DNA of 64,000 nucleotides from a virus (Duplodnaviria; Caudoviricetes), in the IMG/VR virus record IMGVR_UViG_3300032320_001447, positions 110,360 through 174,359 of that record; one strand, written 5' to 3'. The notes under the pieces were generated by a model. It worked only from the letters and a program-made list of their open reading frames with translations, searched no databases and had not been told where the DNA came from. Shown piece after piece: positions 1 through 64,000 of this stretch (positions are counted from its first letter, which is position 1; each line of letters starts with the position of its first letter). The translations under genes were made by a program, and so were the position numbers.

Positions 1-2
1 AT

Positions 3-278
3 GGAATAGAATTTTTAACTAATTTTGATAAGAAAATAGACTTATTATTTTTAGACGGTTGGGATAAAGGTTCTCACAATTACGCAGAAAAACATTTAGA
101 AGCATTTTTAGCTGCTAAAGATAAATTGTCTGATTTACATTTGGTATCTATAGATGATACAGATTTTAATACTGAAAGTGCTGGTAAAGATAAATTATTA
201 ACGCCTTATTTATTAGAGAATGGATATATCAAAATACTTTGGGGAAGACAAATTGTTTTCATAAAGAATCAAATATGA
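3..278 (+). CDS. C-terminal part of a class I SAM-dependent methyltransferase (5'-truncated by window)
   Basis: Open frame from nt 3 (GIEFLTNFDKKIDLLFLDGWD...LVSIDDT) with strand-4 'LFLDG' and 'IDD' motifs typical of Methyltransf_24-like proteins; its TGA overlaps the next ATG (ATGA at 275-278). Confidence 0.65.
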   Translation, partial: GIEFLTNFDKKIDLLFLDGWDKGSHNYAEKHLEAFLAAKDKLSDLHLVSIDDTDFNTESAGKDKLLTPYLLENGYIKILWGRQIVFIKNQI

Positions 279-1207
279 AATTAAATTTCTATTACGAAAA
301 TCCTATTCCTGGTTCAATGGCTGGAAATGTATGTCATTTGGTTGCAGCAGAAAGATTCTTGAATTTATGTAAGAACGCCTATCCTGATATAGAGTTTAAT
401 TACATAAATTCTTGGGGAATTACTTATGAAAATGGTTTACCAACCCTTAGAAGTTGTCCAGGTTGTAAATTTAGTCACTTCTTCGTAATAATAGAAAACC
501 CAGATAATAAAAAGTTTTTTGTTATTTCTTATTGGGACAAATTAAAAGACATCACTTTAGACGGCACTTTTTGGGATTTAGAAAATTGTATGGGAATATT
601 TCCATCTGCGGGAACTCACACTGACGATTTTTCTTTTAGATCTATAGATTTAGATTATACTCCTATCGCTCCTTTAACTATACATAAATCTTTAGAAGAT
701 AAAGCGCAAGAATTATATCTCTTAAATGTTCCTAAGACTACACCTAAAAGTTTATTTTTTAGAGGGGGCGATTATGGTTTTAGAAGCTACTTATCTCGTA
801 ATGATAATAGATTTATAATTAATCATGAAAGAATAGATACTGCTATATTTGCAGAGGAAATGGCTAAAAATACTATTAACATAGATATTAACGCAGTAGC
901 TGAAATTTCTGGAAGAACTATAGATGCTATGGCTTTAGGAACTGCTTTAATCAGGCCTAAATTGTCCATCAAATATCATAACCCTCTTATACCAGATTAT
1001 CATTATGCAGAAGTTAAATGTGATGATCTTTCTAATTGGCCTAAATTAGCAGACGCTTATGTAGAAAGATTTGAAGAACTTAAAAAAGACGAAGAGCAAG
1101 TTAAATTCTTTTCAGAAAATGGAAGAAGATGGTACGAAGAAAACGCAACAATAGAAGCTCATGTGAGTATTCTTAAAAAATTAATAGACTTAAATAAACT
1201 TGCCTAA
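275..1207 (+). CDS. GT-B glycosyltransferase-like protein (CgeB/YkvP or GT90-like C-terminus)
   Basis: LFFRGG motif and 'SGRTIDAMALGTALIRP...LIPDYHY'; start moved to ATG 275 (ATGA coupling). Confidence 0.6.
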   Translation: MKLNFYYENPIPGSMAGNVCHLVAAERFLNLCKNAYPDIEFNYINSWGITYENGLPTLRSCPGCKFSHFFVIIENPDNKKFFVISYWDKLKDITLDGTFWDLENCMGIFPSAGTHTDDFSFRSIDLDYTPIAPLTIHKSLEDKAQELYLLNVPKTTPKSLFFRGGDYGFRSYLSRNDNRFIINHERIDTAIFAEEMAKNTINIDINAVAEISGRTIDAMALGTALIRPKLSIKYHNPLIPDYHYAEVKCDDLSNWPKLADAYVERFEELKKDEEQVKFFSENGRRWYEENATIEAHVSILKKLIDLNKLA

Positions 1208-1210
1208 TAA

Positions 1211-2008
1211 ATGAAAGCAGTAGTAACATTGACGACTATACCATCTAGATTGGTTAGCATATATCACGAAGATATAAAAGTGTGTTTAGATTCTTTACTT
1301 AATCAAGATTTTGAAGATTATGAAATTCATTTCAACATACCTTATTTTTTTAAATTAACCGAAGAAGAATATATTATTCCAGAATGGTTGAACGAATTAG
1401 TTGGAAACAATCCTAAGTTAAAAATATTTAGAGGAGAAGATTATGGGTCTATTACAAAATTAGTAGATACTATAAAAAGAATAGAAGATTCTAATTGCAT
1501 TATTATCACAGCAGATGATGATTTAGTATATCATCCAGAAATGGTAAGTGAACAATATAAAAATCAAACAGAAAGATTTAGTAATTGCGCGGTGGGTTAT
1601 GATGGTATTAGTGCATTAGAACCAGTGTTTAGAGACATACGCAGTCATTATGTAGTAAGCGTTCCTTGTAATGTTAAAGTAAATGTATTGCAACACTATA
1701 AAACAGTATCTTACAAAAGAAGTTATTTTGAAGAGGATTTCTTTACTGATTTTGTAGGACAATCTTGGGCCGACGATATTTTAGTATCAGCTTATATGGG
1801 AAAACAAAAGATTACAAAATACGTAACTTACTTTGAAAAAGAAAGCATACCTGCTACTATAGAAGAGTGGAATAGCAGAGGAGGCGTAACAACGTTTCCT
1901 ATAATAAAACACACTCAACACGATTCACAAGAAGGTTGCAATATTAAAAGAAATAATCAAGAAACAGACAATTTTATGTACTTTGTGCATAAAGGATACT
2001 TAAGATAA
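1211..2008 (+). CDS. GT-A fold glycosyltransferase
   Basis: 'VVTLTTIPSRL', 'DYGSITKL', 'IITADDDLVY' DxD motif, 'ADDILVS'. Confidence 0.75.
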   Translation: MKAVVTLTTIPSRLVSIYHEDIKVCLDSLLNQDFEDYEIHFNIPYFFKLTEEEYIIPEWLNELVGNNPKLKIFRGEDYGSITKLVDTIKRIEDSNCIIITADDDLVYHPEMVSEQYKNQTERFSNCAVGYDGISALEPVFRDIRSHYVVSVPCNVKVNVLQHYKTVSYKRSYFEEDFFTDFVGQSWADDILVSAYMGKQKITKYVTYFEKESIPATIEEWNSRGGVTTFPIIKHTQHDSQEGCNIKRNNQETDNFMYFVHKGYLR

Positions 2009-2012
2009 TATT

Positions 2013-4406
2013 ATGAGTTATAAAGAAGTTTTTAGCGGCATTTATGATAATTTTGGTTTCGGAAGTTTGGAAAGCCGATCAGGTCCAGGCAGTACTTTAG
2101 AAGAAACTAAATTTCTTAGAGAGAAATTAAAAGAAATAGTAAAACAGAAAGACATAAAATCTGTAGTAGATATACCTTGCGGTGACTTTAATTGGATGAA
2201 AGAGATTGTATTTAGTTTTGAATCTTATACTGGTGGAGATATTGTGGAGCAGTGCATCAAAACTAATAGTGAAGAATACGGAAGCAAGAGAATAAAGTTT
2301 ATTGACTTCGATCTGTTAAACGATAGTATTCCCGATTCTGATCTTTTAATAGTTAGAGATATTGTTGGTCACTTTCCTTTAGAAGATGGAAAAAAGATAA
2401 TTGATAACATACTCAGATCTAATTGTAAATATCTTTTAAGCACCACATGGGCAAAAAACACAGAACAAGGTTGGAGTAATTGTGGTCCCATGGATGTACA
2501 TAGAGAAAACGAAGGAGTTGATTATGGAAGATTCTATCCAGTTAATTTAATGGCGCACCCATTCAATTTTCCATTAGCCGAAGTATTTTTAGAAGAAGAC
2601 GTACGCGTAGATAATTTTGATAATGGAAATAGAAAGGCTTTAGCTCTATGGGATTTAGATAAAGTTAGAGAACATTTAAAAACAGTTGAACCAATACAAT
2701 CTTTTAATACAGAATCAACAAAAAATTTAACAGTAGTTACAGGACTTTGGAATATTAATAGAAATGGCAGACCATTCGATCACTATATAGATAATTTTAA
2801 AAAGCTGTTAGATACCCCTCAGAATTTATTTATCTTTATTGAAAAAGAATATGAGCATTTAGTTTGGGATAAAAGATCTCCAAAAAATACTTTTGTTAAA
2901 ATCTATGAGTTAGAAGACGTTAAAAACTTATACTCTCCTTTTTGGCAGAAAACTCAAGACCTTAGAAACAGTCCAGATTGGCATAATATCACTGGTGAAA
3001 ATGGATGGTTAAAAGACAGTCCGCAGGCTAGCTTAGAGTGGTATAATCCAATAGTAATGTCAAAAATGTTTATGCTACACGATGTAACCATTTGGAATCC
3101 TTTTGATACAGAGTATTTTATATGGTTAGACGCAGGAATTACTAATACTGTATATGAAAAATATTTTACAGAAAATAATGTGCTAAATAAAATAACTAGT
3201 TACTTAGATCCGTTCCTATTTTTATCTTATCCTTACGAAGCTGTCGATGAAATTCATGGATTTAAGTATGGAGAAATGAATAGGTATGCAGGTACTAAAG
3301 TAGAATATGTATGTAGAGGAGGGTTATTCGGAGGAAGCAAAGCCGCTATACATGAAGCAAATAGTGAATATTACAGTTTACTAAACAATACCTTATCTGA
3401 CGGGTTGATGGGAACAGAAGAAAGCATTTTTACTATAATGTCTTATCTTTATCCTAACAGATATAGAAGATTCGAATTAGACAGTAACGGTTTAGTAATT
3501 AAATTTATACAAGCTTTAGATAGCGAAAATTTGCAGTTATCCGAAATTAAAAAGGATTTGGATTTTATACCTAATAAAAATGTTAACGTAGATAATTTAA
3601 AGACATCTATTTACATGTTGACTTTTAATTTTCCTCATCAAGTAGAACACACAATTCAAACTTGGTTAAAGCACTCAAGATTCATTAGCAATACAAGAAA
3701 TATTTTAATAGATAATTCGACAAATGAAGAGGCTAGAATTGCCAATAAAGAAATTTGTGATAAGTACGGATTCGAACATATCATAACAAATGAAAACGCC
3801 GGTATCAATGGAGGCAGATTCAGAGCGGCCCAGCACTTCCAAGAATCAGATAGCGATTACTACTTATTTTTAGAAGACGATATGGGAATCCATCCTCCAG
3901 AAGAATTAGGTTTTTGTAGAAATGGATTTAGATATTTTGTTCCTAATTTGTACGATAACATTCTTAAGATAATGCACGGAAGCGATTTAGACTTTCTAAA
4001 ATTATCTTACACAGAAGTTTACATGGATAACAATATTCAAGTCTCTTGGTATAATGTTCCTCAAACAGTTAGATCTGAATTTTGGCCCGATTATGATAAA
4101 CTTCCTGTAACAGGACTTGACACTAATTGTCCTAGAACCGCTTTCAACAAAATAGAAGTCGTAGACGGTCTTAGCTATATTACTGGAGAAATCTATTACG
4201 CTAACTGGCCTATGATTGTGGGTAGAAAAGGCAATCAAAAGATGTTCTTAGACACTACTTGGGCTAGACCTTACGAACAGACTTGGATGAGTTATATGTT
4301 CCAAGAAACTAAAAAAGGTAATTTAAAACCAGCGGTGTTATTAGCTAGCCCAATTAACCACGATAGAATAGCTCACTATAAACCCGAAGAAAGACGAGAG
4401 AACTAA
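2013..4406 (+). CDS. Fusion: class I methyltransferase + HtrL/YibB-like domain + GT-A domain
   Basis: N-terminal 'SRSGPGS...VVDIPCGDFNW'; middle 'TVVTGLWNINR...FIWLDAGI...GTEESIF'; C-terminal 'YLFLEDDM'. Confidence 0.7.
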   Translation: MSYKEVFSGIYDNFGFGSLESRSGPGSTLEETKFLREKLKEIVKQKDIKSVVDIPCGDFNWMKEIVFSFESYTGGDIVEQCIKTNSEEYGSKRIKFIDFDLLNDSIPDSDLLIVRDIVGHFPLEDGKKIIDNILRSNCKYLLSTTWAKNTEQGWSNCGPMDVHRENEGVDYGRFYPVNLMAHPFNFPLAEVFLEEDVRVDNFDNGNRKALALWDLDKVREHLKTVEPIQSFNTESTKNLTVVTGLWNINRNGRPFDHYIDNFKKLLDTPQNLFIFIEKEYEHLVWDKRSPKNTFVKIYELEDVKNLYSPFWQKTQDLRNSPDWHNITGENGWLKDSPQASLEWYNPIVMSKMFMLHDVTIWNPFDTEYFIWLDAGITNTVYEKYFTENNVLNKITSYLDPFLFLSYPYEAVDEIHGFKYGEMNRYAGTKVEYVCRGGLFGGSKAAIHEANSEYYSLLNNTLSDGLMGTEESIFTIMSYLYPNRYRRFELDSNGLVIKFIQALDSENLQLSEIKKDLDFIPNKNVNVDNLKTSIYMLTFNFPHQVEHTIQTWLKHSRFISNTRNILIDNSTNEEARIANKEICDKYGFEHIITNENAGINGGRFRAAQHFQESDSDYYLFLEDDMGIHPPEELGFCRNGFRYFVPNLYDNILKIMHGSDLDFLKLSYTEVYMDNNIQVSWYNVPQTVRSEFWPDYDKLPVTGLDTNCPRTAFNKIEVVDGLSYITGEIYYANWPMIVGRKGNQKMFLDTTWARPYEQTWMSYMFQETKKGNLKPAVLLASPINHDRIAHYKPEERREN

Positions 4407-4419
4407 TATTTATTAAAGT

Positions 4420-4725
4420 ATGCCAGCAGTACCAGTAGTACCATATTCTCTATCCTTTTTGGCCGAATCAACGATTTACCAAAACGAGGTTAGATGTAAA
4501 GTTAACGAAAACGATTTTAATTATACACTTAATAGATCTGCTATTATAGAAGGAACTAGCGGATCTTATATAAATGCTGTAACTGGATCAGAATTTAGGC
4601 CTTACGCAACTACCGTGGGTTTATACAACGATGCAGATGAATTATTAGTGGTTGGTAAATTATCCACTCCATATCCTATTCCTTCAAATACAGATATGAC
4701 CTTTATTATTCGTTGGGATAGCTAA
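4420..4725 (+). CDS. Putative virion structural (tail/baseplate-associated) small protein
   Basis: 'PYATTVGLYNDADELLVVGKLSTP...IIRWD' resembles C-terminal modules of large-phage structural proteins; ATATTTAT motif upstream. Confidence 0.5.
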   Translation: MPAVPVVPYSLSFLAESTIYQNEVRCKVNENDFNYTLNRSAIIEGTSGSYINAVTGSEFRPYATTVGLYNDADELLVVGKLSTPYPIPSNTDMTFIIRWDS

Positions 4726-4747
4726 GATATTTATTAGAAAGCAGTCT

Positions 4748-5221
4748 ATGTCAAATTGGTTATACGAAGGGAAACAGCTCACTCAACTAAAAGATTTCCC
4801 AGATGATGTTGTAGGATTTGTCTACAAAGTCACAAACAATAAAACTGGCAAATTCTACGTCGGTAAAAAAATCCTTAGAAACGTTCTAACAAAAACGCTA
4901 ACAAAGAGAGAAATTTCAGAGTGGATTAAACCAGGGCGTATTCCAAAGAAAAGAAAGGAAATTAAAGAAAGCAATTGGGCAGACTATTACGGTTCAAGCA
5001 AATTGGTAACAGAAGACATTAAAACCTTCGGTAAAGAAGCATTCACTAGAGAGATATTAAGAGTTTGCACGACCAAGAAACAGATGAGCTATTGGGAGAC
5101 TTATTATCAAATGACACTAAAAGTTTTAGAGGTGAATAGCTATAACGAGAATATAGCAGGTAAATGGTACCGCAGGGATGTCAATCCAATCACACCCGAG
5201 CTCGAGGCCGAAGAGGAATAA
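4748..5221 (+). CDS. GIY-YIG (Seg-like) endonuclease
   Basis: 'GFVYKVTN...KFYVGKK', 'YYGSS', 'FTREIL', 'YNENI'. Confidence 0.8.
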   Translation: MSNWLYEGKQLTQLKDFPDDVVGFVYKVTNNKTGKFYVGKKILRNVLTKTLTKREISEWIKPGRIPKKRKEIKESNWADYYGSSKLVTEDIKTFGKEAFTREILRVCTTKKQMSYWETYYQMTLKVLEVNSYNENIAGKWYRRDVNPITPELEAEEE

Positions 5222-5250
5222 GATTTACGATAGAATATTAAAACAAAATA

Positions 5251-5276
5251 AAAGGGAGCCCGAATGAGCTCCCTTT
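5251..5276. terminator. Probable bidirectional intrinsic terminator at the convergent junction
   Basis: AAAGGGAGC-ccgaatga-GCTCCCTTT hairpin with A and T runs, between convergent genes. Confidence 0.75.
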
Positions 5277-5306
5277 CTTATTTACTAACCGTATGATCCT
5301 AATATA

Positions 5307-5735
5307 TTATTTGTTTATCTTTACATGCGTAAATTTTTCCCACTCATTAGCCAAAGATGGATCTATTGCTCTAACCGCGGTATTTACTTTGTGTATAAGA
5401 TCATTTTTTCCCCCAACTTCTGGACTATTAATAGTAATCACATTCGATGAGGTATCCACTTTAATTGGTTCTTTTTGAGATTTGTCTACCTTTACTAAAT
5501 AATCTGTGCTGCGATTAGATTGTTTATTGAATATTCCTATTTCTTTATCTAAATGCACTGTTGCAGTTGCACCTTTTCTTAAAGCGTCTTTGAAATCTTG
5601 ATTTGATTTACGAGCGCCTCCTACTAAAGCAGCTACAGCCAATGCAGCACCAATACTAACGTTTTTAAAAATTCCTTCTTCTAAGGCATCTATTTTAGCC
5701 TCTGTAAGTATATCGTTTAAATTAATTTGCGCCAT
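5307..5735 (-). CDS. Hypothetical protein, possible virion internal protein
   Basis: ORF track; N-terminal 'INLNDILTEA...LEEG' then a hydrophobic helix; ATATTTAT upstream. Confidence 0.55.
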   Translation of the reverse strand: MAQINLNDILTEAKIDALEEGIFKNVSIGAALAVAALVGGARKSNQDFKDALRKGATATVHLDKEIGIFNKQSNRSTDYLVKVDKSQKEPIKVDTSSNVITINSPEVGGKNDLIHKVNTAVRAIDPSLANEWEKFTHVKINK

Positions 5736-5756
5736 TACAAAAGTTTTTAATAAATA

Positions 5757-6761
5757 TTAATACATTAAGCTTCTGTGCTGTATTCCCTCTAAAAACTCAT
5801 CTTGGCCCTCTTTTGCCAAACTAAACGTGTCAGGGAAAATCCAAGTGTAAGGAATATTCTTGGTCGGCTTCTTTTCACCATGAGAGATTGCGATGTGCTT
5901 CCAAAAGAAACATGTCTTATCTTCTATGTTCAGATACTTCTGGGAAGTCATGGGATTAGATGGGTGATTCACTAACAGATCCATCTGATATAACCATTGC
6001 TCCGCCTGTTTGTTCTCTGGCGTGAACACTCCGGCTTCGTTAATAGTATACTTAACTTTACCGTTTAGGTTCTGACCACCGAATATCTGGTGCAATCCAT
6101 CGAAGTGACCAGTGCCACCGAATAGAATAGACTCGGGATCTACTAAGTGTGGATAGCTCATTGCGATGTATCTTGCAGTGTTCTTACATGGATACAAAGG
6201 ACTTCTAAAGTTTTGATGCTCTTTAAAGTACTTCTCAAGAATCTTTGCAAACTCCATCATTGTGTACTTTCCACGTTTACCATCTTCAACGTCCTGTAAA
6301 ATGTAAGCCAATTCTTGACCAGCAATTCTAGGTCCGTGTAGCAACCAACTCTTAACGTCTGTGCCCTTTGGATAATAGATTTGGAATAGATCGTTTCTCG
6401 CATGACGATTGTTAACGAAGTGTTCTTTGGTTGCCTCTACACCTTCTTTTGCAAGTTTCATAAAGGTTCCCCAATGCTCGTTACTAAAACTAAATACTAG
6501 AGTGTAAAACATTCTTAGCTCGTTGTCAGTAACATTATCTCGCATGTAATAGCAATATGGATGTTCGTGCCAGTGCAAACGATGAGAGAAGATCTGATAC
6601 TCGTCCTTTAATAAACCGTCTTGTCTTGTGTCGTATTTTTGGCAGAACTCAAAGAACTTTTCAATGCGTTGCTCTAATGGCCAATCTCGCATCCAAGAGT
6701 CCTTTGGTTTCTTGCCTTTGAATTCTACTTCACAAGTGTTTGGAAATAAAATATCACTCAT
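5757..6761 (-). CDS. Divergent amino-acid:DNA transferase-like (aGPT-pyrophosphorylase-like) protein, paralog B
   Basis: 'PHLVDPESILFGGTGHFDGL' and 'LNIEDKTCFFWKH' parallel the G-x-G-A...E-x-x-x-C-x-x-x-K core of that family; motif order shared with 7255..8424. Confidence 0.45.
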   Translation of the reverse strand: MSDILFPNTCEVEFKGKKPKDSWMRDWPLEQRIEKFFEFCQKYDTRQDGLLKDEYQIFSHRLHWHEHPYCYYMRDNVTDNELRMFYTLVFSFSNEHWGTFMKLAKEGVEATKEHFVNNRHARNDLFQIYYPKGTDVKSWLLHGPRIAGQELAYILQDVEDGKRGKYTMMEFAKILEKYFKEHQNFRSPLYPCKNTARYIAMSYPHLVDPESILFGGTGHFDGLHQIFGGQNLNGKVKYTINEAGVFTPENKQAEQWLYQMDLLVNHPSNPMTSQKYLNIEDKTCFFWKHIAISHGEKKPTKNIPYTWIFPDTFSLAKEGQDEFLEGIQHRSLMY

Positions 6762-7258
6762 TATTTTGTTAATTTTTTTCTAAAAATAGATGTGCCGTGT
6801 TCTAAGATATTTTTTTCTTCCTCATTAGTTATCTTAAAAATCTTCTTAATATAAGCAGGATTTCTTGGAATAACTAAAGACAATTTTTTCTCTGGGTTAA
6901 AAGAGCCTTCTAATACTTTTGTCATGCATTGTTTAGGATCTACTTCTAATACGTAACCATCATATTCGTGTGGTACTCTAGAAGGTAGAGATAAAATTAA
7001 AAACTTATCGCACTTGAATATGTTGTTTATATTCTGTGTGGTTTTACCCTCGTTGATTGCCCAACAATCGAATTTAACAAATGGAGTAATTGCTTTTACT
7101 TGCACCGTAGCTCCGTCTATTTTCATGTCCCAATAACCGAATTCGTCTGTGTTAATTTCTACTTGGTGTTTTTTTGAATAGTGATTGTACACTATTTTTT
7201 CTGCGATATTGCCCGTTGCTTTTATTTTAAAGGCATCGCGTTGTGTTGTTTGTTTCAT
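6761..7258 (-). CDS. PD-(D/E)xK-type endonuclease, probably free-standing and mobile
   Basis: 'GNIAEKIV...WDMKIDGATVQVKA' E...D...QxK motif; overlaps both neighbours. Confidence 0.55.
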   Translation of the reverse strand: MKQTTQRDAFKIKATGNIAEKIVYNHYSKKHQVEINTDEFGYWDMKIDGATVQVKAITPFVKFDCWAINEGKTTQNINNIFKCDKFLILSLPSRVPHEYDGYVLEVDPKQCMTKVLEGSFNPEKKLSLVIPRNPAYIKKIFKITNEEEKNILEHGTSIFRKKLTK

Positions 7259-8424
7259 TTATAATGTTCTTGTACCCTTTCCTTGTATTGTTCTTCTGTT
7301 ATAAGAAGTGATTTAAGTACCTTGTCATCGGAAGGGTGTTCTGTAATACCGTTAAAACTTGGGACAAGTCCAAGATCTAACATTGCTTTTTGACGACCGT
7401 ATGGATGGTCTTTAATACTGCTGCTGTTCCATACATGATCGAAATCTAAGTGATCGTAGTCTGCGCCTGGTTTTACGTAGTTCTCAATCCATCTAATTGA
7501 GTCACACGCAACGTCCTCTGCGTTGTACGGAAAACTACCAGTGTCGTCGTATATCTTCATCATTACTGAATCCAAAAATACTTCTTCTTGCATTTTCGTA
7601 GACTTCTTTGCTAAATAGCTAACGCACTCCTTTGCATTCGTACCGTAATAGAATGGACTTTCACGGTTAACAAATTCAGGGAACCAGTCTGCTATGTCAG
7701 CAATAAATGCAGCGTACTGAAATCTAAAAGCTCTAAGTCCTCTGTCTGTGTTCCACTTAAACATAAAGTCTCCTACTTCTCTCAAGTTTTTCTTTCCTCC
7801 AGTTTCTAAGAAGGTAGCTACGTCTTCTGCTAACTGAGGAACGAATTCGCAAAGGAAATAATCTCCTCCACGTTTGTAATCTCCTTGAGGTTTAGGGAAA
7901 CTTGGGAACTGATAACCTACCGATGTGTAAAATGGTTTAGTTGCTCCTTTTATGATGTCGATTAGCTGAGGTATATTGTCAGCTTGATGCATCTCGAACA
8001 AGAGTGTGTTGTGATACCCTGAGGGTTTCATCGAGTAGTTAATAGCGGACCCTGTTAATCTGTGAAACAAGAACAAATAGATCCACTCTCTTAAACCGAA
8101 CACGTCGCGCTTACCTGTCCAATTTTTAGAAACTGTTTCTCTCTGTTTTGTCATGTGACCTTGAGTCATTTTATTCCAGTAAGGGTGATCTTCGGAAAAA
8201 CCGTAAAACACATCGTTAACTATCTGTGAGAATCCTGCGTACTTTCTTTCAACCACGTCGTATAGTTCAACGTGTTTCATTAATTCGTCAGGTACAGAAC
8301 TGTCTGCATGTTTTATAATTCCTAAGTTACACTCTTCTTGTTGTGTTTTAGCCATTTGGTAATAGCGTAAAAATTCTTCGTAATACGGTGTGGTTGTAAT
8401 CCACTTCGGGCTTGCTGTAATCAT
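7255..8424 (-). CDS. Divergent amino-acid:DNA transferase-like (aGPT-pyrophosphorylase-like) protein, paralog A
   Basis: 'LYDVVERKY', 'LFHRLTG', 'FQYAAFIADI...PEFVNRESPFYYGTNAKEC', 'YNAEDVACDSIRW'. Confidence 0.5.
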   Translation of the reverse strand: MITASPKWITTTPYYEEFLRYYQMAKTQQEECNLGIIKHADSSVPDELMKHVELYDVVERKYAGFSQIVNDVFYGFSEDHPYWNKMTQGHMTKQRETVSKNWTGKRDVFGLREWIYLFLFHRLTGSAINYSMKPSGYHNTLLFEMHQADNIPQLIDIIKGATKPFYTSVGYQFPSFPKPQGDYKRGGDYFLCEFVPQLAEDVATFLETGGKKNLREVGDFMFKWNTDRGLRAFRFQYAAFIADIADWFPEFVNRESPFYYGTNAKECVSYLAKKSTKMQEEVFLDSVMMKIYDDTGSFPYNAEDVACDSIRWIENYVKPGADYDHLDFDHVWNSSSIKDHPYGRQKAMLDLGLVPSFNGITEHPSDDKVLKSLLITEEQYKERVQEHYK

Positions 8425-8427
8425 ATT

Positions 8428-9207
8428 TTAATTTTGTGCTTCTAATTGTCTTCTTGCTTCCATTCTTTTTTGCATCGCGTCTACGTGTATGCTGTAGTAA
8501 GACTCATCGGTATCCAACCAATGCTCTTCGTCTACCCACTCTTCTCTACCGAATCCGATGCCTGCTATTTTAAGATGCACAGCGCCTTCGCGTTTCAATG
8601 CAATGCGTTTAGTTTTCTCAATCGCTTCGTTTTGAGTTCTTGCCATAACACAACAAACATAATCTTGTAATCGATTCCAATTAGGTTGCTCTTCTCTTGA
8701 ATTAGTGTAGTGCGCGTAATAAACAGTTGTGGGTTTTGGTGTACCTTCTTCTCTTAGTACCCTTTCTTTTTCAGTTCTTGCCCACTCGACGTAGAAGTTT
8801 AGTACGTGGTCCTCAGGATCAACTTCGTCGTACTCGTTACGCTGAAATATTCTCCAAGAATCTATTGCATACTTACCAACTCCTTTAAGTCCAATTAGTT
8901 TGTGAGTAGGAATATAGATAGGATTACCATACTCTTGTACTAACTCCAACCACTCATAAGAGAACTGTTTCCAAGCTTTTACTCTTTTGTTGTAAAAACC
9001 TAAAGGCTTGATTATCTCTATGACCTCTGCGTCCGGACAATCGATTAGACGTTCTGCTGTACCGCATTTGTTAAAGAAGTGTTCTCTAACTTCGTCTACT
9101 TGTCTGTGGTGGGTTTGGTTTAGCATGAAACAGACCATTAACATTTTCCATGGGTCGTCTCTGTACTCTTCCTGTCTAGTAAGGTAGGGTGATGTTTGTA
9201 ATCTCAT
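8428..9207 (-). CDS. MBD4-like HhH-GPD DNA glycosylase with C-terminal extension
   Basis: 'DPWKMLMVCFMLNQT', 'IIKPLGFYNKR', HhH 'LKGVGKYAIDSWRIF', 'VDPEDHVLNFYVEW' closely track the MBD4 catalytic domain; start at ATG 9207 after a TATATTTG element. Confidence 0.85.
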   Translation of the reverse strand: MRLQTSPYLTRQEEYRDDPWKMLMVCFMLNQTHHRQVDEVREHFFNKCGTAERLIDCPDAEVIEIIKPLGFYNKRVKAWKQFSYEWLELVQEYGNPIYIPTHKLIGLKGVGKYAIDSWRIFQRNEYDEVDPEDHVLNFYVEWARTEKERVLREEGTPKPTTVYYAHYTNSREEQPNWNRLQDYVCCVMARTQNEAIEKTKRIALKREGAVHLKIAGIGFGREEWVDEEHWLDTDESYYSIHVDAMQKRMEARRQLEAQN

Positions 9208-9222
9208 AACTTTTATTGTAAT

Positions 9223-9230
9223 CAAATATA
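9223..9230 (-). promoter_or_regulatory. Bacteroidetes-type -7 promoter element (TATATTTG)
   Basis: Matches TAnnTTTG about 15 nt upstream of ATG 9207; the same 8-mer at 17427-17434 lies upstream of ORF 17132..17404. Confidence 0.55.
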
Positions 9231-9296
9231 CGAAAAATATCTCAATTCTATTCGTTAAAGTTCCTAGTAACAAAGAAAAAGGGTCTAAGCCCTTTT

Positions 9297-9467
9297 CTAT
9301 AATAATTCATATGTTACACCGAGTTCTTTTAGCTTTAGTTTTGCCTCTTCGAACTGAGTAGCCTCTTCGAAACAGAGTGCTCTTTTTGTTGGTCTGAATG
9401 CTACTAGTTTTATTTCTTCACATTCAATCGCTTGTTCGTCCATCTCTTCTACTATCAAAACTTGCAT
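9297..9467 (-). CDS. Small hypothetical protein (56 aa, not in ORF track)
   Basis: MQVLIVEEMDEQ...LGVTYELL*, followed by hairpin AAAAGGG-cttaga-CCCTTTT (9275-9298). Confidence 0.6.
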   Translation of the reverse strand: MQVLIVEEMDEQAIECEEIKLVAFRPTKRALCFEEATQFEEAKLKLKELGVTYELL

Positions 9468-9485
9468 AACTTACTTGTTTTTATA

Positions 9486-10727
9486 TTAGAAATTTCTCTT
9501 AGCTGCGATCGTATCTTTAACGAACTGCAAAATCTCTCTGTAGTCGAATCCGTCAGCCATTAAGCTTTCGATACCTGCTTTTATTCTATCTCCACCTAAA
9601 CTCATCATTCTATCGTCGTCGCTCATATCCATGTCATCATCGCCTCTAGTAATCTTATCGATACCAGTTTTGATAGAACCGAATGGATCTTCGTCTTCGT
9701 TTTGAATCATGTGTTCAGGCTCTGAGTAATCTATAGAAATATCATCATTAAAATCGTGATTGATTTGTGTGCCATGATCTTCAGCTATTTCTTCAGCAGG
9801 TGTAAGCATTTTTTCTAACGTATTGAATATCTTTGCCATTAAAGCCAAATAGCCTTCTTTTGTTTTCCAAAGATCTGTACCAGCTGCAACTACTTTTTGT
9901 AGCTTTGGTTCGTCCAAAAATCCTTCTTCTGATTCGTGAACTTCAACTGCGATACCGTCAACTCCTTCCCAACCTGGTGTAGCGTATATGATTGCGTTAG
10001 GGTATTTTTCGCTAGTCCAAGAGATTGATCCAGCTTGTTGTTCGATATCCGATTTCCAGTTACCGACTTCTTTACCTACTAAATCTTTTTCCCAATCCAT
10101 TCTATCTGCTTTACCGTTCCAATCTGCAGTATCAGATCCAGCAAAGATATCGTCTTCAGCTTCTTTCATGTGTGGAGCCTTATAAGCCGCAGCTTTAGCA
10201 CCAGTCACAGTTTTCTTGTCGTGATCTTTCTTGCTCATCTTGTCCAACATATCGCTTGAACGATGACGAGCCAGATTAGTGCGAGTGTTAGCGTGAGCCA
10301 TTTTACCAGCATCGCCGATAGATTTAACGTCGCCTTTCTCTTCTAAACCGTTGTCTTCGTTCCAACCAATTTGATATCCGTTCTTTTCAATTACTTTTCT
10401 TGCTTTCTTTTCGTCTTTAGTGTACACTTCTGCCTCTTCTCCCACTTGATTGGCTTTAACTTTAGCTTTTACGCCAGCTTTGTCAAGTAAATATTGAAAG
10501 TGCTCTGCTTCCTCTTCGATATCATAAGCATCAGGACAAGGAATAACGAAAGCTAATTGCTTTTTACCCTCTTCCATTTCTTCTGTTTCTTCAACAGCTT
10601 CCTCTTTGATAACGTTGAAATCGCCCAACGCTTGGTTAATGTCTTGATACCACATTTCGTTCAGCTGTTGGTAAGATCCAACTTGATTCTGTTTCATGTA
10701 GTCTTTTAAGTCGAAGTTATTCTTCAT
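9486..10727 (-). CDS. Acidic hypothetical protein, possible capsid-internal/scaffold-like protein
   Basis: Very D/E rich, repeated (L/I/M/V)xE motifs, ATATTTAT upstream (10751-10759). Confidence 0.55.
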   Translation of the reverse strand: MKNNFDLKDYMKQNQVGSYQQLNEMWYQDINQALGDFNVIKEEAVEETEEMEEGKKQLAFVIPCPDAYDIEEEAEHFQYLLDKAGVKAKVKANQVGEEAEVYTKDEKKARKVIEKNGYQIGWNEDNGLEEKGDVKSIGDAGKMAHANTRTNLARHRSSDMLDKMSKKDHDKKTVTGAKAAAYKAPHMKEAEDDIFAGSDTADWNGKADRMDWEKDLVGKEVGNWKSDIEQQAGSISWTSEKYPNAIIYATPGWEGVDGIAVEVHESEEGFLDEPKLQKVVAAGTDLWKTKEGYLALMAKIFNTLEKMLTPAEEIAEDHGTQINHDFNDDISIDYSEPEHMIQNEDEDPFGSIKTGIDKITRGDDDMDMSDDDRMMSLGGDRIKAGIESLMADGFDYREILQFVKDTIAAKRNF

Positions 10728-10837
10728 GTAATGTTGTTTAATTATACGTTAATAAATATCGAGCCATATCATTTAGAAAACGCGCCATCGTCCCCGATAA
10801 GCAGTAAATATAGAAATAGAAAATTATGACTAATCCG

Positions 10838-11053
10838 CTAAAGAGGACCTACTGTAGTACGACTTCGGTACGTGGGAGCCTCGTATGTTACCATGGCTTG
10901 ATGGTAAATGGTTTGTTGGAACTGCCCATTGGATTGGAAATTGGCCGCCATACCACCCAAGGGTTGCCAGCCCTCCTTGATCATGCGGTTAATTTGATCC
11001 ACGAATGCCTGCTCGCTGTTTGCGTACACGACCTCGTAACGTTGTATTTTCAT
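10838..11053 (-). CDS. DUF1737-like small protein
   Basis: 'YEVV...FVDQINRMIKEGWQPLGG...YHQAMV'. Confidence 0.65.
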   Translation of the reverse strand: MKIQRYEVVYANSEQAFVDQINRMIKEGWQPLGGMAANFQSNGQFQQTIYHQAMVTYEAPTYRSRTTVGPL

Positions 11054-11063
11054 ATTTGTAAGT

Positions 11064-11567
11064 TTAAATTTCGTAGGCCTCGGCGACCTCTTTTATGGTT
11101 GCGATTGCCAATTCGGTAGTACACTCGAAACCTTCTCGCTTCCGGTTAACGCGTTTACCGAACAGTTCTAGCTTCTCGTGCACTGCTCGCTCAATGGCTT
11201 TAGCGTTAACGCACTTGTGTTTGTATACCGAGAACCAAGGAGTAATAACTCCCGTTGCTGCATTGATCTCACGGGTGCGTTGATCTACTGTAGTAGTTGT
11301 CATACCAATCTTGCAAACTCCCGGTGTGCCCTTGTTCACCAAAACGTAAACCCATTGCGGCTTTCTAACGCTACCAGTTGGATCGAGTATGGCCTCACCA
11401 AAGTAAGTCACGTCCTCCCAACCTTCCTCGGTAGGAGTGCAGGTAAATGCTTTGGCCTTTTGTAAAGCGTACTTGTCGTTCTCTACATCCAAAGGCACGT
11501 AGAACCTGGACTGTTCTGAAGTAATGCGTTTCATATTAGTAGCGTGATTTGTATTTGATTGTTTCAT
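11064..11567 (-). CDS. T5orf172/MUG113-type GIY-YIG domain protein
   Basis: 'WVYVLVN...CKIGMT...RTREINAATGV...IERAVHEKL...REGF'. Confidence 0.8.
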   Translation of the reverse strand: MKQSNTNHATNMKRITSEQSRFYVPLDVENDKYALQKAKAFTCTPTEEGWEDVTYFGEAILDPTGSVRKPQWVYVLVNKGTPGVCKIGMTTTTVDQRTREINAATGVITPWFSVYKHKCVNAKAIERAVHEKLELFGKRVNRKREGFECTTELAIATIKEVAEAYEI

Positions 11568-11814
11568 TGAGTTGCTCTATTGCCCTGTGAATGTCCTGGA
11601 GTACTTGTAGCAAGGGTGAACTTTCGTCCGTTACTTGATCCAATCCTCGTAGGCCCAAATGTAGGCCTCCACCTTGTCGTCTGCCGTTTGCTCCTCTAGG
11701 TACTGCTTGGCGTCCCGATCCACTTCCCATCTTAGGCCCCACGAGTCCGCTTCCACTAGAATCATTTCGATCATTAGTTGGTCCTCCTTGCTGGTTGGTT
11801 GGTTGCTCATGCAT
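11536..11814 (-). CDS. Gly/Ser-rich hypothetical protein
   Basis: ORF track; fits the minus-strand gene chain. Confidence 0.45.
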   Translation of the reverse strand: MHEQPTNQQGGPTNDRNDSSGSGLVGPKMGSGSGRQAVPRGANGRRQGGGLHLGLRGLDQVTDESSPLLQVLQDIHRAIEQLNETIKYKSRY

Positions 11815-12191
11815 GATTAGCTTTGGTTTGAGTTTTCAGATAAGTACACATACAGAAACAGTGTGCCGATGGTGAACTCGTTTAGAGAGTGCGTGAACTC
11901 TCCACGTAATAGGTTAAACAGGCACAACAAATAGTTTGCTACGATTAAAAAGAGCGTGATGTACTTTAAAGCTTTTTTCATAAATTTAGATTTAATTTTT
12001 GGGGTAATTACTAAAATTGGGAATTCTCATGGGTCTCGTCCATGGTGCGTTCTTTGATTTTCTGCAGCCTGAATTCAATAGCCTTTAGACTCTGCTCGCA
12101 CTCATGGATACGCCTTAAGGTGTCCTGTCTGGACGATGCCTTATTCATGGCACTAATGTTGGTCATAAGATCTATTAGCAGGTCTAACATA

Positions 12192-12362
12192 TTACTTGGT
12201 CTTTTTTACCATGGTTTGGATGTATCTGATACCGTTACTGTCTGTGTGGATAAGCATTGAAGTGTTTGTGATCACATAGTTGAAAGCCATACGATCGTTC
12301 ACCTTCTTTTCCAATTCTGAGATTGTGTTTGCTTCTACTACCACGAAATTTAATTCTGCCAT
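12192..12362 (-). CDS. Second DUF1737-like small protein (56 aa, not in ORF track)
   Basis: MAELNFVVVEANTISELEKKVNDRMAFNY...YIQTMVKKTK*; same pattern as 10838..11053. Confidence 0.5.
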   Translation of the reverse strand: MAELNFVVVEANTISELEKKVNDRMAFNYVITNTSMLIHTDSNGIRYIQTMVKKTK

Positions 12363-12363
12363 T

Positions 12364-12603
12364 TTATTTTAATTGTTTGTAAGTTTGTTTATAGTACTCG
12401 TCATTAGGATTAGGCTCTTGAACTCCATCCCCGTATCCCTGAGAATATGCCTCTTCTATTTGCTCTTTTTCTTTTTCAAGTGCTTTATTAGCTTTTACTC
12501 TTGCAGCTACTAATCCTTCTGCAAAATCAGTTGAATCATTACCTTTTAATCCTTCAATAGCTATATCAAGCCATTCAATTAATTCTTGCATTGCTGTTTT
12601 CAT
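12364..12603 (-). CDS. Small phage protein (MKTAMQEL...ALEKEKEQIEEAY type)
   Basis: ORF track; recognisable small-phage-protein pattern. Confidence 0.6.
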   Translation of the reverse strand: MKTAMQELIEWLDIAIEGLKGNDSTDFAEGLVAARVKANKALEKEKEQIEEAYSQGYGDGVQEPNPNDEYYKQTYKQLK

Positions 12604-12640
12604 AATGTATATTTGTATTTACTCTTTTAAGTTTACCAAA

Positions 12641-12797
12641 ACCGGGGAATTCTCGGTGACGGACTAAGGGACCAGGGGCCCCCTAGCAGTTCGCTGCCTC
12701 CGATAACCATGACATTGGCGGGACGCTAGTTGGTCGCTAGCGTTCGAATATTTCCACTAGCGACCGACTTGCAATCCTGTCGGTAAGACGACCGGCC
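12641..12797 (+). other. GC-rich, hairpin-dense non-coding element
   Basis: ACCGGGGAATTCTCGGT, GGGGCCCC, GCAG-TTCG-CTGC, AGTTGGTCGCTAG...CTAGCGACCGACT, GTCG-GTAAGA-CGAC. Confidence 0.55.
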
Positions 12798-13592
12798 TTA
12801 TGCTGCCACGAAGCGGTCAGCGATCTGCCATAGGCCTTGATTCAGAACCATGTCCTCTATAGGATTGGTGATGGCTCTTGCCGTACGGTTGTTCATCTGA
12901 TAGCCTCCTTTGATCAGGTTCTCTTGTACTCTATTGAATGTGTGCCATAGAGTGTTTGCCCTGTCTGCGTCTCGTCTTGGGTTTAGAATCTCCATGATCT
13001 CGTACTCCTCGGGCGTTCTGTCAGTTGAGATCCTTAACTTCAATGCTTCTGTAGCGAATGCTCTTCTCTCTGCCGCTGACATGTCTTTGCCCGCCCATCT
13101 TGATATTGTACCTACTGTCTTGTTCATGATGCTCATCTTCTCTTCTATCTTCTCCTTCAATGAGTCTAAGGTAAACTTGGTGTGTCTCTCTTTGAAGCCA
13201 CCAAAGTCTTGCGTCTTAAGTACCAAGCCGTTCTCGCATACCAATCTGAATAGACCTGCTTCGAACTGTAATGGCTTTGTACCATCGTGTGAGTTAATTA
13301 CTACTATCTCAGGTCTTGCCTCTACTCCGCCATTCTCGTCTTTGATGTAGATGTCGGGGTGTTGGAACCTAACGATGTGGATACCGTAGTCCTTACGTAA
13401 TGCAGACTTGGATTGGGACTGCTGTACCTTTGTCAGTTGCCATCCTTGGCCGTTCATCTGATCAATGATACCTGTAGTTGGTGTGAATGTGTATAGCTTC
13501 TGATTGATGTAAGAAGCAGGCTCCGTAGCGAAGATTGCTGGTGCCATTGTCTTTGCGCGTTCTAATGAGATTGTTTCGATTGTTTTTGTCAT
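12798..13592 (-). CDS. DUF932/DUF945 family protein
   Basis: 'INSHDGT...FEAGLFRLVCENGLV', 'RRDAD...LWHTFNRVQENLIKGG', 'LNQGLW'. Confidence 0.85.
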   Translation of the reverse strand: MTKTIETISLERAKTMAPAIFATEPASYINQKLYTFTPTTGIIDQMNGQGWQLTKVQQSQSKSALRKDYGIHIVRFQHPDIYIKDENGGVEARPEIVVINSHDGTKPLQFEAGLFRLVCENGLVLKTQDFGGFKERHTKFTLDSLKEKIEEKMSIMNKTVGTISRWAGKDMSAAERRAFATEALKLRISTDRTPEEYEIMEILNPRRDADRANTLWHTFNRVQENLIKGGYQMNNRTARAITNPIEDMVLNQGLWQIADRFVAA

Positions 13593-13632
13593 AACTTTTA
13601 TTTTATATTTTGATAGAATTGGATACAAAGAA

Positions 13633-13664
13633 AAGAAGGGAGAACGTAATTGAACTCCCTTCTT
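13633..13664 (-). terminator. Intrinsic terminator
   Basis: AAGAAGGGAG...CTCCCTTCTT inverted repeat with a U-rich tail on the minus strand. Confidence 0.6.
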
Positions 13665-13670
13665 AGTAGA

Positions 13671-13919
13671 TTATGCCATTAAGCTAGATAACTTAACTGC
13701 ATTGCTGATACGACCACGAGTTGTATCGTAGGCTTCGTTCACGATCTTCTCGTTGAAGTACTTACCAGCAATCACGTCAGATACGTGGGTTGTAGAGAAA
13801 CCTGTAGTTTCAGCTACGTTTGTAATGTCGCCGTTGCGTAATTTGCGGTTGATACGGCTTACTTTCTGGATATAGCTTAACTTAGTGTAGCTACTTGGTC
13901 TGTTTGAGTTTGTGCTCAT
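13671..13919 (-). CDS. Small helix-turn-helix DNA-binding protein
   Basis: 'GDITNVAETTGFSTTHVSDVIAG' HTH pattern. Confidence 0.65.
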   Translation of the reverse strand: MSTNSNRPSSYTKLSYIQKVSRINRKLRNGDITNVAETTGFSTTHVSDVIAGKYFNEKIVNEAYDTTRGRISNAVKLSSLMA

Positions 13920-13972
13920 GTTGATTGTTTTTGATTAACGAATATAGGTAAATATAACCAATTCTGGTGATA

Positions 13973-14314
13973 CTATAAAGCTAAAGTTTTAAGTGCCTCT
14001 AACTCTTTGGTGTACTCCTTCATCTTGTCGTTGTACATAGATAGACCATAGTCACCCTCTTTATAGTCTTGCATCATTGCCCAAAGTTGTTGGTACTTGA
14101 TCAAACACTCGAGTATCTCCATTCTTGTCTGTCTTGCAGATCTGCGCCATTCGTCGGCTGTCATTGCGATTTCGTAATCCATGTCAAATCTCATGTTCAT
14201 ATTGGCGATCTCCAATCTACTACTCAGCAATCCAATGATACCTGCCATTGTGTTGCTTCTTCTTGCTAAAAACAGTTCGTGCGACTCATGCGCAGATTCT
14301 AATTCTTGATTCAT
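13973..14314 (-). CDS. Hypothetical protein
   Basis: ORF track, AT-rich leader. Confidence 0.6.
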   Translation of the reverse strand: MNQELESAHESHELFLARRSNTMAGIIGLLSSRLEIANMNMRFDMDYEIAMTADEWRRSARQTRMEILECLIKYQQLWAMMQDYKEGDYGLSMYNDKMKEYTKELEALKTLAL

Positions 14315-14339
14315 ATATAACTTTTATTTGATTTAATTT

Positions 14340-14603
14340 TTATTCTGCCCAACCACTGAATGGATCTACGTAGTGATTTAATTCATTGGTGTTTAACTTG
14401 TATTCGTCCGTTTTAGTTTTTACCAATACTGTCGCTTTATTAACTTTAGTTATTACGCCGTACTCAGTAGTATCGTAATAACTCATACCTCGTTCATTAC
14501 TAAATGTAAGGAATTGAACGCGATCGCCTACTTGGAATGTTACTACTGGTTGTTTTGTTATCTTTATCATATTACTTAGTTTTATTGTGTTCTTCAATCG
14601 CAT
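14340..14603 (-). CDS. Hypothetical SH3/KOW-like small protein
   Basis: 'FQVGDRVQF...GVITKVNKATVLV'; exact start uncertain. Confidence 0.55.
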   Translation of the reverse strand: MRLKNTIKLSNMIKITKQPVVTFQVGDRVQFLTFSNERGMSYYDTTEYGVITKVNKATVLVKTKTDEYKLNTNELNHYVDPFSGWAE

Positions 14604-14759
14604 TCAATAAGGTCTGAGCTCTATAAGCTATAGCGTCTATATCTGCCTCTTTACGGCCTGATGTCCACGTATCGCTATTAAACAATTCACATAGGGCGAT
14701 TTCAACTGTCTTTAATTCTGCGGGTGTTAATTCTAATTTCATATATAACTTTTATTTAA

Positions 14760-15050
14760 TTACAAACTTGATGCAATGATCTTGCGTGCAGCTTCTTTCG
14801 TAAAACCAACCATAACGATGTCAGAGATAAGCTGGCCTACGTTCTGGAACTTTCCGTTCTTAACGTTGTACTGCGCTGCCAAAGCTTTGATGGTGGTGCC
14901 TTCGCGCTTAAACATAGCGAGGAAACTGTTGGCCTGCTTGATCTGGTTACGCGTTCTACAAGAGATATTGTGCTTGGTGCCCAAGATATCTGTATAGGTT
15001 ACTACTGCGTTGAAACTTACGCTGGCATTGGACTGTATCATTTTTCTCAT
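14760..15050 (-). CDS. Hypothetical early protein
   Basis: ORF track; likely start ATG 15050. Confidence 0.6.
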   Translation of the reverse strand: MRKMIQSNASVSFNAVVTYTDILGTKHNISCRTRNQIKQANSFLAMFKREGTTIKALAAQYNVKNGKFQNVGQLISDIVMVGFTKEAARKIIASSL

Positions 15051-15251
15051 AACTAATTGGTTTTCAATGGGTTGAGCGGTTAATAGGGTGGGCTGCAACC
15101 ATAGTAAAAGTACTACAAATAGCGATACCAAAAAAATATTTAGCCTCTTTTTTTAAAACTTCTCGATTGAGAACCAATCAGTTATAACGCGTTGATACCC
15201 AAAGTGTTCCACGCAGAAAGAGGGGCCTCCCCATTGGAAACCAATCAGTTA
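15050..15251. repeat. Cluster of four 25-bp imperfect palindromes (TAAC-TGA/GCG-TTG...CAAT...)
   Basis: Copies at about 15050-15074, 15160-15184, 15185-15209, 15227-15251. Confidence 0.75.
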
Positions 15252-15665
15252 TGAGTATTTAGCCCACCTGCTGTCTAGCTCGGCTTGGCATACACTCATC
15301 AATTTATGTAAGGTTGGATTGTCTGGAAACTGAGCCAAACGTTTATTTAGAACATGGACAGAGAAGTGTATCGATCCGCCCTTTAACCTATTGTCTTGAT
15401 TAAGCATAGGAATATAATTCATATAGTTGAAACAAAGCATAAGATCCTCTCTCTTCTCTATATCAAATAGATTCTGAGGCACTACATGATCCAGCTGCCA
15501 TTCCGTTCCGTAATTCATTCTATTGATTGACTCGTCCCAAAAATGGCTGTCTATAAAGTCCATGAACTGGATCTTGCCGATTCCTATGATCTCGCTTATG
15601 ATCTTGCATGGTAAATTGGTAGAGTAGTATCTATTGACTTGCTGTTGTAGTTGTTTCTTATTCAT
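15249..15665 (-). CDS. HNH/EndoVII-like endonuclease
   Basis: 'NYGTEWQLDHVVP...CFNYMNYIPMLNQDNRLKG'; ATATTTAT at 15671-15679. Confidence 0.75.
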   Translation of the reverse strand: MNKKQLQQQVNRYYSTNLPCKIISEIIGIGKIQFMDFIDSHFWDESINRMNYGTEWQLDHVVPQNLFDIEKREDLMLCFNYMNYIPMLNQDNRLKGGSIHFSVHVLNKRLAQFPDNPTLHKLMSVCQAELDSRWAKYS

Positions 15666-15823
15666 ATAGTAATAAATATGTGCACTACTGCACAATTAGA
15701 TTTTTTTCGTATTGTATTGGATCCGGGCGTATATACAAAAATATTCCTGGATGGTGGGCACAAATAAGATATTTATAAGTTCCACACCATGGGGCCACCT
15801 CACCTCAGGATCTGCTCTCTAGC

Positions 15824-15877
15824 ATTGACACTTTTTAACACAAATTGACACTTTTTACCACCCGCTTTTTACCATAC
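15824..15877. repeat. 20-bp tandem repeat with 10-bp periodic GTG(G/T) boxes
   Basis: ATTGACACTTTTTAACAC (15824-15841), ATTGACACTTTTTACCAC (15844-15861), partial CTTTTTACCA. Confidence 0.75.
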
Positions 15878-15904
15878 TCTCACGCCATTTCCAGTACACA
15901 CAAT

Positions 15905-15932
15905 AAAAAACCCCAACGTAGAAACGTTAGGG
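15905..15932 (-). terminator. Intrinsic terminator
   Basis: Minus strand CCCTAACGT-TTCT-ACGTTGGGG-TTTTTT downstream of 15957..16580. Confidence 0.65.
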
Positions 15933-15956
15933 CTCGGTTTTATCCTAAAAAATCTC

Positions 15957-16580
15957 TTATTTAATTCTCCAGTATACTCCGCTGTTAACGTAAGGAGTCC
16001 ATACTAGGTTCGTGTTGTCCACTCTTTGATTGCTGTATCCTATACCTAGGTTGTATACTCTTTTGTCCTTCTTGCTATTCATTAGCACTCCAATTCCAAG
16101 ATGCGATACCAGATTGGTGTGGTTTAATCCGCCTTCGAAACCGTAGTACAGCTTTCTCTTTGCGGGCTCTTTAACTAGTACTGTGTCCTTCTTGATCTCT
16201 AATCTCGGTTTGATACTTGCGATAAAGCTTCTAGAGAATATCCTGTTCTCTGTAATAGAGTCTAGTACTGATACCGAGCCTTCTGATAGTCTTAATGTGT
16301 CTTGGTACCCAACTCTTGAGTAGTACTGCTTTAATATGCTTGCTGTGTCTACTAGGGCTGGTACTACGACCTCCTTCTCTACTGTGACCTTCTTGTATAC
16401 GGTCTTGCCCTTCTTGAACACTACCTTTTGGTCTACTACTGTTACTGTGTCTGTGGTGCTCTTTAAGACTTCGTACGGTTTGTCAATATAGACTTTCTCT
16501 TTAGGACCAAACCACTTTAATGCCAACAAAGAGATCAACACAACGATCGCAATGTTCTTTACGCTTAATAACTGTTTCAT
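15957..16580 (-). CDS. Membrane-anchored protein with 'DTV' repeats and C-terminal beta-strands
   Basis: N-terminal TM helix, 'TDTVTV', 'YQDTL', terminal 'GVYWRIK'. Confidence 0.6.
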   Translation of the reverse strand: MKQLLSVKNIAIVVLISLLALKWFGPKEKVYIDKPYEVLKSTTDTVTVVDQKVVFKKGKTVYKKVTVEKEVVVPALVDTASILKQYYSRVGYQDTLRLSEGSVSVLDSITENRIFSRSFIASIKPRLEIKKDTVLVKEPAKRKLYYGFEGGLNHTNLVSHLGIGVLMNSKKDKRVYNLGIGYSNQRVDNTNLVWTPYVNSGVYWRIK

Positions 16581-16617
16581 TTTATTTTGTTTTTATATAT
16601 AATTTTGATTCTGGCTT

Positions 16618-16830
16618 TTATAGCTTCTCGATCTCTTGTCTTACTTCTAACCAATAACTTTCTACTGTTCCACTCCAATCAAGCCATTCTGGTTCTGGTT
16701 CCGACAGTCTTGCCTTTAATATCTCATCTACTGCTATTAATGCACAGGCTTTGGCTCTCTCTTTTGAGTTAGTGTTTGTGTGTTGGTAAAACTTATCTAC
16801 CAAATCTACGGCTTTCTCTTGTGGTGTCAT
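16618..16830 (-). CDS. Small phage protein (MTPQEKA...CALIAVDEI...YWLEVRQEIEKL)
   Basis: ORF track; recognisable small-phage-protein pattern. Confidence 0.65.
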   Translation of the reverse strand: MTPQEKAVDLVDKFYQHTNTNSKERAKACALIAVDEILKARLSEPEPEWLDWSGTVESYWLEVRQEIEKL

Positions 16831-16845
16831 ACGCTTTCTCTTTAC

Positions 16846-17130
16846 TTAAATCCAATGTGTATTCGTGGGCTTAACTAGTCTACTTATCTCCTCTTGTACC
16901 TTTACTGCTATTGCCAATTCTAATGCCTTCTGCTTAAAGTCTGTAGTGAAATAGAACCTTGGCCAATTCGACTTCATCTTGATTTGGTGTAGCTCGAAGC
17001 CTGGAATTAGAGTCATGTCTTGCATTACTCTATCCATGTACTCGGTCACCTTTGGCTCGTCGAACTCTAGTCCGTCCCATAAGCTCGGTATCCACTGCTT
17101 GTACTTGAGGTTGAATTCTTTCTGTGTCAT
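16846..17130 (-). CDS. Hypothetical protein
   Basis: Likely start ATG 17130; 'QIKMKSNWPRFY' motif. Confidence 0.55.
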   Translation of the reverse strand: MTQKEFNLKYKQWIPSLWDGLEFDEPKVTEYMDRVMQDMTLIPGFELHQIKMKSNWPRFYFTTDFKQKALELAIAVKVQEEISRLVKPTNTHWI

Positions 17131-17131
17131 A

Positions 17132-17404
17132 CTAGATCTCTGCGTTGTACGATTTAAAATTATCGTGATGCGCTGAGTAACCACGGATTCTGCCAAACAA
17201 TGGCGTCCACTCTTTTGTTACTACTTCCTTCTCCATCTCGATCTTGTTGATCGTGTAGTCGCTTTCACTTAGCACTTTCGCTACGTAGGCAGACACGTCC
17301 TTAATGTTCTCGTACTCTCTTTCAATACCGTTCTTGAATGTGATCTTGATCTTACTTCCACCCTCGATCAATGACAATGGGTTCATTTCGTACCGGTTTC
17401 TCAT
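17132..17404 (-). CDS. Hypothetical protein
   Basis: ORF track; TATATTTG upstream. Confidence 0.6.
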   Translation of the reverse strand: MRNRYEMNPLSLIEGGSKIKITFKNGIEREYENIKDVSAYVAKVLSESDYTINKIEMEKEVVTKEWTPLFGRIRGYSAHHDNFKSYNAEI

Positions 17405-17436
17405 AACTTTAGTTGTTGTTTGTTATCAAATATACT

Positions 17437-18093
17437 CTATTTCTTCCTCTTTGCGAAATCTAAGTCTTTAGTGCTCTGTCTCTCTATCATATCGTAGTAG
17501 TAGGAGTCGGTGTCCTCCGATACCCACCTGTCCGATTGGTTCTCTACCGAAACCAAATCCGTGTCGACCTTGAACTGCTTCAAGTCTTGAGGTAACGGCT
17601 TTGTCACCCAATTCGAGTCCTTCCAAAACAGTCTGTTGTTCGGCATACATACCAAATAGCCTTCGTCGCTCTTTAGTACGTGTCCGCACTTGTAGTCCGA
17701 TGGCTCGTTACTGTACGGGTTGTCGTACCAATCGATGGTAAACATGTACGTGCACCAAACCTGACTGCCGTCCCTTAATGTGGCCTGCGCTCTGTGATTG
17801 GCCAAGAACTCGTACTCTGTTACGCTCGCGTTCTCGCTAAAGCAGTCCCATAACTGCTTGTAGTGGTACGGCACATCGTTGGTTGGGGCTTTCGTGTAGA
17901 TCTCGCTTATTGGTACTCGGCTTCTTAACATGCCCGAGTCGGTCATCACGTGAAAGGTAAGTATTTTGCCCGTTACGGACTGAGCACCGAACACGTACAC
18001 GTCGTAGTACTCGTTCTCGTCATCACTGCTTTTGGTAAAGTGGCTCTTTTTTACCAAGGCTTTAAAGCTCGGCACGTTTAGGTTTAATCGCAT
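17437..18093 (-). CDS. Conserved-looking phage hypothetical protein
   Basis: 'QLWDCFS', 'YMFTIDW', 'KCGHVL', 'PNNRL' motifs. Confidence 0.65.
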   Translation of the reverse strand: MRLNLNVPSFKALVKKSHFTKSSDDENEYYDVYVFGAQSVTGKILTFHVMTDSGMLRSRVPISEIYTKAPTNDVPYHYKQLWDCFSENASVTEYEFLANHRAQATLRDGSQVWCTYMFTIDWYDNPYSNEPSDYKCGHVLKSDEGYLVCMPNNRLFWKDSNWVTKPLPQDLKQFKVDTDLVSVENQSDRWVSEDTDSYYYDMIERQSTKDLDFAKRKK

Positions 18094-18329
18094 TTATTTA
18101 CCGCTTTTTTGTCTTATCCAATTGTACATGTAGTCTCTCGATGATGGTGTGGCTTCCGTAGGTTTTGATTGCCACGATTCCGAAGCAGCCAACGAACCGG
18201 TCAACTCGCTTGACTGTGAGTGGTGATTCGTCGTCGTATTATCATTAGTATCGGGTCGGGTCATCTATCTTTGTATTTACTAGGTTCTCGGGATCGATCT
18301 TGTTCTTAGTCGTGTTATAAGTCTCTCTT

Positions 18330-19226
18330 CTAATTCTGTTTAAGAAACGGTAGTATTGCTAACTCTTTTGCTTTCGATTCAACCATGCAGTCCACCTCGA
18401 TTCCATACGTATCGGGAAGTGCATTGATGTATTCTGAGTGAGCTTGTGGTTTTTGTTTAGCGTCGTTCTCGTGTAATGCTTTTGATTCTGAATAGTGTAC
18501 GATAGGTCGTATGCCTTTTGGCCATGTAGTAGTTGCTAGTTCTAATGCCTCTTTCTCAGTCATATCTCCAGTACAAAATTGGTGGTGATGGTAGTCGAAT
18601 ACAATGGGAATGCCTAACTTCTTATGAATGTACATTAGGTCTTTAACAGAGTACATAGACGCTTTATCATCGTTCTCTACTGTTAACCTACTACGTACAG
18701 AGTCAGAAAGTCTATTAAAGTTTTCGCAGAATCTATCCATAGCGGTGATCTTGTCTCCGTATACTCCGTTACAGTGTATGTTGATCTTGTTGTATGGAGT
18801 TTTAGAAAGACCCATCATATCGAATAGTTTAGCGTGCATTTCCAAATCGGATATTGCATTGTCGACTACACTGTCCTTTGGTGAAGTAAGTACTACGAAT
18901 GGACCTGGATGGCACGTGATTCTCATATCCCAAAGTTTGGCAAAGTCTCCAGCCTTTTTTAGTTCGGACTTGATCTCTTCGTAGTCCTTTAGTTGAGTTA
19001 TGTCTATGTTATTTCCCCATGGAATTATACTAGACGATAGCCTAAACAGTTTTATTCCGTGTTGCCTATTCCACTCTAGTATCTTAATGATATCTCTAGA
19101 ATTTAGGAGTGCCAACTCTGAGACATAGTCCATTCCTTTGGCTTCGAATGTGCGTTTCATCATTGTTCTATTCGTACTAACCTCTTTCTGCATTGTCATA
19201 TTGATGCACGCGTATCCTAAATTCAT
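18330..19226 (-). CDS. uvsE: UV-damage endonuclease
   Basis: 'MNLGYACIN', 'LFRLSS', 'HPGPFVVL', 'LTVENDDK', 'VFDYHHH', 'VHYSES', 'AHSEYI', 'MVESKAKELA'. Confidence 0.95.
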   Translation of the reverse strand: MNLGYACINMTMQKEVSTNRTMMKRTFEAKGMDYVSELALLNSRDIIKILEWNRQHGIKLFRLSSSIIPWGNNIDITQLKDYEEIKSELKKAGDFAKLWDMRITCHPGPFVVLTSPKDSVVDNAISDLEMHAKLFDMMGLSKTPYNKINIHCNGVYGDKITAMDRFCENFNRLSDSVRSRLTVENDDKASMYSVKDLMYIHKKLGIPIVFDYHHHQFCTGDMTEKEALELATTTWPKGIRPIVHYSESKALHENDAKQKPQAHSEYINALPDTYGIEVDCMVESKAKELAILPFLKQN

Positions 19227-19353
19227 AACTTTTATTTTTTTGGTTTCTTGTGGAAAGTCTTAATATCTTCATCGCTGTATGGAGCACACTTAGCTTCGTA
19301 AGCTATCCATATCCACGTACCGATCAATCCTATTACAATATACAACATAATTT

Positions 19354-20711
19354 TTATATTTTGTTTAATATCTTTTCTGCCTCTTTACATAATTCACTAC
19401 CATCTATTTGATTTCCGTGTGGTAATGGCGTATCTTTTTGGTAACTTGAAGGAGATTGATACCACAGAGATGAATCAACAAACTTCTTTTGGTATTCTAT
19501 GTGTAACTTTGTCCATGTTGTAGAGTTACTTTCGCACAGTTTGTTGACGAATTGAGCTTCTTCCTTAGTCATTACTGAACTATTTTAACGTATCTACTGA
19601 AGCAATACTTCTTTAGAACCTCATAAGCCGGTGCATTATCGTAGCATCCTAAACCCATGTTTTCTAAGATAACCTTCACGTCTTCTATGGTCTTTACTTT
19701 TTCCCAATCTATAGGATACCAAATAGGTTCTTTAGTCTGACCCATGTTAATTACGTTGGCTTCTAAAGTGTCTTGCGCTTTAGACGCTTTCTTTGTCGCT
19801 GTTTTCTTTGTGGTTGCCATTTTCTTTTTCTTTTTGCTGAATGTTTTTTAATGCTTCGTACAATGCCTCTTGAATTACTGGACTTCTTTTCTCGTAGTCT
19901 TCCGCCATAACCCAATGGCTCTTCTTTTTTTGTTCTTTATTCTCAAGAATTTCTTTGATAGTTCTTGGTTTTACAGGAATATTCTTCCATAATGTGTCCT
20001 TTCTTTTAAGGAGTTCTGCTAATACCTGTAGTCTTTCTCTTTCCATTCTCTCAGCAAAGAACGTAAGCAAGAACCGTCTCTCGATGATTTCATGCCATAT
20101 TGCTTTAAGCTTCTTCATTCTTAACTTCTTTTTTAACTGGTCTCTCTTGAGATTTCCAATCTGATTTTGGTACGTAAGACCACTGACTGCCTTCCATTTG
20201 TCTGGCTTGTACGTCAGATACTCTAATGATGTTGCCTGTTTTTTTGTTTTTTAAACATTTCATCTTTTTCCATGTTTTATTTGATTAAGAAATACATTTT
20301 AAATTTACACAATTTATTACACTCTTGTATTAATTTATTTATGGTGTCCTTCCACTCTTTGTGCTCTGCTTTCTTTCTTTTATCTGGCTGTTTAGAAAAC
20401 ATATTTTCTATTTGATCTACTATGTCTACTACAAAGGCCATAAATTAAAATCTTTTGGCTAAGTTTACTATAAAGGCCTCTTCTTCTTTAGATAGAGCAT
20501 TCCATTTTGTACACAGCTTATCTAATGCTTCTATGAATTCTAATTCAGTGGCACATACTTGTCTATCTATATGTGTATCTTTTATGTGTCCTTTCTCTTT
20601 TAACCAATCTATGACTTCATCAATTTCTGAAGTGTCACAATCTTCTAAAAAATCATTAACTTCTACGTCAACGTCAATCTCTGTGTCTACCGGTACTAAA
20701 ATGTTTGGCAT
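19354..20711 (-). other. Run of small hypothetical ORFs (19354..19572, 19572..19820, 19780..20118, 20445..20711 and shorter ones)
   Basis: Abutting or overlapping minus-strand ORFs. Confidence 0.55.
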
Positions 20712-20715
20712 AACC

Positions 20716-21468
20716 TTATTTTTTTGTTTTATTAAATGATATATGACCATCTGTGATAATCATATACTCTTGACTTGTTTCTTGTACGTCAACGAAATAA
20801 TATCTACCGCCTGTTGCCTTACCCTCCTTGTCTATCTCGTTTTGATATGTGTGACCAACCACTTGAATAATTTTCTTACGCAATGTTTTTTTATTGGCCT
20901 CCATTAAAGCTTTAGGTCTTATCCACATCGGTCCTTGATATGTCTCGTTACCATAACCACTTGCTCCAGCCCATTCTGTTGCACTGAACATTTTAAAGGA
21001 TCTATAGTCTAACGATAGTGGTGTATATTTAAACAACTCGTTAATCTTATCGACCATATTCTCTTCTGTCCAATCTGTAATAGTGTCGTCTAACCACTCG
21101 CTACTAATTCCTGCGTGGCTGAATACAAATTTTCCAATTCTATGTGCAACTTGTAGATGCTTACGATTCTCATCAACTAATTGCTTAATGGATGGAGCCA
21201 TTCTCGTTTGATAACCCGAAGTGGAGCTATCGCCTATCTCAGGAAAGTAGTGATAATCGTGGTTACCTATTAGCATGATAACTTCTTCGCCTATAGTTTG
21301 TTTAAACTCCACGATCTCTTTAAAGTTGTGCATCTGTTCTACAGCAGAAATATCAAACGAATCGAAGTAGTCACCTAAGAATACAAATCTATCTGCGTCA
21401 CTCTCTTGAGCTACGATCTGTTTCCATTGATCTCTACCGTGCACGTCTCCTATTATAACCGTTTTCAT
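20716..21468 (-). CDS. Calcineurin-like metallophosphoesterase
   Basis: GDVHG, GDYFD, GNHD, SHAG, GHT motifs. Confidence 0.9.
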   Translation of the reverse strand: MKTVIIGDVHGRDQWKQIVAQESDADRFVFLGDYFDSFDISAVEQMHNFKEIVEFKQTIGEEVIMLIGNHDYHYFPEIGDSSTSGYQTRMAPSIKQLVDENRKHLQVAHRIGKFVFSHAGISSEWLDDTITDWTEENMVDKINELFKYTPLSLDYRSFKMFSATEWAGASGYGNETYQGPMWIRPKALMEANKKTLRKKIIQVVGHTYQNEIDKEGKATGGRYYFVDVQETSQEYMIITDGHISFNKTKK

Positions 21469-21504
21469 AAGTAAATTTAATCTAATAAATAATGCTAATA
21501 AAAT

Positions 21505-21846
21505 CTATTTCCAAAGTACCTGAATTGCTACGATTAAAAAACCGAGTAGCAAACTTACAATAGTTTTTAGTGTAAATGGCTCTTTAAACATGATCGCGCT
21601 AAGTACTGTAAACATGATTATGCCTATAGAAAAACCGAGTAGTCTGCTTTCCCATATAGATCCATTGAACGCGTTGATAAAATACTGCACTGATTTAATG
21701 TAGAACCAACTTAAAGGAACCGCCATTAGTAGTAGAGGCACTGTGTACTTAGGATACCACCCATATTTTAGTGCTGCTTGTAATTGTACGAACGATCCTA
21801 CTTGACCGAGGATCCCGTATAGGATACCGAAAACTAAATTTTGCAT
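21505..21846 (-). CDS. 4-TM membrane protein (DMT/SMR-like)
   Basis: Four hydrophobic segments, 'FKEPFTLKTIV'. Confidence 0.6.
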   Translation of the reverse strand: MQNLVFGILYGILGQVGSFVQLQAALKYGWYPKYTVPLLLMAVPLSWFYIKSVQYFINAFNGSIWESRLLGFSIGIIMFTVLSAIMFKEPFTLKTIVSLLLGFLIVAIQVLWK

Positions 21847-21863
21847 AACTGTTTTTGTTTATA

Positions 21864-22148
21864 TTACTCTTCCGTTGGCATCGTCAAATTCATCATGTCT
21901 CCGCCAGTTTCTTCTACTTTCTTTCCTTTCTTTCCTTTGTTAATCAACTTATTCATTTCAGTTTTGATCTCCTTTAAAGAAGCAGCGTATTGTTCTAACT
22001 GCTCTCTTTCCTCTGTGGTAAGGTTCTGAATTGCCTCTTTAACTGTTACAATCGTAGGTTCTGTTACCATACCAGTTACAGTGTCTATGCCTTCTGATAG
22101 TAAACTCGCTATTTGTTTTGAATAGTCTTGTGGTTTTATGTAGCTCAT
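21864..22148 (-). CDS. Hypothetical protein, possible head-internal protein
   Basis: 'LLSEG', 'VKEA', 'VEE'; ATATTTAT at 22165-22173. Confidence 0.5.
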   Translation of the reverse strand: MSYIKPQDYSKQIASLLSEGIDTVTGMVTEPTIVTVKEAIQNLTTEEREQLEQYAASLKEIKTEMNKLINKGKKGKKVEETGGDMMNLTMPTEE

Positions 22149-22177
22149 GTGTCTTGTTTGTATTAATAAATATTAAC

Positions 22178-22387
22178 CTATTGAGATGCCTGAGCCAGTT
22201 GTTTAAGCTTCTTGCCTACTTCAGGATCTTTGATTATCTGTATTGAATAATCTGTTTTGCCATCAACTACTAAGTGACCTGTGAACCTTTCTGCTGTGCT
22301 GTGATTAACACACGTTGTTGAGTAACCTAGAGCCACCCTTTTTGGGTGGATCTCAGTGCTACATACTTTGCAATATTTTTTATTCAT
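22178..22387 (-). CDS. DksA/TraR-like zinc-finger small protein
   Basis: 'CKVCSTEIHPKRVALGYSTTCVNH'. Confidence 0.55.
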   Translation of the reverse strand: MNKKYCKVCSTEIHPKRVALGYSTTCVNHSTAERFTGHLVVDGKTDYSIQIIKDPEVGKKLKQLAQASQ

Positions 22388-22560
22388 TAGAAATGTACTT
22401 TTTTAATGTCCTTAATTTGCTGCTGAATTAATTTAGCTGCTGTCTTGTTTCCTTGTGAAAGGTAGAACTTAACCTCTTTCTCGAGTTCTTCGATAGTCTC
22501 TATTAGTTCGTCTTCGTTCTCGTTATAGATGTCACCAATTTCAATTTCTTCAAACATAGA

Positions 22561-22821
22561 TTATAAATTTTGGATTTGTTTTAATAATATTGTTACGTCT
22601 TCCTCTGTTAAATAACCTTCTACGTCGTTGGTTACTGATGTCTCGTAAGTTACCTGATCTTGCGCATCGATTACAGCCAACTCGTATAGTCCTTCGTTTC
22701 CACCGTATGTGTGTGGTCCTTTAACTACTGATGCACCATATCCATTGTCGAACTTGATACGACTAATCATACCTGAACCCCTTGGATGGGGTTTAAATTC
22801 TAAATCATTGAATGTTTTCAT
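22561..22821 (-). CDS. Small phage protein
   Basis: 'FDNGYGASVV...YGGNEGLYELAV...DVEGYLT'. Confidence 0.65.
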   Translation of the reverse strand: MKTFNDLEFKPHPRGSGMISRIKFDNGYGASVVKGPHTYGGNEGLYELAVIDAQDQVTYETSVTNDVEGYLTEEDVTILLKQIQNL

Positions 22822-22843
22822 AGTTGTTTTTCAATTTTAAATG

Positions 22844-23308
22844 TTACCAACTTGATTGATATATGTACTCTTGTGTATCTGCATCTCCTGCTGACACGAT
22901 ACTCATTAAGATATCGTATGTGTTCTGTACTTGCTCGAAGTAATAGTCATCATAGTCTGTACTTCCAAAGAAAAAGCCTGAGCTTCTTGGTAATAGCTGC
23001 TCTGCTTTACTGTGATCGTCTAATACGTCTTCGCATACATTCAATAGATCTCGCAACTGTTCGTAGCCTACGCTGTACTCTCTACAATCGTCTTGATCTT
23101 TCTGCACGTTCTTTACGAACCACTGATGGATCTGATTTGCTTTACGCCAATATCCAACTTCTTCTACGATGTAGTCAATCTTTTTTGGATTGATGAACGG
23201 ATGTGACTTACCACCTTCTGTGATTATTACTTCGCATCTTTTATCTTCGCGTACCCATTCTCCTGTGTGTAAGAATGTTTTTTTGTGCAAATACATGTCT
23301 AATCCCAT
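22844..23308 (-). CDS. Phage protein (MGLDMYL...YWRKANQIH type)
   Basis: 'GFFFGSTDYDDYY', terminal 'YQSSW'. Confidence 0.7.
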   Translation of the reverse strand: MGLDMYLHKKTFLHTGEWVREDKRCEVIITEGGKSHPFINPKKIDYIVEEVGYWRKANQIHQWFVKNVQKDQDDCREYSVGYEQLRDLLNVCEDVLDDHSKAEQLLPRSSGFFFGSTDYDDYYFEQVQNTYDILMSIVSAGDADTQEYIYQSSW

Positions 23309-23339
23309 AACTTTTATTTTTTATTTGTTTATAATTTAA

Positions 23340-24254
23340 TTAGGCTACCACAGAAAATTTACTCATGTGATCGTTGTATCTCTCTATTTGCTTCGCATTA
23401 TCTTGATCACGTTGTTTGCTTTCCCAATAGTATACAGTTGCAATGAAGTCATCGAATCTTGCTTTAGTGACAACTATAGAACTAAAAGATCCATCTTCAA
23501 CAGCGGTCGTTTTTATGTTCATCTCTACTTTTCCGTACTTAACTTCACCTACAACTTCGAATGCATATACTCGTACGTGATCGTATTTGCCTCTACCAGT
23601 TTGTAGATCAAAGTACTGAGGATTTGTTTCTAATGTATATGAGCCTTCTTGATCATAAGGAATGTTATAATGTCTTTCGCAGATCATACGTGAAGATATT
23701 GTATGTTGAAAACCTGCTTTGCTATATTCTGCAATACCTTGTTCGGCTATTTCCTTTTCTGTTTTACGTATAGCAAATTCTGTTTGGCTAATCGGTTGCT
23801 CGAATGTAGCGTAACGTTTTTGTGCGTACTGTTGATATTCAGCTTTCCATACTGGCATCATGAAGTTAATTTGATTCAATAAAGTTGCAACCATACCTAA
23901 AGTTTTTAAGTAAGCAATAGTTTTAGTATCGTTGTACTCTACTTCTTTAGAATAGAAACTTAATTTTGCTTTAGCTTCTTCGCCATATCTAGCGTAGTGA
24001 TATATAGTAATAGCATTGTGTCTCCACGTATCTTTTACTTCTTCTTCAGATGAAAAGATTTGCAATGTTTCTCCACCACTTTCGAGTTTGATTGTATACG
24101 TTTCACCAGTAAATTTGTAAAACCATTCTGCAATGCTTGTTTCTAACGTAGCAACTTCTTTACTAAAGACATTGTCGTAATAATACTTAGATGCTTCTTT
24201 TTGAGATTGTAACTGTGACTGTAACGCGGTCAACGTAGTTTGTAGTGTGTTCAT
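23340..24254 (-). CDS. Hypothetical early protein
   Basis: 304-aa ORF, first gene after the 24.3-24.44 kb regulatory region. Confidence 0.65.
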   Translation of the reverse strand: MNTLQTTLTALQSQLQSQKEASKYYYDNVFSKEVATLETSIAEWFYKFTGETYTIKLESGGETLQIFSSEEEVKDTWRHNAITIYHYARYGEEAKAKLSFYSKEVEYNDTKTIAYLKTLGMVATLLNQINFMMPVWKAEYQQYAQKRYATFEQPISQTEFAIRKTEKEIAEQGIAEYSKAGFQHTISSRMICERHYNIPYDQEGSYTLETNPQYFDLQTGRGKYDHVRVYAFEVVGEVKYGKVEMNIKTTAVEDGSFSSIVVTKARFDDFIATVYYWESKQRDQDNAKQIERYNDHMSKFSVVA

Positions 24255-24367
24255 AACTTTTATTTATATTAATAATTTTTTAAATATGACGCTTTATTTG
24301 TCAGCATCAGAGTAAAAGTACTACTATCCTCCGAAACAAAAAAATTATATATAAAGTATCTTAAAAA

Positions 24368-24440
24368 TTCTTCATAGAGAATCAACGCGTTATGGATATT
24401 CTTTTTTAATATGCATAACTGATTGGTTTCCAATGGGTTA
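24368..24440. repeat. Two copies of the 25-bp imperfect palindrome
   Basis: TAACGCGTTGATTCTCTATGAAGAA (minus) and TAACTGATTGGTTTCCAATGGGTTA (plus, 24416-24440). Confidence 0.75.
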
Positions 24441-24713
24441 CATTGGACGTATTAGAGCTCATTTGGGAAGCTTTGCCCAATATGACTATATTGTATTAAG
24501 TTCTTTGTTTTTTGACCAATGGTGAAGACTTGGGAGCTCCAAAATTAAAGAATTTGATCTTATTAGATGCCTGATATGGACAAGATGCGCATGCTTTACC
24601 GAATAGATCCATGTGAAAGTCGCAACCAATTTGATCTGAACTACACGGTTTGAGTGGTATCCTATTACCGAAAGTTTTTTTAAATAACTGTTTCATAACC
24701 TTTAGATGGGAGT

Positions 24714-25025
24714 TTATGTGTATTTTGAGATGAGTGTGTCTATAATTTGTTTTTCGTCTTCGCTTAAATTTTTTTTGTTTTGTATAGTCTTTACAAAATG
24801 TATGTGCTTTTCTACTACTTGTCTTTTAGCAGCAAATAGGCCTGATATTCTACCTCCTTCTATACACTGTTTGTATTCTGATGATAAGGCATCTTTTACA
24901 ATTAATATCTTTTGATCGTAAGATAACTCCTTATTCTTCTGTCTATTTTTAAAAGAATCCGCCAATTCAAATGCTTTGATTAATTTATCTCCCATTTTTG
25001 TCAATGCGTTTCTTTTAAAATTCAT
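24714..25025 (-). CDS. Hypothetical protein
   Basis: ORF track, coupled to the upstream holin-like gene. Confidence 0.55.
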   Translation of the reverse strand: MNFKRNALTKMGDKLIKAFELADSFKNRQKNKELSYDQKILIVKDALSSEYKQCIEGGRISGLFAAKRQVVEKHIHFVKTIQNKKNLSEDEKQIIDTLISKYT

Positions 25026-25026
25026 G

Positions 25027-25320
25027 CTAATCTTTTTTGTTCATCATGTACTTGTATATAGTTTTTTGTAACTCTGTGAGAGCCGTGGTATTATCTCTTA
25101 TTAAAGTATCTAGTCTGTCTCTCTCTTCTACTAAAATCTCCATCATTTGCTGTTGTAGTTTATCTATCTTCTCTTCTAGTTGTTCGTTCTTCTTAACAAG
25201 TCTTAAGTACTGTTGCCAAGCAAAATATCCCAATAAAAAAGCTAGTATGCCTAATATACCGTATTGCATAAAAGCGGAACCTATACTAGCGCTATCAATC
25301 GTTGTCTGTAAAATCGTCAT
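25027..25320 (-). CDS. Single-TM coiled-coil protein, BhlA/UviB holin-like
   Basis: 'FMQYGILGILAFLLGYFAW' followed by a coiled coil. Confidence 0.45.
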   Translation of the reverse strand: MTILQTTIDSASIGSAFMQYGILGILAFLLGYFAWQQYLRLVKKNEQLEEKIDKLQQQMMEILVEERDRLDTLIRDNTTALTELQKTIYKYMMNKKD

Positions 25321-25324
25321 CGTT

Positions 25325-25603
25325 TTAGTTTAAATTTGAATATTTCCTACACAATAAATCTTCCCAATTCTCAGCTAAAACTTTAATTTGTCTTGCAGAT
25401 GCTTTGATCTGACCTGTATCTATTAATCCAACCATTGTCTCAACCCATACTTCTCTACTATTTACATGTAGATATTCATGTATCTCGGTTGGAATCTGTG
25501 TCTCTTCCGCTATTTTATCTAGTGTGTCGTGAATCAGCATATCCTGAACATAAATATTTGAGGTTAACCAATATTGTATTCTTTTTTCAAGTGTGTAAGA
25601 CAT
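25325..25603 (-). CDS. Hypothetical protein
   Basis: ORF track. Confidence 0.5.
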   Translation of the reverse strand: MSYTLEKRIQYWLTSNIYVQDMLIHDTLDKIAEETQIPTEIHEYLHVNSREVWVETMVGLIDTGQIKASARQIKVLAENWEDLLCRKYSNLN

Positions 25604-25959
25604 TTTTTATAATCTCTCTTTTCTATTCTAATGGCGTCTTTCTCCATTGGGTTTTTGTGATGAGGCAACCATTTAGCTAATATTTGATATTCGTGCATGG
25701 AATGATTGACATAGTGCCAATATTCATGAATAACTGTCTTTACTAATTCTTCTAAAGTGTGATGAGTTTCCTTATTTATGAATATGGTCTGGTCTACCTC
25801 ATCATAATATCCATAGTCTTCTCCTGTGTAATGGTCTGGCTTTCTAAATTCTAGAGATGGATATGGACCATTTATTTTAGATCTACCATAGGTGAAATAG
25901 CACCAATCCAATATCTTCTGTGCTGTGGCTCTAGTTACGTAATTCTTTTCCTTTCTCAT
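25564..25959 (-). CDS. Zincin-like (HExxH) protein
   Basis: 'YGYYD...IFIN...TVIHEYWHY...PMEKDA'. Confidence 0.7.
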   Translation of the reverse strand: MRKEKNYVTRATAQKILDWCYFTYGRSKINGPYPSLEFRKPDHYTGEDYGYYDEVDQTIFINKETHHTLEELVKTVIHEYWHYVNHSMHEYQILAKWLPHHKNPMEKDAIRIEKRDYKKCLTHLKKEYNIG

Positions 25960-26052
25960 AATCCTAATGCTTTTCTTTCTGCTTTTGTTAAATTTGCTAT
26001 GACTTCTTTTTGTATCTTTTTGTATTTCTTCAGTCTTTCCTTCTCTTTGTCT

Positions 26053-26739
26053 TTATTTTTGGTTGACGTATTTTTCATATATAACTTTATACTTCTTTGA
26101 TAGTTTCTCTAATTTTGTTCCAGGGATTTTGTTATTAAATTCAAAGTAATCTGAATCTATACACGTATATGCCTGAATCTCGTCATTGAATACTTGCTCC
26201 GTATATCCCATATCTGTTAAGTTCTTACGCATCCTATCGTATGTTTTAGGATCTATCTCTTTGGTAATAGCATCCACTTCTTTCTTATAGTTACTGTCTA
26301 TATGATAGTACGCATGACATAACTCGTGTTGAAACGTGCTTGATACAGTGTCTGCTACTCCAATGATATAAGCTTTGGATTTAGGTCCGTACTTTAAGTT
26401 CACTTTCTCTGTAATCTCATCTAGTATTTTACCCATAGTTGCATCATAAGGCGTGTAGTATGTATACTTTTTTCCCATCTTGTCGTAACACTTTTTTGCC
26501 ACATTTAAAGGAAAGTTAAAGCCTACCCAATCTGATGCATAACTAAACGCATCTCCGTTCTTTCTGCTATACCATTCTATATAGTCCCATATTTCAAAAG
26601 CTTTACCTCTGAATTTAGGATTAGGAGACTCGTAGAACTCTTGTACTCTTATGAACAACATTGCTCTATGATACCTGTCTGGTACTATCACAGCAAATAT
26701 CTTTGGTTTTATTTCTTTTATGTTATATTGTATCTTCAT
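26053..26739 (-). CDS. HExxH-containing protein
   Basis: 'RVQEFYESPN', 'FQHELCHAYY', 'DEIQAY'. Confidence 0.6.
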   Translation of the reverse strand: MKIQYNIKEIKPKIFAVIVPDRYHRAMLFIRVQEFYESPNPKFRGKAFEIWDYIEWYSRKNGDAFSYASDWVGFNFPLNVAKKCYDKMGKKYTYYTPYDATMGKILDEITEKVNLKYGPKSKAYIIGVADTVSSTFQHELCHAYYHIDSNYKKEVDAITKEIDPKTYDRMRKNLTDMGYTEQVFNDEIQAYTCIDSDYFEFNNKIPGTKLEKLSKKYKVIYEKYVNQK

Positions 26740-27286
26740 CTTGTTTTTGTTTATTCCATTTACTTTTAGATAATAAGTCTGCATAATCCTTATATCCCCG
26801 TTCTACTGCAAATTCGTCATTCAGCTTATCTCGATATGCTTTAACATTTGCTTTATCGTTCATTGCTTCTGCATTTTCGAAGCCTAAATCTATAGCGCAA
26901 GCTTCTTCGCACCAATCATGAGATCCTATGTTTATGCTTATAGGCAGATCAGTTTCTATAGACTCTATGAAGTCTTCGAATTGATTAGCGGATACAAACG
27001 GCATACAATAAGATCCTTCTGCTATTTGGTATCCACTCTCATTTTGCTTATCGAATATCTCTACTCTACCCATTCTATATCTTTCTCCCAATAAACTGAA
27101 TATACCGTAACCAACAGTAGAATAGTAGTAACGACCTTGATGAGATACTCCGTTCATATTAACACATTCAGGATTCGTTTCCATCCATGTGGCTAACTTA
27201 TCTATTAATTGCTCGTCTGTTAGTTCTTCGTTCTTAGCTCTGATATTCTGTAGATACCACGCTACACGTTTTCTATTTATTTTCAT
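26723..27286 (-). CDS. Hypothetical protein
   Basis: ORF track; likely start ATG 27286. Confidence 0.55.
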   Translation of the reverse strand: MKINRKRVAWYLQNIRAKNEELTDEQLIDKLATWMETNPECVNMNGVSHQGRYYYSTVGYGIFSLLGERYRMGRVEIFDKQNESGYQIAEGSYCMPFVSANQFEDFIESIETDLPISINIGSHDWCEEACAIDLGFENAEAMNDKANVKAYRDKLNDEFAVERGYKDYADLLSKSKWNKQKQDEDTI

Positions 27287-27287
27287 A

Positions 27288-27893
27288 CTAGATATTTTCT
27301 TGTTCAAATAGTTTTTCAAATCTCTTTGGTAATTTATCGTACTTACCTCTAAATGTGGTTGGCATCGCAGCAACAATCTTCTTGTTTCTGTAAGGCGGAT
27401 TGTTAGGACTGCACCATCTTCTGGTCTTCCTCATCCAATGGTAAAAATATAAATAAGCATTTGCTTTTTTCACATAACTTTCTTTGTCAATGCTTAAGTT
27501 ATATTTGCCTATCAATTTAACAGATCGTTTCTCGTTGTCAAGTTCTAAGTCTACAACTCCTTGAATCGCTGCATCTACCATAGCATCAGATAGTTTTTCA
27601 CCGGATATCCACGCGTCTACAGCAAATAGATACTTGTTTGCTTTCGTATACACGGGTACTTTATCTATCCACTGTGTGAGATGACCATATTCGTGTACCA
27701 ATATTTCAAACGAATCTTTCTGCTTCATCGCTACTTGTAACGTTCTGCCTTCGTCGTCAAAATATCCTGTGCACCTTACAGAAGGAATTGGTTTTAGGTA
27801 CTTTACGTCTTTAAGCTTACACGATACTTTGTGTTTCTTACAACCATTTTTCACTAACTCAATAAACATCTTATCGTTCTTGCTTAATCTCAT
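27288..27893 (-). CDS. Zincin-like (HExxH) protein
   Basis: 'CTGYFD', 'ILVHEYGHLTQW', 'LELDNEKR'. Confidence 0.65.
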   Translation of the reverse strand: MRLSKNDKMFIELVKNGCKKHKVSCKLKDVKYLKPIPSVRCTGYFDDEGRTLQVAMKQKDSFEILVHEYGHLTQWIDKVPVYTKANKYLFAVDAWISGEKLSDAMVDAAIQGVVDLELDNEKRSVKLIGKYNLSIDKESYVKKANAYLYFYHWMRKTRRWCSPNNPPYRNKKIVAAMPTTFRGKYDKLPKRFEKLFEQENI

Positions 27894-27896
27894 ATC

Positions 27897-28885
27897 TTAT
27901 ATGTTAAAATTTAATTTTGAATAAGCTTTAACATCATACTGCATTTGTAGATCGTATGCATTTATTTTTGATGATCTGTCTTCGTAAGATTGGGATATAT
28001 TCAAATCTCGCATCCACGCTTGAAATTTAGGATTTGCCATTGTTTCTTCTCTTAGTCTTATTAACTGCATTTCTTTTTCTATATTTGCTATCATATTACT
28101 GGTTTTTAAATTATTCTGTGTATTCTTGTATGTCATAATAGTGGTCAGCTTGATAAGGTAATACACTGATCACGTTCTTTGCATTCCACATTTGCTTAAT
28201 ACATTTCTGGAATTCTTCGAAAGAGTGGTAAGGCGCATCTATTCTAGATCCATCGTCGTAGGTTACTTCTACTCTAGCGATCTTATAGTTCTCTATGTAT
28301 CCACCCATACGAGCGTCTTCGTATTGATCTTGAGTTCTAAAAGTGAATTCAATTCCTGTTAAGTTGTCTATATACATAAGTTTGTTTTTAATTATTAATA
28401 GCAGTATGGTCCTATCATTGTTAAAGGCACATCGTATCTACCAAATCCGTCTAATTCGTGTACGGTAGCTTTAGTTAATCTGATATCCTTTATGATGAAT
28501 ACTTTACCGCTTGTCTTATTATGTTCTACTATTACCTTATCTCCGATACTGAATGCTTTACGCTTTTCCTTTGAATCGGTTTTCTTCTTTGCTTTAATGG
28601 TATCTACTACCATTCTATTTAACTTTGATAATTCTAATAAAGTCAATTTGTTTAATTGTGATTGAGTCATGTTTATATTTTTTAATAATTAAAGTAATAA
28701 GATGCTTGTTCCCATCTGCCATCAACATTTGTTTCTACGACATAGTCACCATTGTATTGTCTATTCTCTCGTAGTACTAACCAAATTTTATGAGTATCGG
28801 TTTGGATCTTTAACTCATCACCGTCCCATGCTTGTTCAATTGTTTCCATGCTGTTTAATTCAGCTTTAGTGTATTCGTGTAACAT
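27897..28885 (-). other. Four small hypothetical ORFs (27897..28094, 28111..28377, 28395..28670, 28682..28885)
   Basis: Tandem minus-strand ORFs with AT-rich leaders. Confidence 0.55.
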
Positions 28886-28892
28886 AATTAAA

Positions 28893-30047
28893 TTATTTAT
28901 GATATTCATTGTTATAAAATTTAGAGTCGTCAACTTCGTTGTAAGAATAGTCTACGGTTATTCTCTCTTCTAAGAATTTTTCTTTAACTACACCTATCTT
29001 ACGATCTTCGATAGTTACTGTACCAACTCCATCGTATGCTTCTAATTCTATTTCGTCGTACTGAGCACATGCATCTTTGTAACTAAAGAAAGGCCCAAAC
29101 ATTACGCTATATTCTGCTGCATCGTATCCTTCTAATAAGAATGATTCTCCGTGCCCATCTTTGTACTTCATAAAGTATGGTGACTGAGTAACGAACCACA
29201 CATTAGGAGATTTGCCATCACCAATAATATTCATAGCTAAATCCTTAGCTAATTTTGCTGTGGTCGTTTTGTATTCTGCTAAATGATCTACTTCTACTTT
29301 AGGTGCTTCTACTGTTTTAACAATTCCAAATTCAAGTACATAGTTTTCAATCTTAGCTATAATTTCTTCTCTCGTCATGCCTTTATAATCTAAGTACTTA
29401 ATAGTCCATGCGCCTCGTGGATGAGAATAGCTAATTGTATTTTCGTCGGGTGCACCTGTGTACATATAACCTAAATAAGAATTAACATGACCGCTATCTA
29501 ACCATGCTGGAACATGACATAATACTCTCCACATTCCACGCTTAGTGTTTTCTAAAAAGCCTAAACGTTTTAAATAACCTTTGTACTGATCTTGACGATA
29601 GTGTTTACCAGCGCTATATTTTTTCCACCAAGTTATTTGTTCGATACCTTCCATTGCTGCGTGGAATTCTTTAGTAGTGAATGTGTCACCTATGTTTTTA
29701 GAATTGATGAACGACTTTACAGATTGGAATAAATTTGGTTTGACATTCATAGTAGCTAATGCTTCTACTAAAGCGTCTTGAGCTAAGAATGTATCTTTTT
29801 GAGATCTACCGCCAACGTGCCACTCGATTGTTTCTTTATCGGTATAACGACGATATTCTTTCCAATCGTATACAGTAAATATAGTACCGTCTTCTAATTC
29901 TAATTCCCACTCGTTTTGCACTTTATCGTGGGGGTCGCTCGTATGATTTGGCGCACCTAAGATAATTTGTAGATCTGCTAACGTAGCACTGATTGTGGCA
30001 CCGTGAAATGAAGTACCGTCTAACGATTTGTTTGTTTTCTTTATCAT
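28893..30047 (-). CDS. Multi-module hypothetical early protein
   Basis: N-terminal 'KVQNEWELE...FTVYDWK...EWHVGG' module, then a winged-helix-like segment and an acidic C-terminal module. Confidence 0.6.
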   Translation of the reverse strand: MIKKTNKSLDGTSFHGATISATLADLQIILGAPNHTSDPHDKVQNEWELELEDGTIFTVYDWKEYRRYTDKETIEWHVGGRSQKDTFLAQDALVEALATMNVKPNLFQSVKSFINSKNIGDTFTTKEFHAAMEGIEQITWWKKYSAGKHYRQDQYKGYLKRLGFLENTKRGMWRVLCHVPAWLDSGHVNSYLGYMYTGAPDENTISYSHPRGAWTIKYLDYKGMTREEIIAKIENYVLEFGIVKTVEAPKVEVDHLAEYKTTTAKLAKDLAMNIIGDGKSPNVWFVTQSPYFMKYKDGHGESFLLEGYDAAEYSVMFGPFFSYKDACAQYDEIELEAYDGVGTVTIEDRKIGVVKEKFLEERITVDYSYNEVDDSKFYNNEYHK

Positions 30048-30157
30048 AACTTATTTTTTTGTTTTAATGTTTGTGAATTTAATATCTGTGTCGGTTAAAT
30101 TTAATGTGTGACCGATATACACAATTGATAGGAATAGTATTACTGATATCATATTGA

Positions 30158-30475
30158 TTAATTTGATGAAGGCATTGCTGAATATTCTATGTCTGTGTTG
30201 TGCCACTTTTTCATGTACCTTTGCCATGACATTTCACCTGTATCTATTCTCGCTTGATCTAATTCCATGTTGTGAGGTACGCCTGCGATGAAGTCTTGAT
30301 TATCTAAGAATTCAAAGTTAACGTGACAATCTGGATTAGCTTCGCTAAGCGCTTTATGATTCAACTGCATGTTTTTCCACATAAGCTCTTTGTCATAATC
30401 TTCGAATATTACAACTTCGTGGTCAGTAACGATCTCTTTTGTAAGAGCATTTTTAATGTAAATTCTAACTTTCAT
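30158..30475 (-). CDS. Hypothetical protein
   Basis: ORF track; first gene after the 30.5 kb regulatory region. Confidence 0.55.
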   Translation of the reverse strand: MKVRIYIKNALTKEIVTDHEVVIFEDYDKELMWKNMQLNHKALSEANPDCHVNFEFLDNQDFIAGVPHNMELDQARIDTGEMSWQRYMKKWHNTDIEYSAMPSSN

Positions 30476-30553
30476 AGCTTTTATTTATTGATTATAGATA
30501 AAACTACACAATTCTGGCTATCTAGAGCTGTTTTATTGAACTATTTTCAAAAT

Positions 30554-30662
30554 TTCTCGATAGATAACCAATCAGTTATGTATATGTTTTTTAATAATAT
30601 GAGGTATTTTCATAACGCGTTGATTGCCAATAGGTTGCAACCCTATGAAAAACAATCAGTTA
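30554..30662. repeat. Three copies of the 25-bp imperfect palindrome
   Basis: TAACTGATTGGTTATCTATCGAGAA (minus), TAACGCGTTGATTGCCAATAGGTTG (plus), TAACTGATTGTTTTTCATAGGGTTG (minus). Confidence 0.75.
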
Positions 30663-30700
30663 TGAATGGTCTTAAATTAAATGTGTAAAGCGTTGGGAAA

Positions 30701-31381
30701 TTACTTGTAGTCTATGATATCGTCTACATTTAGGTTGCCTTTATCGTCGTAACCTATACGTTCTAAGTGTTCTAAATAGAATGGATCTAAATTATAGAAC
30801 TTCGTATTGTTCTCGTCTAATACTTCTTCGTCGTGTATGTACTTAGACTCTATGTTTCTTGTTATACGATCGCTGAATGGATCCACTGCAAATAAGAAAC
30901 TGCAGTTATAACATAACCATCTTAGGTTCTCTAATCTCCAATCAGATTTGTTACCATTAGAGAAGTTAATCAATAATGGTACCTTCATATCTAATATGCG
31001 TTTCTCTTTGAATCCGCACTCTGCACAACAGTATCCTAATCTACCATCTTTCATTAGTAGATCTTTGAGCTTAGCAACTCTCTGCGGATTTGATACTTGT
31101 TTCTCTGTAAGCATCTCGTCTAAGTCTCGTTTAAAATTACTGCCTTGAAAATTCTTAGGTATCCCTTTGGCTGATTGATTCATGTGTAAATCAAACAACG
31201 TCTTTCCAGTATCTCTGTCTATATACTTACTCGCATATTTCTTGTACGTAATGTAAGTGATCTGCATCCATCTTGCAGCCTCGTGATTGCTGCGAGTATT
31301 CTTCATTGCTTCCCATATCTGATCTTCTGTGATCTGAAGACCTTGATAGGCGAAATTAGGCTTTTCTCTATTCTCTTCCAC
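30701..31381 (-). CDS. HTH + zinc-binding HNH-like protein (HNH histidines degenerate)
   Basis: 'SNHEAARWMQITYITYKKYA'; 'CAECG...PLLINFSNGNKSDWRLENLRWLCYNC'. Confidence 0.65.
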   Translation of the reverse strand: MEENREKPNFAYQGLQITEDQIWEAMKNTRSNHEAARWMQITYITYKKYASKYIDRDTGKTLFDLHMNQSAKGIPKNFQGSNFKRDLDEMLTEKQVSNPQRVAKLKDLLMKDGRLGYCCAECGFKEKRILDMKVPLLINFSNGNKSDWRLENLRWLCYNCSFLFAVDPFSDRITRNIESKYIHDEEVLDENNTKFYNLDPFYLEHLERIGYDDKGNLNVDDIIDYK

Positions 31382-31788
31382 TAATCCTGTATTTTTGGAT
31401 TAAGATCTACCATGAGGCTCCAAAGATCGTAAGGCGTTTCTAGTATTATTTCTTGACCTGATTGATCTACTAATGCGTTCAATGTACCATCAGGATTTAC
31501 TCTATCATAAAGATAGAACGCTATGATATCTGAACAAGCCTCTCCAAAATGTAAGTAGTACATTAGATCTATAATTGATAAAAACTTCTCGTCATACTTA
31601 AACATATCCATATCCATATCCGCATATAGCAACGATTGTCTCACTGTTATCTCTTCCATGGAATTCATCATCTGTACAAACATCTCCTTCTTCTTGTCTA
31701 ACGCAGTTCTCTTCTTTCTTCTAACGTAAGACTTAACATTTAATATTCCGTTTACTGCTGTTTGTATTTCTTTGAAATCTTCTGCCAT
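31381..31788 (-). CDS. Hypothetical protein
   Basis: ORF track. Confidence 0.6.
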   Translation of the reverse strand: MAEDFKEIQTAVNGILNVKSYVRRKKRTALDKKKEMFVQMMNSMEEITVRQSLLYADMDMDMFKYDEKFLSIIDLMYYLHFGEACSDIIAFYLYDRVNPDGTLNALVDQSGQEIILETPYDLWSLMVDLNPKIQD

Positions 31789-31790
31789 TG

Positions 31791-32132
31791 TTATAGTTTT
31801 GGTTTAGTGACTACCTTCTTCGGCTTTTTCTTTATCTTTTCTATCAGTTTGGTAATCTTGTTACACGATTCGTAGTCCTCTTCTTCTATGTAGAATATGA
31901 TACAGGTTTCTAGAGCTTGAACCCATTGATTCTTATGTAATTCTATGTAACAATTTGAATCGTTAATTTCAAATATAGAAGCGAAAGTTTTTTTATTGTC
32001 TATAGCATGTTCTATAGATTTAGGAACTTCGTTCTTAATCAGAGTCTTTAATAGCTCTGAGCTTTGTATGTCGTGTGCTTTTAATGTCTCTACGTTTTCA
32101 AAGAGTGCACGAGGAGGTCTATTATTTTTCAT
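31791..32132 (-). CDS. Protein with C-terminal UVR-like motif
   Basis: 'YIEEEDYESCNKITKLIEKI'. Confidence 0.55.
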   Translation of the reverse strand: MKNNRPPRALFENVETLKAHDIQSSELLKTLIKNEVPKSIEHAIDNKKTFASIFEINDSNCYIELHKNQWVQALETCIIFYIEEEDYESCNKITKLIEKIKKKPKKVVTKPKL

Positions 32133-32147
32133 AACGATTGTGGTTCT

Positions 32148-32813
32148 TTAACCTACACTTATTTTAGAATTAGGATTATTTTCTTTCATAAATTTTGAAT
32201 GTTCTGGTCTTTTTTTGCCGTAGAAGCAATGGTTTTTTCCACTCATTTTTTCTATAAAAGATTTTGATTGTTTAACTCTAACACCTGTTTTTATAGGACA
32301 TTTATCAAAATGCCATCTATGCATTGTGCTATTATTTCCTTCTTTTCCGCAATGAGGACAAACACTCTTTTTTCTAGGAATTCCTTTTTGTGCGTTCCTT
32401 ATTTTTTCTTTAGTTTCTTCAGTTTTATGAATGCCTAAATTTGATTTATTTCCTTTAGAAGATATAGACAATTTTTTTCTATGCTCTAATGTTTTTTTTC
32501 TGCCAAACCACGGATGAGATTCACCACTTCCAAATCCTCCATCGCCTTCTTCATCTTTTAAATTAGCCCAACTATCTGAACTTACAACATTAAATAACTT
32601 AGAGTAATATTTACCCATATTTTTTAAATCGTCTTGACTTTCTGTTTCGTGTAAAATCCAAGTTTCTATATCTGAAAGTTTTATTTTATATTTGCTCAGA
32701 TGTCTTTTCCATTTAAGTCCGCTACCTTTATATTCAAAAGGATTTCTTTTGGTTTTTCCTAAATAAAACAAACCTCTTGGACTTCTTTTAACATATAGAT
32801 AAATAGTATTCAC
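32148..32813 (-). CDS. GIY-YIG-like homing endonuclease with NUMOD3 repeats
   Basis: 'YLYVK...FYLGKT...YKGSG', 'WANLKDEEGDGG', 'HKTEETKEKIRNAQKG', CPHC. Confidence 0.8.
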   Translation of the reverse strand: MNTIYLYVKRSPRGLFYLGKTKRNPFEYKGSGLKWKRHLSKYKIKLSDIETWILHETESQDDLKNMGKYYSKLFNVVSSDSWANLKDEEGDGGFGSGESHPWFGRKKTLEHRKKLSISSKGNKSNLGIHKTEETKEKIRNAQKGIPRKKSVCPHCGKEGNNSTMHRWHFDKCPIKTGVRVKQSKSFIEKMSGKNHCFYGKKRPEHSKFMKENNPNSKISVG

Positions 32814-33139
32814 TATTCAGACCTCTTAAATATTTTCATTACCACATCTGCAATAGATGTTAGAGGAATTGTAAACCCTATCACGTTACGAAATGCGTTT
32901 CGATCATCGTAAGCTACTGTAATTCCAGCATCTCCCAATCTTTTTTGTAAGGCAACAGATATCTTATTTGCTAGCTCTTGCTTATCTCTTGGATCTTGAG
33001 GTTCGTCTGTCAATATAAACTGCATCTTTATACCCATTTTTGTTGGGTTATCGTTTACATCAAATTGTATAATGAATGGCATCTTTTTACCATCTATTGT
33101 CAAACTTACTGGATATCTAGGTTGCTGTGAAAGGGCCAT
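32813..33139 (-). CDS. Hypothetical protein
   Basis: ORF track; ATATTTATA upstream. Confidence 0.6.
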   Translation of the reverse strand: MALSQQPRYPVSLTIDGKKMPFIIQFDVNDNPTKMGIKMQFILTDEPQDPRDKQELANKISVALQKRLGDAGITVAYDDRNAFRNVIGFTIPLTSIADVVMKIFKRSE

Positions 33140-33161
33140 TGTTCTTTTATCTTATAAATAT

Positions 33162-34337
33162 TTAGAATACGTTCTTGATGAATGTTCCCATCATTTTGTC
33201 TATGTGATCTACCATTTGCAATACATTGATCTTAAGTCCATTATATTCATAAGTACCCACTGCATCTACAGATTCTTTAATAATAACCTGTATATTGGGA
33301 ACAATGTTTAAATCCACATTGTCTTTTGCATCAAAGTAGATAAGAATGTCGTTCTGCTTTGGTTCTTCTATTGGACGCACCCTAGCTTCAAGGATTAGAT
33401 CTGTCTTAGGTTGCTCGTATTCTATATAGTCAGCAATTATAGACTGATCTACGTATATATTATTGAACCATGGCTCTAATGATAATAATAAACTAGAATC
33501 GCAATTCTCTACAACTATTCCTATATCGTACCTCGGTTTTAATATTGGTCTTTGATACTCATCGTTATCAATCCAACTACCCCACTTTCTAATGTAGTTT
33601 CTTGCCGCTTTCGCTGAAGCATTCTTAAAGTAATCATCGTCTTTGCCGATCTCTTCTGTCCATCTGTGTCCTCTACAAGTTAAGTGATATACAAATGCAT
33701 CTCTTGACTGGATTAATTCGTATCCGTGTAGCATCCATCTTTGGAATATATCCGAGTCTTCGTAAGGGAATGGCGCGAATAGTCTGTCATGTCCTCCCAT
33801 TGTAACAAAGTCTTCTTTGTATATAATCCACGGTGCAAACATACCATTAGTGGTTAAGTCTTTGTACTCATGTTGAGCCTCTAAAACGTATGCCTCAAAT
33901 GCGTTTAAGTTTAAGTTGTCGAAGTCAGTACCAAAATCTTTAATGATCTTCTCTTTACCTGCTGGGTGCAATGGAGGTTCTACTCTTGTTGCGCACACTA
34001 CAGTTTCTTTTTGTAAATGCTTAAGTGTATTCTCTAAGTAGTAAGGACCTAATATCATATCTGCGTGCATGATACCGACCACTTCTGTTTGAGCCAACTC
34101 AATTCCTTTATCGTATAGTACTGTATGACCTACTCTTTCAGAAGATCTATATATAGCGGTGATATTGTCATCGCTTAAACTAGCCAACCACTCTGTAGTA
34201 CCATCTGTAGATCCATCGTCTAACATAACGATCTTACAATTTTGCGCATGCGTCTTTATACTCTGATATGCATTCTTTAAGTGTCTTAGATTATTACTCG
34301 ATGGTATAACTAATGTAACTTGTTCTTGTGTTAACAT
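33162..34337 (-). CDS. GT2 glycosyltransferase
   Basis: 'LDDGSTDGT', 'HADM', 'EDSDIF'; paralog of 34331..35470. Confidence 0.85.
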   Translation of the reverse strand: MLTQEQVTLVIPSSNNLRHLKNAYQSIKTHAQNCKIVMLDDGSTDGTTEWLASLSDDNITAIYRSSERVGHTVLYDKGIELAQTEVVGIMHADMILGPYYLENTLKHLQKETVVCATRVEPPLHPAGKEKIIKDFGTDFDNLNLNAFEAYVLEAQHEYKDLTTNGMFAPWIIYKEDFVTMGGHDRLFAPFPYEDSDIFQRWMLHGYELIQSRDAFVYHLTCRGHRWTEEIGKDDDYFKNASAKAARNYIRKWGSWIDNDEYQRPILKPRYDIGIVVENCDSSLLLSLEPWFNNIYVDQSIIADYIEYEQPKTDLILEARVRPIEEPKQNDILIYFDAKDNVDLNIVPNIQVIIKESVDAVGTYEYNGLKINVLQMVDHIDKMMGTFIKNVF

Positions 34338-35470
34338 AATTTTAATTTAGGTTGACTTTCTTTTTTCTCTCTTACAATTAATTTGAATACTTGTAACTCA
34401 TATTCTCCAGGTTCTTGAACTTCATTAGTGATTAATTCTGGTAGATTATGCAGAATATAATTAAAAAGATCTTGATTATTAAGAATATCTTTATAGTCTG
34501 CTTCTAAAATCATATCTGTAGTTAACTCGCTAACAAACTTAGAAGTCAAATCAAAAGAAGTCAAAGTGCTTGCGCCTTTAATGTAGTTAGTAGAATCAGC
34601 TTCGCACTGTATCTGATCGAAGAATGGTTCTATTCCTAGAACTTTACTATCGAAACAGTTTAGTATTCTTAAACCAATATTGTATTTTATATTTGGTATT
34701 GGTTCTAATGTATCTGTTTGTTTTAAAAATCCTCCCCATTTTCTAATGTATTCATTCATTGATATGGAGTTATTTATTTGCCACGCTTCGTCTTTCTTTT
34801 GAAAGTCTTCCATCTTTTCTGCGTGTGCAAATTGTCCGCCTCTACAAGTTAAGTGATATACCATTGCAGACCAAGATTGTATTAGATCATATCCTTGTAA
34901 TTTAAAGCGTCTAAATAAATCTGCATCTTCAAATACTGATCTGAATACTGGATCGTGTCCTAAATGTTGGTCTTTTCTAATTAACCATGGAGCAAAGATA
35001 CTCTTTGTTATCTTATCGCTTTTGTTCTCTTCTACAAACTTATTAAACTCTTCAATCTTTAAATCTTCTGGCCACATACCAAAATCTTGTACTATCTTCT
35101 CTATTCCTGCTGGATGTAATGGCGGTTCTATACGTGTAGCGCATACAATATTATCTTTTGTTTTAATATCCATCATGTGCTTGTCTGCATGAGGACCAAG
35201 AATCATATCTGCGTGGAATGCAACTACATATTCTCTATCAGCCTCTTTAAATATTGTATCGTAAGCGTGACCTATTCCTTTGGGTTCAGTGCTAGCATTT
35301 ATAATAAACCTAACGTCTTGTGTCTCTAACCATTCTACAGTTCCATCAGTATCTTGATCTACATACACAATTATTTCGTTAGGATAATAAGAGTTATCTT
35401 GAATAGATTTGATACATGGTTTTAAGTATCTTAAGTTATTTTTTGAAGGGATGCAAAACGTAATTGCCAT
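34331..35470 (-). CDS. GT2 glycosyltransferase
   Basis: 'DQDTDGT', 'HADMILG', 'TRIEPPLHP', 'EDADLF'. Confidence 0.85.
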   Translation of the reverse strand: MAITFCIPSKNNLRYLKPCIKSIQDNSYYPNEIIVYVDQDTDGTVEWLETQDVRFIINASTEPKGIGHAYDTIFKEADREYVVAFHADMILGPHADKHMMDIKTKDNIVCATRIEPPLHPAGIEKIVQDFGMWPEDLKIEEFNKFVEENKSDKITKSIFAPWLIRKDQHLGHDPVFRSVFEDADLFRRFKLQGYDLIQSWSAMVYHLTCRGGQFAHAEKMEDFQKKDEAWQINNSISMNEYIRKWGGFLKQTDTLEPIPNIKYNIGLRILNCFDSKVLGIEPFFDQIQCEADSTNYIKGASTLTSFDLTSKFVSELTTDMILEADYKDILNNQDLFNYILHNLPELITNEVQEPGEYELQVFKLIVREKKESQPKLKLC

Positions 35471-36039
35471 TATATAATTTCTACTTGTACGTTACCAAAA
35501 CAAACTAAACCTGTTCCATGATGATGACCAATCTCTGTTACATCATACGTAGGTAAGTCTAAACTATCCCACCAAAATTGCATACTAGGATTCAAATGAA
35601 TGTCGTCGCATAACATAAAACCTTCGTATCCAATCTCAGTTAATAAATCTGAGAACACTTTCTCTTGAGCTCCATCATGTGGATCGATGTCTAACATAAT
35701 CAACGGACTTTTCAATAAGATTTCTTTGTCTTCTGTATTGATGTCTTTAATTACTGGAACGATATTTGAATATTGTTTAAACGAATCAAAGTCATTGTTA
35801 TTGATATCGTATGTACGTACAATGTTATTAGGGTTATGTGCAAAAGCGATAGCTGAATTACCATACGATGTTCCTGCATCAATGATAGTAGTCATATTAA
35901 ACTTGGTCGATAGATAAGCGCATAGTTTAAAGTGTTCTCCATCAACTATATTCCACTCTTGCCATGGACATTGCGAGTTAGTTAGATGGCTTAAATCGAA
36001 GCTTAACACATCTTGCTTTACAATGGTTAGTTTTTTCAT
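35470..36039 (-). CDS. Class I SAM-dependent methyltransferase
   Basis: 'IIDAGTSYGNSA', 'IMLDIDPHDG', 'LCDDIH'. Confidence 0.75.
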   Translation of the reverse strand: MKKLTIVKQDVLSFDLSHLTNSQCPWQEWNIVDGEHFKLCAYLSTKFNMTTIIDAGTSYGNSAIAFAHNPNNIVRTYDINNNDFDSFKQYSNIVPVIKDINTEDKEILLKSPLIMLDIDPHDGAQEKVFSDLLTEIGYEGFMLCDDIHLNPSMQFWWDSLDLPTYDVTEIGHHHGTGLVCFGNVQVEII

Positions 36040-36884
36040 TTGAATAAATGTTTGTATTTGTCTTTGTTGTTAATTAAATATGTTGGAAGTAAATCATTAC
36101 GAACTTCACAAGCAAATGGTCGGCCTAATACATCCATGCCTGCATCAAGACGTTGTTGTACTACGTTCTTAACTTGATCGTTATTGTATTCTTGGTGACC
36201 AAAGTTTTCTAGTTTAGTCTTAATACGTTCTAAGCCTCCTTGATAAGTAAAGTGCCAACCTCCGTTATCTAAGAATAGGTGTTGTGTTTTAGATACAGTA
36301 TCTAAGTGATTAGCTGACGCGTTCTTTATATTCTTATACTTAGTGTAGTAAGTACCGAACCACTCTTCTGAACTTCTAAGGTTTAAGAAGCCGGTCATTA
36401 CGTGTTGCTTTAATTTGATCACGTTGTAGTCATCAACAGGATATTGAATATCTGGATTCCACATCTCATCTACATCTGAATTAAATACTAAATCGTTGTC
36501 ATCAAGTCCTGCCATCATTAAACCTCTGCGAATGCTTTCATGTTGATAGAATTCACGAAGCCATTGTTCTTCTCCAGCTGTATTAGATGTAGTTAAACAG
36601 TGCATTAAGATATTCTTATGTAGATCATCTTTAGGATTCATAAATGCCTTTCTAGCTTCTGCAAAGGTATTAGGCGTATCATCAACAATGCAGTGCACAA
36701 TCTTATGATTGAACTTTTCAAACAAGTGTTTGTTCTCGTTGTAGTATAAAGGTTTGTCTTTACCTGCATGACTGACTGTTGATTCAATCAATATAAAATA
36801 GTCTACCTTATCATTGAGTATATTAAGTCTAATGTCTAATAGATCTAATTCATTAAAGAATATAAATGCGTCTGCTACTTTCAT
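36036..36884 (-). CDS. GT17 family glycosyltransferase (MGAT3-like)
   Basis: 'FFNELDLLDIRL', 'SDVDEM', 'GGWHFTY', 'KLENFGHQEYN'. Confidence 0.85.
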   Translation of the reverse strand: MKVADAFIFFNELDLLDIRLNILNDKVDYFILIESTVSHAGKDKPLYYNENKHLFEKFNHKIVHCIVDDTPNTFAEARKAFMNPKDDLHKNILMHCLTTSNTAGEEQWLREFYQHESIRRGLMMAGLDDNDLVFNSDVDEMWNPDIQYPVDDYNVIKLKQHVMTGFLNLRSSEEWFGTYYTKYKNIKNASANHLDTVSKTQHLFLDNGGWHFTYQGGLERIKTKLENFGHQEYNNDQVKNVVQQRLDAGMDVLGRPFACEVRNDLLPTYLINNKDKYKHLFK

Positions 36885-37795
36885 TTAGTATATTGTTTAT
36901 AACGTTCTGAGTTTTGTTGTATGTATAATTCAAACTCTCTTTTACATTCGTCGTAAGATTGTAAGTTACCTTGTCTGTCCATGTAAATAAAGTCTCTATA
37001 TAAGTTAACTCCTGTACACCAATATCCGTCTGATACATTATGTCTTGCCCAATATTTAGGCGCGATAATTAATCTAGCCTCTTCGTTTGTTAAAGCTGGG
37101 AAATAACCAAAGCTTGAGTTAGATAAAATTAGCCATCTCGCATTCTTGATCGTAGCGTAATCTCTACCTACATCAAAGTGATACACATTATCTGCAAGTT
37201 CAGGAAGCAATCTCTTTGCCATATCTGGATTCTCTGTGATAACTAAGAACTGCATGTCGGGGTTCATCTTTAACATGTGATAAATAGCACGAACCCAATA
37301 ATCTCTTGGTAAAAATAGTTCGTTGTTACCTTCGTAGTCTCTGATATTCAGTACACAAATGTTATCGTCTGTGAATTCTTTATTATCATGTTCAGGCTTT
37401 AACTTCAACCATTGCTTAATATCTTCTTTACGATGGTAGATATAGTCTTCTGATTGCATCGTGCCATCAATCTTACAGTCATCTGGCACATTGGCTAAGT
37501 CGTGATCCGATAACCTAATATCGCAACCTAAAGTGGCATCGTGATTGCTATTGTTAGTAATAAGTCTTAACTCTTTTTCTTGATAGTGGTTGACAATCTT
37601 GCTATCTTCAACAGGTTCTCCTAAGTATAAGTCCATAAAATATAGACCTTCGCTATTGTATCTTTTATCTCCCAAGTTCTCTAAACCTTTAAGACCAAAC
37701 TCAACATCTCTATCCTCTGCTATTACTCTAGTAGTAACGTAAACGTGTAGTTGGTTACCTAATCCTTGACCATGGTATAATTCAGTTAGTATCAT
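36881..37795 (-). CDS. GT11-like (alpha-1,2-fucosyl/colitosyl) transferase
   Basis: 'GQGLGNQL', 'QSEDY', 'LSNSSFGYF', 'IIAPKYW'. Confidence 0.75.
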   Translation of the reverse strand: MILTELYHGQGLGNQLHVYVTTRVIAEDRDVEFGLKGLENLGDKRYNSEGLYFMDLYLGEPVEDSKIVNHYQEKELRLITNNSNHDATLGCDIRLSDHDLANVPDDCKIDGTMQSEDYIYHRKEDIKQWLKLKPEHDNKEFTDDNICVLNIRDYEGNNELFLPRDYWVRAIYHMLKMNPDMQFLVITENPDMAKRLLPELADNVYHFDVGRDYATIKNARWLILSNSSFGYFPALTNEEARLIIAPKYWARHNVSDGYWCTGVNLYRDFIYMDRQGNLQSYDECKREFELYIQQNSERYKQYTK

Positions 37796-37798
37796 TAT

Positions 37799-38794
37799 TT
37801 ATTTTTTCCAGAATGAATAAATGCCTTTCTCTAATTCGTAAGTCTCCCAATGAAATCTATCTCTATTAGGTTGGCGTTGTGCCCATTGCCACATATCCAA
37901 TAAGCCATCAGATAAATGCGTCTTATGTGTAAAGCCTAAAATGTCTTCTGACTTATGATACGTAGGGATTGAATGTTTAACTTCGTGTCTTGCTTCTTTA
38001 TAATCAACCTCTGCTCCGTATTTAATCACGTCTCTTAATACTTTGTTAGCATCGTTAATACTCCACTCTTCAACTCCACCTAAATTAATAATCTCTTTAG
38101 ACGCTCTTGGTTCAATAGCTGCATTCCATAATGGTTCAACTATATCATCGATGCAACTGAATGCTCTTGTTTGCGTACCATCACCGAAGATAGTCATAGG
38201 CTCGCCATTCATGTGTTGATACATCCAGATGCCAAGTACATTACGATACTTATCCCAAATGTTTTGCTTACGACCATATACGTTGTGAGGTCTGATAATA
38301 CAATAGTCTAAACCATGTTGTTCGTTTGCTATTTGAATATCCATCTCACATGCGTATTTAGCAACTCCGTATGGATCAATTGGCTTAGGTATTTGTGTCT
38401 CATCAAAGATACCACCGTATCCATGACCATATACCGCTAAAGTAGATGTGAACACTAATCTCTTTACATCGTACTTAATACAGTTGTTTACTATTCTAGC
38501 GGTTGCAACTAAGTTATTGTTATAGTTGTATTGTCTAATGAATGGACTTAATCCTTCTGCTGCGTAAGCTGCAAAATGAAATACATAATCGAATTTGTTA
38601 TTTTCAAAGCAGTTCTCAATCGGGTGATCTACCAAGTTCATTTGCCAAAAGTTAACCTTTGGGTTTACATTCTCTAAATAGCCGCCTGATAAATCATCTA
38701 TGCCTACTACTTCTACTTCAGGTTTGTTCTCTATAATCCAATCTGCAAGTCTTGAACCTAATAGACCTGCGACTCCTGTTATTAATACTTTCAT
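37799..38794 (-). CDS. NAD-dependent NDP-sugar epimerase/dehydratase
   Basis: TGVAGLLG, YGVAK, 'RPHNVYG', 'GDGTQTRAF'. Confidence 0.9.
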   Translation of the reverse strand: MKVLITGVAGLLGSRLADWIIENKPEVEVVGIDDLSGGYLENVNPKVNFWQMNLVDHPIENCFENNKFDYVFHFAAYAAEGLSPFIRQYNYNNNLVATARIVNNCIKYDVKRLVFTSTLAVYGHGYGGIFDETQIPKPIDPYGVAKYACEMDIQIANEQHGLDYCIIRPHNVYGRKQNIWDKYRNVLGIWMYQHMNGEPMTIFGDGTQTRAFSCIDDIVEPLWNAAIEPRASKEIINLGGVEEWSINDANKVLRDVIKYGAEVDYKEARHEVKHSIPTYHKSEDILGFTHKTHLSDGLLDMWQWAQRQPNRDRFHWETYELEKGIYSFWKK

Positions 38795-39451
38795 TTATAA
38801 ACTTTTTTGTGTTACTTGATAATAAAAATTGTTTCTACCATGAAATCCAAAAGGTATGTTACCATAATTCTCTGCTACCATAGTTTCGTGACTGAATTGT
38901 GCAGCAACCTCTATTGATGCAAACTTACAGCCAGCTGATTCGTAGTTACTTCTATTATGACAACATATAAATCCATCTTCGTGATAGAATCCATAATACT
39001 GTTTCCATTCTAAATCTAAATCATTTGCCACACATAATAACTTTTTACTTCTTAGTGTAAATCCTCCATTACCCATTCTTTGTATGTTTCCTTCTGGATC
39101 TCTGAAAGAGAAATCATCTTGGGGCAATGGCCATAAAGCTCCTATGTAATCGTATTGCATCCACTCGTTTTGCCAACTATCTGGATTCACCACATATCCA
39201 TCGTTCTGTACTAATAAGCAATGTGTAGTGTTAATGTATTCATGCAATCTATAAACTATAAAGTGGTTGTACTGCTCATAGTTTAATGGTTCGCATTTGA
39301 TAATCTCTACTACATCGTCTTGTATATCTTCAGGAGTAATTAGGATCGCACGGTCAAACTCTAATTCTCTCATAGAATACTTGATAGCCTTTAGAGTTTC
39401 AATAGCTTTTGTACCTGCTACAGCAGCGATGGTTACATTATTTAGTTTCAT
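38795..39451 (-). CDS. DUF5672 family putative glycosyltransferase
   Basis: 'LLVQNDGYV', 'YDYIGALW', 'GNGGFTLRSKKL', 'AAQFSHE', 'PFGFHG'. Confidence 0.8.
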   Translation of the reverse strand: MKLNNVTIAAVAGTKAIETLKAIKYSMRELEFDRAILITPEDIQDDVVEIIKCEPLNYEQYNHFIVYRLHEYINTTHCLLVQNDGYVVNPDSWQNEWMQYDYIGALWPLPQDDFSFRDPEGNIQRMGNGGFTLRSKKLLCVANDLDLEWKQYYGFYHEDGFICCHNRSNYESAGCKFASIEVAAQFSHETMVAENYGNIPFGFHGRNNFYYQVTQKSL

Positions 39452-40154
39452 ACTTTCTTATTACTCTTTGTATTTCCTCTTGTTTTTGTTTCTCAGTTAT
39501 CATGTTAGTAGTTCTAACTTCTGCGTTTCTATTTACTGCACAAACAGTATCAATAACTACTGGGTCTCCGTACATGTCAAATAATCTTTTATAGTATTCT
39601 ACGTCTACTAGCCAATTTAAAGACTCATCAAACATGGGTAAAAATTGTTCATTTCTTACGGTTAATACTGAAGGACAACTTATAGTGTTTATTCCTGCAT
39701 ATATGCGAGGGTGATAATATGGAGTCATTCTATCGTACATTGTAATACAGTCATCCGTATGTACGCACGCAGTAATAAACCAGTCTTTATCTTGATTCTC
39801 TACAATGCTATCGTATATGATTTGAAGCGAGTCTGTATCATAAAGGAAATCATCTTGAAATAACATCTTAATAAATAAACCTTCACAGCTTCTAATTGCG
39901 TTATTCATATTAGGCGCTATCTTTCCTTTACCATGATGGTTTCTATTCCATATTATGGGCATCTGACTATTCCATGCTTCGCATAATTGTTTTATACCAT
40001 TATCTTCACTATGATCTGATATGACTACTTCGTAATCTGTAAAACTCTGCTGCGCTATTATGTTAAATGAGTGCTCTAGATATTCGACTCCTTTACCTCG
40101 AATTCCCCATGTGGGAATAGCAATACTAAAAAAAGGTTTTACTTTACTATCCAT
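39438..40154 (-). CDS. GT2 glycosyltransferase
   Basis: 'FSIAIPT', 'ISDHS', 'LFQDD', 'WLVDVEY'; likely start ATG 40154. Confidence 0.8.
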   Translation of the reverse strand: MDSKVKPFFSIAIPTWGIRGKGVEYLEHSFNIIAQQSFTDYEVVISDHSEDNGIKQLCEAWNSQMPIIWNRNHHGKGKIAPNMNNAIRSCEGLFIKMLFQDDFLYDTDSLQIIYDSIVENQDKDWFITACVHTDDCITMYDRMTPYYHPRIYAGINTISCPSVLTVRNEQFLPMFDESLNWLVDVEYYKRLFDMYGDPVVIDTVCAVNRNAEVRTTNMITEKQKQEEIQRVIRKYETK

Positions 40155-40975
40155 GATTGAGGGTATAAATCTTTTGTATTGTGAACGTGTTTGTATGCAG
40201 GTCCGAACCAACGTTTTGGAGCTACAACTCTTTTATTTGTGTTATCGTTTAGCCATGCGCCCCACCAACTAAAACTACTATTTGCTATTACGTTATGATC
40301 GCACATTGTCATCATACACATATCGACTGCAGGATCATTTCCTTCGACATATACAATATTTTCTTGTTCTCCAAATAATTCTTTTGCATATTCTATATCG
40401 TCTGAGAATATTAAGAAACAATAATCTCCATCCATAAATTCAGTCATAGCATCGAAGTAATAATCCGCATCCATAACTGGATGGAACTGTTGAAGACCTG
40501 CATAATCTCCTCTTCTTAAATGTATCGATACGTATTCTACTTTACTAGAAAATTGTGGAAAGCTATTTTCTGCTTGTTTTTTAATCTCTTTATCAAATTG
40601 AAAGAATCCTAATATTAAATCAGAACAGTGCTCAAAGTACTTTTCAGTTTGAAAGTATCCCATTAAATTGGTCTGATCAGGTACGGTGAATAAGTCAGGG
40701 CAAAAATGGAAATATGGCTCTTGAGCGATGTGATATGTTTGTATCTCTTCTAAAGGTTGTAGAGTTCTTTCTACATTTGGAAAGTATTTTGGCAAATCAA
40801 AATAGACTTCTCGTCTAACTCCGTCTTTAAAGTCTTCTACACTAGGCACTTCAGTATTCTCTTTTGGAAATGCGAATAATTGATTTGCTTTTCTGGCAAT
40901 ACCAACAGTGGCAGCGAATTGAAACATTTGGTTACCGAGACGACCATGCTTTCCTATGTACTTGAATGAAATCAT
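40139..40975 (-). CDS. GT11 alpha-1,2-fucosyltransferase family
   Basis: 'GRLGNQMFQ', 'GYFQTEKYF', 'HLRRGDY', 'FSDD', 'ANSSFSWWGAWL'. Confidence 0.9.
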   Translation of the reverse strand: MISFKYIGKHGRLGNQMFQFAATVGIARKANQLFAFPKENTEVPSVEDFKDGVRREVYFDLPKYFPNVERTLQPLEEIQTYHIAQEPYFHFCPDLFTVPDQTNLMGYFQTEKYFEHCSDLILGFFQFDKEIKKQAENSFPQFSSKVEYVSIHLRRGDYAGLQQFHPVMDADYYFDAMTEFMDGDYCFLIFSDDIEYAKELFGEQENIVYVEGNDPAVDMCMMTMCDHNVIANSSFSWWGAWLNDNTNKRVVAPKRWFGPAYKHVHNTKDLYPQSWIVK

Positions 40976-41619
40976 TTTGTTTTAAATTTTAATCTGCCTA
41001 ATTTCCAACCATTTTTAATATATGATTCTACATCATTAGGTTTTATTTGTGATTGAATTTCCTCTTTATACATCCATTTAGACCCTAGTATGGTTTTAGA
41101 TATTTTAGATTTAGCTTCTGGATTCCTACGAATAGGATTATTATCTCCCATTTTAATCTTCCTCATCTTTTCTAGAGTTGCTTCTGAATGTTTTATTCCA
41201 AATCTATTGTTAGCTGATCCTGCATATAATTTAAGTTTTGCTTTAGTTTCATCTGTGTGTAATCTCCCAGTATTTTTCTCTCTTATTTTTTGTTTAGTTT
41301 CTTCTGTCATAATATGAAAATTTCCAGGATCTTGTAAATTTAGCATTTCACATCCGCAATCTTTATATAAATCATAATATAGTTTTTCATATTGATTAAT
41401 AATATCAAGGCTTACATCTTCAGGAAGCTCATGTATTAATTCAAATGCATGATTTTCTTTTCCGTGTTTTACCATAGATGCATATAATTTACTATTACGT
41501 TTAATAAATTTAGCAATATGATTGTGTGTGTTTACTCGTTTTCTAACATTTCTACTCTGCCCAATATATATTTTATTTTTAGGACTAGTTATCTTATATA
41601 TTCCAGGATTGTTTGTCAT
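40972..41619 (-). CDS. GIY-YIG homing endonuclease with NUMOD3 repeats
   Basis: 'GIYKITSP...YIGQS', 'HTDETKAKL', 'HSEATLEKM'; own ATATTTATA motif. Confidence 0.85.
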   Translation of the reverse strand: MTNNPGIYKITSPKNKIYIGQSRNVRKRVNTHNHIAKFIKRNSKLYASMVKHGKENHAFELIHELPEDVSLDIINQYEKLYYDLYKDCGCEMLNLQDPGNFHIMTEETKQKIREKNTGRLHTDETKAKLKLYAGSANNRFGIKHSEATLEKMRKIKMGDNNPIRRNPEAKSKISKTILGSKWMYKEEIQSQIKPNDVESYIKNGWKLGRLKFKTK

Positions 41620-41677
41620 TATCTTTTTATATAAATATTAAGCTACCGACCAAAATGTCCTATCTTATTATAAGTTA

Positions 41678-42493
41678 TCATAACAATTCTTTAATTGATT
41701 CGTAAACTCCTTTCGATGGAAAAAATCCTAATGATCCTAATTTGCTACAATCTAAATACATAGATTCGACTTGTACTATCTTATGAAAGTCTGAAGGTTC
41801 CATGTTTCCTATCTCGCTGTGTGATCCTATTTCATGATGAGCGTAAGCTACGATATCTTTAAATAACGTTGGTTTTCTTGCAGATCCTAAATTATATATT
41901 TCTCCGTTTTCTCCACGATCCATAACAAACTTAATACCGTTTACTACATCGTCTACGTGTACAAAGTCTCTATAGAATTCTCCGTTATTGTACAAGTTAA
42001 TGTCTCTATCCACTTTCATCTCGTCAATAAGAAATTGTAGTGCATTCTTTTTCTTTGAAGCTTTACCGTCTCCTTTGCCTATTACGTTTCCAAGTCTTAC
42101 TATGTTATATCTGATACTGAAAGTCTTACAGTAAGATTCTATCAACTGCTCTGCGGCTAATTTAGTTATTGAATAGAATCCTTTAGGTTTACAAGGAGAA
42201 GATTCTCTAGCTGGTAGATGTGTATCTCCATAAACAAACCAAGAACTTATGAAAGTAAAATGAATGTCTTTGTTTTTGCAATTCTCTAGTACTTTCATTA
42301 AATGAATAAGATTGGTTTCTATATCAACGAATGGATTTTCTAACACATTGTAGTTATCTACTGTACTGATCAAATACAATACTCTATTAGATCTAGGTTG
42401 TACTTCCTCTCTTGGTATTACGACTGAATCTTCTTTATATTTGTTATAGAATTTTGATCCTATAAATCCTGTTCCTCCAAATATCGATATCAT
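41678..42493 (-). CDS. NAD-dependent NDP-sugar epimerase/reductase
   Basis: GGTGFIG, YSITK, 'RDFVHVDD'. Confidence 0.85.
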   Translation of the reverse strand: MISIFGGTGFIGSKFYNKYKEDSVVIPREEVQPRSNRVLYLISTVDNYNVLENPFVDIETNLIHLMKVLENCKNKDIHFTFISSWFVYGDTHLPARESSPCKPKGFYSITKLAAEQLIESYCKTFSIRYNIVRLGNVIGKGDGKASKKKNALQFLIDEMKVDRDINLYNNGEFYRDFVHVDDVVNGIKFVMDRGENGEIYNLGSARKPTLFKDIVAYAHHEIGSHSEIGNMEPSDFHKIVQVESMYLDCSKLGSLGFFPSKGVYESIKELL

Positions 42494-43779
42494 TATTTAA
42501 ACTTTTTTACTACTTCTTCAATATATTCAAATACCTCGTTAGTGTAATGAGGCGCCGCACCAATAAAGAATACTTTATCCAATACCTTATTAGCTTCAGG
42601 ATATTTATTGCTATCATCTAAGAAGCTATAGCCTGGGTGTAGTAATATATTACCAGCAAAATAGTTTCTTGTTTGTATTTTATTTGCTTCTAAGAATGCC
42701 ACTAATCTGTGTTTCAATCCATCTTCTTCGCATATAAACGGAGTTCCAAACCAACAAGGATCTGCTTTCTCTAATTTACTTGGTGCTCTTAAACTTGGAA
42801 TATTATCTGTGAATATCTTTGTTAGTCTTTCTCTTGCCGCTCTTCTCTTCTCTTCCATTCTATCTAACTTAATTAACTGCTCTAATCCAATTGCGCCTTG
42901 TAAATCTAAAGGTTTTAAGTTATAACCCATTTGAGAGAATACATACTTATGATCGATAACTCCATCGTAACTGTCTAACCACTTATCGAATCTATTTCCG
43001 CATGTTCCACACGGTAATAAGTTAGCAGATCCAATACAGTAGCAATCTCTACCCCACCAACTGATGCTTACGAATAGTTTCTTTAGTTCATCATCATTAG
43101 TACAAATCATTCCGCCTTCACCAGTTGAAATGTGATGGGCTGGATAAAATGAATTAGAAAATGCGACATAGTATTCGCTTAAGAATTTACCATTCCATTT
43201 AGATCCTAAGCTATCGCAGTTGTCTCCAACTAATTTTAAGTTGTACTTCTCTGCTAATTGAATTAATCTATCCATATTTGGAGGATTACCTAATACAGGC
43301 GATACAAAAATTGCTCTTGTTCTATCTGTGATCTTCGCTTCCACTTGATCTAAATCAAAGTTAAGTGTATCCCATTCAATATCAGCAAATACCGATTTTA
43401 ATCTGTGTTGATATAGTACAGACACTGTTGTCGCGAATCCAACTGGAGATACAATAACTTCATCGTCATCAGCCCAATTGAATCTCTTCTTCAGTGCTGC
43501 TATCATTACTAAATTAGCAGAGCTTCCTGAATTCACCATGTGTGAGTGCTTAACATTAAATCGCTTGCTAAATCTATTCTCAAATTTATAAACTTTTTCT
43601 CCTGTTGTAATCCACTTTCCGTTTAAGAAACTTTCAATAGCTGCTTCTGTTTCTTTGTTGTCCCAATAAGGTCCACTGTAATAGATTGGCGTAATACCAG
43701 GCGTAAAGTTCTTTGCGTTGTATATGTAGGGCGCTACGTGGTTACCTACTAACTCTTGTATGTTTTCTAATTTTATCAT
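42493..43779 (-). CDS. rfbH: NDP-4-keto-6-deoxyhexose 3-dehydrase (RfbH/DdhC-like)
   Basis: DegT fold with His in place of the Schiff-base Lys ('SFYPAHHISTGEGG'), Cys cluster 'GRDCYC...CGTCGNRF', 'DHKY'. Confidence 0.8.
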   Translation of the reverse strand: MIKLENIQELVGNHVAPYIYNAKNFTPGITPIYYSGPYWDNKETEAAIESFLNGKWITTGEKVYKFENRFSKRFNVKHSHMVNSGSSANLVMIAALKKRFNWADDDEVIVSPVGFATTVSVLYQHRLKSVFADIEWDTLNFDLDQVEAKITDRTRAIFVSPVLGNPPNMDRLIQLAEKYNLKLVGDNCDSLGSKWNGKFLSEYYVAFSNSFYPAHHISTGEGGMICTNDDELKKLFVSISWWGRDCYCIGSANLLPCGTCGNRFDKWLDSYDGVIDHKYVFSQMGYNLKPLDLQGAIGLEQLIKLDRMEEKRRAARERLTKIFTDNIPSLRAPSKLEKADPCWFGTPFICEEDGLKHRLVAFLEANKIQTRNYFAGNILLHPGYSFLDDSNKYPEANKVLDKVFFIGAAPHYTNEVFEYIEEVVKKFK

Positions 43780-44447
43780 TTTATGTTTGGGTTGAATATG
43801 TAACATTCTAATCTTTCTATAATCCATGGAGCAACGTCTTTTTCTAATAAAAAATCTGCTACGTGTTTATAAAATTCTTTAGATCTTAATTTTGCGTGTT
43901 CTTTTGTAATTCCAAAATGTCCTCCTGGTATGAATTCGTATTGTGCAGGAGGCGCTTGATTAAAAAATCTATTCCAATATCTATCTACATCAATATTAGG
44001 ATTGCTGTCTTGTGGTGCGCCATTACTTTGACATATCAGTACTCTACCTTCTCCGTGATGCGTAGATGGGCTTAATGCCCACATTGAACCACCTAATGGA
44101 GATGGAACTGTTATAGTATTAAAATGGAATCCGTAGTATCCTCCTATTTTTAATTGACACCTCGAATCTTCTGTATTATTGTTTACCACTTCTATGACGT
44201 CTTCCCAATGATCGAATGGATAATCTTGTGCAAAGAAAGTAATGTCTGATAGATTATCGTAGTTCGTGTATATATGATTAAAGAAAGAGTGTACGCACCT
44301 TCCTTTGTTTGGTTCTATCTTAATTTCGTTCTCTCTTTGTTTTTCTTCTTCTCCTTTTCTATATACAGTTACCTTAATTTCAGGATTTAGTTTATCTAAC
44401 CAATCTAAATACCTATCGTATGCTGCTATAACTAATTCTCTTGTCAT
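43776..44447 (-). CDS. DUF3431-like protein
   Basis: 'PNKGRCVHSFFNHIYTNYDNL...FFAQDYPFDH', 'PWIIERL'. Confidence 0.65.
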   Translation of the reverse strand: MTRELVIAAYDRYLDWLDKLNPEIKVTVYRKGEEEKQRENEIKIEPNKGRCVHSFFNHIYTNYDNLSDITFFAQDYPFDHWEDVIEVVNNNTEDSRCQLKIGGYYGFHFNTITVPSPLGGSMWALSPSTHHGEGRVLICQSNGAPQDSNPNIDVDRYWNRFFNQAPPAQYEFIPGGHFGITKEHAKLRSKEFYKHVADFLLEKDVAPWIIERLECYIFNPNIK

Positions 44448-45349
44448 TACTTTCTAACGTTTGGATAGTTTAATATAAACCATTCTATTGACTCTTTTAA
44501 ACCTTTCTCCAAAGTGGTGAATTCGTAGTCTCCAATAATACTCAAAAGTTTGGCATTAGAAGATGGTTTTCTGTGTTGACCATTTGGTTTGTCTGTCAAC
44601 CACTTTACATTGCCATTGAAGCCCATGTACTCCACAATCAGATCAACTACTTGCTTAATAGAATACTCAGTTGGATTGGATATAATCACAGGATCAGTTC
44701 CCTCGTATTTCTGGATAAGTAAATCCACTATATTAGCCACATCTTTTGAATAAACAAATTCTCTAAGTGGAGTACCATCACCCCATACTTCAAACGTTTT
44801 TCTATTTTTCTTAGCGAGATAGCACTTATGAATTAGCATTGGAATAACATGACCAACTTCTAAGCTATAGTTATCGTTTGGACCATATACATTACAAGGA
44901 ATCACTGAAAAATATTGCGTACCGTATTGTTGATTGAATGCTCTGATTTGTACGTCCGCCATTCTCTTAGCGTAAGCGTAAGCAAAGTTTGATGGATGAG
45001 GAGGACCTAGCTCTATCTTAGTTTCGTCTAATGGGTATTCCACTTTATCTGGGAATACACACGTGGATAAAAAAGAAACTAATTTTGGAATTTTTAATTC
45101 GTAACAAGCTTGAATAACATTAGTATTGATTCTAATATTGTCCATGAAAAAATTAGCGGGGAATTCCATATTGGCTCCTAAGCCTCCTACTTTGGCAGCG
45201 CAATGAATCATCACCTCGGGTTGTTCAACTGCTATAGTATAATAAGTAGCATTATAGTTTCTTAAATCTACTACTGAAGATCCTATTTTAGTTCCCTCTT
45301 TAAAAGCCGATCCTATTAAACCAGTTCCCCCAGTTATTAATTTATTCAT
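44447..45349 (-). CDS. fcl: GDP-L-fucose synthase-family epimerase/reductase (Fcl/ColC)
   Basis: 'AAKVGG', 'LSTCVFP', 'YAYAKR', 'NVYGPNDNY', 'HVIP', 'WGDGTPLREF'. Confidence 0.9.
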   Translation of the reverse strand: MNKLITGGTGLIGSAFKEGTKIGSSVVDLRNYNATYYTIAVEQPEVMIHCAAKVGGLGANMEFPANFFMDNIRINTNVIQACYELKIPKLVSFLSTCVFPDKVEYPLDETKIELGPPHPSNFAYAYAKRMADVQIRAFNQQYGTQYFSVIPCNVYGPNDNYSLEVGHVIPMLIHKCYLAKKNRKTFEVWGDGTPLREFVYSKDVANIVDLLIQKYEGTDPVIISNPTEYSIKQVVDLIVEYMGFNGNVKWLTDKPNGQHRKPSSNAKLLSIIGDYEFTTLEKGLKESIEWFILNYPNVRK

Positions 45350-46332
45350 TAGAATACTTTATTTAATTCAAGTTTCCAATACTCGATCATCTCATCAAGC
45401 ATTGTTTCAAATGTGTATGTAGGTTTCCAACCTGTGGCTTTCATCAATTTACTAGGATCTCCTTTTAAATCTGTCAACTCTTCAGGTCTTAAAAATTTCA
45501 TGTCTAATTTTACGTAGTCTTTATAGTCCATATTTAATCGACTAAATACATACTCGCATAATTCTCTAACAGAATGAGAAACTCCAGTTGCACAAACAAA
45601 ATCGTTGGGCTCTTCCAATTGTAGTATTCTCCACATTGCTTCTACGTAATCTTTAGCGTGACCCCAATCTCTTGTGGCTTCTAAGTTTCCTAATCTTAAT
45701 TCTTTTGATTGACCGTAGAATATTTTAACCGCTTCTTTAACTACTTTATTCGTTACGAAGTTTGTGCCTCTTCTTGGAGATTCGTGGTTAAATAGAATTC
45801 CGTTAGACACATACATGCCGTAAGAATTTCTATAGTTCCTCGTAATGTTATATCCAAATACTTTAGCGCATCCGTAAGGAGATACTGGGTTCATCGGCGT
45901 GTTCTCTCTTTGAAATCTGTCTGTATCTATAGAATTACCAAACATTTCAGAAGAAGAGGCTTGGTATATTTTTGCATTCTTACACATAGATAGCGTGGCT
46001 TCCAATAGATTAAGAGTTCCAATTGCGACTGTATTTGCGGTGTATACTGGTTGATCGAACGATATTCTTACATGAGATTGAGCAGCTAAGTTGTATATCT
46101 CATCCGGTTGTACTTTGCTTAACACTCTATTAAGAGATGCTAGATCAGTCATATCAGCATAAGTCAAATTATCTTTGATCTGATTGTATACTTTGATTCT
46201 CGCTGTTTGATTCTCTGCTACGGAGTTTCTCTTCAATATGCCGTGTACTTCGTAACCTTTATCTAATAGTAACTCTGCCAAGTAAGATCCGTCTTGACCG
46301 TTAATTCCAGTAATTAATGCTACTTTACTCAT
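45349..46332 (-). CDS. gmd: GDP-mannose 4,6-dehydratase
   Basis: 'ITGINGQDGSYLA', 'NLAAQSHV', 'YQASSSEMFG', 'NHESPRRG', 'RDWGHAKDYV'. Confidence 0.95.
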   Translation of the reverse strand: MSKVALITGINGQDGSYLAELLLDKGYEVHGILKRNSVAENQTARIKVYNQIKDNLTYADMTDLASLNRVLSKVQPDEIYNLAAQSHVRISFDQPVYTANTVAIGTLNLLEATLSMCKNAKIYQASSSEMFGNSIDTDRFQRENTPMNPVSPYGCAKVFGYNITRNYRNSYGMYVSNGILFNHESPRRGTNFVTNKVVKEAVKIFYGQSKELRLGNLEATRDWGHAKDYVEAMWRILQLEEPNDFVCATGVSHSVRELCEYVFSRLNMDYKDYVKLDMKFLRPEELTDLKGDPSKLMKATGWKPTYTFETMLDEMIEYWKLELNKVF

Positions 46333-46940
46333 ATAGTGTTGTATAAAGAATTTTGTTTTACTTGTCTGTCAATATCTTTAGGATGATATAAAGCCCAGTC
46401 TTCAAATTCTGCAGGAAATATAGAAGAGGTTTTCCAACCTTCTAATCTTTCGTGAACTTTTCCAACCCATTGTATTGAAGCAAGGTTCTTACATATTCTC
46501 GTTTGGTAATCAGGCCAGTTGACTCTACCTTTTTCGTCTACTCTCCAATGCCATGTTTTAATGTGTTCTTCTGTAAGACCTTTAACCGTGTTTACTCTAG
46601 GAACTCCATAACATTCTACACTGTTGTTTGCTTCTAAAACTTCTTTAATTAATTTTAATAAGTGCTCAGATAGGTATTCGTCTGCATCGATAAAAAAGAT
46701 GTAGTCACCGGTGCAGTTATTTTTTAGGTTGTTTTTAAAAGACGCAAAATCTTTATTAAGAGGAAATGTAATTGACTTTACTGGATACGAGTCTACAACA
46801 AACTTTACTTTGTCTGTAGCAGTATCATCTAACTGAATAATGATCTCATCTCCTAGATCCTTACCTTCGGTAAGTTGCTTTAGTAGTCTATTTAATTCTT
46901 CCGCCTCGTTGTGTGCAGTAATCGCGTAACTTATTTTCAT
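46329..46940 (-). CDS. GT2 glycosyltransferase
   Basis: 'FFIDADE', 'PRVN', 'WPDYQTR', 'VHERL'. Confidence 0.85.
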   Translation of the reverse strand: MKISYAITAHNEAEELNRLLKQLTEGKDLGDEIIIQLDDTATDKVKFVVDSYPVKSITFPLNKDFASFKNNLKNNCTGDYIFFIDADEYLSEHLLKLIKEVLEANNSVECYGVPRVNTVKGLTEEHIKTWHWRVDEKGRVNWPDYQTRICKNLASIQWVGKVHERLEGWKTSSIFPAEFEDWALYHPKDIDRQVKQNSLYNTI

Positions 46941-46945
46941 ATTCT

Positions 46946-47392
46946 TTATTTTATATCAAACAATCCTATATAATCGCATGCAGCAAAGAAATCTGTTTCA
47001 AATCCTTGTAAGCTAGCTGAATCTGATTTGTGAGTCTTGCCTTTAAATTTAGGAAGCTCTTTCTCTTCTTCTGTTAATTCTATAGTTTTAATTCCAGCCC
47101 ACTGCCAATCCTCTTTAGAACCGCCATTCGCAAATACGGTGCCTTTGTCTTCTATGTTAATTGCTTGAGGATACCATACACGACCTTGTTCATCTGTGTG
47201 TTTTAGATCTTTATAGAGTTCAGGCATTTCTTCTTCGTATTGTTCGAAATCAAATTCTCCCTCCGTCATTAAATCGCTAGTTGTAAAACCACAACTAAAG
47301 CATGCATAAGCATTGTGGAACTCGTTGATTGGAGTTATATAGCATGCATCTTCTGCGTTACACTTTGGACATGATGTTAATTGATCAGTCAT
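46946..47392 (-). CDS. Zinc-ribbon hypothetical protein
   Basis: CPKC...CFSCG. Confidence 0.6.
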   Translation of the reverse strand: MTDQLTSCPKCNAEDACYITPINEFHNAYACFSCGFTTSDLMTEGEFDFEQYEEEMPELYKDLKHTDEQGRVWYPQAINIEDKGTVFANGGSKEDWQWAGIKTIELTEEEKELPKFKGKTHKSDSASLQGFETDFFAACDYIGLFDIK

Positions 47393-47699
47393 TTAATATG
47401 GTTTTATCGTTAGCTATTGTTGTTGTATACCAATTTGGTGCGCCATTTGTAGTATACGTTATATTACTACCTGTCGTGAACGTAATAGAAGTAGTTCCAG
47501 GTGTCGTAGTTATTGCGGGGCTGGAGATATAAGTTCCATTAGGAGTTCCCCATCCTGTTACTGCAGTTGCTATGTACGGTTCATCGCTAACCTTTGCTAG
47601 TTCTTCTTTTAATAAGTCCCACTGTTTAGGAGTTACGTTAAAGTCGTGAACTCCTTCAGTGAATCCTCGAAGCCATAAAATAAATTGTTGTGAGGTCAT
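47385..47699 (-). CDS. Hypothetical protein with Thr-rich tail
   Basis: 'MTSQQFILWLRGF...QWDLLKEEL'. Confidence 0.6.
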   Translation of the reverse strand: MTSQQFILWLRGFTEGVHDFNVTPKQWDLLKEELAKVSDEPYIATAVTGWGTPNGTYISSPAITTTPGTTSITFTTGSNITYTTNGAPNWYTTTIANDKTILND

Positions 47700-47730
47700 A
47701 AAATTTTTTTTAATTTTTTTTGTTTTTGAG

Positions 47731-49020
47731 CTAATATTTAACTTCTATTTTTTTTAGTTTAGGTAATTGTAATCCCACACTTTTAGGAACTTTATCCATG
47801 TAAGAGCTTAATAACTTCTTCATCTCTTCAAAACTAAATTTGGTTTTAGATTGATGAGCTTGTTTCTTTGCTCTCTCTTCGTACTTAGCATATTTGTTGA
47901 ATACGTCGTTTAAATAAAACTCTACTTGTTTAATATCTGGATTAAACCAACCGGATTCTGGTATCAACATATCTTTTACTACCGCTGATGGATGTATTTG
48001 TCTTACTTCTCCGCCTATCATACACACGCTTTCCATAAACAAGAAATCAGTGTGACCTGACCATGCTGTTGTGATCAATGGTTTTTTTGATAGGGTAAAT
48101 TCTAATAAAGGTCTACCGAATCCCTCGCCTTTTGTTAGATTCACCATAGCTTTTACTTTAGGGTGATTGTAAAGATTATTCACATCTTTATCGTCTAACT
48201 CTCCGTGTAATAGATAAATGTTAGGTAAATCTCCAGTAACAGTGTTTCTAATAAGATCTATCTTTCTAAGCATTTCGTCTCTATCCATAATTGAAGATCC
48301 TGCGCCTGATACTTTTAATATTAATCCTGGTCTACTCTTCTTATTTCTAAATGTTTCTAAGAAAGTTTTTATTAACAATCCAACATTCTTTCTGTCTTCG
48401 CCTAAATCTCCTTGAAGCCAGTGACCTACGAATAAGTAGCAGAACTCTTCTTTGATTTCGTCTAGCTCAAGTACTAGTTCTGTTTCTTCAAGATCATCGT
48501 CAGCTATAGGGAAGTATTTGTTTAAGTCAACTCCTTCAAATAAAACTTCAACTGGTTTTTCTAATTTAATTTGTCTAATTGTTTGACCTTGTTGATTTCT
48601 CTCTTCAAAATTAGATTGTTCAAAAACAGTCTTCGCATGATTTGAAGATACTAATGTTAAATTCATTCTATTTACTCCTTCAATCCAAGACGCATGACAT
48701 AGTGTAGTTTCTATACCTGCTGTTACTCCGATGTTGTATTTTCCAACGGCTTGAAACTCGTTAGGAACTGTTATCTGAATCCACAAATCAGGTTGTTTTG
48801 TCATGGGTTGCTTCATAACTAATGACTCTAAAAAGCCCCAATCCTGTTCGTGATCTTTAATGTATCCCCAAGGAGTAGATCCCCATCTCTGAGGCATTAT
48901 ATTTATATCGTATTCTTCTTTTTTAGATTCATACAAAGCTTTTACAAAATCGCGAGCTCTAGCTCCGTAACCTGCGTAACAATCTATTGGACATGATATA
49001 ACCACATATTGTTTACTCAT
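47731..49020 (-). CDS. GT4-like (GT-B) glycosyltransferase
   Basis: 'RKNVG', 'KGEGFGRPLLE', 'WSGHTDF'. Confidence 0.85.
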   Translation of the reverse strand: MSKQYVVISCPIDCYAGYGARARDFVKALYESKKEEYDINIMPQRWGSTPWGYIKDHEQDWGFLESLVMKQPMTKQPDLWIQITVPNEFQAVGKYNIGVTAGIETTLCHASWIEGVNRMNLTLVSSNHAKTVFEQSNFEERNQQGQTIRQIKLEKPVEVLFEGVDLNKYFPIADDDLEETELVLELDEIKEEFCYLFVGHWLQGDLGEDRKNVGLLIKTFLETFRNKKSRPGLILKVSGAGSSIMDRDEMLRKIDLIRNTVTGDLPNIYLLHGELDDKDVNNLYNHPKVKAMVNLTKGEGFGRPLLEFTLSKKPLITTAWSGHTDFLFMESVCMIGGEVRQIHPSAVVKDMLIPESGWFNPDIKQVEFYLNDVFNKYAKYEERAKKQAHQSKTKFSFEEMKKLLSSYMDKVPKSVGLQLPKLKKIEVKY

Positions 49021-49058
49021 ACTATTTATTCTTTTTAATTTTTTACTTATCTTGTGTA

Positions 49059-50501
49059 TTAATAAGTTAATTTATGTACAATTTTCTTTCTTGGTAATTT
49101 GTCTGTCTTGATAAGCTCGAAAGATTTTCTAGGAACAAATTTATCGAATGTGTTATCTAAGCACTCAGATACATTTTGACACATGTGTGCTGCCGTCATC
49201 ATCGCTTCTTCTGATTGTGCCCATTTTCTACCAGCCATTCCTCTTCTAGTTCTTTCTTCTACTGGTAAATTATAGACCTCTTCGATAGCTTTTGCTACAT
49301 CTCTAAAATCACATCTATCATCAAAGATATAAGGCGTAGGAATAGAACCTACAATACTTAAATTACTTGGGTAAACTGGGATTGCCCACTCTCCATGTTT
49401 TTTATAAGTACCGAAATGATTAGAACAGAAGTTCTCGTCGAAATCAATCCAATTACCGTCTTCGTCTTCGAATCTCATTTGATCTTGCATACCACCAGTT
49501 ACGTTTGCAATAATCATCTTACCACACATCATAGACTCTGTCAAAGATAATCCCCAACCTTCGTTAGAAGATACTAAGCAAGATACGTCTGATAAGTTGT
49601 ACAATAAATTAACTTCATCTGCCGCTACTCTAGCATCATGAAATACTACTCTTACATATTCTGGATCGCAAAGTAGATCTCTCACAGCCGCTAAGTCTGT
49701 ACCATTGTCGTCCATCACTTGTGTGTGTAATAACAATGCGCACTTCTTAGCCTTATCTTTACCGATGCTATCACAGAAGGTCGCGTACGCAGCTAATAAA
49801 TCTGAGGTACATTTTCTTCTAATGTTTCTAGCGTTATAGAAAACTACGAATTCAGGTACATCGTTTCCAAATAAAGCTTTTCTTTTCGCATCAAGTTTCT
49901 TGCTCTCTTCAACCATAAATTCATTGATAGGATGGAAGATGGTTTCATTAATTCCATGAGGCACATACTTCAATATCTTGTCTTGAATCTTATCGCCTAA
50001 CACCATCTTATTGATGTTCAAAGTTTGTTTAGATATCGCCATTAACGTATCACAAGATTCGTAATAAGGTTTGTTGTATAATGGAGCAGGTAAATCATCC
50101 CAAATATTCAAATAGATCATTGGAATTTTCTTTCTTATTTCGTTTTCCATTTGAAACAACCAAATCCAATATCTTGGATCAGTAAAGAACATGATTGCAT
50201 CTGGATTTTCTATACTGATGAGTTGTCTAATTATCTCAGGGGAACCATACCCATTAATAGGATAGATGTATACGTAAGAATCATCTATACCCATTATATT
50301 ATTTGTATCTTGAGATATATCCAGTCTTTTACCATCTTCTGGATGCTGGATAGCTCCTCCTAAATTGATCCAATTAAATCTGTGCGCAGTACCTACCACT
50401 ATTTCTCTAGCCATAGTAGATATACCGCTAGTCATTCTGATGTCATCACAAAGCAAAAGAACTTTTTTTCTCTGAGCTTGTGGAATATAACCATTTACCA
50501 T
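49059..50501 (-). CDS. GT4-like (GT-B) glycosyltransferase
   Basis: 'VPHGIN', 'RNIRRK', 'SNEGWGLSLTESM', 'TGGMQDQ'. Confidence 0.85.
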   Translation of the reverse strand: MVNGYIPQAQRKKVLLLCDDIRMTSGISTMAREIVVGTAHRFNWINLGGAIQHPEDGKRLDISQDTNNIMGIDDSYVYIYPINGYGSPEIIRQLISIENPDAIMFFTDPRYWIWLFQMENEIRKKIPMIYLNIWDDLPAPLYNKPYYESCDTLMAISKQTLNINKMVLGDKIQDKILKYVPHGINETIFHPINEFMVEESKKLDAKRKALFGNDVPEFVVFYNARNIRRKCTSDLLAAYATFCDSIGKDKAKKCALLLHTQVMDDNGTDLAAVRDLLCDPEYVRVVFHDARVAADEVNLLYNLSDVSCLVSSNEGWGLSLTESMMCGKMIIANVTGGMQDQMRFEDEDGNWIDFDENFCSNHFGTYKKHGEWAIPVYPSNLSIVGSIPTPYIFDDRCDFRDVAKAIEEVYNLPVEERTRRGMAGRKWAQSEEAMMTAAHMCQNVSECLDNTFDKFVPRKSFELIKTDKLPRKKIVHKLTY

Positions 50502-50510
50502 TTGTTGTAA

Positions 50511-50729
50511 CTATTTTATTGCGTTAATTATTTCAGATCCTGTGTAGTATGTGTTGTATTGTTCGTGTAACTTAGCTCTAAAGCTAGAATCAGTCAGATA
50601 CATATACATCGTTCTCTCCACTATGTCTTGTAAGTTCATCTTAGTTCTTATTGAGGTAATCTTGAAGTCCTCGTATAGAGTCTCGGGTATCTTTACAGAA
50701 GTAATTACCCTTTTCGTTTTGCTAACCAT
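50511..50729 (-). CDS. Ribbon-helix-helix-like DNA-binding protein
   Basis: 'ITSVKIPETLYEDFK...LQDIVERTMYMYL'; first gene of the glycan cluster. Confidence 0.6.
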   Translation of the reverse strand: MVSKTKRVITSVKIPETLYEDFKITSIRTKMNLQDIVERTMYMYLTDSSFRAKLHEQYNTYYTGSEIINAIK

Positions 50730-50777
50730 ATTATAATTTATTTACTATAAATATGTAGATAAATAGTAAATATAAAT

Positions 50778-51698
50778 TTATAACAAATCTTTTTTATTTG
50801 TTCGGTCGCAGTGCTCTGGTTTGTCTTTGAATGGGCACCACTTACAACCATCTAAGTTCTTTGTATACTCTCTTTCTGTTATATACTTGGCGTCAGCTGT
50901 GAATGTTTCTCTAACAAAAGATTCGAACTCTGCAACAGCGTCTTTTACTTTCTTTGTGCCTTGAGCTGGAATAAACTCCTGAACGTACTTGGTAGGAAAA
51001 TCAGGGCTAACGTAAGGTCTTCTCTTTACTATAAAGAATCTCACTTCTATTTTATCTATTGGAACGTTTAGAGCTCTTGAGTAGAAGTGTTTGTACAAAA
51101 GCAACTGACTTATCTTGTTCTTATCTTTCTTGTCGTTATCGTTCCAACCTTTTGTTGAAGTCTTAATATCGTAGATCTCGTAAGTCTGTGTATTCTTATT
51201 AAAGAAGATCAAGTCGATAGAACCAGTCATGATCACATTTGGAATCTCTTCTACTATGTATTGTTCGATTGGAATCTCTATGCCGATTAGCTTAGTAGTT
51301 CTTAAATTAAAATACTCGCCTCTTTTCTTCTTGATCCAATCCAATATAGTAATACCGTCTTCTATAAACTCTTTGAAATCTTTAGGCTTTATGAAGTGTT
51401 CGCCTTTCTGTTCTTCTAAAGCCTCTTTATAATTCGCGTACATTCTTTCTTTTAACAATCCAGCCAAGTCCATTTCGTCTGCTTTTTTGGCCGAATCTTC
51501 GAACATTACTTTTAACCAGTCTTGCATGGTTTCGTGGAAAGAGGTACCGAAAGTTAAATGCACAGAGGGTTTGAATATCTTTAGTTTCTTAATGTAGTTA
51601 AGATACCATTGATATTGACACTGCTTGTATATAGAATATTGTGAATAAGACACAGACTTCTGATAAGCATAGTTTACTCCCCATACATGTTTTGGCAT
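50778..51698 (-). CDS. PD-(D/E)xK RecB/Cas4-like exonuclease
   Basis: 'SYSQ...C', 'FGTSFHE', 'GSIDL...IYDIKTS', 'QLLLY', C-terminal 'CKWCPF...C'. Confidence 0.85.
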   Translation of the reverse strand: MPKHVWGVNYAYQKSVSYSQYSIYKQCQYQWYLNYIKKLKIFKPSVHLTFGTSFHETMQDWLKVMFEDSAKKADEMDLAGLLKERMYANYKEALEEQKGEHFIKPKDFKEFIEDGITILDWIKKKRGEYFNLRTTKLIGIEIPIEQYIVEEIPNVIMTGSIDLIFFNKNTQTYEIYDIKTSTKGWNDNDKKDKNKISQLLLYKHFYSRALNVPIDKIEVRFFIVKRRPYVSPDFPTKYVQEFIPAQGTKKVKDAVAEFESFVRETFTADAKYITEREYTKNLDGCKWCPFKDKPEHCDRTNKKDLL

Positions 51699-51702
51699 TG
51701 TC

Positions 51703-51972
51703 TTATTTTTTACCGTCTATTGTAGACTTTATTTTTTGTAGATACAGGATTGCATCCATGTGTTCTTCGATTGCATGTTGCAACCATTCAGACAAAGATA
51801 GATCGGTTCTGTCCAAATCGGTGTTGTATTTTGCTTTACCGACTCTTGATCTGTCGATAAATTGATCCACAATACCATCGACTATAGAATCAGTCTTTAG
51901 AACTTGTCTTGTGTTTTCTGATGTGTAGATAGTGTTGTCTCCGTATACTTCTCTATTCTTCGTTTTTCTCAT
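51703..51972 (-). CDS. Small all-alpha phage protein (possible NTP-pyrophosphohydrolase-like)
   Basis: 'GKAKYNTDLDRTDL...WLQHAIEEHMDAILY'. Confidence 0.5.
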   Translation of the reverse strand: MRKTKNREVYGDNTIYTSENTRQVLKTDSIVDGIVDQFIDRSRVGKAKYNTDLDRTDLSLSEWLQHAIEEHMDAILYLQKIKSTIDGKK

Positions 51973-52198
51973 CGTTTTCTGTTATTGCTAATTCTGGTGG
52001 ATAAAAATCTCGGTTAACGTGTCCGCATTTGGTACAGCAAAAAACTTGCACTGGCGCCAAACCTTCTCTTCCATCTGTGGATAAAAATTTACTTACCTTT
52101 CTTAATAGCATTCCCATTGTAAAAGCATTGTGACCGCAATTTTCGCAAAGCCATGGTGTGGTTTTGGTTAAATCTACTTGTTGTTGTTTTTGATTCAT
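51953..52198 (-). CDS. Zinc-ribbon protein
   Basis: CENCG...CTKCGH. Confidence 0.6.
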   Translation of the reverse strand: MNQKQQQVDLTKTTPWLCENCGHNAFTMGMLLRKVSKFLSTDGREGLAPVQVFCCTKCGHVNRDFYPPELAITENDEKNEE

Positions 52199-52201
52199 TT
52201 T

Positions 52202-52465
52202 TTATTTTTTAGATTCCCAATATAATTGTCTTACTTTACTTCCTAATTCTTGATCATTAGGCGTACTCAATACTATATACTCAGATACAGTGAATAAATT
52301 TCTATGAGAATTCAAAGCAATTGGCTCTTCGTCTTTATTGCCACATTTATCACATAATTGACCAGCGCCTTCAACGTAGTTAAAACGATAATCTATGTGG
52401 TCGTAAAATTTGTAAGGAGTTTCTGCGCCGCAAATGACACAAAGTTCGATTGGATTATTTTCCAT
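52202..52465 (-). CDS. Zinc-finger hypothetical protein
   Basis: CVIC...YVEGAGQLCDKC; 'TPNDQELG'. Confidence 0.6.
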   Translation of the reverse strand: MENNPIELCVICGAETPYKFYDHIDYRFNYVEGAGQLCDKCGNKDEEPIALNSHRNLFTVSEYIVLSTPNDQELGSKVRQLYWESKK

Positions 52466-52532
52466 AGTGTTATAGATTTATATATAAATGTAACAATTAT
52501 GGATAAGATGGAGAAATAAAAGTTTAAAGTAA

Positions 52533-52867
52533 AGCTGTTGTTCTTTGACTTATTTTTTATTTTTTGTTAATTAACTTTGATTCTAATTTGTCTAGTCGAG
52601 AATCCATCATACTGTAGATGGCTTGTTCTGATTCTGCTCGATTTCGGTGAACTTGTTCTATCTCAAAGGATAGTACTCTATTTGTTTGAGCGTCTATTTC
52701 AATGACGTCTCTGTTAAGGTCTTCGATTCTTTTTTCTAACTTAATGGTCTTAAAGAATGCAATAACAGCAACTATCGCTAACGCGATAACCACCACTATG
52801 CTCATCCCTAAAACGAATGATAGTGTTTCCATATTTTATTTCTCCTATATGTCAAAGAACAACAGCT
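52533..52867. repeat. Perfect 17-bp inverted repeat bracketing one gene
   Basis: AGCTGTTGTTCTTTGAC (52533-52549) and GTCAAAGAACAACAGCT (52851-52867). Confidence 0.9.
52557..52832 (-). CDS. Single-TM coiled-coil membrane protein
   Basis: N-terminal hydrophobic helix, 'MDSRLDKLESKL'; AGGAGA 8 nt upstream of the ATG. Confidence 0.7.
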   Translation of the reverse strand: METLSFVLGMSIVVVIALAIVAVIAFFKTIKLEKRIEDLNRDVIEIDAQTNRVLSFEIEQVHRNRAESEQAIYSMMDSRLDKLESKLINKK

Positions 52868-52868
52868 A

Positions 52869-53513
52869 TTATTTTCTACCTAATTCCCATCCCATAGGAA
52901 CAGAATCAGTTTTTTTTATTTTTTTATTCTCAATACCATTTGTTATCCAACAAGTTCCAAATTGTGAATTATTAAAACCTAAACCATGTCCAACTTTAGA
53001 TTGTTTCATTTTTTCTATTGTCTCAGATTTGTGTTGTTTACCAGTCCAATCTAAATGGAATAATGTGCGGCCATTTTCTTTTCGTTTAATATAACAAGTA
53101 TAACTAGCTATTTTCATTTTTTCAATATAACTGTTACGATATGTTTCATTTGTTTTTAATAATTCGTTATGCTTTTTATTAGCACATATAGACCTATATT
53201 TCTGCTGCTTGTCTGAAATGAATCCACCCTTCCCGCCAATCATCAAATTCATACACATAGCGTCTTTTATAACCTCTTCATTAACTAATTCTCTTTCTCT
53301 TTTAACTAGTGATTCTCTATCGTCAAAGAATTCTAGAATCTCTAATTTGAAATTCTCTTTACCGTATTTTCTTACAGATCTTCTAAGTCTTTTTCCGCTT
53401 CCTAAATAACCATCATTCAAATTAGAAGTCGAATGCATTCCTATATAGTATTTTCCATTCTTAAGATTTGTTGTCTTATAAATGAAATGGTACTTGTGTT
53501 TTGGCCTTGGCAT
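52869..53513 (-). CDS. GIY-YIG (Seg-like) homing endonuclease next to the tRNA
   Basis: 'FIYKTTN...YYIGMHST...YLGSG', 'HKSETIEKMK', 'GWELGR'. Confidence 0.85.
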   Translation of the reverse strand: MPRPKHKYHFIYKTTNLKNGKYYIGMHSTSNLNDGYLGSGKRLRRSVRKYGKENFKLEILEFFDDRESLVKRERELVNEEVIKDAMCMNLMIGGKGGFISDKQQKYRSICANKKHNELLKTNETYRNSYIEKMKIASYTCYIKRKENGRTLFHLDWTGKQHKSETIEKMKQSKVGHGLGFNNSQFGTCWITNGIENKKIKKTDSVPMGWELGRK

Positions 53514-53561
53514 ATCTATGGTTTATTATAAATATGCTCAAGGTACAAAAAGTAGTCCCGG

Positions 53562-53649
53562 CGGAGAGAGTAGGATTCGAACCCACGGAACAGTTTCCCG
53601 TTCTCCTGATTTCAAGTCAGGTGCAATAGACCAACTCTACCATCTCTCC
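53562..53649 (-). tRNA. tRNA-Ser(UGA)
   Basis: GGAGAGA/TCTCTCC acceptor, CCTGA-CTTGAAA-TCAGG anticodon arm, long variable arm, GTTCGAATC T-loop, G discriminator; CCA not encoded (CCG follows). Confidence 0.95.
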
Positions 53650-53789
53650 ATTACGGTGGCGACAATACTTAGACTAGGGCTGCAGACCCTTAGTATTGCG
53701 GTTCTTCAACCACCAACCACCAGCTTAAGACGTCAATGCCAATGGTCCTGCTTATATTAGAGACGTTTTGGCAGCCAACGTCTTTACGG

Positions 53790-53905
53790 TGCCGGTGGAA
53801 GTATTGCTTAACTTCACGGAGTCCTTTTCGGTCACTCCACCACTTCGAATCAGGTACGTCTCAATGTTACTCGTCAGTTTACATTGTTTATTCCGCCACA
53901 CCGGC
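53790..53905 (-). ncRNA. tRNA-like RNA (class II body, aberrant D, anticodon and T arms)
   Basis: GCCGGTG/CACCGGC-A acceptor, TGGCGGAAT...AGACGT D arm with hairpin insert, GGAGT/ACTCC arm, GAAGT/ACTTC arm. Confidence 0.6.
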
Positions 53906-53916
53906 ATATTAAATTT

Positions 53917-54006
53917 AGGAAAGCAGAAGATGGGTGCGTGGACATCTGCTTTTACGATTGGCATTTCTAACCGATTTATGCAATAAATGCTCATCCCAAT
54001 CAACCT
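53917..54006 (-). ncRNA. Candidate structured RNA (multi-stem junction)
   Basis: AGG/CCT closing, GATTGG/CCAATC and AAAGCAGA/TCTGCTTT stems. Confidence 0.5.
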
Positions 54007-54091
54007 TAATACTGAAACAAACTACCCACAATTTTTCTAAGTCGCCATCCAAGTCATGCTCTGGTTAAACAAGCGGTAGGTAGTTGTATTT

Positions 54092-54502
54092 TTATACTTT
54101 AGTTAATTTTGCTTTGTAGTATCTGGTATGTTTATCTTCTGGATTAATGAGAATATCGACTTTCTTCTTCCATCTTTTATTCATCAAATCTCGTATTACA
54201 TAAATTCCGCTATGTTTTCCAATACCGGTAATTTTTACTTTTTGTCCAAACTTAAACTTCTTTTTTAAGTCTCTACTTATAGCGATTATTTTGTGACGTC
54301 CTGGATTTAGAGAGTCGAGTTTAAAACCGCTAGCCGTAATAAGAGGCTCTTCGTCAGTTTGTTTTGGATCGATGTTGTAAGTAGTCACCGTTACAATGTC
54401 TGTAATTACAGGCTCTGATTTATTTGATTTAAAAAAGTGTACAGTACTTTTTAATGGTATTGTAAAAAACACTGATAATACAAAAGAGAAAATCCATTTC
54501 AT
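54092..54502 (-). CDS. 3D-domain (peptidoglycan-acting) protein
   Basis: N-terminal signal; 'VTTYN...QTD...ITASG', 'IAISRDL', 'IRDLMNKR...VDIL'. Confidence 0.75.
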   Translation of the reverse strand: MKWIFSFVLSVFFTIPLKSTVHFFKSNKSEPVITDIVTVTTYNIDPKQTDEEPLITASGFKLDSLNPGRHKIIAISRDLKKKFKFGQKVKITGIGKHSGIYVIRDLMNKRWKKKVDILINPEDKHTRYYKAKLTKV

Positions 54503-54516
54503 AACCTTTATTTTAG

Positions 54517-54884
54517 TGGAGATGACGAGAGTCGAACTCGTGTCTTCACAATGAATAATAATACCAACGTCTCACACGCTTAGATCTACGTTTTAAGCTG
54601 ATCAGTAAAAGGGTCGTATGGTTTTTGGTCCTTACGATATCCACCACTTAATTTTAATCTAAACTAAGAAAATCTGGTTTGTAACTTCTGTTCCTAGGAT
54701 GTTACACCCGATGCTAATTAAGCAGCTAATGCGTACTCGTTCGCGCCTACGAATTCCATTAAAGAATCGAAGGTCATTGTTGACATTTCGTCGGTTATTG
54801 TTTTGTACAGATTTAAAGAGATCTAGTACTTCTCTCTGCGTGTGGTATTACCTCCGAATTGCGAATCAATTCCAAAGCATCCCC
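54517..54884 (-). ncRNA. ssrA: tmRNA
   Basis: 5' GGGGATG / 3' CATCTCC-A with G3:U pair, T-arm GAGTTCGACTC, tag frame 54792-54718 reading DEMSTMTFDSLMEFVGANEYALAA*. Confidence 0.93.
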
Positions 54885-54907
54885 ATGTGAGTATATAAAT
54901 ATATGAA

Positions 54908-55150
54908 TTATGAGAAGATAATGTCTAGCTCTTCTTCATCAAATCCGTATTCGTTAATTAAATCGTCTTCGTGAGAAGAGATTTCTAAGATTTCGAATCG
55001 ATGTTTATCAAAGCAGTTAAAACCTTCTGGAGGATTTATTTCAGTTAAAAGGTAATTGCCTTTACTTGTTACCGCATCAACTGTGTATATTGCGTCCTCT
55101 ACTAAAACATTAGTATCGTCGGCTTTAATACATTTAACTCTCATATACAT
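54908..55150 (-). CDS. Hypothetical protein
   Basis: 'VKCIKAD...YTVD...FDKHRFE'. Confidence 0.6.
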   Translation of the reverse strand: MYMRVKCIKADDTNVLVEDAIYTVDAVTSKGNYLLTEINPPEGFNCFDKHRFEILEISSHEDDLINEYGFDEEELDIIFS

Positions 55151-55233
55151 AACTTATTAATTTAAAAGTAAAAAGACGTTTCCACGGTAGTCTGTCCAGG
55201 CGTAATGACCCCTGACCCCTCAAGTTAATTTGA

Positions 55234-55437
55234 TTATTTAACTCCTTCTGGAAAAGCTTTGTCAGTAGTAACTTCTGTTACTGTTGCAGTTGTGTCAACT
55301 TGAGGAACAACTGTATCTACTAACGTAGAATCTGTAGCTACTGTTGTTGAATCAGTTGTAGTTGTAGCTGCAGTGTTTCCTGTTCCGCAAGCAGCCAATA
55401 CTAATGCTGAAGCGAAAGCGATCATGATTTTTTTCAT
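55234..55437 (-). CDS. Small Thr-rich lipoprotein
   Basis: Signal peptide with LAAC lipobox; repeated DST/DT motifs. Confidence 0.75.
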   Translation of the reverse strand: MKKIMIAFASALVLAACGTGNTAATTTTDSTTVATDSTLVDTVVPQVDTTATVTEVTTDKAFPEGVK

Positions 55438-55553
55438 GGTTGTTTTCTTTTTTGATTAATGAATAGATATGCAATATACGCATCTCCTTTGATATAAAAA
55501 AATATTTAAGCTGTTTTTTAGTATATTCTTTTTTATAATATATAACAAATTGA

Positions 55554-56855
55554 TTATAAATTCAATTTACTACCGATCATGAAAGATCTTATTGGCATGC
55601 TTCCGTCTGAGGTGCTCAACATGACTTTAAAGTTTACATTCACTTTAAACTTCCTAGTGATTTTAAAGTCGGTAGCAAAACCTGTCAAAAATGTCAAATC
55701 TCTGTTTCTAGTTTGAACTCCGCTATTTAAAGAAATCGACCACGGAGAAACTATCATAAATAGATCTGGGGTTATAGTCTTTCTCCCTACAGTTATGGGA
55801 TACATGGCGAAGCTAATTAAAGAAGGGGATATGTTTGCCAATCCGCCTTGTATAAACGCGGTGTTAGCGCTTATATTGTAGCCAGTGATTAGCTTATCGA
55901 TTGGTTGAATGTAAGTGTATGCTGGGAATATCATATGATTTCCAAAGTCAGTGAAGTATGTAGCACCAAAGTTGTGCATCGCTTCTAGTTGACCTCTACT
56001 ATTCACTTGACTTTTAGTGTAACTTCCTCCCACTGCTACTTTGCTTAGATCCAAAAATACAGTAGCATTTGCGCCTACACTTGACATTCCAGTCATTGAG
56101 GATTTTGAAATACTCATGTTCATCGTAGGTACCACTTGTCTATTTGGAGCTTGTTCTGTTGCTGCCAAATCCGCAGAGAATATCATTGGATTCGCTTTAG
56201 CTACTTTCTTTTTCTCCTCTTTTTTTTCTTCTTTTTTTTCTTCTTTTTTTGATTCTTCCTTCTTCTCTTCTGTTTTACTCTCTGTTTTCTTTTCTTCTGT
56301 TTTTGCTTCTGACTTTGTTTCTGTACTCGAGCTTTTGCTCTCTGAACTTGAGCTTGAGGACGAAGAAGATCCAGAAGAAGAGGAAGATTGGGAGGAAGAT
56401 GAGGATGAAGAAGAAGTTGGCGGTGGTGATGATGACGCCGCCGAAGTCGATACACTTGATGCGCTCGAACTTGCCGCTGATGAAGCCGCAGAACTTGCTG
56501 CACTTGAAGCAGCCGCACTTGCAGCGGATGAAGCTGCTTGAGTTGCTGCGCTTGCTGCAGTTTGTGCTATTATAGCTGTTGATTGTTGGGATATCGGACA
56601 TGCCAATGAATTATAGAGCGCATAAGTTTGAGTTAACCAAATCTGTAATGCTCCTGTTTGAATTTCAAATGGTGAGAACGTTTTTATTTGACCGTAGAAA
56701 GAAACTACAGCGCTACCGTTTATGTACGTAGTTGTGGCGATTTTCTTTTCGCCTGTACATTTGTCTATAAATGTTTGAGTATAAGTTTGGCCCTTCGCAT
56801 GATTAGCGAATAATAATACAACCGTTAAAATGAAGGTTGCTAGCCATTTTTTCAT
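55554..56855 (-). CDS. Exported protein with Ser/Ala and Glu/Lys linker and C-terminal beta-barrel-like domain
   Basis: Signal peptide, low-complexity middle, amphipathic strands ending 'FMIGSKLNL'. Confidence 0.65.
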   Translation of the reverse strand: MKKWLATFILTVVLLFANHAKGQTYTQTFIDKCTGEKKIATTTYINGSAVVSFYGQIKTFSPFEIQTGALQIWLTQTYALYNSLACPISQQSTAIIAQTAASAATQAASSAASAAASSAASSAASSAASSSASSVSTSAASSSPPPTSSSSSSSSQSSSSSGSSSSSSSSSESKSSSTETKSEAKTEEKKTESKTEEKKEESKKEEKKEEKKEEKKKVAKANPMIFSADLAATEQAPNRQVVPTMNMSISKSSMTGMSSVGANATVFLDLSKVAVGGSYTKSQVNSRGQLEAMHNFGATYFTDFGNHMIFPAYTYIQPIDKLITGYNISANTAFIQGGLANISPSLISFAMYPITVGRKTITPDLFMIVSPWSISLNSGVQTRNRDLTFLTGFATDFKITRKFKVNVNFKVMLSTSDGSMPIRSFMIGSKLNL

Positions 56856-56962
56856 TATTTGAATTTAGCTAAGATCGCTAAGTTAGAATCTACTAATTTT
56901 TTCTTTTTAACACCTGAGCGCACACTACGCATTGCTCTCTTTTTTGATTTTGCGTTTGCCAT
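56855..56962 (-). CDS. Small basic peptide (35 aa, not in ORF track)
   Basis: MANAKSKKRAMRSVRSGVKKKKLVDSNLAILAKFK*; fills the gap exactly, TAATG coupling. Confidence 0.5.
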   Translation of the reverse strand: MANAKSKKRAMRSVRSGVKKKKLVDSNLAILAKFK

Positions 56963-56963
56963 G

Positions 56964-57710
56964 TTATTTAGTGAATACACCTTTTTTAACCATTCTTGCT
57001 AAAATACGAGAACACGCAATATCTAATGCTTTCTTAGTAGCAATAGAAACCGTTGATTGATTGAATTTAACTGGATCGGCTGTTGCATCAGATAATAAAG
57101 TTAACTCTCTTGTTGTCTTTGCTTCACCCAAACCAGAAGCAGCTATGATTTCTCCAGTCTCTGCGTCAGTGAATCTTACTTGTAGACCTAAACGAGTCAC
57201 CATTGTGTTCTTAACTCCATTAGATAGATTTACCTCTTCGTCGTCTGATACTGACCAATCATAAACTTCGATCTCTACAAAGTAGTGAGCCAATCTAATC
57301 TTACCTCGACCATCTAATTTATCTTGAGAAATTCCAGCTGCTGAAGCTTGGAATTGTTTTACCATTCTATTCTTAATCTCTGTCTTATCTTCAGTGAATG
57401 TGAACCTGTTTAAATTCTCCAAATATTCTAAAGAGATATTAGCAACACCAAGTCCAACTCTTTTTTCTTTTAGTTCTGGATACTGTTCGTATACCTCTTC
57501 ACCGATACCGCATTTCAATATTTGAATTGGAATTGTTGGACCTGAGTAGTCCATGTATTGGCTTATGTCTAGCTTTGTTTCGAATGACGCTTTGTATTGT
57601 TCTGTTGTAGTTTTACCTATCGTTTGAGCATGCAGACTGCTCATTGTAAATAGAGTCAACAATAAAGACATTCCAACTATTAGTAATGTTTTTTGGTATT
57701 TTGCTTTCAT
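56964..57710 (-). CDS. CsgG/HfaB-like envelope protein
   Basis: Signal peptide; 'LENLNRFTFTE', 'AHYFVEIEVYDW', 'LQVRFTDAETGEII'. Confidence 0.7.
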   Translation of the reverse strand: MKAKYQKTLLIVGMSLLLTLFTMSSLHAQTIGKTTTEQYKASFETKLDISQYMDYSGPTIPIQILKCGIGEEVYEQYPELKEKRVGLGVANISLEYLENLNRFTFTEDKTEIKNRMVKQFQASAAGISQDKLDGRGKIRLAHYFVEIEVYDWSVSDDEEVNLSNGVKNTMVTRLGLQVRFTDAETGEIIAASGLGEAKTTRELTLLSDATADPVKFNQSTVSIATKKALDIACSRILARMVKKGVFTK

Positions 57711-57712
57711 AG

Positions 57713-58003
57713 TTAATTTTTTCTAGGCTTACGAGGAGGTAAAGGTTGTCTATAGTTCCTATTAGGCGGTACAACTTGTCTTCTTGGTACTACTATAGGT
57801 CTCTGTATAATTAGTGGTCTGTAAGGTTGAACTCCAAAAAATCCATTATAGAAATATAAAGGAATGCGAGGTTCGTACACGTCTTCGTAGATAATTCTCT
57901 TTCTAACTTCTACAAGTTTAGTAGAGTCTTTAGGATCTACCATAACGTATTGAACTGGAGTACAACTTGATAATATTAGCAATAGTGCAAGTATCTTTTT
58001 CAC
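57713..58003 (-). CDS. Pro/Arg-rich lipoprotein
   Basis: 'MKKILALLLILSSC' lipobox. Confidence 0.65.
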   Translation of the reverse strand: MKKILALLLILSSCTPVQYVMVDPKDSTKLVEVRKRIIYEDVYEPRIPLYFYNGFFGVQPYRPLIIQRPIVVPRRQVVPPNRNYRQPLPPRKPRKN

Positions 58004-58004
58004 G

Positions 58005-58331
58005 TTACTTATTTTTTATAATTAATTCACCTAATACCTCTAAACGACCTACTTCTCTTTGGAATTCTACTGGGGACATTCCTAATGAGATCTTCTTTAG
58101 AGTCTTTTCAAATTCTTTCTTAGCTTCGTCAATATCTAGCTTTCCTTCTTTGGCTTTTTTATAGTAAGGCATCTTAACTATAAAGTGGTGATAAGTTAGC
58201 ATTGAAACTCCGCCTTTTTCATGAGCGTTATTTGCTATCTTCTCAGCGCCTGACATTCTTTTATCAGCAAACTCTTCGAATGCTTTGTCTTGTACGACTT
58301 CTTCTTTTAGTAAATCTGCTAATTTTATCAT
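58005..58331 (-). CDS. Hypothetical protein with MIKLADLLKE N-terminus
   Basis: Likely start ATG 58331 overlapping the stop of a 59-aa TM ORF (58328..58507). Confidence 0.6.
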   Translation of the reverse strand: MIKLADLLKEEVVQDKAFEEFADKRMSGAEKIANNAHEKGGVSMLTYHHFIVKMPYYKKAKEGKLDIDEAKKEFEKTLKKISLGMSPVEFQREVGRLEVLGELIIKNK

Positions 58332-58516
58332 TTGAATCTTGCGTCTAATTTCCAAGTTAATTCGTTGCCTATTTTTGTGGCCAATTCTGGTTTTACTGCA
58401 CTCAAAGTTAACATCGTAACTTGGAATGATAACGCAAATACAGCCCACGCAAGAGCTAATTTTACAAAACCTAAAAACAATTTTTCTTTTACTTTATTCA
58501 TATACATTTTTTATAT

Positions 58517-58542
58517 AAAAAGGGCCTTTCGGCCCTTTTTTT
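58517..58542 (-). terminator. Intrinsic terminator
   Basis: AAAAAGGGCC-GAAA-GGCCCTTTTT on the minus strand. Confidence 0.8.
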
Positions 58543-58544
58543 AA

Positions 58545-58784
58545 TTAAGATTCTTTTTTCTTCGCAGAGAACTTATCAATAGTGTCAGCTCCCATACCAA
58601 TGCCAGTAATAATCATTACTGCATTTACTAATTCAGGAGAAGGAGCAAAGTCCGCATGAGAAAAAGAGTTTGCTAACATTGTGCCGCAAAGGAACAATGC
58701 GCCAACAAATGCGATAACAGGTTTGATAGATGTCGTACCTCTTTCATCTTTGAAAAGGTCGATAAGCCATTGTTTAAAATTCAT
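58545..58784 (-). CDS. 2-TM holin-like membrane protein
   Basis: 'DERGTTSIKPVIAF', two TM helices, basic tail. Confidence 0.55.
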   Translation of the reverse strand: MNFKQWLIDLFKDERGTTSIKPVIAFVGALFLCGTMLANSFSHADFAPSPELVNAVMIITGIGMGADTIDKFSAKKKES

Positions 58785-58795
58785 ACTTTTGGGTT

Positions 58796-59413
58796 TTAAT
58801 GTGTTTCATCAAATTGATCTTTCAATAACCCGCACTTCTGACATTCTAATTCACCATCATTGTCTGAGTCTCCCCAAACGTGCTCGCAATATCTATGTGC
58901 TTTAAGCTCGTGCTCTAATTTTAATTTAGCCATTTCTTGCTCGTGTTCTTGCTCGTCTACTTCTAACGTTTGTTTATGATCTTGCTCGTCTTTAATTAAA
59001 TCGTAGTTTTGTTTATTCTCAACTACAGCTAATTCTCTGGCTGCTTGAGCTCCTGCAATAAATGCATCTGGAATCAATGGAGTGACTGGCTTATTTGACT
59101 CTTTCATATCGTTTGTATTAGACAATGAAACGCCGTCTTCTTCATCAGCTTTTTGAACCAGCATCTTATCTTTATCAGAATCAGAGTAGTAGTAATCAAT
59201 GATCTTACCATAGCTACCGATAAATGCACCTAATAATAACATTAATAACTCTTTCCATGCGGCAGCCATTGGAGCTTGAATTAGAATTGCTAAGAATATG
59301 CCCGCGGTGATTAAAATAAATAGACCTAAAACCATAGCGGTAATGTACCATCGCTTGTTCATTATGTCTGTTAGTAAATCCGCAAATTTAGAATTTTGTT
59401 GCTCTTTATTCAT
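58796..59413 (-). CDS. 2-TM protein with coiled coil and C-terminal Zn-finger-like motif
   Basis: Two TM helices; 'CEHVW...CQKCG'. Confidence 0.6.
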   Translation of the reverse strand: MNKEQQNSKFADLLTDIMNKRWYITAMVLGLFILITAGIFLAILIQAPMAAAWKELLMLLLGAFIGSYGKIIDYYYSDSDKDKMLVQKADEEDGVSLSNTNDMKESNKPVTPLIPDAFIAGAQAARELAVVENKQNYDLIKDEQDHKQTLEVDEQEHEQEMAKLKLEHELKAHRYCEHVWGDSDNDGELECQKCGLLKDQFDETH

Positions 59414-59429
59414 TTTTTTATTTTTTATA

Positions 59430-59741
59430 TTACCAAGCCGCTGGCTTTTCTTTAAATTCGTCTGCTTCTTTCTTAGGCTTAGCAGGCGCTGGCTTTTCTT
59501 TAACTGTTTCTTTTTCTTTAATGATCACAGTCTTACCTCCACTTGATGCAGCTTGTTGATTAGAATTTGTAATGTTAATTACAGGAGCTGCTTGTTGTGT
59601 TGGAGTTTTTTCTTCATCTCCACCACCAGTTAATTTGTTTGTGATAAAGCCACCAACTCCTAAAGTAACGGTGCTTACCAAAGTAATGATAATTCCTTTG
59701 AAAGATTTACCAGTTGATTCTTGTTCTACTTCTTCTGCCAT
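59430..59741 (-). CDS. Single-TM protein with Pro/Lys-rich tail
   Basis: ORF track. Confidence 0.6.
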   Translation of the reverse strand: MAEEVEQESTGKSFKGIIITLVSTVTLGVGGFITNKLTGGGDEEKTPTQQAAPVINITNSNQQAASSGGKTVIIKEKETVKEKPAPAKPKKEADEFKEKPAAW

Positions 59742-59752
59742 TTTATTTTGTT

Positions 59753-60121
59753 TTATAATTTGTTAAAATCTGTTATTGCTAACATTTTACCGTTAACATT
59801 AAATACTCCAATTCTATAAGCCGAACGAGGTAAAGCAGAAGTATACACTTTTAAGATGTTGTCTCCTGTTTTAACTTCTACAGTTTCTTTTGATACTACC
59901 TTATTTGATATATCTAATATTTTAATTATAACTGTAGTAGAGGTTTCGCTCTTAACATTCATAGCCACTTCAGTAGTCACGAATGACGTTTGCAATTTAA
60001 TGCCCATTGTGCTAGCCACCTTCAATTCTGGATTGATTTCGACTGGTGTTGGCGCAAAATCTGTTTTTTTACATCCTACAAATAGGATTGCCATAACCAT
60101 TATTAAACATATTTTTTTCAT
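59753..60121 (-). CDS. Lipoprotein with T9SS CTD-like Ig fold
   Basis: FVGC lipobox; 'IKILDISNKVVSK...GDNILKVYTSALPRSAYRI'. Confidence 0.65.
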   Translation of the reverse strand: MKKICLIMVMAILFVGCKKTDFAPTPVEINPELKVASTMGIKLQTSFVTTEVAMNVKSETSTTVIIKILDISNKVVSKETVEVKTGDNILKVYTSALPRSAYRIGVFNVNGKMLAITDFNKL

Positions 60122-60135
60122 GTTTTGTTTGTTTT

Positions 60136-60480
60136 TTAATTAATTATTAGCGTTGTTTTACCTATTTGATTTTTAGTTGAATCCTCTAGTATCAAGTATA
60201 AATATTTAACTGGTAGTGTCTTGGTGTATATTTTTAGTTTATTTTGGCCTCTCTTTACGATAAGTTTCTCTCTTGTTATCACTTGGCCAGTTAAACTATC
60301 CTTCATTGTCAATGTATATTGCCCGCCTAAATTCACTTTGAAATTAATATCTTGACCGTTGATCACAATATTTTGTGGTATTGTAAAAATATCTATTGGA
60401 GTAACTACAGGCGGAGTAGGCGTAATTTCTTTCTTACAAGATATAAATAAAATCCCTAATATGATTAATAATTTTTTCAT
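60136..60480 (-). CDS. Lipoprotein with T9SS CTD-like Ig fold (paralog of 59753..60121)
   Basis: FISC lipobox; 'LTMKDSLTGQVITRE...GQNKLKIYTKTLP...LYL'. Confidence 0.6.
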   Translation of the reverse strand: MKKLLIILGILFISCKKEITPTPPVVTPIDIFTIPQNIVINGQDINFKVNLGGQYTLTMKDSLTGQVITREKLIVKRGQNKLKIYTKTLPVKYLYLILEDSTKNQIGKTTLIIN

Positions 60481-62441
60481 TATAAAACTTTTATTTTTAG
60501 TTGAGTGCCAAATTTATTTACCGCATCAGTAACATACATGGATATTAATCCCAATACGTTGTCTAGTTTAGATATTGGAGTAAATATAATTTTGTATTCA
60601 GTGCTATTATCTAAAGAAGTACTTCCATTAGTTATTAAAGATCCTAAATTAATGTAATCTGTTTTATCAACTCCAAAATTTATGGGTGTTCCTTTTGTTT
60701 TAAATTCTATCCTATTAAACTTTAATATTGTATTGTCATAATTAAGTTTAAATTGAGTACCAACTAAGTCTTGCTGTAATGGATCTACTTTTATAGTAGC
60801 ATAAACTGTATCTTTTATTAATTCAGTAACTATCGATGCTTGTATTTGATTTAAAGTTGAATTCGTAGAAAATGATTTAAGTGATGAGGCAGCTACTATT
60901 GAGGTTGTTTGTAGTGTAGATTGAGCTAAATCAACATCTCCTGTCCAAGTTACTGCAACATCAAAAGCGTTTAACGTATTAGCGTTTAAGTTTGCTGGAA
61001 ACTTAGACGTATAGAAAGAAGTTAAATTACTCCAATTTGAATTTGTAGTAGTATCATAAGTAGCTTTAGGTACTATTTTAATTAAGCTATCTAAGTTAGA
61101 GCTTTTAACTAAACTTTTAATTCCTGTTAATTGTTGAAGAAGTGTAAAACAATCATTTTCATCTATAACTCCATTTTTATTTAGGTCAGCGTTTATAAAT
61201 TGTATGCCTTTATTAAACTCTAATCCATTTTGATTATTCAATATGCCTCTATTATTGAATTCTTTAAATGCGGTATAGACATCAGATAAAGTTACTATAC
61301 TATTATAGATAGTATTTAACTCTGTTTGAGTATATGTAGTTGTTAGAGACAGTGCATGTTTTTTTAAATTTCCAGAAACTTTAGCAGTATCTATATCATT
61401 GGTCATATCTAACTTTCCTAATGCATTAATTGGAATAAATGGTGCAGCAGTTGCTTGAGTATAAATTCCGTTTGATATAGTATACATTTTCCCTCTAAAC
61501 TTTGTCTTATCTACTATACTTGGAAAATTAAAAGTAAACTGAGCTTTTAAAATCTGTCCATTAGAATGAGAAACGCTATTAGAATAAAATTCAGTAAATG
61601 TTGCATCATCAGGATTCGTCCATGTTCCATACTCAATTACATAAGCACAACTGAAGTTATTAGGTAAATCATTCCATTGAGAACCGCCGCCCCATTTAGT
61701 TACTGCGTAATCCTCGTTACCGCTATTGTTTGGTTCTCCGCTTGCCCAGTTATTGTATTGACCTTGTATATTTCCTAAAGTTTGTCCGTTTGATGTTTTG
61801 ATTAAAGTTCCCTTTTCAGGTCCCGCATCAATTCTCCATTGTCCTTCAACTGATTCATCAGTTAGTGCAAACCAAATGCTAGTTTGCGGTACGTTATTAA
61901 AAATAAATAAATCTTCATCTGCTGATGTGATTGTTACTAAATATCCTGTCTGTCCTTTGAATGTTGTGTTTAATGCAGCTGCTCTTGCGTTTGTATAAGT
62001 TGCGCCTATTGATATTGGTCTATAAAAGTGTCCATTTACTCCATTGTAAAAATATCCAGATGGATTAATTGTCGCTGCAACTGATATTTTAACTTCTCCT
62101 TTTACCGCTCCTGTATTGATTTTTAATGAAGCCAATGCAGCATTGATGTTGGCCATTGTACCCGTTACTACTAAACGAGTTTTATTACCTGTTAGAGTGA
62201 ATCCGCTTGCTGCGCTTAGTCCCGTTGTTGTAGTTAGATTAAATGTGGTACCCGTTGGAAAAGTTACTAAACTGATTGATGTTAGTAAAGTTGATGCTGC
62301 GTCAAATCCACTCAAAGAAAATCCGCTTGCGTCTTGAGCTAATGTATTCTCTAAAAAAACCTTAGAGTCTGGAGCCTTTATTGACTGACCAGACCCTAAG
62401 ATTGTTACAAATACAAATAATAATGTAACAAATTTTTTCAT
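60480..62441 (-). CDS. Exported C-type lectin + dockerin-like + cohesin-like protein
   Basis: Signal peptide; 'GYLVTITSADE...YNNWASGEPNN...EDY...WNDL'; EF-loop 'ADLNKNGVIDEND'; C-terminal 'LVGTQFKLNYDNTILKF'. Confidence 0.75.
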   Translation of the reverse strand: MKKFVTLLFVFVTILGSGQSIKAPDSKVFLENTLAQDASGFSLSGFDAASTLLTSISLVTFPTGTTFNLTTTTGLSAASGFTLTGNKTRLVVTGTMANINAALASLKINTGAVKGEVKISVAATINPSGYFYNGVNGHFYRPISIGATYTNARAAALNTTFKGQTGYLVTITSADEDLFIFNNVPQTSIWFALTDESVEGQWRIDAGPEKGTLIKTSNGQTLGNIQGQYNNWASGEPNNSGNEDYAVTKWGGGSQWNDLPNNFSCAYVIEYGTWTNPDDATFTEFYSNSVSHSNGQILKAQFTFNFPSIVDKTKFRGKMYTISNGIYTQATAAPFIPINALGKLDMTNDIDTAKVSGNLKKHALSLTTTYTQTELNTIYNSIVTLSDVYTAFKEFNNRGILNNQNGLEFNKGIQFINADLNKNGVIDENDCFTLLQQLTGIKSLVKSSNLDSLIKIVPKATYDTTTNSNWSNLTSFYTSKFPANLNANTLNAFDVAVTWTGDVDLAQSTLQTTSIVAASSLKSFSTNSTLNQIQASIVTELIKDTVYATIKVDPLQQDLVGTQFKLNYDNTILKFNRIEFKTKGTPINFGVDKTDYINLGSLITNGSTSLDNSTEYKIIFTPISKLDNVLGLISMYVTDAVNKFGTQLKIKVL

Positions 62442-62443
62442 AA

Positions 62444-64000
62444 TTATTCTATGACTAAGTCTATTTTATTACCTTTTTCGTCTACTGCGTCTGCTAATAC
62501 CGTGTAGAACAAACCAGCTGTATTAATTAAAGTTTCTTTAGGAGTAAAGATTAATTTATATGGAGTACCAACTTTTATTCTTGCAGTTTTTAATTGATCA
62601 ATAGAACCAAAAGTCAATCTGCCATTATTAAGAGTTGAAAAATTTGTTATCGTACTTCCAGCATCAAATATAACATCAGTTAAAGTTAATTTAGTGCTAT
62701 CGTATCGCATAATTATTTCTAAGCCAGCTAAATCAGCTTTTGTTAATCCAGCAGATAATACTACTTTTCCATTTTCTAATTTAGAAGACAAACTCAAAGC
62801 TGCTTTTTCTAATACTGGCGCTGCATAAGCCATAGAGCTAACTGACATTGATTTAATTACATTTGTTGAATTAACGTAATTGTTAGTTGAAATTCTATTC
62901 GCTATTGTATCAGGATGAGATGAATGAGACCAGTTTAAATCTCCACCCCAAGCGTATACTGCATCCACTGATTGATTTACGTTTGTTATTTTTACTCTAT
63001 TATCTGGAGATCCATTCAACCAATTTTGATTTAATAAACCTGATGCCCAATTTATGCTAGTTGCGATTGATGATGGTATTCTTGCTTTAGAAGATACATC
63101 GATTCCCATTATATAAGAGAATAAGTAATAAGAATCGCTTTCGTTAAAAGTAGTATCTCCTATTGTAATATTACCTACGCGATTTTCTAAAGATGGATAA
63201 GTAAAGTATGAACTTGCTCCAGTAATACCAATTTCAGAAATACCCAAGAAAGCTTTATAAGCATCAGATACTGTTATGATATCATTCATAAAAGATTTTT
63301 GAAAAGCCGGTCCGATAAATACTCCAACGCTATCTCCTACTTTGATACCGCTTGTAAATATGGCTTCACCGCTTGCGTCTAAAGATTTGATTAAAATAGG
63401 TTGTTTAGTCCAATCTATTTTTCCACTACCATCAGATTTTAAAGGCATTAATTGAACAGTGTGATCTGTTATGTTAGTATAATTTGAAGGATAAAGAACT
63501 CTTACTTTAAATTGAGATGTGTTACCGATTACGCTTGAATTAGGAATAGATAAGCGTAATACAGCGGACGCAATGTTTGGAACATATCCAGAGGTATCAT
63601 TAATTGCATAAGCCATATGAAGCTTATGTATTTCTTGGAAGTTAGATCTATCTTTAATGATAAATTTTTGAGTGGCCAAAGTACCATCTATAATAGTATC
63701 TGTTCTTTGTACAGTTAATTGACCTGTATTCCAATCGTTATTTGTAGTGTATCCCCATGGAGTGGCTTTGTATTGACCGTATAAATCTCCTACAGCAATT
63801 AAAGGATTAGATCCATTATATGCGTAGTTGTTCCAAGAGGTAAAATAGGTTTGAGCCACAGCGCCTTGAGAAAACACAGTGGTATTTGGCACATATTCTA
63901 AGGCCTTATTATTAAAATCGTATCTTAACCAAAAATAACGCGGCTTTAGGCCATTTTTAGCGATTGTATACTTCATTGTAATAGTATCTCCAACGCGATA
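62444..64000 (-). CDS. Exported cohesin-like/dockerin-like protein (5'-truncated by window)
   Basis: Frame stays open to nt 64000 (YRVGDTITMKY...); 'LRYDFNNKALEY', 'ITVSDAYKAF', 'WGGDLNWSHS', 'LAGLEIIMRYDSTKLTL'. Confidence 0.7.
   Translation of the reverse strand, partial: YRVGDTITMKYTIAKNGLKPRYFWLRYDFNNKALEYVPNTTVFSQGAVAQTYFTSWNNYAYNGSNPLIAVGDLYGQYKATPWGYTTNNDWNTGQLTVQRTDTIIDGTLATQKFIIKDRSNFQEIHKLHMAYAINDTSGYVPNIASAVLRLSIPNSSVIGNTSQFKVRVLYPSNYTNITDHTVQLMPLKSDGSGKIDWTKQPILIKSLDASGEAIFTSGIKVGDSVGVFIGPAFQKSFMNDIITVSDAYKAFLGISEIGITGASSYFTYPSLENRVGNITIGDTTFNESDSYYLFSYIMGIDVSSKARIPSSIATSINWASGLLNQNWLNGSPDNRVKITNVNQSVDAVYAWGGDLNWSHSSHPDTIANRISTNNYVNSTNVIKSMSVSSMAYAAPVLEKAALSLSSKLENGKVVLSAGLTKADLAGLEIIMRYDSTKLTLTDVIFDAGSTITNFSTLNNGRLTFGSIDQLKTARIKVGTPYKLIFTPKETLINTAGLFYTVLADAVDEKGNKIDLVIE

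What the first reader, a model, noticed from the sequence alone, without database searches (positions are those of the whole stretch)
5757..9207. Candidate DNA base-hypermodification module: two divergent amino-acid:DNA-transferase-like paralogs behind an MBD4-like glycosylase
Seen: ORFs 5757..6761 and 7255..8424 share 'P(H/E)(L/F)V(D/N)xES...G(G/T)' and 'NxEDxxC' motifs and follow the glycosylase in one apparent operon. Known: aGPT-pyrophosphorylase/AADT enzymes are glycosylase-fold proteins that install amines or amino acids on activated 5-hydroxymethyluracil in phage DNA. Inference: a divergent two-subunit or two-step version that may make an uncharacterised modified base. The expected dUMP hydroxymethylase and 5hmU DNA kinase are not in this window.
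Basis: partly seen in the sequence, partly recalled or inferred. Interest (0 to 1): 0.75.

Follow-up and report, generated by a model that had tools for sequence, protein, structure and literature searches.

The report
Kinase-less phage DNA base hypermodification genes
Two very divergent relatives of the enzymes that attach amino acids to thymine in other phages' DNA sit behind an MBD4-type repair glycosylase in this uncultured lake phage. They belong to a gene set spread over two loci that probably decorates hydroxymethylcytosine without the usual DNA kinase, so the phage may carry a DNA base nobody has described chemically.

Summary
ORFs 7255-8424 (P0003) and 5757-6761 (P0001) are real, conserved, distant paralogs: profile-profile E 1.4e-5 over 256 columns. 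They lie in a tight operon behind a true MBD4-type glycosylase (E 7e-20 to MBD4).

The P0003 model (pLDDT 95.8) has the helix-hairpin-helix glycosylase fold. Its best solved match is the PaMx11 gp46 amino-acid:DNA transferase (Z 9.3). Both paralogs keep an invariant Glu-x3-Cys, the spacing of that enzyme's essential pair. No Pfam, PHROG or NCBIfam model hits them.

The rest of the pathway lies outside the window:
- Relatives fuse or juxtapose P0003-type genes with an SGNH-fold enzyme.
- They also link them to an M6-gp52-like PLP enzyme, DUF6378, MazG and a short thymidylate-synthase-family gene.
- This genome encodes the SGNH and PLP genes at its left contig end.
- The synthase-like gene falls in a roughly 6.5-kb assembly gap but is present in near-identical relatives (97-100% in the neighbouring PLP protein). 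It carries T4 gp42's Cys148 and Asp179, which points to dCMP specificity.
- No 5-hmU DNA kinase exists.

Best reading: a kinase-less, probably hydroxymethylcytosine-based hypermodification system. No chemistry has been shown. The scan reached the same reading on other genomes (e1-5643537, e1-5668742, e1-5929118, e1-5929126).

The parts
8428..9207 (-). P0004: MBD4-type HhH-GPD DNA glycosylase (about residues 6-149 from the ATG at 9207) plus a C-terminal extension of about 110 aa of unknown fold
   Evidence: Pfam PF00730 at E 3.7e-7. phmmer against PDB: the top 15 hits are all MBD4, E 7e-20 to 3e-18, with the catalytic Asp conserved in the motif AIDSWRIF. It lies upstream of P0003 in most related loci.
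7255..8424 (-). P0003: 389-aa HhH-fold, AADT/aGPT-Pplase-like protein (paralog A). This is the type found fused or adjacent to the SGNH-fold enzyme in other phages.
   Evidence: AF2 model pLDDT 95.8. Best solved match 8z2m, the PaMx11 gp46 AADT, Z 9.3, rmsd 4.1, 209 residues aligned. BFVD hits to AADT-named and HMUDK_hel-named proteins. 952 homologous 90%-identity clusters and 167 50%-identity clusters.
7504..7524 (-). NAEDVAC motif of P0003 (residues 301-307), holding the putative catalytic Glu303 and Cys307
   Evidence: E303 and C307 are invariant and D304 is at least 90% conserved across 64 sequences down to 24% identity. The motif aligns with the DIEHTLCEF motif of HMUDK_hel. The Glu-x3-Cys spacing equals Glu243/Cys247 of PaMx11 gp46 (PMC11472151).
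7639..7683 (-). FPEFVNRESPFYYGT motif of P0003 (residues 248-262)
   Evidence: P249, E255, S256 and G261 are conserved. The motif aligns with the YPHLVDPES..GGTG motif of P0001 and with the GPGA..GL hairpin region of HMUDK_hel.
6761..7258 (-). P0002: 165-aa variable insert between the paralogs. Read by eye it resembles a PD-(D/E)XK nuclease, perhaps of a mobile element. It is not a core part of the system.
   Evidence: No family hit. Among relatives it is either over 90% identical, replaced by a version of 30-44% identity, or absent with the two paralogs directly adjacent.
5757..6761 (-). P0001: 334-aa divergent paralog B of the same HhH/AADT-like superfamily
   Evidence: hhalign against the P0003 superfamily: probability 80%, E 1.4e-5, 256 columns. 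HMM hits to intermediate sequences at E 2e-6. 443 homologous clusters. In relative G001 it stays next to the MBD4-like gene while an SGNH-fold gene replaces P0003.
5910..5930 (-). NIEDKTC motif of P0001 (residues 278-284), holding the putative catalytic Glu280 and Cys284
   Evidence: N278, E280, D281 and C284 are invariant in the family alignment. The motif aligns with the EDVxC motif of P0003.
6108..6155 (-). YPHLVDPESILFGGTG motif of P0001 (residues 203-218)
   Evidence: Invariant L206, V207, P209, E210, G215, G216, T217 and G218. This is the core of the HMM match to the P0003 superfamily.

Best explanation
P0003 and P0001 are two cysteine-dependent, base-flipping enzymes of the HhH-fold aGPT-Pplase/AADT superfamily that act on phage DNA after replication. 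They form one half of a hypermodification system spread over two loci.

The other half lies at genome positions 207-3084, outside the window. It comprises an SGNH-fold esterase/acyltransferase (ND, P0396), an M6-gp52-like fold-type-II PLP enzyme (P0398) and DUF6378. In near-identical relatives these are followed by dUTPase-like, dCMP-deaminase-like and T4-gp42-like hydroxymethylase genes, which fall in this contig's assembly gap.

Inferred sequence of events:
1. The gp42-like enzyme makes 5-hydroxymethyl-dCMP, which is incorporated into DNA.
2. The SGNH enzyme, working with the P0003-type module to which it is fused in other phages, esterifies or otherwise activates the hydroxymethyl group. 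This replaces the phosphorylation done by 5-hmU DNA kinase in known systems.
3. The Glu-x3-Cys site of P0003 and/or P0001 attacks C6, expels the leaving group and lets an amino-acid or amine nucleophile add to the exocyclic methylene.
4. The PLP enzyme tailors the appended group, for example by decarboxylation.
5. The MBD4-type glycosylase removes hmU:G or T:G mismatches that arise when the cytosine-derived base deaminates.

Shown here: the fold, the conserved residues, the homologies, and the gene fusions and linkage. Inferred: every chemical step and the identity of the base.
For: Fold:
- The best solved match of the P0003 model is the PaMx11 gp46 AADT (Z 9.3), then QNG1, AGOG and other HhH glycosylases.
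- BFVD returns AADT-named and HMUDK_hel proteins.

Catalytic pair:
- Glu-x3-Cys is invariant in both families.
- It aligns with the E-x3-C of HMUDK_hel.
- It has the spacing of the essential Glu and Cys of the AADTs (PMC8989533, PMC11472151).

Gene fusion (Rosetta stone):
- Seven representatives of 640-790 aa fuse an N-terminal domain to a P0003-type domain.
- That N-terminal domain matches this genome's own ORF 2149-3084 at E up to 6e-49.
- It has the SGNH fold (Z 10-11) with invariant GDS, GxND and His residues.

Operon in 11 other phage contigs:
- The conserved order is DUF6378, ND, P3, PLP, TS-family (PF00303, E 9e-26), MazG.

Shuffling between the two loci within this lineage:
- G001 has MBD4-like, ND, P0001 at one locus and GroEL, P3, PLP, DUF6378, TS at the other.
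- G002 has ND, P0003, P0001 contiguous.

PLP enzyme:
- hhalign against the M6 gp52 decarboxylase gives E 1e-4 over 222 columns, with the PLP lysine aligned.

Hydroxymethylase:
- It is present 0.8-3.6 kb after DUF6378 in 61 of 75 related loci, including all long-enough ones at 97-100% PLP-protein identity.
- It has Asp at the gp42 Asp179 position and the gp42 NSNYG motif, whereas the M6 dUMP enzyme has Asn there.

No kinase:
- PF18748 is absent from the genome, and no kinase occurs in the conserved operons.
Against: - No sequence model of the known families (PF18724, PF18723) hits either protein. The hhalign results against them are weak (E 7e-4 and 0.02).
- Z 9.3 is only moderately above the background expected for helical folds (note).
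- I could not obtain a residue-level superposition showing that Cys307 lies on Cys247 of gp46.
- The hydroxymethylase is not on this contig. Its presence is inferred from relatives and from colinearity.
- In the close relative L257 a dUTPase-like and a dCMP-deaminase-like gene sit next to the TS-like gene. That would equally suit a dUMP-based route.
- No SGNH enzyme has been shown to act on DNA bases.
- No modified nucleoside has been measured in any carrier.
Confidence: 0.6

Rival explanations
1. Same system, but built on thymidine. The TS-like enzyme hydroxymethylates dUMP, the DNA carries 5-hmU, and P0003/P0001 append a group to it as in M6, ViI or PaMx11, only with a non-kinase activation step.
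For: - All characterised AADTs act on 5-hmU derivatives (PMC8989533).
- In relative L257 the TS-like gene is preceded by dUTPase-like and dCMP-deaminase-like genes, which would feed dUMP.
- No canonical thymidylate synthase or ThyX was found on this contig.
Against: - The TS-like protein has Asp at the position of gp42 Asp179 and shares the gp42-specific NSNYG and GF(C/R)ND motifs. The M6 dUMP hydroxymethylase has Asn there.
- The nearest cultured hits are annotated as dCMP hydroxymethylase.
- T4 itself combines cd, dUTPase/dCTPase and gp42, so those neighbouring genes do not discriminate.
- The residue after the catalytic Glu is Asp in this family, against Thr in the AADTs (PMC11472151).
Confidence: 0.2
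2. Division of labour as in known systems. P0003 is only the helical DNA-binding and base-flipping partner of the SGNH enzyme, as HMUDK_hel is for the P-loop kinase, and P0001 alone is the group transferase.
For: - P0003-type domains, never P0001-type, are the ones fused to ND.
- The best profile match of P0003 is HMUDK_hel, not AADT.
- Known clusters also carry one paralog of each kind (PMC8989533).
- Aeromonas phage 31 ORF233c fuses ND to a sub-threshold HMUDK_hel-like domain.
Against: - The 11 small-phage operons have a single P3 gene and no P0001-type gene, so P3 must suffice there.
- Glu303 and Cys307 are invariant in all 64 P3-type sequences, which argues for catalysis rather than binding alone.
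Confidence: 0.3
3. Repair module. P0003 and P0001 are unusual HhH DNA glycosylases or damage sensors that work with the MBD4-like enzyme and the nearby UvdE, and they install no modification.
For: - The fold is shared with AGOG, AlkA, Nth and OGG glycosylases at Z 5-8.
- The neighbour is a genuine repair-type glycosylase.
- UvdE lies at 18330-19226.
Against: - The invariant Glu-x3-Cys is a feature of the transferase/kinase-helical clade, not of HhH-GPD glycosylases.
- Fusion and operon linkage to SGNH, PLP, TS-like and MazG genes is a biosynthetic context, not a repair context.
- The best structural match is the transferase.
Confidence: 0.07
4. The enzymes act on free nucleosides or nucleotides, like the QNG1/DUF2419 queuosine-salvage hydrolase, rather than on DNA.
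For: QNG1 (7ugk) is the second-best solved match at Z 8.2. The other locus is rich in nucleotide-pool genes.
Against: QNG1 lacks the Glu-x3-Cys context, as far as I recall. The closest match is a DNA-acting transferase, and the operon partner is a DNA glycosylase.
Confidence: 0.05

Closest known systems
Amino-acid:DNA transferases (AADT, formerly aGPT-Pplase clade 2, Pfam PF18724): M6 gp51, ViI gp247, PaMx11 gp46/PUGT (PDB 8z2m), PhiW-14 gp109
   Same: - HhH-derived two-bundle fold; this is the best solved structural match (Z 9.3).
- Invariant Glu-x3-Cys with the spacing of the essential Glu and Cys.
- Occurs as a paralogous pair.
- Linked to a TS-family hydroxymethylase and to an M6-gp52-type PLP enzyme.
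   Different: - No detectable Pfam-level sequence similarity.
- Larger proteins (334 and 389 aa against about 290 aa).
- Glu is followed by Asp, not Thr.
- No 5-hmU DNA kinase partner.
- The associated hydroxymethylase is gp42-like, with a predicted dCMP substrate.
- Embedded next to an MBD4-type glycosylase.
5-hmdU DNA kinase helical domain (HMUDK_hel, formerly aGPT-Pplase clade 1, Pfam PF18723): M6 gp55, SP10 gp186, PhiW-14 C9DG43
   Same: - Closest family by profile-profile comparison (E 7e-4 over 263 columns, with the glycine hairpin and E-x3-C motifs aligned).
- Several Foldseek hits.
- Like it, the P0003 type is found fused to the N-terminal catalytic domain of an activating enzyme.
   Different: - Below family thresholds.
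- The fused partner is an SGNH-fold enzyme, not a P-loop kinase.
T-even phage hydroxymethylcytosine pathway (T4 gp42 dCMP hydroxymethylase, gp56, glucosyltransferases)
   Same: - T4-like virion genes (per earlier scan notes, not tested here).
- gp42-like hydroxymethylase with the Cys148 and Asp179 equivalents in near-identical relatives.
   Different: No glucosyltransferase was linked to the module. Post-replicative tailoring is predicted to be done by AADT-like, SGNH and PLP enzymes rather than by sugar transfer.
MBD4 (human and mouse methyl-CpG-binding domain protein 4, glycosylase domain)
   Same: P0004 residues 6-149 align end to end with the MBD4 catalytic domain at E 7e-20, with the HhH GxG motif and the catalytic Asp conserved.
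   Different: No methyl-CpG-binding domain. It carries a C-terminal extension of about 110 aa of unknown fold, is phage-encoded, and lies in an operon with base-modifying enzymes.

Membership tests
AADT / Pfam PF18724 (ADDT) | Match to the family HMM above the gathering score | tested here: not met
   hmmscan of P0001 and P0003 at E up to 0.1 finds nothing. A six-frame search of the whole contig at E up to 10 finds nothing. M6 gp51 used as a positive control scores E 1.4e-46.
AADT / Pfam PF18724 (ADDT) | HhH-glycosylase-derived fold as in PaMx11 gp46 (8z2m) | tested here: met
   The P0003 model (pLDDT 95.8) has 8z2m_A as its top hit among 48,161 chains: Z 9.3, rmsd 4.1, 209 residues aligned. 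P0001 was not modelled. It is linked to P0003 by hhalign at E 1.4e-5.
AADT / Pfam PF18724 (ADDT) | Essential Glu and Cys four residues apart (Glu243/Cys247 in gp46; mutation kills M6 gp51 and ViI gp247) | tested here: met
   E303/C307 are invariant in 64 sequences and E280/C284 are invariant in 23 sequences. The spacing is the same. Structural equivalence of the positions was not checked residue by residue.
AADT / Pfam PF18724 (ADDT) | Works on 5-phosphomethyl-dU made by a co-encoded 5-hmU DNA kinase (PF18748) | tested here: not met
   No PF18748 match in the genome at E up to 10. No kinase occurs in the conserved operons of 11 other phages.
HMUDK_hel / Pfam PF18723 | Match to the family HMM | tested here: not met
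   No hmmscan hit and none in the six-frame genome search. Remote similarity only: hhalign E 7e-4, probability 26%; Foldseek E 0.01-0.2 at probability 0.93-1.0.
MBD4-type HhH-GPD glycosylase (P0004) | HhH-GPD domain with a catalytic Asp, closest to the MBD4 catalytic domain | tested here: met
   PF00730 at E 3.7e-7, above the cut-off. The top 15 PDB sequence hits are all MBD4, E 7e-20 to 3e-18. The Asp is kept in the motif AIDSWRIF.
SGNH/GDSL hydrolase superfamily (partner ND, genome 2149-3084) | SGNH fold with Ser (GDS), Gly, Asn (GxND) and His blocks | tested here: met
   Model pLDDT 82.5. All 50 top PDB hits over residues about 130-306 are SGNH-type enzymes except one phosphatase-domain protein (3slr) and the Oskar OSK domain (5a4a); Z up to 11.1. 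G139, D140, S141, G185, N186, D188 and H297 are invariant. No Pfam model hits it.
T4 gp42-type dCMP hydroxymethylase (TS family PF00303) | TS-family fold, catalytic Cys (gp42 Cys148), and Asp at gp42 position 179 instead of the Asn of TS and dUMP enzymes | tested here: met
   Met in relatives only. L185 scores PF00303 at E 9e-26. The own-lineage genes L257 and L253 have the TPC and GFCND motifs. The gene is not on this contig because the contig ends 206 bp after DUF6378.
M6 gp52-type fold-type-II PLP enzyme (partner P0398, genome 549-1436) | PLP-binding Lys in a G-x-K-x-R motif and homology to the hypermodification decarboxylase | tested here: inconclusive
   K57 is invariant. hhalign against M6 gp52: probability 58%, E 1e-4, 222 columns, with the Lys aligned. 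PDB profile search: cysteine synthase at E 0.04. Atlas look-alikes carry PALP. No direct PF00291 hit.

The most novel reading that the evidence does not exclude
Aquatic T4-like phages, and a set of smaller phages, make a so far undescribed amino-acid- or amine-substituted 5-methylcytosine derivative in their DNA by a kinase-less route. An SGNH-fold enzyme docked on an HhH base-flipping module O-acylates 5-hydroxymethylcytosine in DNA. A Glu/Cys transferase of a new aGPT-Pplase clade then swaps the ester for a nitrogen nucleophile, and a PLP enzyme trims the product. This would be the first AADT-type chemistry on cytosine and the first SGNH enzyme acting on a DNA base.
Probability: 0.35. Interest if true: 0.9.

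Novelty: new variant of a known kind. Interest (0 to 1): 0.78.

Why it matters
Post-replicative pyrimidine hypermodification is known from a handful of cultured phages. It always starts from 5-hmU and always goes through a DNA kinase.

This family is invisible to Pfam, PHROGs and NCBIfam, yet it comprises about 950 protein clusters at 90% identity and 167 at 50% identity, almost all from uncultured phages.

If the reading is right, it adds three things:
- a second activation chemistry;
- a new target base, cytosine;
- a dedicated mismatch glycosylase that would guard the modified genome against deamination.

This bears on how abundant lake and marine phages evade restriction and CRISPR, on errors in metagenomic and nanopore base-calling, and on new enzymes for site-specific DNA functionalisation.

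Aeromonas phage 31 and 44RR-type phages are cultured. They carry a related fusion of the SGNH domain to an HhH domain and also encode gp42, so they offer an immediate experimental entry point.

Tried and rejected
Searches that found nothing:
- Pairwise BLASTP of the two ORFs was not significant, and shallow-profile hhalign was marginal. Deeper alignments superseded both.
- Pfam, PHROGs and NCBIfam gave nothing for P0001, P0002 or P0003.
- blastn and tblastn of the region, of P0001 and P0003, and of a small-phage P3 against 50,697 cultured-phage records gave no match.
- HMM searches of PDB sequences returned only noise.
- Foldseek against PDB gave only weak AGOG/OGG hits at E 0.3. The exhaustive VIA search was needed.
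- A single-protein locus search with the fusion P0335 found nothing. The alignment-based search worked.

Readings I rejected:
- "No thymidylate-synthase-family gene in the genome" is an assembly-end artefact. The contig stops 206 bp after DUF6378 and its other end cuts an ORF. Relative L257 shows about 6.5 kb in between that includes the TS-like gene.
- Bacteroides phage BF486P2 has the nearest cultured TS-like gene but none of the other components, so it is not a model for this system.

Left untested:
- An earlier scan note says the N-terminal part of the SGNH protein resembles T4 glucosyltransferase. I did not test this. Residues 1-120 of my model were barely sampled by the fold search.

Full report
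**What is there.** The window is the last 64 kb of a 174,359-bp uncultured phage contig. Earlier scan notes call the phage T4-like. On the minus strand four ORFs are packed with 3 bp between them at most, or overlapping by 1-4 bp:
- P0004, 8428-9207 from its likely ATG start;
- P0003, 7255-8424, 389 aa;
- P0002, 6761-7258, 165 aa;
- P0001, 5757-6761, 334 aa.

P0004 is a genuine MBD4-type glycosylase. PF00730 scores above its cut-off. The top 15 PDB sequence hits are all MBD4, at E 7e-20 to 3e-18, over residues 6-149, and the catalytic Asp is kept. P0001, P0002 and P0003 hit nothing in Pfam, PHROGs or NCBIfam and nothing in 50,697 cultured-phage records. They are nevertheless abundant in metagenomes: 952 clusters at 90% identity for P0003 and 443 for P0001.

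BLASTP does not see the relationship. Three further results do:
- A profile search gave 167 representatives of the P0003 superfamily at 50% clustering.
- The P0001-family HMM hits divergent members of that set at E 2e-6 to 1e-4, over 100-130 residues centred on the P-x-x-V-D-P-E-S...G motif.
- hhalign of a 64-sequence P0003 alignment (identities down to 24%) against the P0001 alignment gives probability 80% and E 1.4e-5 over 256 columns, with both motifs in register.

P0002 is a variable insert: it is over 90% identical, or replaced by a 30-44% version, or absent among about 80 related loci. The order P0004, P0003, P0001 is kept in most of those loci.

**Fold and active site.**
- AlphaFold2 with the deep alignment gives a confident all-helical model of P0003 (pLDDT 95.8, pTM 0.92).
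- An exhaustive structural comparison with 48,161 PDB chains puts the PaMx11 gp46 5-PmdU glycinyltransferase first (8z2m; Z 9.3, rmsd 4.1, 209 residues). That protein is an amino-acid:DNA transferase. Next come QNG1, AGOG, AlkA, Nth and OGG, all of the HhH superfamily.
- Foldseek against viral models returns a 59%-identical protein that UniProt names "Amino acid:DNA transferase domain-containing". It also returns a 330-aa protein of the same name, probably the P0001 orthologue, then SP10 5-hmdU DNA kinase, "Pplase1" proteins and the PhiW-14 HMUDK helical domain, at probability 0.96-1.0.
- By profile comparison the nearest family is HMUDK_hel (PF18723, the former aGPT-Pplase clade 1), at E 7e-4 over 263 columns. 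AADT (PF18724) follows at E 0.02.
- E303 and C307 of P0003 are invariant in all 64 sequences, and E280 and C284 of P0001 are invariant in its family.
- The Glu-x3-Cys spacing equals Glu243/Cys247 of PaMx11 gp46, where Cys stacks on the flipped base and is proposed to attack C6 (PMC11472151). It also equals the Glu/Cys pair whose mutation abolishes M6 gp51 and ViI gp247 activity (PMC8989533).
- The proteins therefore work like AADTs at the level of fold and catalytic pair, but they fail sequence membership of both Pfam families.

**The rest of the system.** Seven superfamily representatives of 640-790 aa carry an extra N-terminal domain of about 330 aa. That domain (ND) matches a stand-alone ORF of this same genome, 2149-3084 (P0396), at E up to 6e-49. 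Its model (pLDDT 82.5) has the SGNH esterase/acyltransferase fold over residues about 130-306. All 50 top hits are SGNH-type enzymes apart from two rows (3slr and the Oskar OSK domain); Z reaches 11.1. The GDS Ser, the GxND Asn and the His are invariant.

In 11 contigs of other, smaller phages the conserved order is:
- DUF6378;
- ND;
- P3 (a P0003-type gene);
- a 300-aa protein homologous to this genome's ORF 549-1436 (P0398);
- a 215-aa thymidylate-synthase-family protein (PF00303, E 9e-26);
- MazG.

P0398 has an invariant G-x-K-x-R lysine. It aligns with the M6 gp52 PLP decarboxylase of thymidine hypermodification at probability 58% and E 1e-4 over 222 columns.

Within this phage's own lineage the genes are shuffled between two loci:
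- G000, this genome: MBD4-like, P0003, P0001 at one locus; GroEL, ND, P0397, PLP, DUF6378 at the other.
- G001, 183 kb, complete: MBD4-like, ND, P0001; and GroEL, P3, PLP, DUF6378, TS-like.
- G002, 180 kb, complete: ND, P0003, P0001; and PLP, DUF6378, TS-like.

Fusion, operon linkage and reciprocal position swapping together argue that these genes form one system.

**The "missing" hydroxymethylase.** The contig has no PF00303 or ThyX match. However, it ends 206 bp after DUF6378, and its other end cuts an ORF. In 61 of 75 related loci, including all long-enough ones at 97-100% PLP-protein identity, a TS-like gene lies 0.8-3.6 kb downstream of DUF6378. Relative L257 (91% nucleotide identity) is colinear with both contig ends. 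It shows about 6.5 kb between them, containing dUTPase-like, dCMP-deaminase-like and TS-like genes. The absence is therefore an assembly artefact.

The TS-like protein shares T4 gp42's NSNYG motif and catalytic Cys context. In its G-F-C-N-D motif it has Asp at the position of gp42 Asp179. The M6 dUMP hydroxymethylase has Asn there. From established enzymology of gp42, as I recall it, Asp179 sets cytosine specificity. This points to 5-hydroxymethyl-dCMP rather than 5-hm-dUMP.

No 5-hmU DNA kinase (PF18748) exists in the genome or in the conserved operons.

**Mechanism proposed.** These steps are inferred:
1. hmC enters DNA through the gp42-like enzyme.
2. The SGNH enzyme, docked through the P0003-type module, esterifies or otherwise activates the hydroxymethyl group in place of phosphorylation.
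3. The Glu/Cys site of P0003 and/or P0001 attacks C6 and exchanges the leaving group for an amino-acid or amine nucleophile.
4. The PLP enzyme tailors the adduct.
5. The MBD4-type glycosylase removes hmU:G or T:G mismatches produced by deamination of the cytosine-derived base.

The Asp that follows the catalytic Glu is Thr in the AADTs, where it helps to hold thymine O4 through a metal ion. Here it may read the cytosine N4 instead. That is speculation.

**Rival readings** are listed in their own section:
- a thymidine-based version;
- P0003 as a non-catalytic partner of ND;
- a pure repair module;
- action on free nucleotides.

**Cultured handle.** ND homologues occur in 43 cultured phage records, mostly T4-like Aeromonas phages. 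Aeromonas phage 31 ORF233c (795 aa) is ND (E 4e-88) fused to a C-terminal domain with a sub-threshold HMUDK_hel match (E 0.0036) and with GPGA and E-x3-C-like motifs. The same phage has a gp42 orthologue and td.

**Literature and earlier scan notes.** Full-text searches found no paper linking SGNH enzymes or AADT-type enzymes to hydroxymethylcytosine. The scan's own earlier reports on other genomes reached the same "kinase-less hydroxymethylcytosine hypermodification" reading. I arrived at it here from independent computations.

**Verdict.** This is a new variant of a known kind of system. No chemistry has been demonstrated.

Noticed in passing
window 62444-64000 and genome position 1: The contig is not closed. 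Its right end cuts a minus-strand ORF of more than 518 aa, and its left end stops 206 bp after DUF6378. Relative L257 shows about 6.5 kb in between, with dUTPase-like, flavodoxin-like, dCMP-deaminase-like and gp42-like genes. Absence calls on this genome need that caveat, despite CheckV's 100% completeness estimate.
   Followed up: yes
L327:7001-9388 (Aeromonas phage 31 ORF233c, NC_007022): A cultured T4-like phage encodes a 795-aa fusion of the SGNH-fold ND domain with a sub-threshold HMUDK_hel-like domain. A sodium:solute symporter gene lies next to it. The phage also has a gp42 orthologue. It could serve as a laboratory model for the kinase-less chemistry.
   Followed up: partly
genome 1440-2129 (L163), outside the window: A 229-aa ORF with a lipoprotein-like signal (P0397) sits between the ND and PLP genes only in this phage's closest relatives. 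It occupies the slot where other phages have the P3 gene. No family hit.
   Followed up: no
window 8428-8760: The MBD4-like glycosylase carries a C-terminal extension of about 110 aa with no detectable family. It is conserved in relatives, but its fold and role are unknown.
   Followed up: no
window 9486-10727: A 413-aa, highly acidic ORF with no family hit lies directly upstream of the glycosylase. It is only 49-80% identical in relatives where the neighbouring genes are over 90% identical, so it evolves fast.
   Followed up: no
window 54516-54884 and 53560-53649: A phage-encoded tmRNA (tag peptide ending in ALAA) and a tRNA-Ser(UGA).
   Followed up: no
window 4748-5221 (+): A SegE-type GIY-YIG homing endonuclease (PF19835, E 7e-30) lies at the strand switch just before the operon's downstream end.
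   Followed up: no
window 18330-19226 (-) and genome 5813-8128: The phage has a UvdE UV-damage endonuclease (E 7e-70) and a family-A DNA polymerase. A family-A polymerase is unusual for a phage described as T4-like.
   Followed up: no
L223, L233 (G006, G007): Many large phage contigs carry the ND gene alone, with no P3-type or PLP gene within 10 kb, and none found in the 74-77% complete records. ND may have other partners.
   Followed up: partly

What the first reader, a model, noticed from the sequence alone, without database searches (positions are those of the whole stretch)
52533..52867. One gene enclosed by a perfect 17-bp inverted repeat resembling an rRNA boxA/processing stalk, with a rare Shine-Dalgarno
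Seen on the transcript strand: AGCTGTTGTTCTTTGAC-ATAT-AGGAGA-AATAAAAT-ATG [91-aa TM coiled-coil ORF] TAA-AAAATAA-GTCAAAGAACAACAGCT. The two arms could pair across the whole ORF. GTTCTTTGACA resembles rrn boxA, which in many bacteria sits in the helix flanking pre-rRNA. I noticed no comparable SD before other genes here, and Bacteroidetes largely avoid SD use. Inference: the mRNA is looped out like a pre-rRNA (Nus antitermination, RNase III excision, stabilisation), or a 5'-3' pairing controls translation of a membrane-toxic protein as in some type I toxin mRNAs. An invertible DNA segment is an alternative.
Basis: partly seen in the sequence, partly recalled or inferred. Interest (0 to 1): 0.72.

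Follow-up and report, generated by a model that had tools for sequence, protein, structure and literature searches.

The report
Phage mRNA packaged like pre-rRNA
A small membrane-protein gene of a large lake phage is enclosed by a conserved RNA helix that pairs the two ends of its message and carries an exact copy of the host-type ribosomal-RNA boxA signal; the message is therefore built like an rRNA precursor inside the phage's tRNA operon, an arrangement I did not find described in the literature.

Summary
The perfect 17-bp arms (52533-52549 and 52851-52867) are the only two copies in the 174-kb phage. They enclose a real 91-aa TM/coiled-coil gene. Across 72 distinct homologous units the arms persist. 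The outer 7-11 bp covary (37 haplotypes), and G.U outnumbers A.C 76 to 11, so this is an RNA helix on the mRNA strand, not a DNA repeat. The inner 5' strand plus four further bases, GTTCTTTGACATAT, is kept in 65 of 72 units. It is letter-for-letter the 16S-23S spacer boxA element of Sphingobacteriia/Chitinophagia rrn operons. AGGAG follows in all 69 clean units, in a phage where only 2 of 194 genes have such a Shine-Dalgarno. In 64 of 69 units the helix starts flush with a tRNA, tmRNA or tRNA-like 3' end. In the window a SegB-like homing endonuclease gene has been inserted exactly at that junction. A distant clade keeps an end-pairing helix without boxA or SD. DNA inversion is rejected, and a type I toxin reading is not supported. 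Processing, Nus binding and the cargo's function remain inferred. The scan had already met this cassette on other phage genomes. I found no published description.

The parts
52851..52867 (-). 5' strand of the end-pairing RNA helix (leader strand), 17 nt
   Evidence: Perfect complement of 52533-52549. It corresponds to columns 8-24 of alignment A1. Pairs at columns 8-14 show 9-27 double changes among 56 units, and columns 9-17 have 0-1 unpaired cells each. The helix is recovered by the MFE fold (z -4.6) and by RNAalifold.
52847..52860 (-). Host-type boxA word GTTCTTTGACATAT (first 10 nt inside the helix, last 4 nt unpaired)
   Evidence: Kept in 65 of 72 phage units. It is identical to the 16S-23S spacer element of 9 Bacteroidota operons. 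The A-variant occurs in 18 more spacers and once in a leader, with no other occurrence in 491 kb; about 0.002 expected by chance. The core GTTCTTTGA is the joint top 9-mer in 16S leaders.
52842..52846 (-). Shine-Dalgarno AGGAG, 4 nt after the helix and 9 nt before the ATG
   Evidence: Present in 69 of 69 units, with a fixed arm-to-ATG distance of 17-19 nt. It is one of only 2 such SDs among 194 genes of this phage.
52557..52832 (-). Cargo gene: 91-aa single-pass membrane protein with a coiled-coil tail and a conserved C-terminal DSRLDKLESKL motif
   Evidence: 233 relatives. Alignment A2 shows an invariant TM helix and C-terminal motif. Predicted as one helix, residues 2-90, pLDDT 90. No Pfam or PHROG function. 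Absent from about 185,000 cellular genomes.
52533..52549 (-). 3' strand of the helix (trailer strand), starting 7 nt after the stop codon
   Evidence: Across relatives its inner half varies as GTYRAAGAAC, which keeps pairing to the invariant 5' strand through G.U wobbles.
52510..52521 (-). TTTTATTTCTCC on the transcript, a perfect 12-nt complement of the SD region, 11 nt after the 3' arm (crossing order with the main helix)
   Evidence: Inverted pair I7. It is kept only in the window's own clade, with z about 2-3 against shuffles. Other clades have a tRNA, a terminator or unrelated sequence there. Its status is unresolved and it is not part of the conserved core.
52869..53513 (-). SegB/SegE-like GIY-YIG homing endonuclease gene, with its stop codon 1 nt before the 5' arm
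   Evidence: Pfam GIY-YIG and SegE_GIY-YIG, phrog_314 homing endonuclease at 2.8e-37; nucleotide hits to T4-type segB genes. The segment 52868-53559 is unique to the window. Homology with four relatives at 92-97% identity stops at the tRNA-Ser 3' end and resumes at the first base of the arm.
53560..53649 (-). tRNA-Ser(UGA), the upstream member of the RNA array
   Evidence: ARAGORN and Rfam.
54514..54884 (-). Phage tmRNA gene at the head of the local RNA array
   Evidence: ARAGORN and Rfam RF00023, 83.7 bits. No boxA word lies at its 5' end in this window.

Best explanation
SHOWN: the 17-bp repeat is the DNA footprint of an RNA helix that pairs the 5' and 3' untranslated ends of one small mRNA. 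This leader-trailer helix of 16-22 bp is conserved and covaries across a family of large phages whose leaders look Bacteroidota-like. Its 5' strand contains an exact copy of the boxA element that in Bacteroidota rrn operons follows tRNA-Ala and precedes the 23S rRNA. A strong Shine-Dalgarno follows 4-5 nt later, in a system that otherwise lacks them. The unit sits in the phage tmRNA/tRNA array on the same strand. Typically its first paired base is flush with the preceding tRNA's 3' end, and a tRNA 5' end or an intrinsic terminator follows its last paired base.

INFERRED: the gene is transcribed as part of the stable-RNA precursor and is matured in the manner of an rRNA. While the 5' strand is still single-stranded, host NusB/S10 bind boxA as on rrn transcripts. 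This keeps RNA polymerase processive through an array that ribosomes do not protect, and holds the leader at the polymerase. When the trailer emerges about 300 nt later it pairs with the leader. The enzymes that trim the neighbouring tRNAs (RNase Z-type and RNase P), and possibly RNase III acting on the helix, then leave a discrete message of about 340 nt. Its ends are clamped in a duplex and so protected from end-dependent decay, and its SD lies just outside the helix.

In this window a homing endonuclease gene has landed between tRNA-Ser and the helix, so here the 5' end must be defined by the helix or by another cut.
For: RNA helix: 84.7% of cells paired against 75.3% in shuffles (0 of 500 shuffles reach it); covariation score 0.398 against 0.220 (0 of 500); sliding the partner gives 32-55%. 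There are 37 outer-arm haplotypes. G.U outnumbers A.C 76 to 11 (p = 4e-13), and 41 to 3 in register-safe columns. The MFE fold (z -4.6) and RNAalifold both recover the helix.

boxA: the 14-mer is identical to host spacer elements and is restricted to rrn spacers and leaders in 491 kb. In hosts the same element lies after tRNA-Ala (24 of 33 operons) and pairs with the 23S trailer (z at or below -2 in 10 of 17).

Array context: 40 of 69 units have a called tRNA or tmRNA end at -3 to +5 nt (mode 0). A further 24 have an uncalled T-loop/acceptor-like end. 13 have a tRNA 5' end at -5 to +6 nt after the helix, and 7 have a terminator. All 114 flanking RNA genes are co-oriented, and there is no Bacteroidota-type promoter near the window's unit.

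Module boundaries: homology with close relatives breaks exactly at the helix's first base.

Precedent: rrn leader-trailer helices of more than 17 bp, with an invariant 5'-strand element and a Watson-Crick/wobble partner, together with the boxA-NusB anchoring model (PMC10250234).
Against: There are no transcript data, so the RNA ends, cleavage and co-transcription are all unproven. In the finished helix boxA is fully paired, which should exclude NusB/S10. In host stalks only the 3' part of boxA is paired and the helix runs on the other side of it. boxA sits in the middle or at the end of the array rather than at its head, and there is no second copy before the tmRNA here. A distant clade of the same gene family keeps an 11-13 bp end-pairing helix with neither boxA nor SD, and with its own terminators, so the helix can work without Nus factors or tRNA processing. 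In the window and 4 other units an ORF, not a tRNA, precedes the helix. The host is inferred, not known.
Confidence: 0.5

Rival explanations
1. Pure end clamp. The helix only protects and defines the mRNA ends, or closes the message into a loop for efficient re-initiation. The boxA-like word has no Nus-related role and is kept for another reason, such as a nuclease determinant or a helix-stability constraint.
For: A distant clade of the same family (about 30% identity) keeps a significant 11-13 bp end-pairing helix (z -2.5 to -6.3) with an ordinary A-rich leader, no AGGAG, no canonical boxA and its own terminator. This makes end pairing the deepest conserved trait. The helix is flush with the ends that tRNA processing would generate.
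Against: It does not explain why 65 of 72 units keep 14 nt identical to the host rrn spacer element, including 4 unpaired nt, while the outer helix drifts freely. Chance identity is expected about 0.002 times in the host set.
Confidence: 0.25
2. Nus-dependent translational gate, as at E. coli suhB or lambda nutL/N. The Nus complex on boxA, looped to RNA polymerase, blocks ribosome entry at the SD 4-5 nt away while the message is being made. The 3' arm then acts as an anti-boxA that strips the complex, so that only finished transcripts are translated.
For: The suhB boxA lies 6 nt from its SD and represses translation through the boxA-polymerase loop. Lambda N is repressed from nutL and relieved by RNase III (PMC5725501). 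Here the boxA-to-SD distance is 4-5 nt, the arm-to-ATG distance is fixed at 17-19 nt, and boxA is fully sequestered once the helix forms.
Against: This is entirely by analogy with Gammaproteobacteria. Whether Bacteroidota Nus complexes repress translation is unknown to me. The distant clade lacks boxA.
Confidence: 0.15
3. Type I toxin-like control. A 5'-3' fold-back keeps the mRNA of a membrane-damaging peptide inert until 3' processing activates it, as in hok mRNA, possibly acting as a lysis timer.
For: There is long-range 5'-3' pairing around a small TM protein gene. In the window's clade only, a 12-nt SD complement lies just 3' of the helix.
Against: The SD is outside the helix and has no conserved partner across clades. 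The cargo is 80-135 aa with a 60-residue soluble helix, unlike peptides of about 50 aa or fewer. No antisense gene or promoter was detected. The gene is single-copy and syntenic in an RNA array.
Confidence: 0.05
4. DNA-level element: an invertible segment, or terminal inverted repeats of a small mobile cassette.
For: The DNA repeat in this window is a perfect 17 bp. The cassette is found after many different tRNAs, and its boundaries coincide with homology breakpoints.
Against: In most relatives the two arms differ as DNA, and they do so in the direction that keeps G.U pairs on the sense strand (76 against 11). The commonest pair at one position is G.U (34 of 56). No unit is inverted relative to 114 flanking RNA genes. 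There is no recombinase nearby: the neighbour is a GIY-YIG endonuclease present only in this window.
Confidence: 0.02

Closest known systems
Bacteroidota rrn 16S-23S spacer: tRNA-Ala, short hairpin, boxA GTTC(T/A)TTGACATATTG, 23S leader-trailer helix
   Same: The 14-nt word GTTCTTTGACATAT is identical (9 operons exact, 18 with one change). It lies shortly after a tRNA 3' end, is part of one strand of a long-range helix that encloses the downstream cargo, and the partner strand lies just after the cargo.
   Different: The cargo is a 276-nt ORF rather than the 23S rRNA. The phage helix uses boxA itself plus the 7-11 nt on its 5' side, whereas the host helix starts within boxA (TGACA) and runs on its 3' side. 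There is no boxB-like hairpin between the tRNA and boxA. An SD and a start codon follow.
E. coli rrn leader-trailer helix and the rrnTAC model (PMC10250234)
   Same: A helix of more than 17 bp formed by sequences flanking the cargo and supported by covariation. A nearly invariant element sits in the 5' strand, and its partner varies by Watson-Crick/wobble interchange. boxA is proposed to anchor the leader at RNA polymerase until the trailer emerges.
   Different: In E. coli the invariant in-helix element is boxC and boxA lies upstream of the helix. The cargo is rRNA. RNase III cleavage is demonstrated there and not here.
boxA acting on an mRNA: E. coli suhB autoregulation and lambda nutL/N (PMC5725501)
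   Same: A boxA lies a few nucleotides upstream of an SD on a protein-coding message (6 nt in suhB, 4-5 nt here). There is a phage precedent for Nus-site control of translation, modulated by RNase III.
   Different: Those sites have no complementary 3' arm enclosing the ORF and are not in tRNA arrays. Lambda also needs its own N protein and boxB.
hok-type type I toxin mRNAs (fold-back inhibition; from my own knowledge)
   Same: 5'-3' end pairing of the mRNA of a small membrane protein.
   Different: Here the SD is not sequestered, no antisense RNA is evident, and the cargo is larger with a long soluble helix.
tRNA punctuation of mitochondrial polycistronic transcripts (from my own knowledge)
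   Same: An mRNA is bounded directly by tRNA genes, so RNase P and RNase Z cuts would define its ends.
   Different: This is a bacterial phage, and the mRNA carries an additional terminal duplex and a boxA.
SD-led rpsU of Flavobacteriales, read preferentially by bS21-less ribosomes (PMC9976891, PMC7797042)
   Same: It is one of very few strongly SD-led genes in an otherwise SD-blind system.
   Different: The rpsU SD is extended, whereas here the core is AGGAG or AAGGAG. No link to bS21 was tested, and the phage has no bS21 gene.

Membership tests
rrn-type boxA (NusB/NusE binding element) | Sequence matches the boxA consensus of the host lineage | tested here: met
   GTTCTTTGA is the joint top 9-mer in 67 Bacteroidota 16S leaders at -75 to -140. 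The 14-mer is identical to 9 spacer elements and one change from 18 more.
rrn-type boxA (NusB/NusE binding element) | Lies in a transcript of stable RNA genes, downstream of a tRNA or promoter and upstream of the cargo | tested here: met
   It is co-oriented within the tmRNA/tRNA array, and 64 of 69 units directly follow a tRNA-type 3' end. The cargo, however, is an ORF.
rrn-type boxA (NusB/NusE binding element) | Binds NusB-S10 and modifies RNA polymerase (antitermination) | not testable with these tools
   This needs binding assays or genetics. The host is unknown.
rrn leader-trailer (processing) helix | Long-range helix of about 17 bp or more formed by the cargo's flanks, supported by covariation | tested here: met
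   16-22 bp in 67 of 69 units. RNAalifold agrees.
rrn leader-trailer (processing) helix | Encloses an rRNA | tested here: not met
   It encloses a conserved protein-coding ORF of 80-135 codons.
rrn leader-trailer (processing) helix | Cleaved by RNase III | not testable with these tools
   No read data were available.
Type I toxin mRNA with fold-back inhibition (hok-like) | SD or start region sequestered in the inactive fold | tested here: not met
   The SD lies outside the helix. The only SD complement (52510-52521) is clade-specific.
Type I toxin mRNA with fold-back inhibition (hok-like) | Short hydrophobic toxin of about 50 aa or fewer, and a cis-antisense RNA | tested here: not met
   The cargo is 80-135 aa with a long soluble helix. 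No antisense promoter or gene was seen; absence of the RNA itself is not proven.
Invertible DNA segment | Identical inverted repeats as DNA, both orientations found, recombinase nearby | tested here: not met
   The arms differ as DNA in most units, in the G.U direction. None of 114 flanking RNA genes is on the opposite strand. There is no invertase.
Free-standing GIY-YIG (Seg-type) homing endonuclease (the neighbouring gene) | GIY-YIG catalytic domain, and presence/absence polymorphism at a precise site between close relatives | tested here: met
   PF01541 and PF19835; phrog_314 at 2.8e-37. The 692-bp segment is unique to the window between the tRNA-Ser end and the helix start. Cleavage activity was not tested.

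The most novel reading that the evidence does not exclude
The cassette plugs a phage message into the host's ribosome-biogenesis machinery. boxA loads the rrn-type antitermination and chaperone complex, and the helix imitates an rRNA processing stalk. The strong SD, unreadable by mature Bacteroidia ribosomes whose anti-SD is buried under bS21, restricts translation to 30S subunits with a free anti-SD (late-assembly particles or particles stripped of bS21). The membrane protein would then be made only when and where the host is building or remodelling ribosomes, which would amount to a phage sensor or timer keyed to ribosome assembly.
Probability: 0.1. Interest if true: 0.9.

Novelty: new variant of a known kind. 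Interest (0 to 1): 0.72.

Why it matters
This would be a protein-coding message that borrows the cis-architecture of rRNA precursors: a host boxA plus a leader-trailer helix, embedded in a tRNA operon.

- It points to a route by which Bacteroidota phages could recruit the host Nus machinery without a lambda-N-like protein.
- It gives a natural, strongly conserved test case for what an SD does in an SD-blind translation system.
- It supplies a compact module (two arms of about 20 nt) that may insulate and stabilise a message, which could be useful for gene expression in Bacteroidota.
- It shows that ORFs inside phage tRNA arrays can be structured units rather than filler.
- The exact boxA variant may help to assign hosts; here it is the Sphingobacteriia/Chitinophagia type rather than the Flavobacteriaceae type.

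Tried and rejected
- **Cellular copies of the cargo family:** none in genome contigs.
- **Function of the cargo:** Pfam, PHROGs and the Atlas gave only sub-threshold TM/coiled-coil look-alikes (DUF4446 in 11 of 28 members, all below cut-off). The fold is a single helix, so no fold search was run.
- **SD complement at 52510-52521 as a general switch:** rejected, because it is confined to the window's clade.
- **A second boxA before the tmRNA** (a lead from earlier notes): absent in this window.
- **Phage bS21:** absent.
- **Bacteroidota-type promoter (TTG...TAnnTTTG) next to the cassette:** none found. The sigma-70 and terminator scans gave nothing above shuffles apart from an intragenic hairpin.
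- **Pairing of the host 16S-leader boxA with the spacer:** significant in only 5 of 12 operons, so inconclusive.
- **Bare 14-mer scan of viral contigs:** dominated by coding coincidences and rrn-like ...ATATTG contexts. It yielded only two more cassette variants, L325 and L258.

Full report
**1. What is in the sequence**

On the minus strand the window reads: arm AGCTGTTGTTCTTTGAC (52867 down to 52851), ATAT, AGGAG, nine bases, ATG at 52832, a 91-codon ORF, TAA, AAAATAA, and the perfect complement of the arm (52549 down to 52533). The 17-mer has no other copy, even with three mismatches, in the window or in the complete 174,359-bp virus record to which the window belongs.

The surroundings on the same strand are, in order:
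- a tmRNA gene (54514-54884);
- a 136-aa ORF and a 440-nt ORF-free stretch;
- tRNA-Ser (53560-53649);
- a SegB/SegE-like GIY-YIG homing endonuclease gene (52869-53513), whose stop codon is one base from the arm;
- the enclosed ORF;
- small zinc-ribbon ORFs, a PD-(D/E)XK exonuclease gene and a glycosyltransferase gene.

**2. The ORF is a real gene**

It has 233 relatives of 80-135 aa in the large protein collection, several on phage contigs of 170-326 kb, and none in about 185,000 representative cellular genomes. The family has an invariant N-terminal TM helix, a variable middle and a conserved C-terminal DSRLDKLESKL motif. AlphaFold predicts one continuous helix (residues 2-90, pLDDT 90). No library assigns a function.

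**3. The arms are an RNA helix**

I fetched loci by protein similarity and by a DNA pattern for the conserved 5' motif. Every locus with the motif has the same gene family downstream and a complementary arm after the stop codon, giving 72 distinct units.

An alignment of 56 units with distinct arm pairs (A1) gives the following.
- 84.7% of cells in the 21-pair helix are standard pairs, against 75.3% after shuffling (0 of 500 shuffles reach it).
- The covariation score is 0.398 against 0.220 (0 of 500).
- Pairing falls to 32-55% when the partner is slid by 1-3 columns.
- Columns 9-17 have at most one unpaired cell each among 56 sequences.
- Columns 8-14 carry 9-27 double changes each.
- There are 37 outer-arm haplotypes.
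- Mismatches are overwhelmingly G.U on the sense strand: 76, against 11 A.C, which would be the wobble on the other strand (p = 4e-13). In register-safe columns the count is 41 to 3.
- The commonest pair at one position is G.U in 34 of 56 units.

A DNA inverted repeat would not behave this way. The single-sequence fold contains the helix (z -4.6), and RNAalifold predicts it independently. None of the 114 tRNA/tmRNA genes flanking the units lies on the opposite strand. Inversion is therefore rejected.

**4. Context: a cassette in the phage tRNA array**

Figures below are unless stated.
- Of 69 units with a clean helix, 40 have a called tRNA or tmRNA 3' end within -3 to +5 nt of the first paired base. 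The commonest distance is 0. The upstream genes are tRNA-Leu, Met, Thr, Glu, Gln and Asp, or tmRNA.
- A further 24 have an uncalled T-loop/acceptor-like end there. In L044 this is a 155-nt tRNA-like RNA with an encoded CCA.
- Only 5 have neither, and the window is one of them.
- After the helix, 13 units have the next tRNA's 5' end within -5 to +6 nt, and 7 have an intrinsic terminator.
- The arm-to-ATG distance is fixed at 17-19 nt, and the loop is 265-432 nt.
- Against four relatives of 92-97% identity, homology stops at the tRNA-Ser 3' end and resumes exactly at the first base of the arm. The 692 bp between them, carrying the endonuclease gene, is unique to the window. It replaces tRNA-Gln plus an 85-aa ORF in two relatives, and a longer set of genes in two others.
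- The helix therefore marks the boundary of a module, and the junction beside it is an insertion hot spot.

**5. The boxA claim**

I pulled 80 Bacteroidota rrn loci.
- In 67 16S leaders, GTTCTTTGA ties for the most widespread 9-mer (29 leaders), level with the promoter -7 word, at -75 to -140. Flavobacteriaceae use AGTTCATTGACAG, and Chitinophagaceae-type leaders use GATCTTTGAAAG.
- Following a lead from an earlier report of this scan, I examined the 16S-23S spacers. In 24 of 33 operons a boxA-like word lies 18-104 nt after the last spacer tRNA, often after a short hairpin. It reads GTTC(T/A)TTGACATATTG, and it pairs with the 23S trailer (z at or below -2 in 10 of 17).
- The phage's GTTCTTTGACATAT, kept in 65 of 72 units, is identical to the spacer element of nine operons (Pedobacter, Sphingobacterium, Mucilaginibacter, Flavihumibacter, Chitinophagaceae). 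It is one change from 18 more, mostly Flavobacteriaceae.
- In 491 kb these 14-mers occur only in spacers (28 times) and once in a leader. About 0.002 would be expected by chance.
- The register differs. Host stalks begin within boxA and extend 3' of it, whereas the phage helix covers boxA and extends 5' of it.

**6. The Shine-Dalgarno**

The phage has 35.5% G+C, with A-rich, G-poor leaders. Only 8 of 194 crude genes have any SD core, below the intragenic background, and only two have AGGAG or GGAGG: this ORF and an Hsp20 gene. AGGAG is present in all 69 units.

Published work shows that Bacteroidia ribosomes are blind to SD sequences because bS21, bS18 and bS6 bury the anti-SD. It also shows that the SD-led rpsU is read preferentially by ribosomes lacking bS21 (PMC7797042, PMC9976891). 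The phage has no bS21 gene.

**7. A distant clade**

Homologs of about 30% identity (L037-L042, L373-L376) have an ordinary A-rich leader, no AGGAG, no canonical boxA, no adjacent tRNA and their own terminators. An 11-13 bp helix (TATCAGTTCAA with TTGAACTGATA) still pairs the 5' leader with the sequence just after the stop codon, with z from -2.5 to -6.3 in all eight. End pairing is therefore the deepest conserved trait of this gene's expression. boxA, the SD and the embedding in a tRNA array characterise the large clade to which the window belongs.

**8. Mechanism**

Shown: the RNA helix, the host-type boxA word, the tRNA-flush geometry and the exceptional SD.

Inferred:
- The unit is co-transcribed with the RNA array.
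- Nus factors bind boxA while it is still single-stranded, as in rrn operons. The model in PMC10250234 has boxA-bound NusB holding the leader at the polymerase until the trailer emerges.
- The helix then forms, and tRNA-processing enzymes and/or RNase III leave an end-clamped mRNA.

A Nus-dependent translational gate is a serious rival or complement. In suhB, boxA lies 6 nt from the SD and the Nus complex represses translation, and lambda N is repressed from nutL with relief by RNase III (PMC5725501). A plain end clamp without Nus factors is supported by the distant clade. These readings are not mutually exclusive, and none could be tested without transcript or binding data.

**9. Novelty**

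Searches of the held literature found the components: the rrn leader-trailer helix, boxA on suhB, lambda nut sites, and SD-blind Bacteroidia ribosomes. They found no description of an mRNA enclosed by a boxA-bearing leader-trailer helix in a phage tRNA array. The scan itself had already met the same cassette on other phage genomes, and two follow-up reports reached a similar reading. I re-derived the helix, the array context and the leader boxA independently, and I tested their spacer-boxA claim myself. The claim of a second boxA before the tmRNA does not hold in this window.

Noticed in passing
window 52868-53559: The junction between tRNA-Ser and the cassette is an insertion hot spot. The window has a SegB-like GIY-YIG endonuclease gene there and lacks tRNA-Gln. 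Relatives at 92-97% identity have tRNA-Gln plus an 85-aa ORF, or several ORFs, tRNA-Gln and a giant tRNA-like RNA.
   Followed up: partly
L044:2807-2965: A tRNA-like RNA of about 155 nt (8-bp acceptor stem, T arm, very long extra arm, encoded CCA) lies directly 5' of the cassette in close relatives. Neither ARAGORN nor Rfam calls it.
   Followed up: partly
L044:818-1239: A GOLLD RNA (RF02032, 232.8 bits) lies between the tmRNA and the tRNAs in a close relative. The window has no GOLLD match at the gathering score.
   Followed up: no
window 53650-54091: A 440-nt ORF-free stretch between the 136-aa ORF and tRNA-Ser is conserved at 77-95% with relatives but has no Rfam match at E up to 1. It may be an uncatalogued RNA.
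   Followed up: partly
L371:155-595 (G000:C1:5254-5694, outside the window): The only other strongly SD-led gene of the phage is an Hsp20 small heat-shock protein with an extended SD, AGGAGGTG.
   Followed up: partly
window 52762-52799: A hairpin of about 17 bp, rich in G.U pairs, lies inside the TM-coding part of the ORF. RNAalifold predicts it (A1 columns 80-123, several double changes) and the terminator scan flags it. It could be real structure or a by-product of Val/Ala/Ile codon repeats.
   Followed up: no
L266, L293, L261, L283 and others: The host-type word GTTCTTTGACATATTG occurs in other viral contigs outside this cassette: 35 of 79 bare-14-mer hits continue TG, where 6% would be expected. 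Some lie just before tRNA genes. Some of these contigs may be bacterial rrn fragments.
   Followed up: partly
L325 and L258: These are cassette variants. L325 follows tRNA-Arg by 8 nt and has a helix but AAGGAA instead of AGGAG. L258 has the same ORF family with boxA but no SD and a weak 3' arm.
   Followed up: no
window 54514-54884: ARAGORN gives the phage tmRNA a 24-residue tag (ending ...GANEYALAA), whereas for relatives it-residue tags (ANEYALAA). The resume codon is therefore ambiguous.
   Followed up: no
L037-L042, L373-L376: A distant clade of the cargo family carries a different, nearly invariant end-pairing helix (TATCAGTTCAA with TTGAACTGATA). It sits between an upstream terminator and the gene's own terminator, without boxA, SD or a tRNA.
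   Followed up: yes
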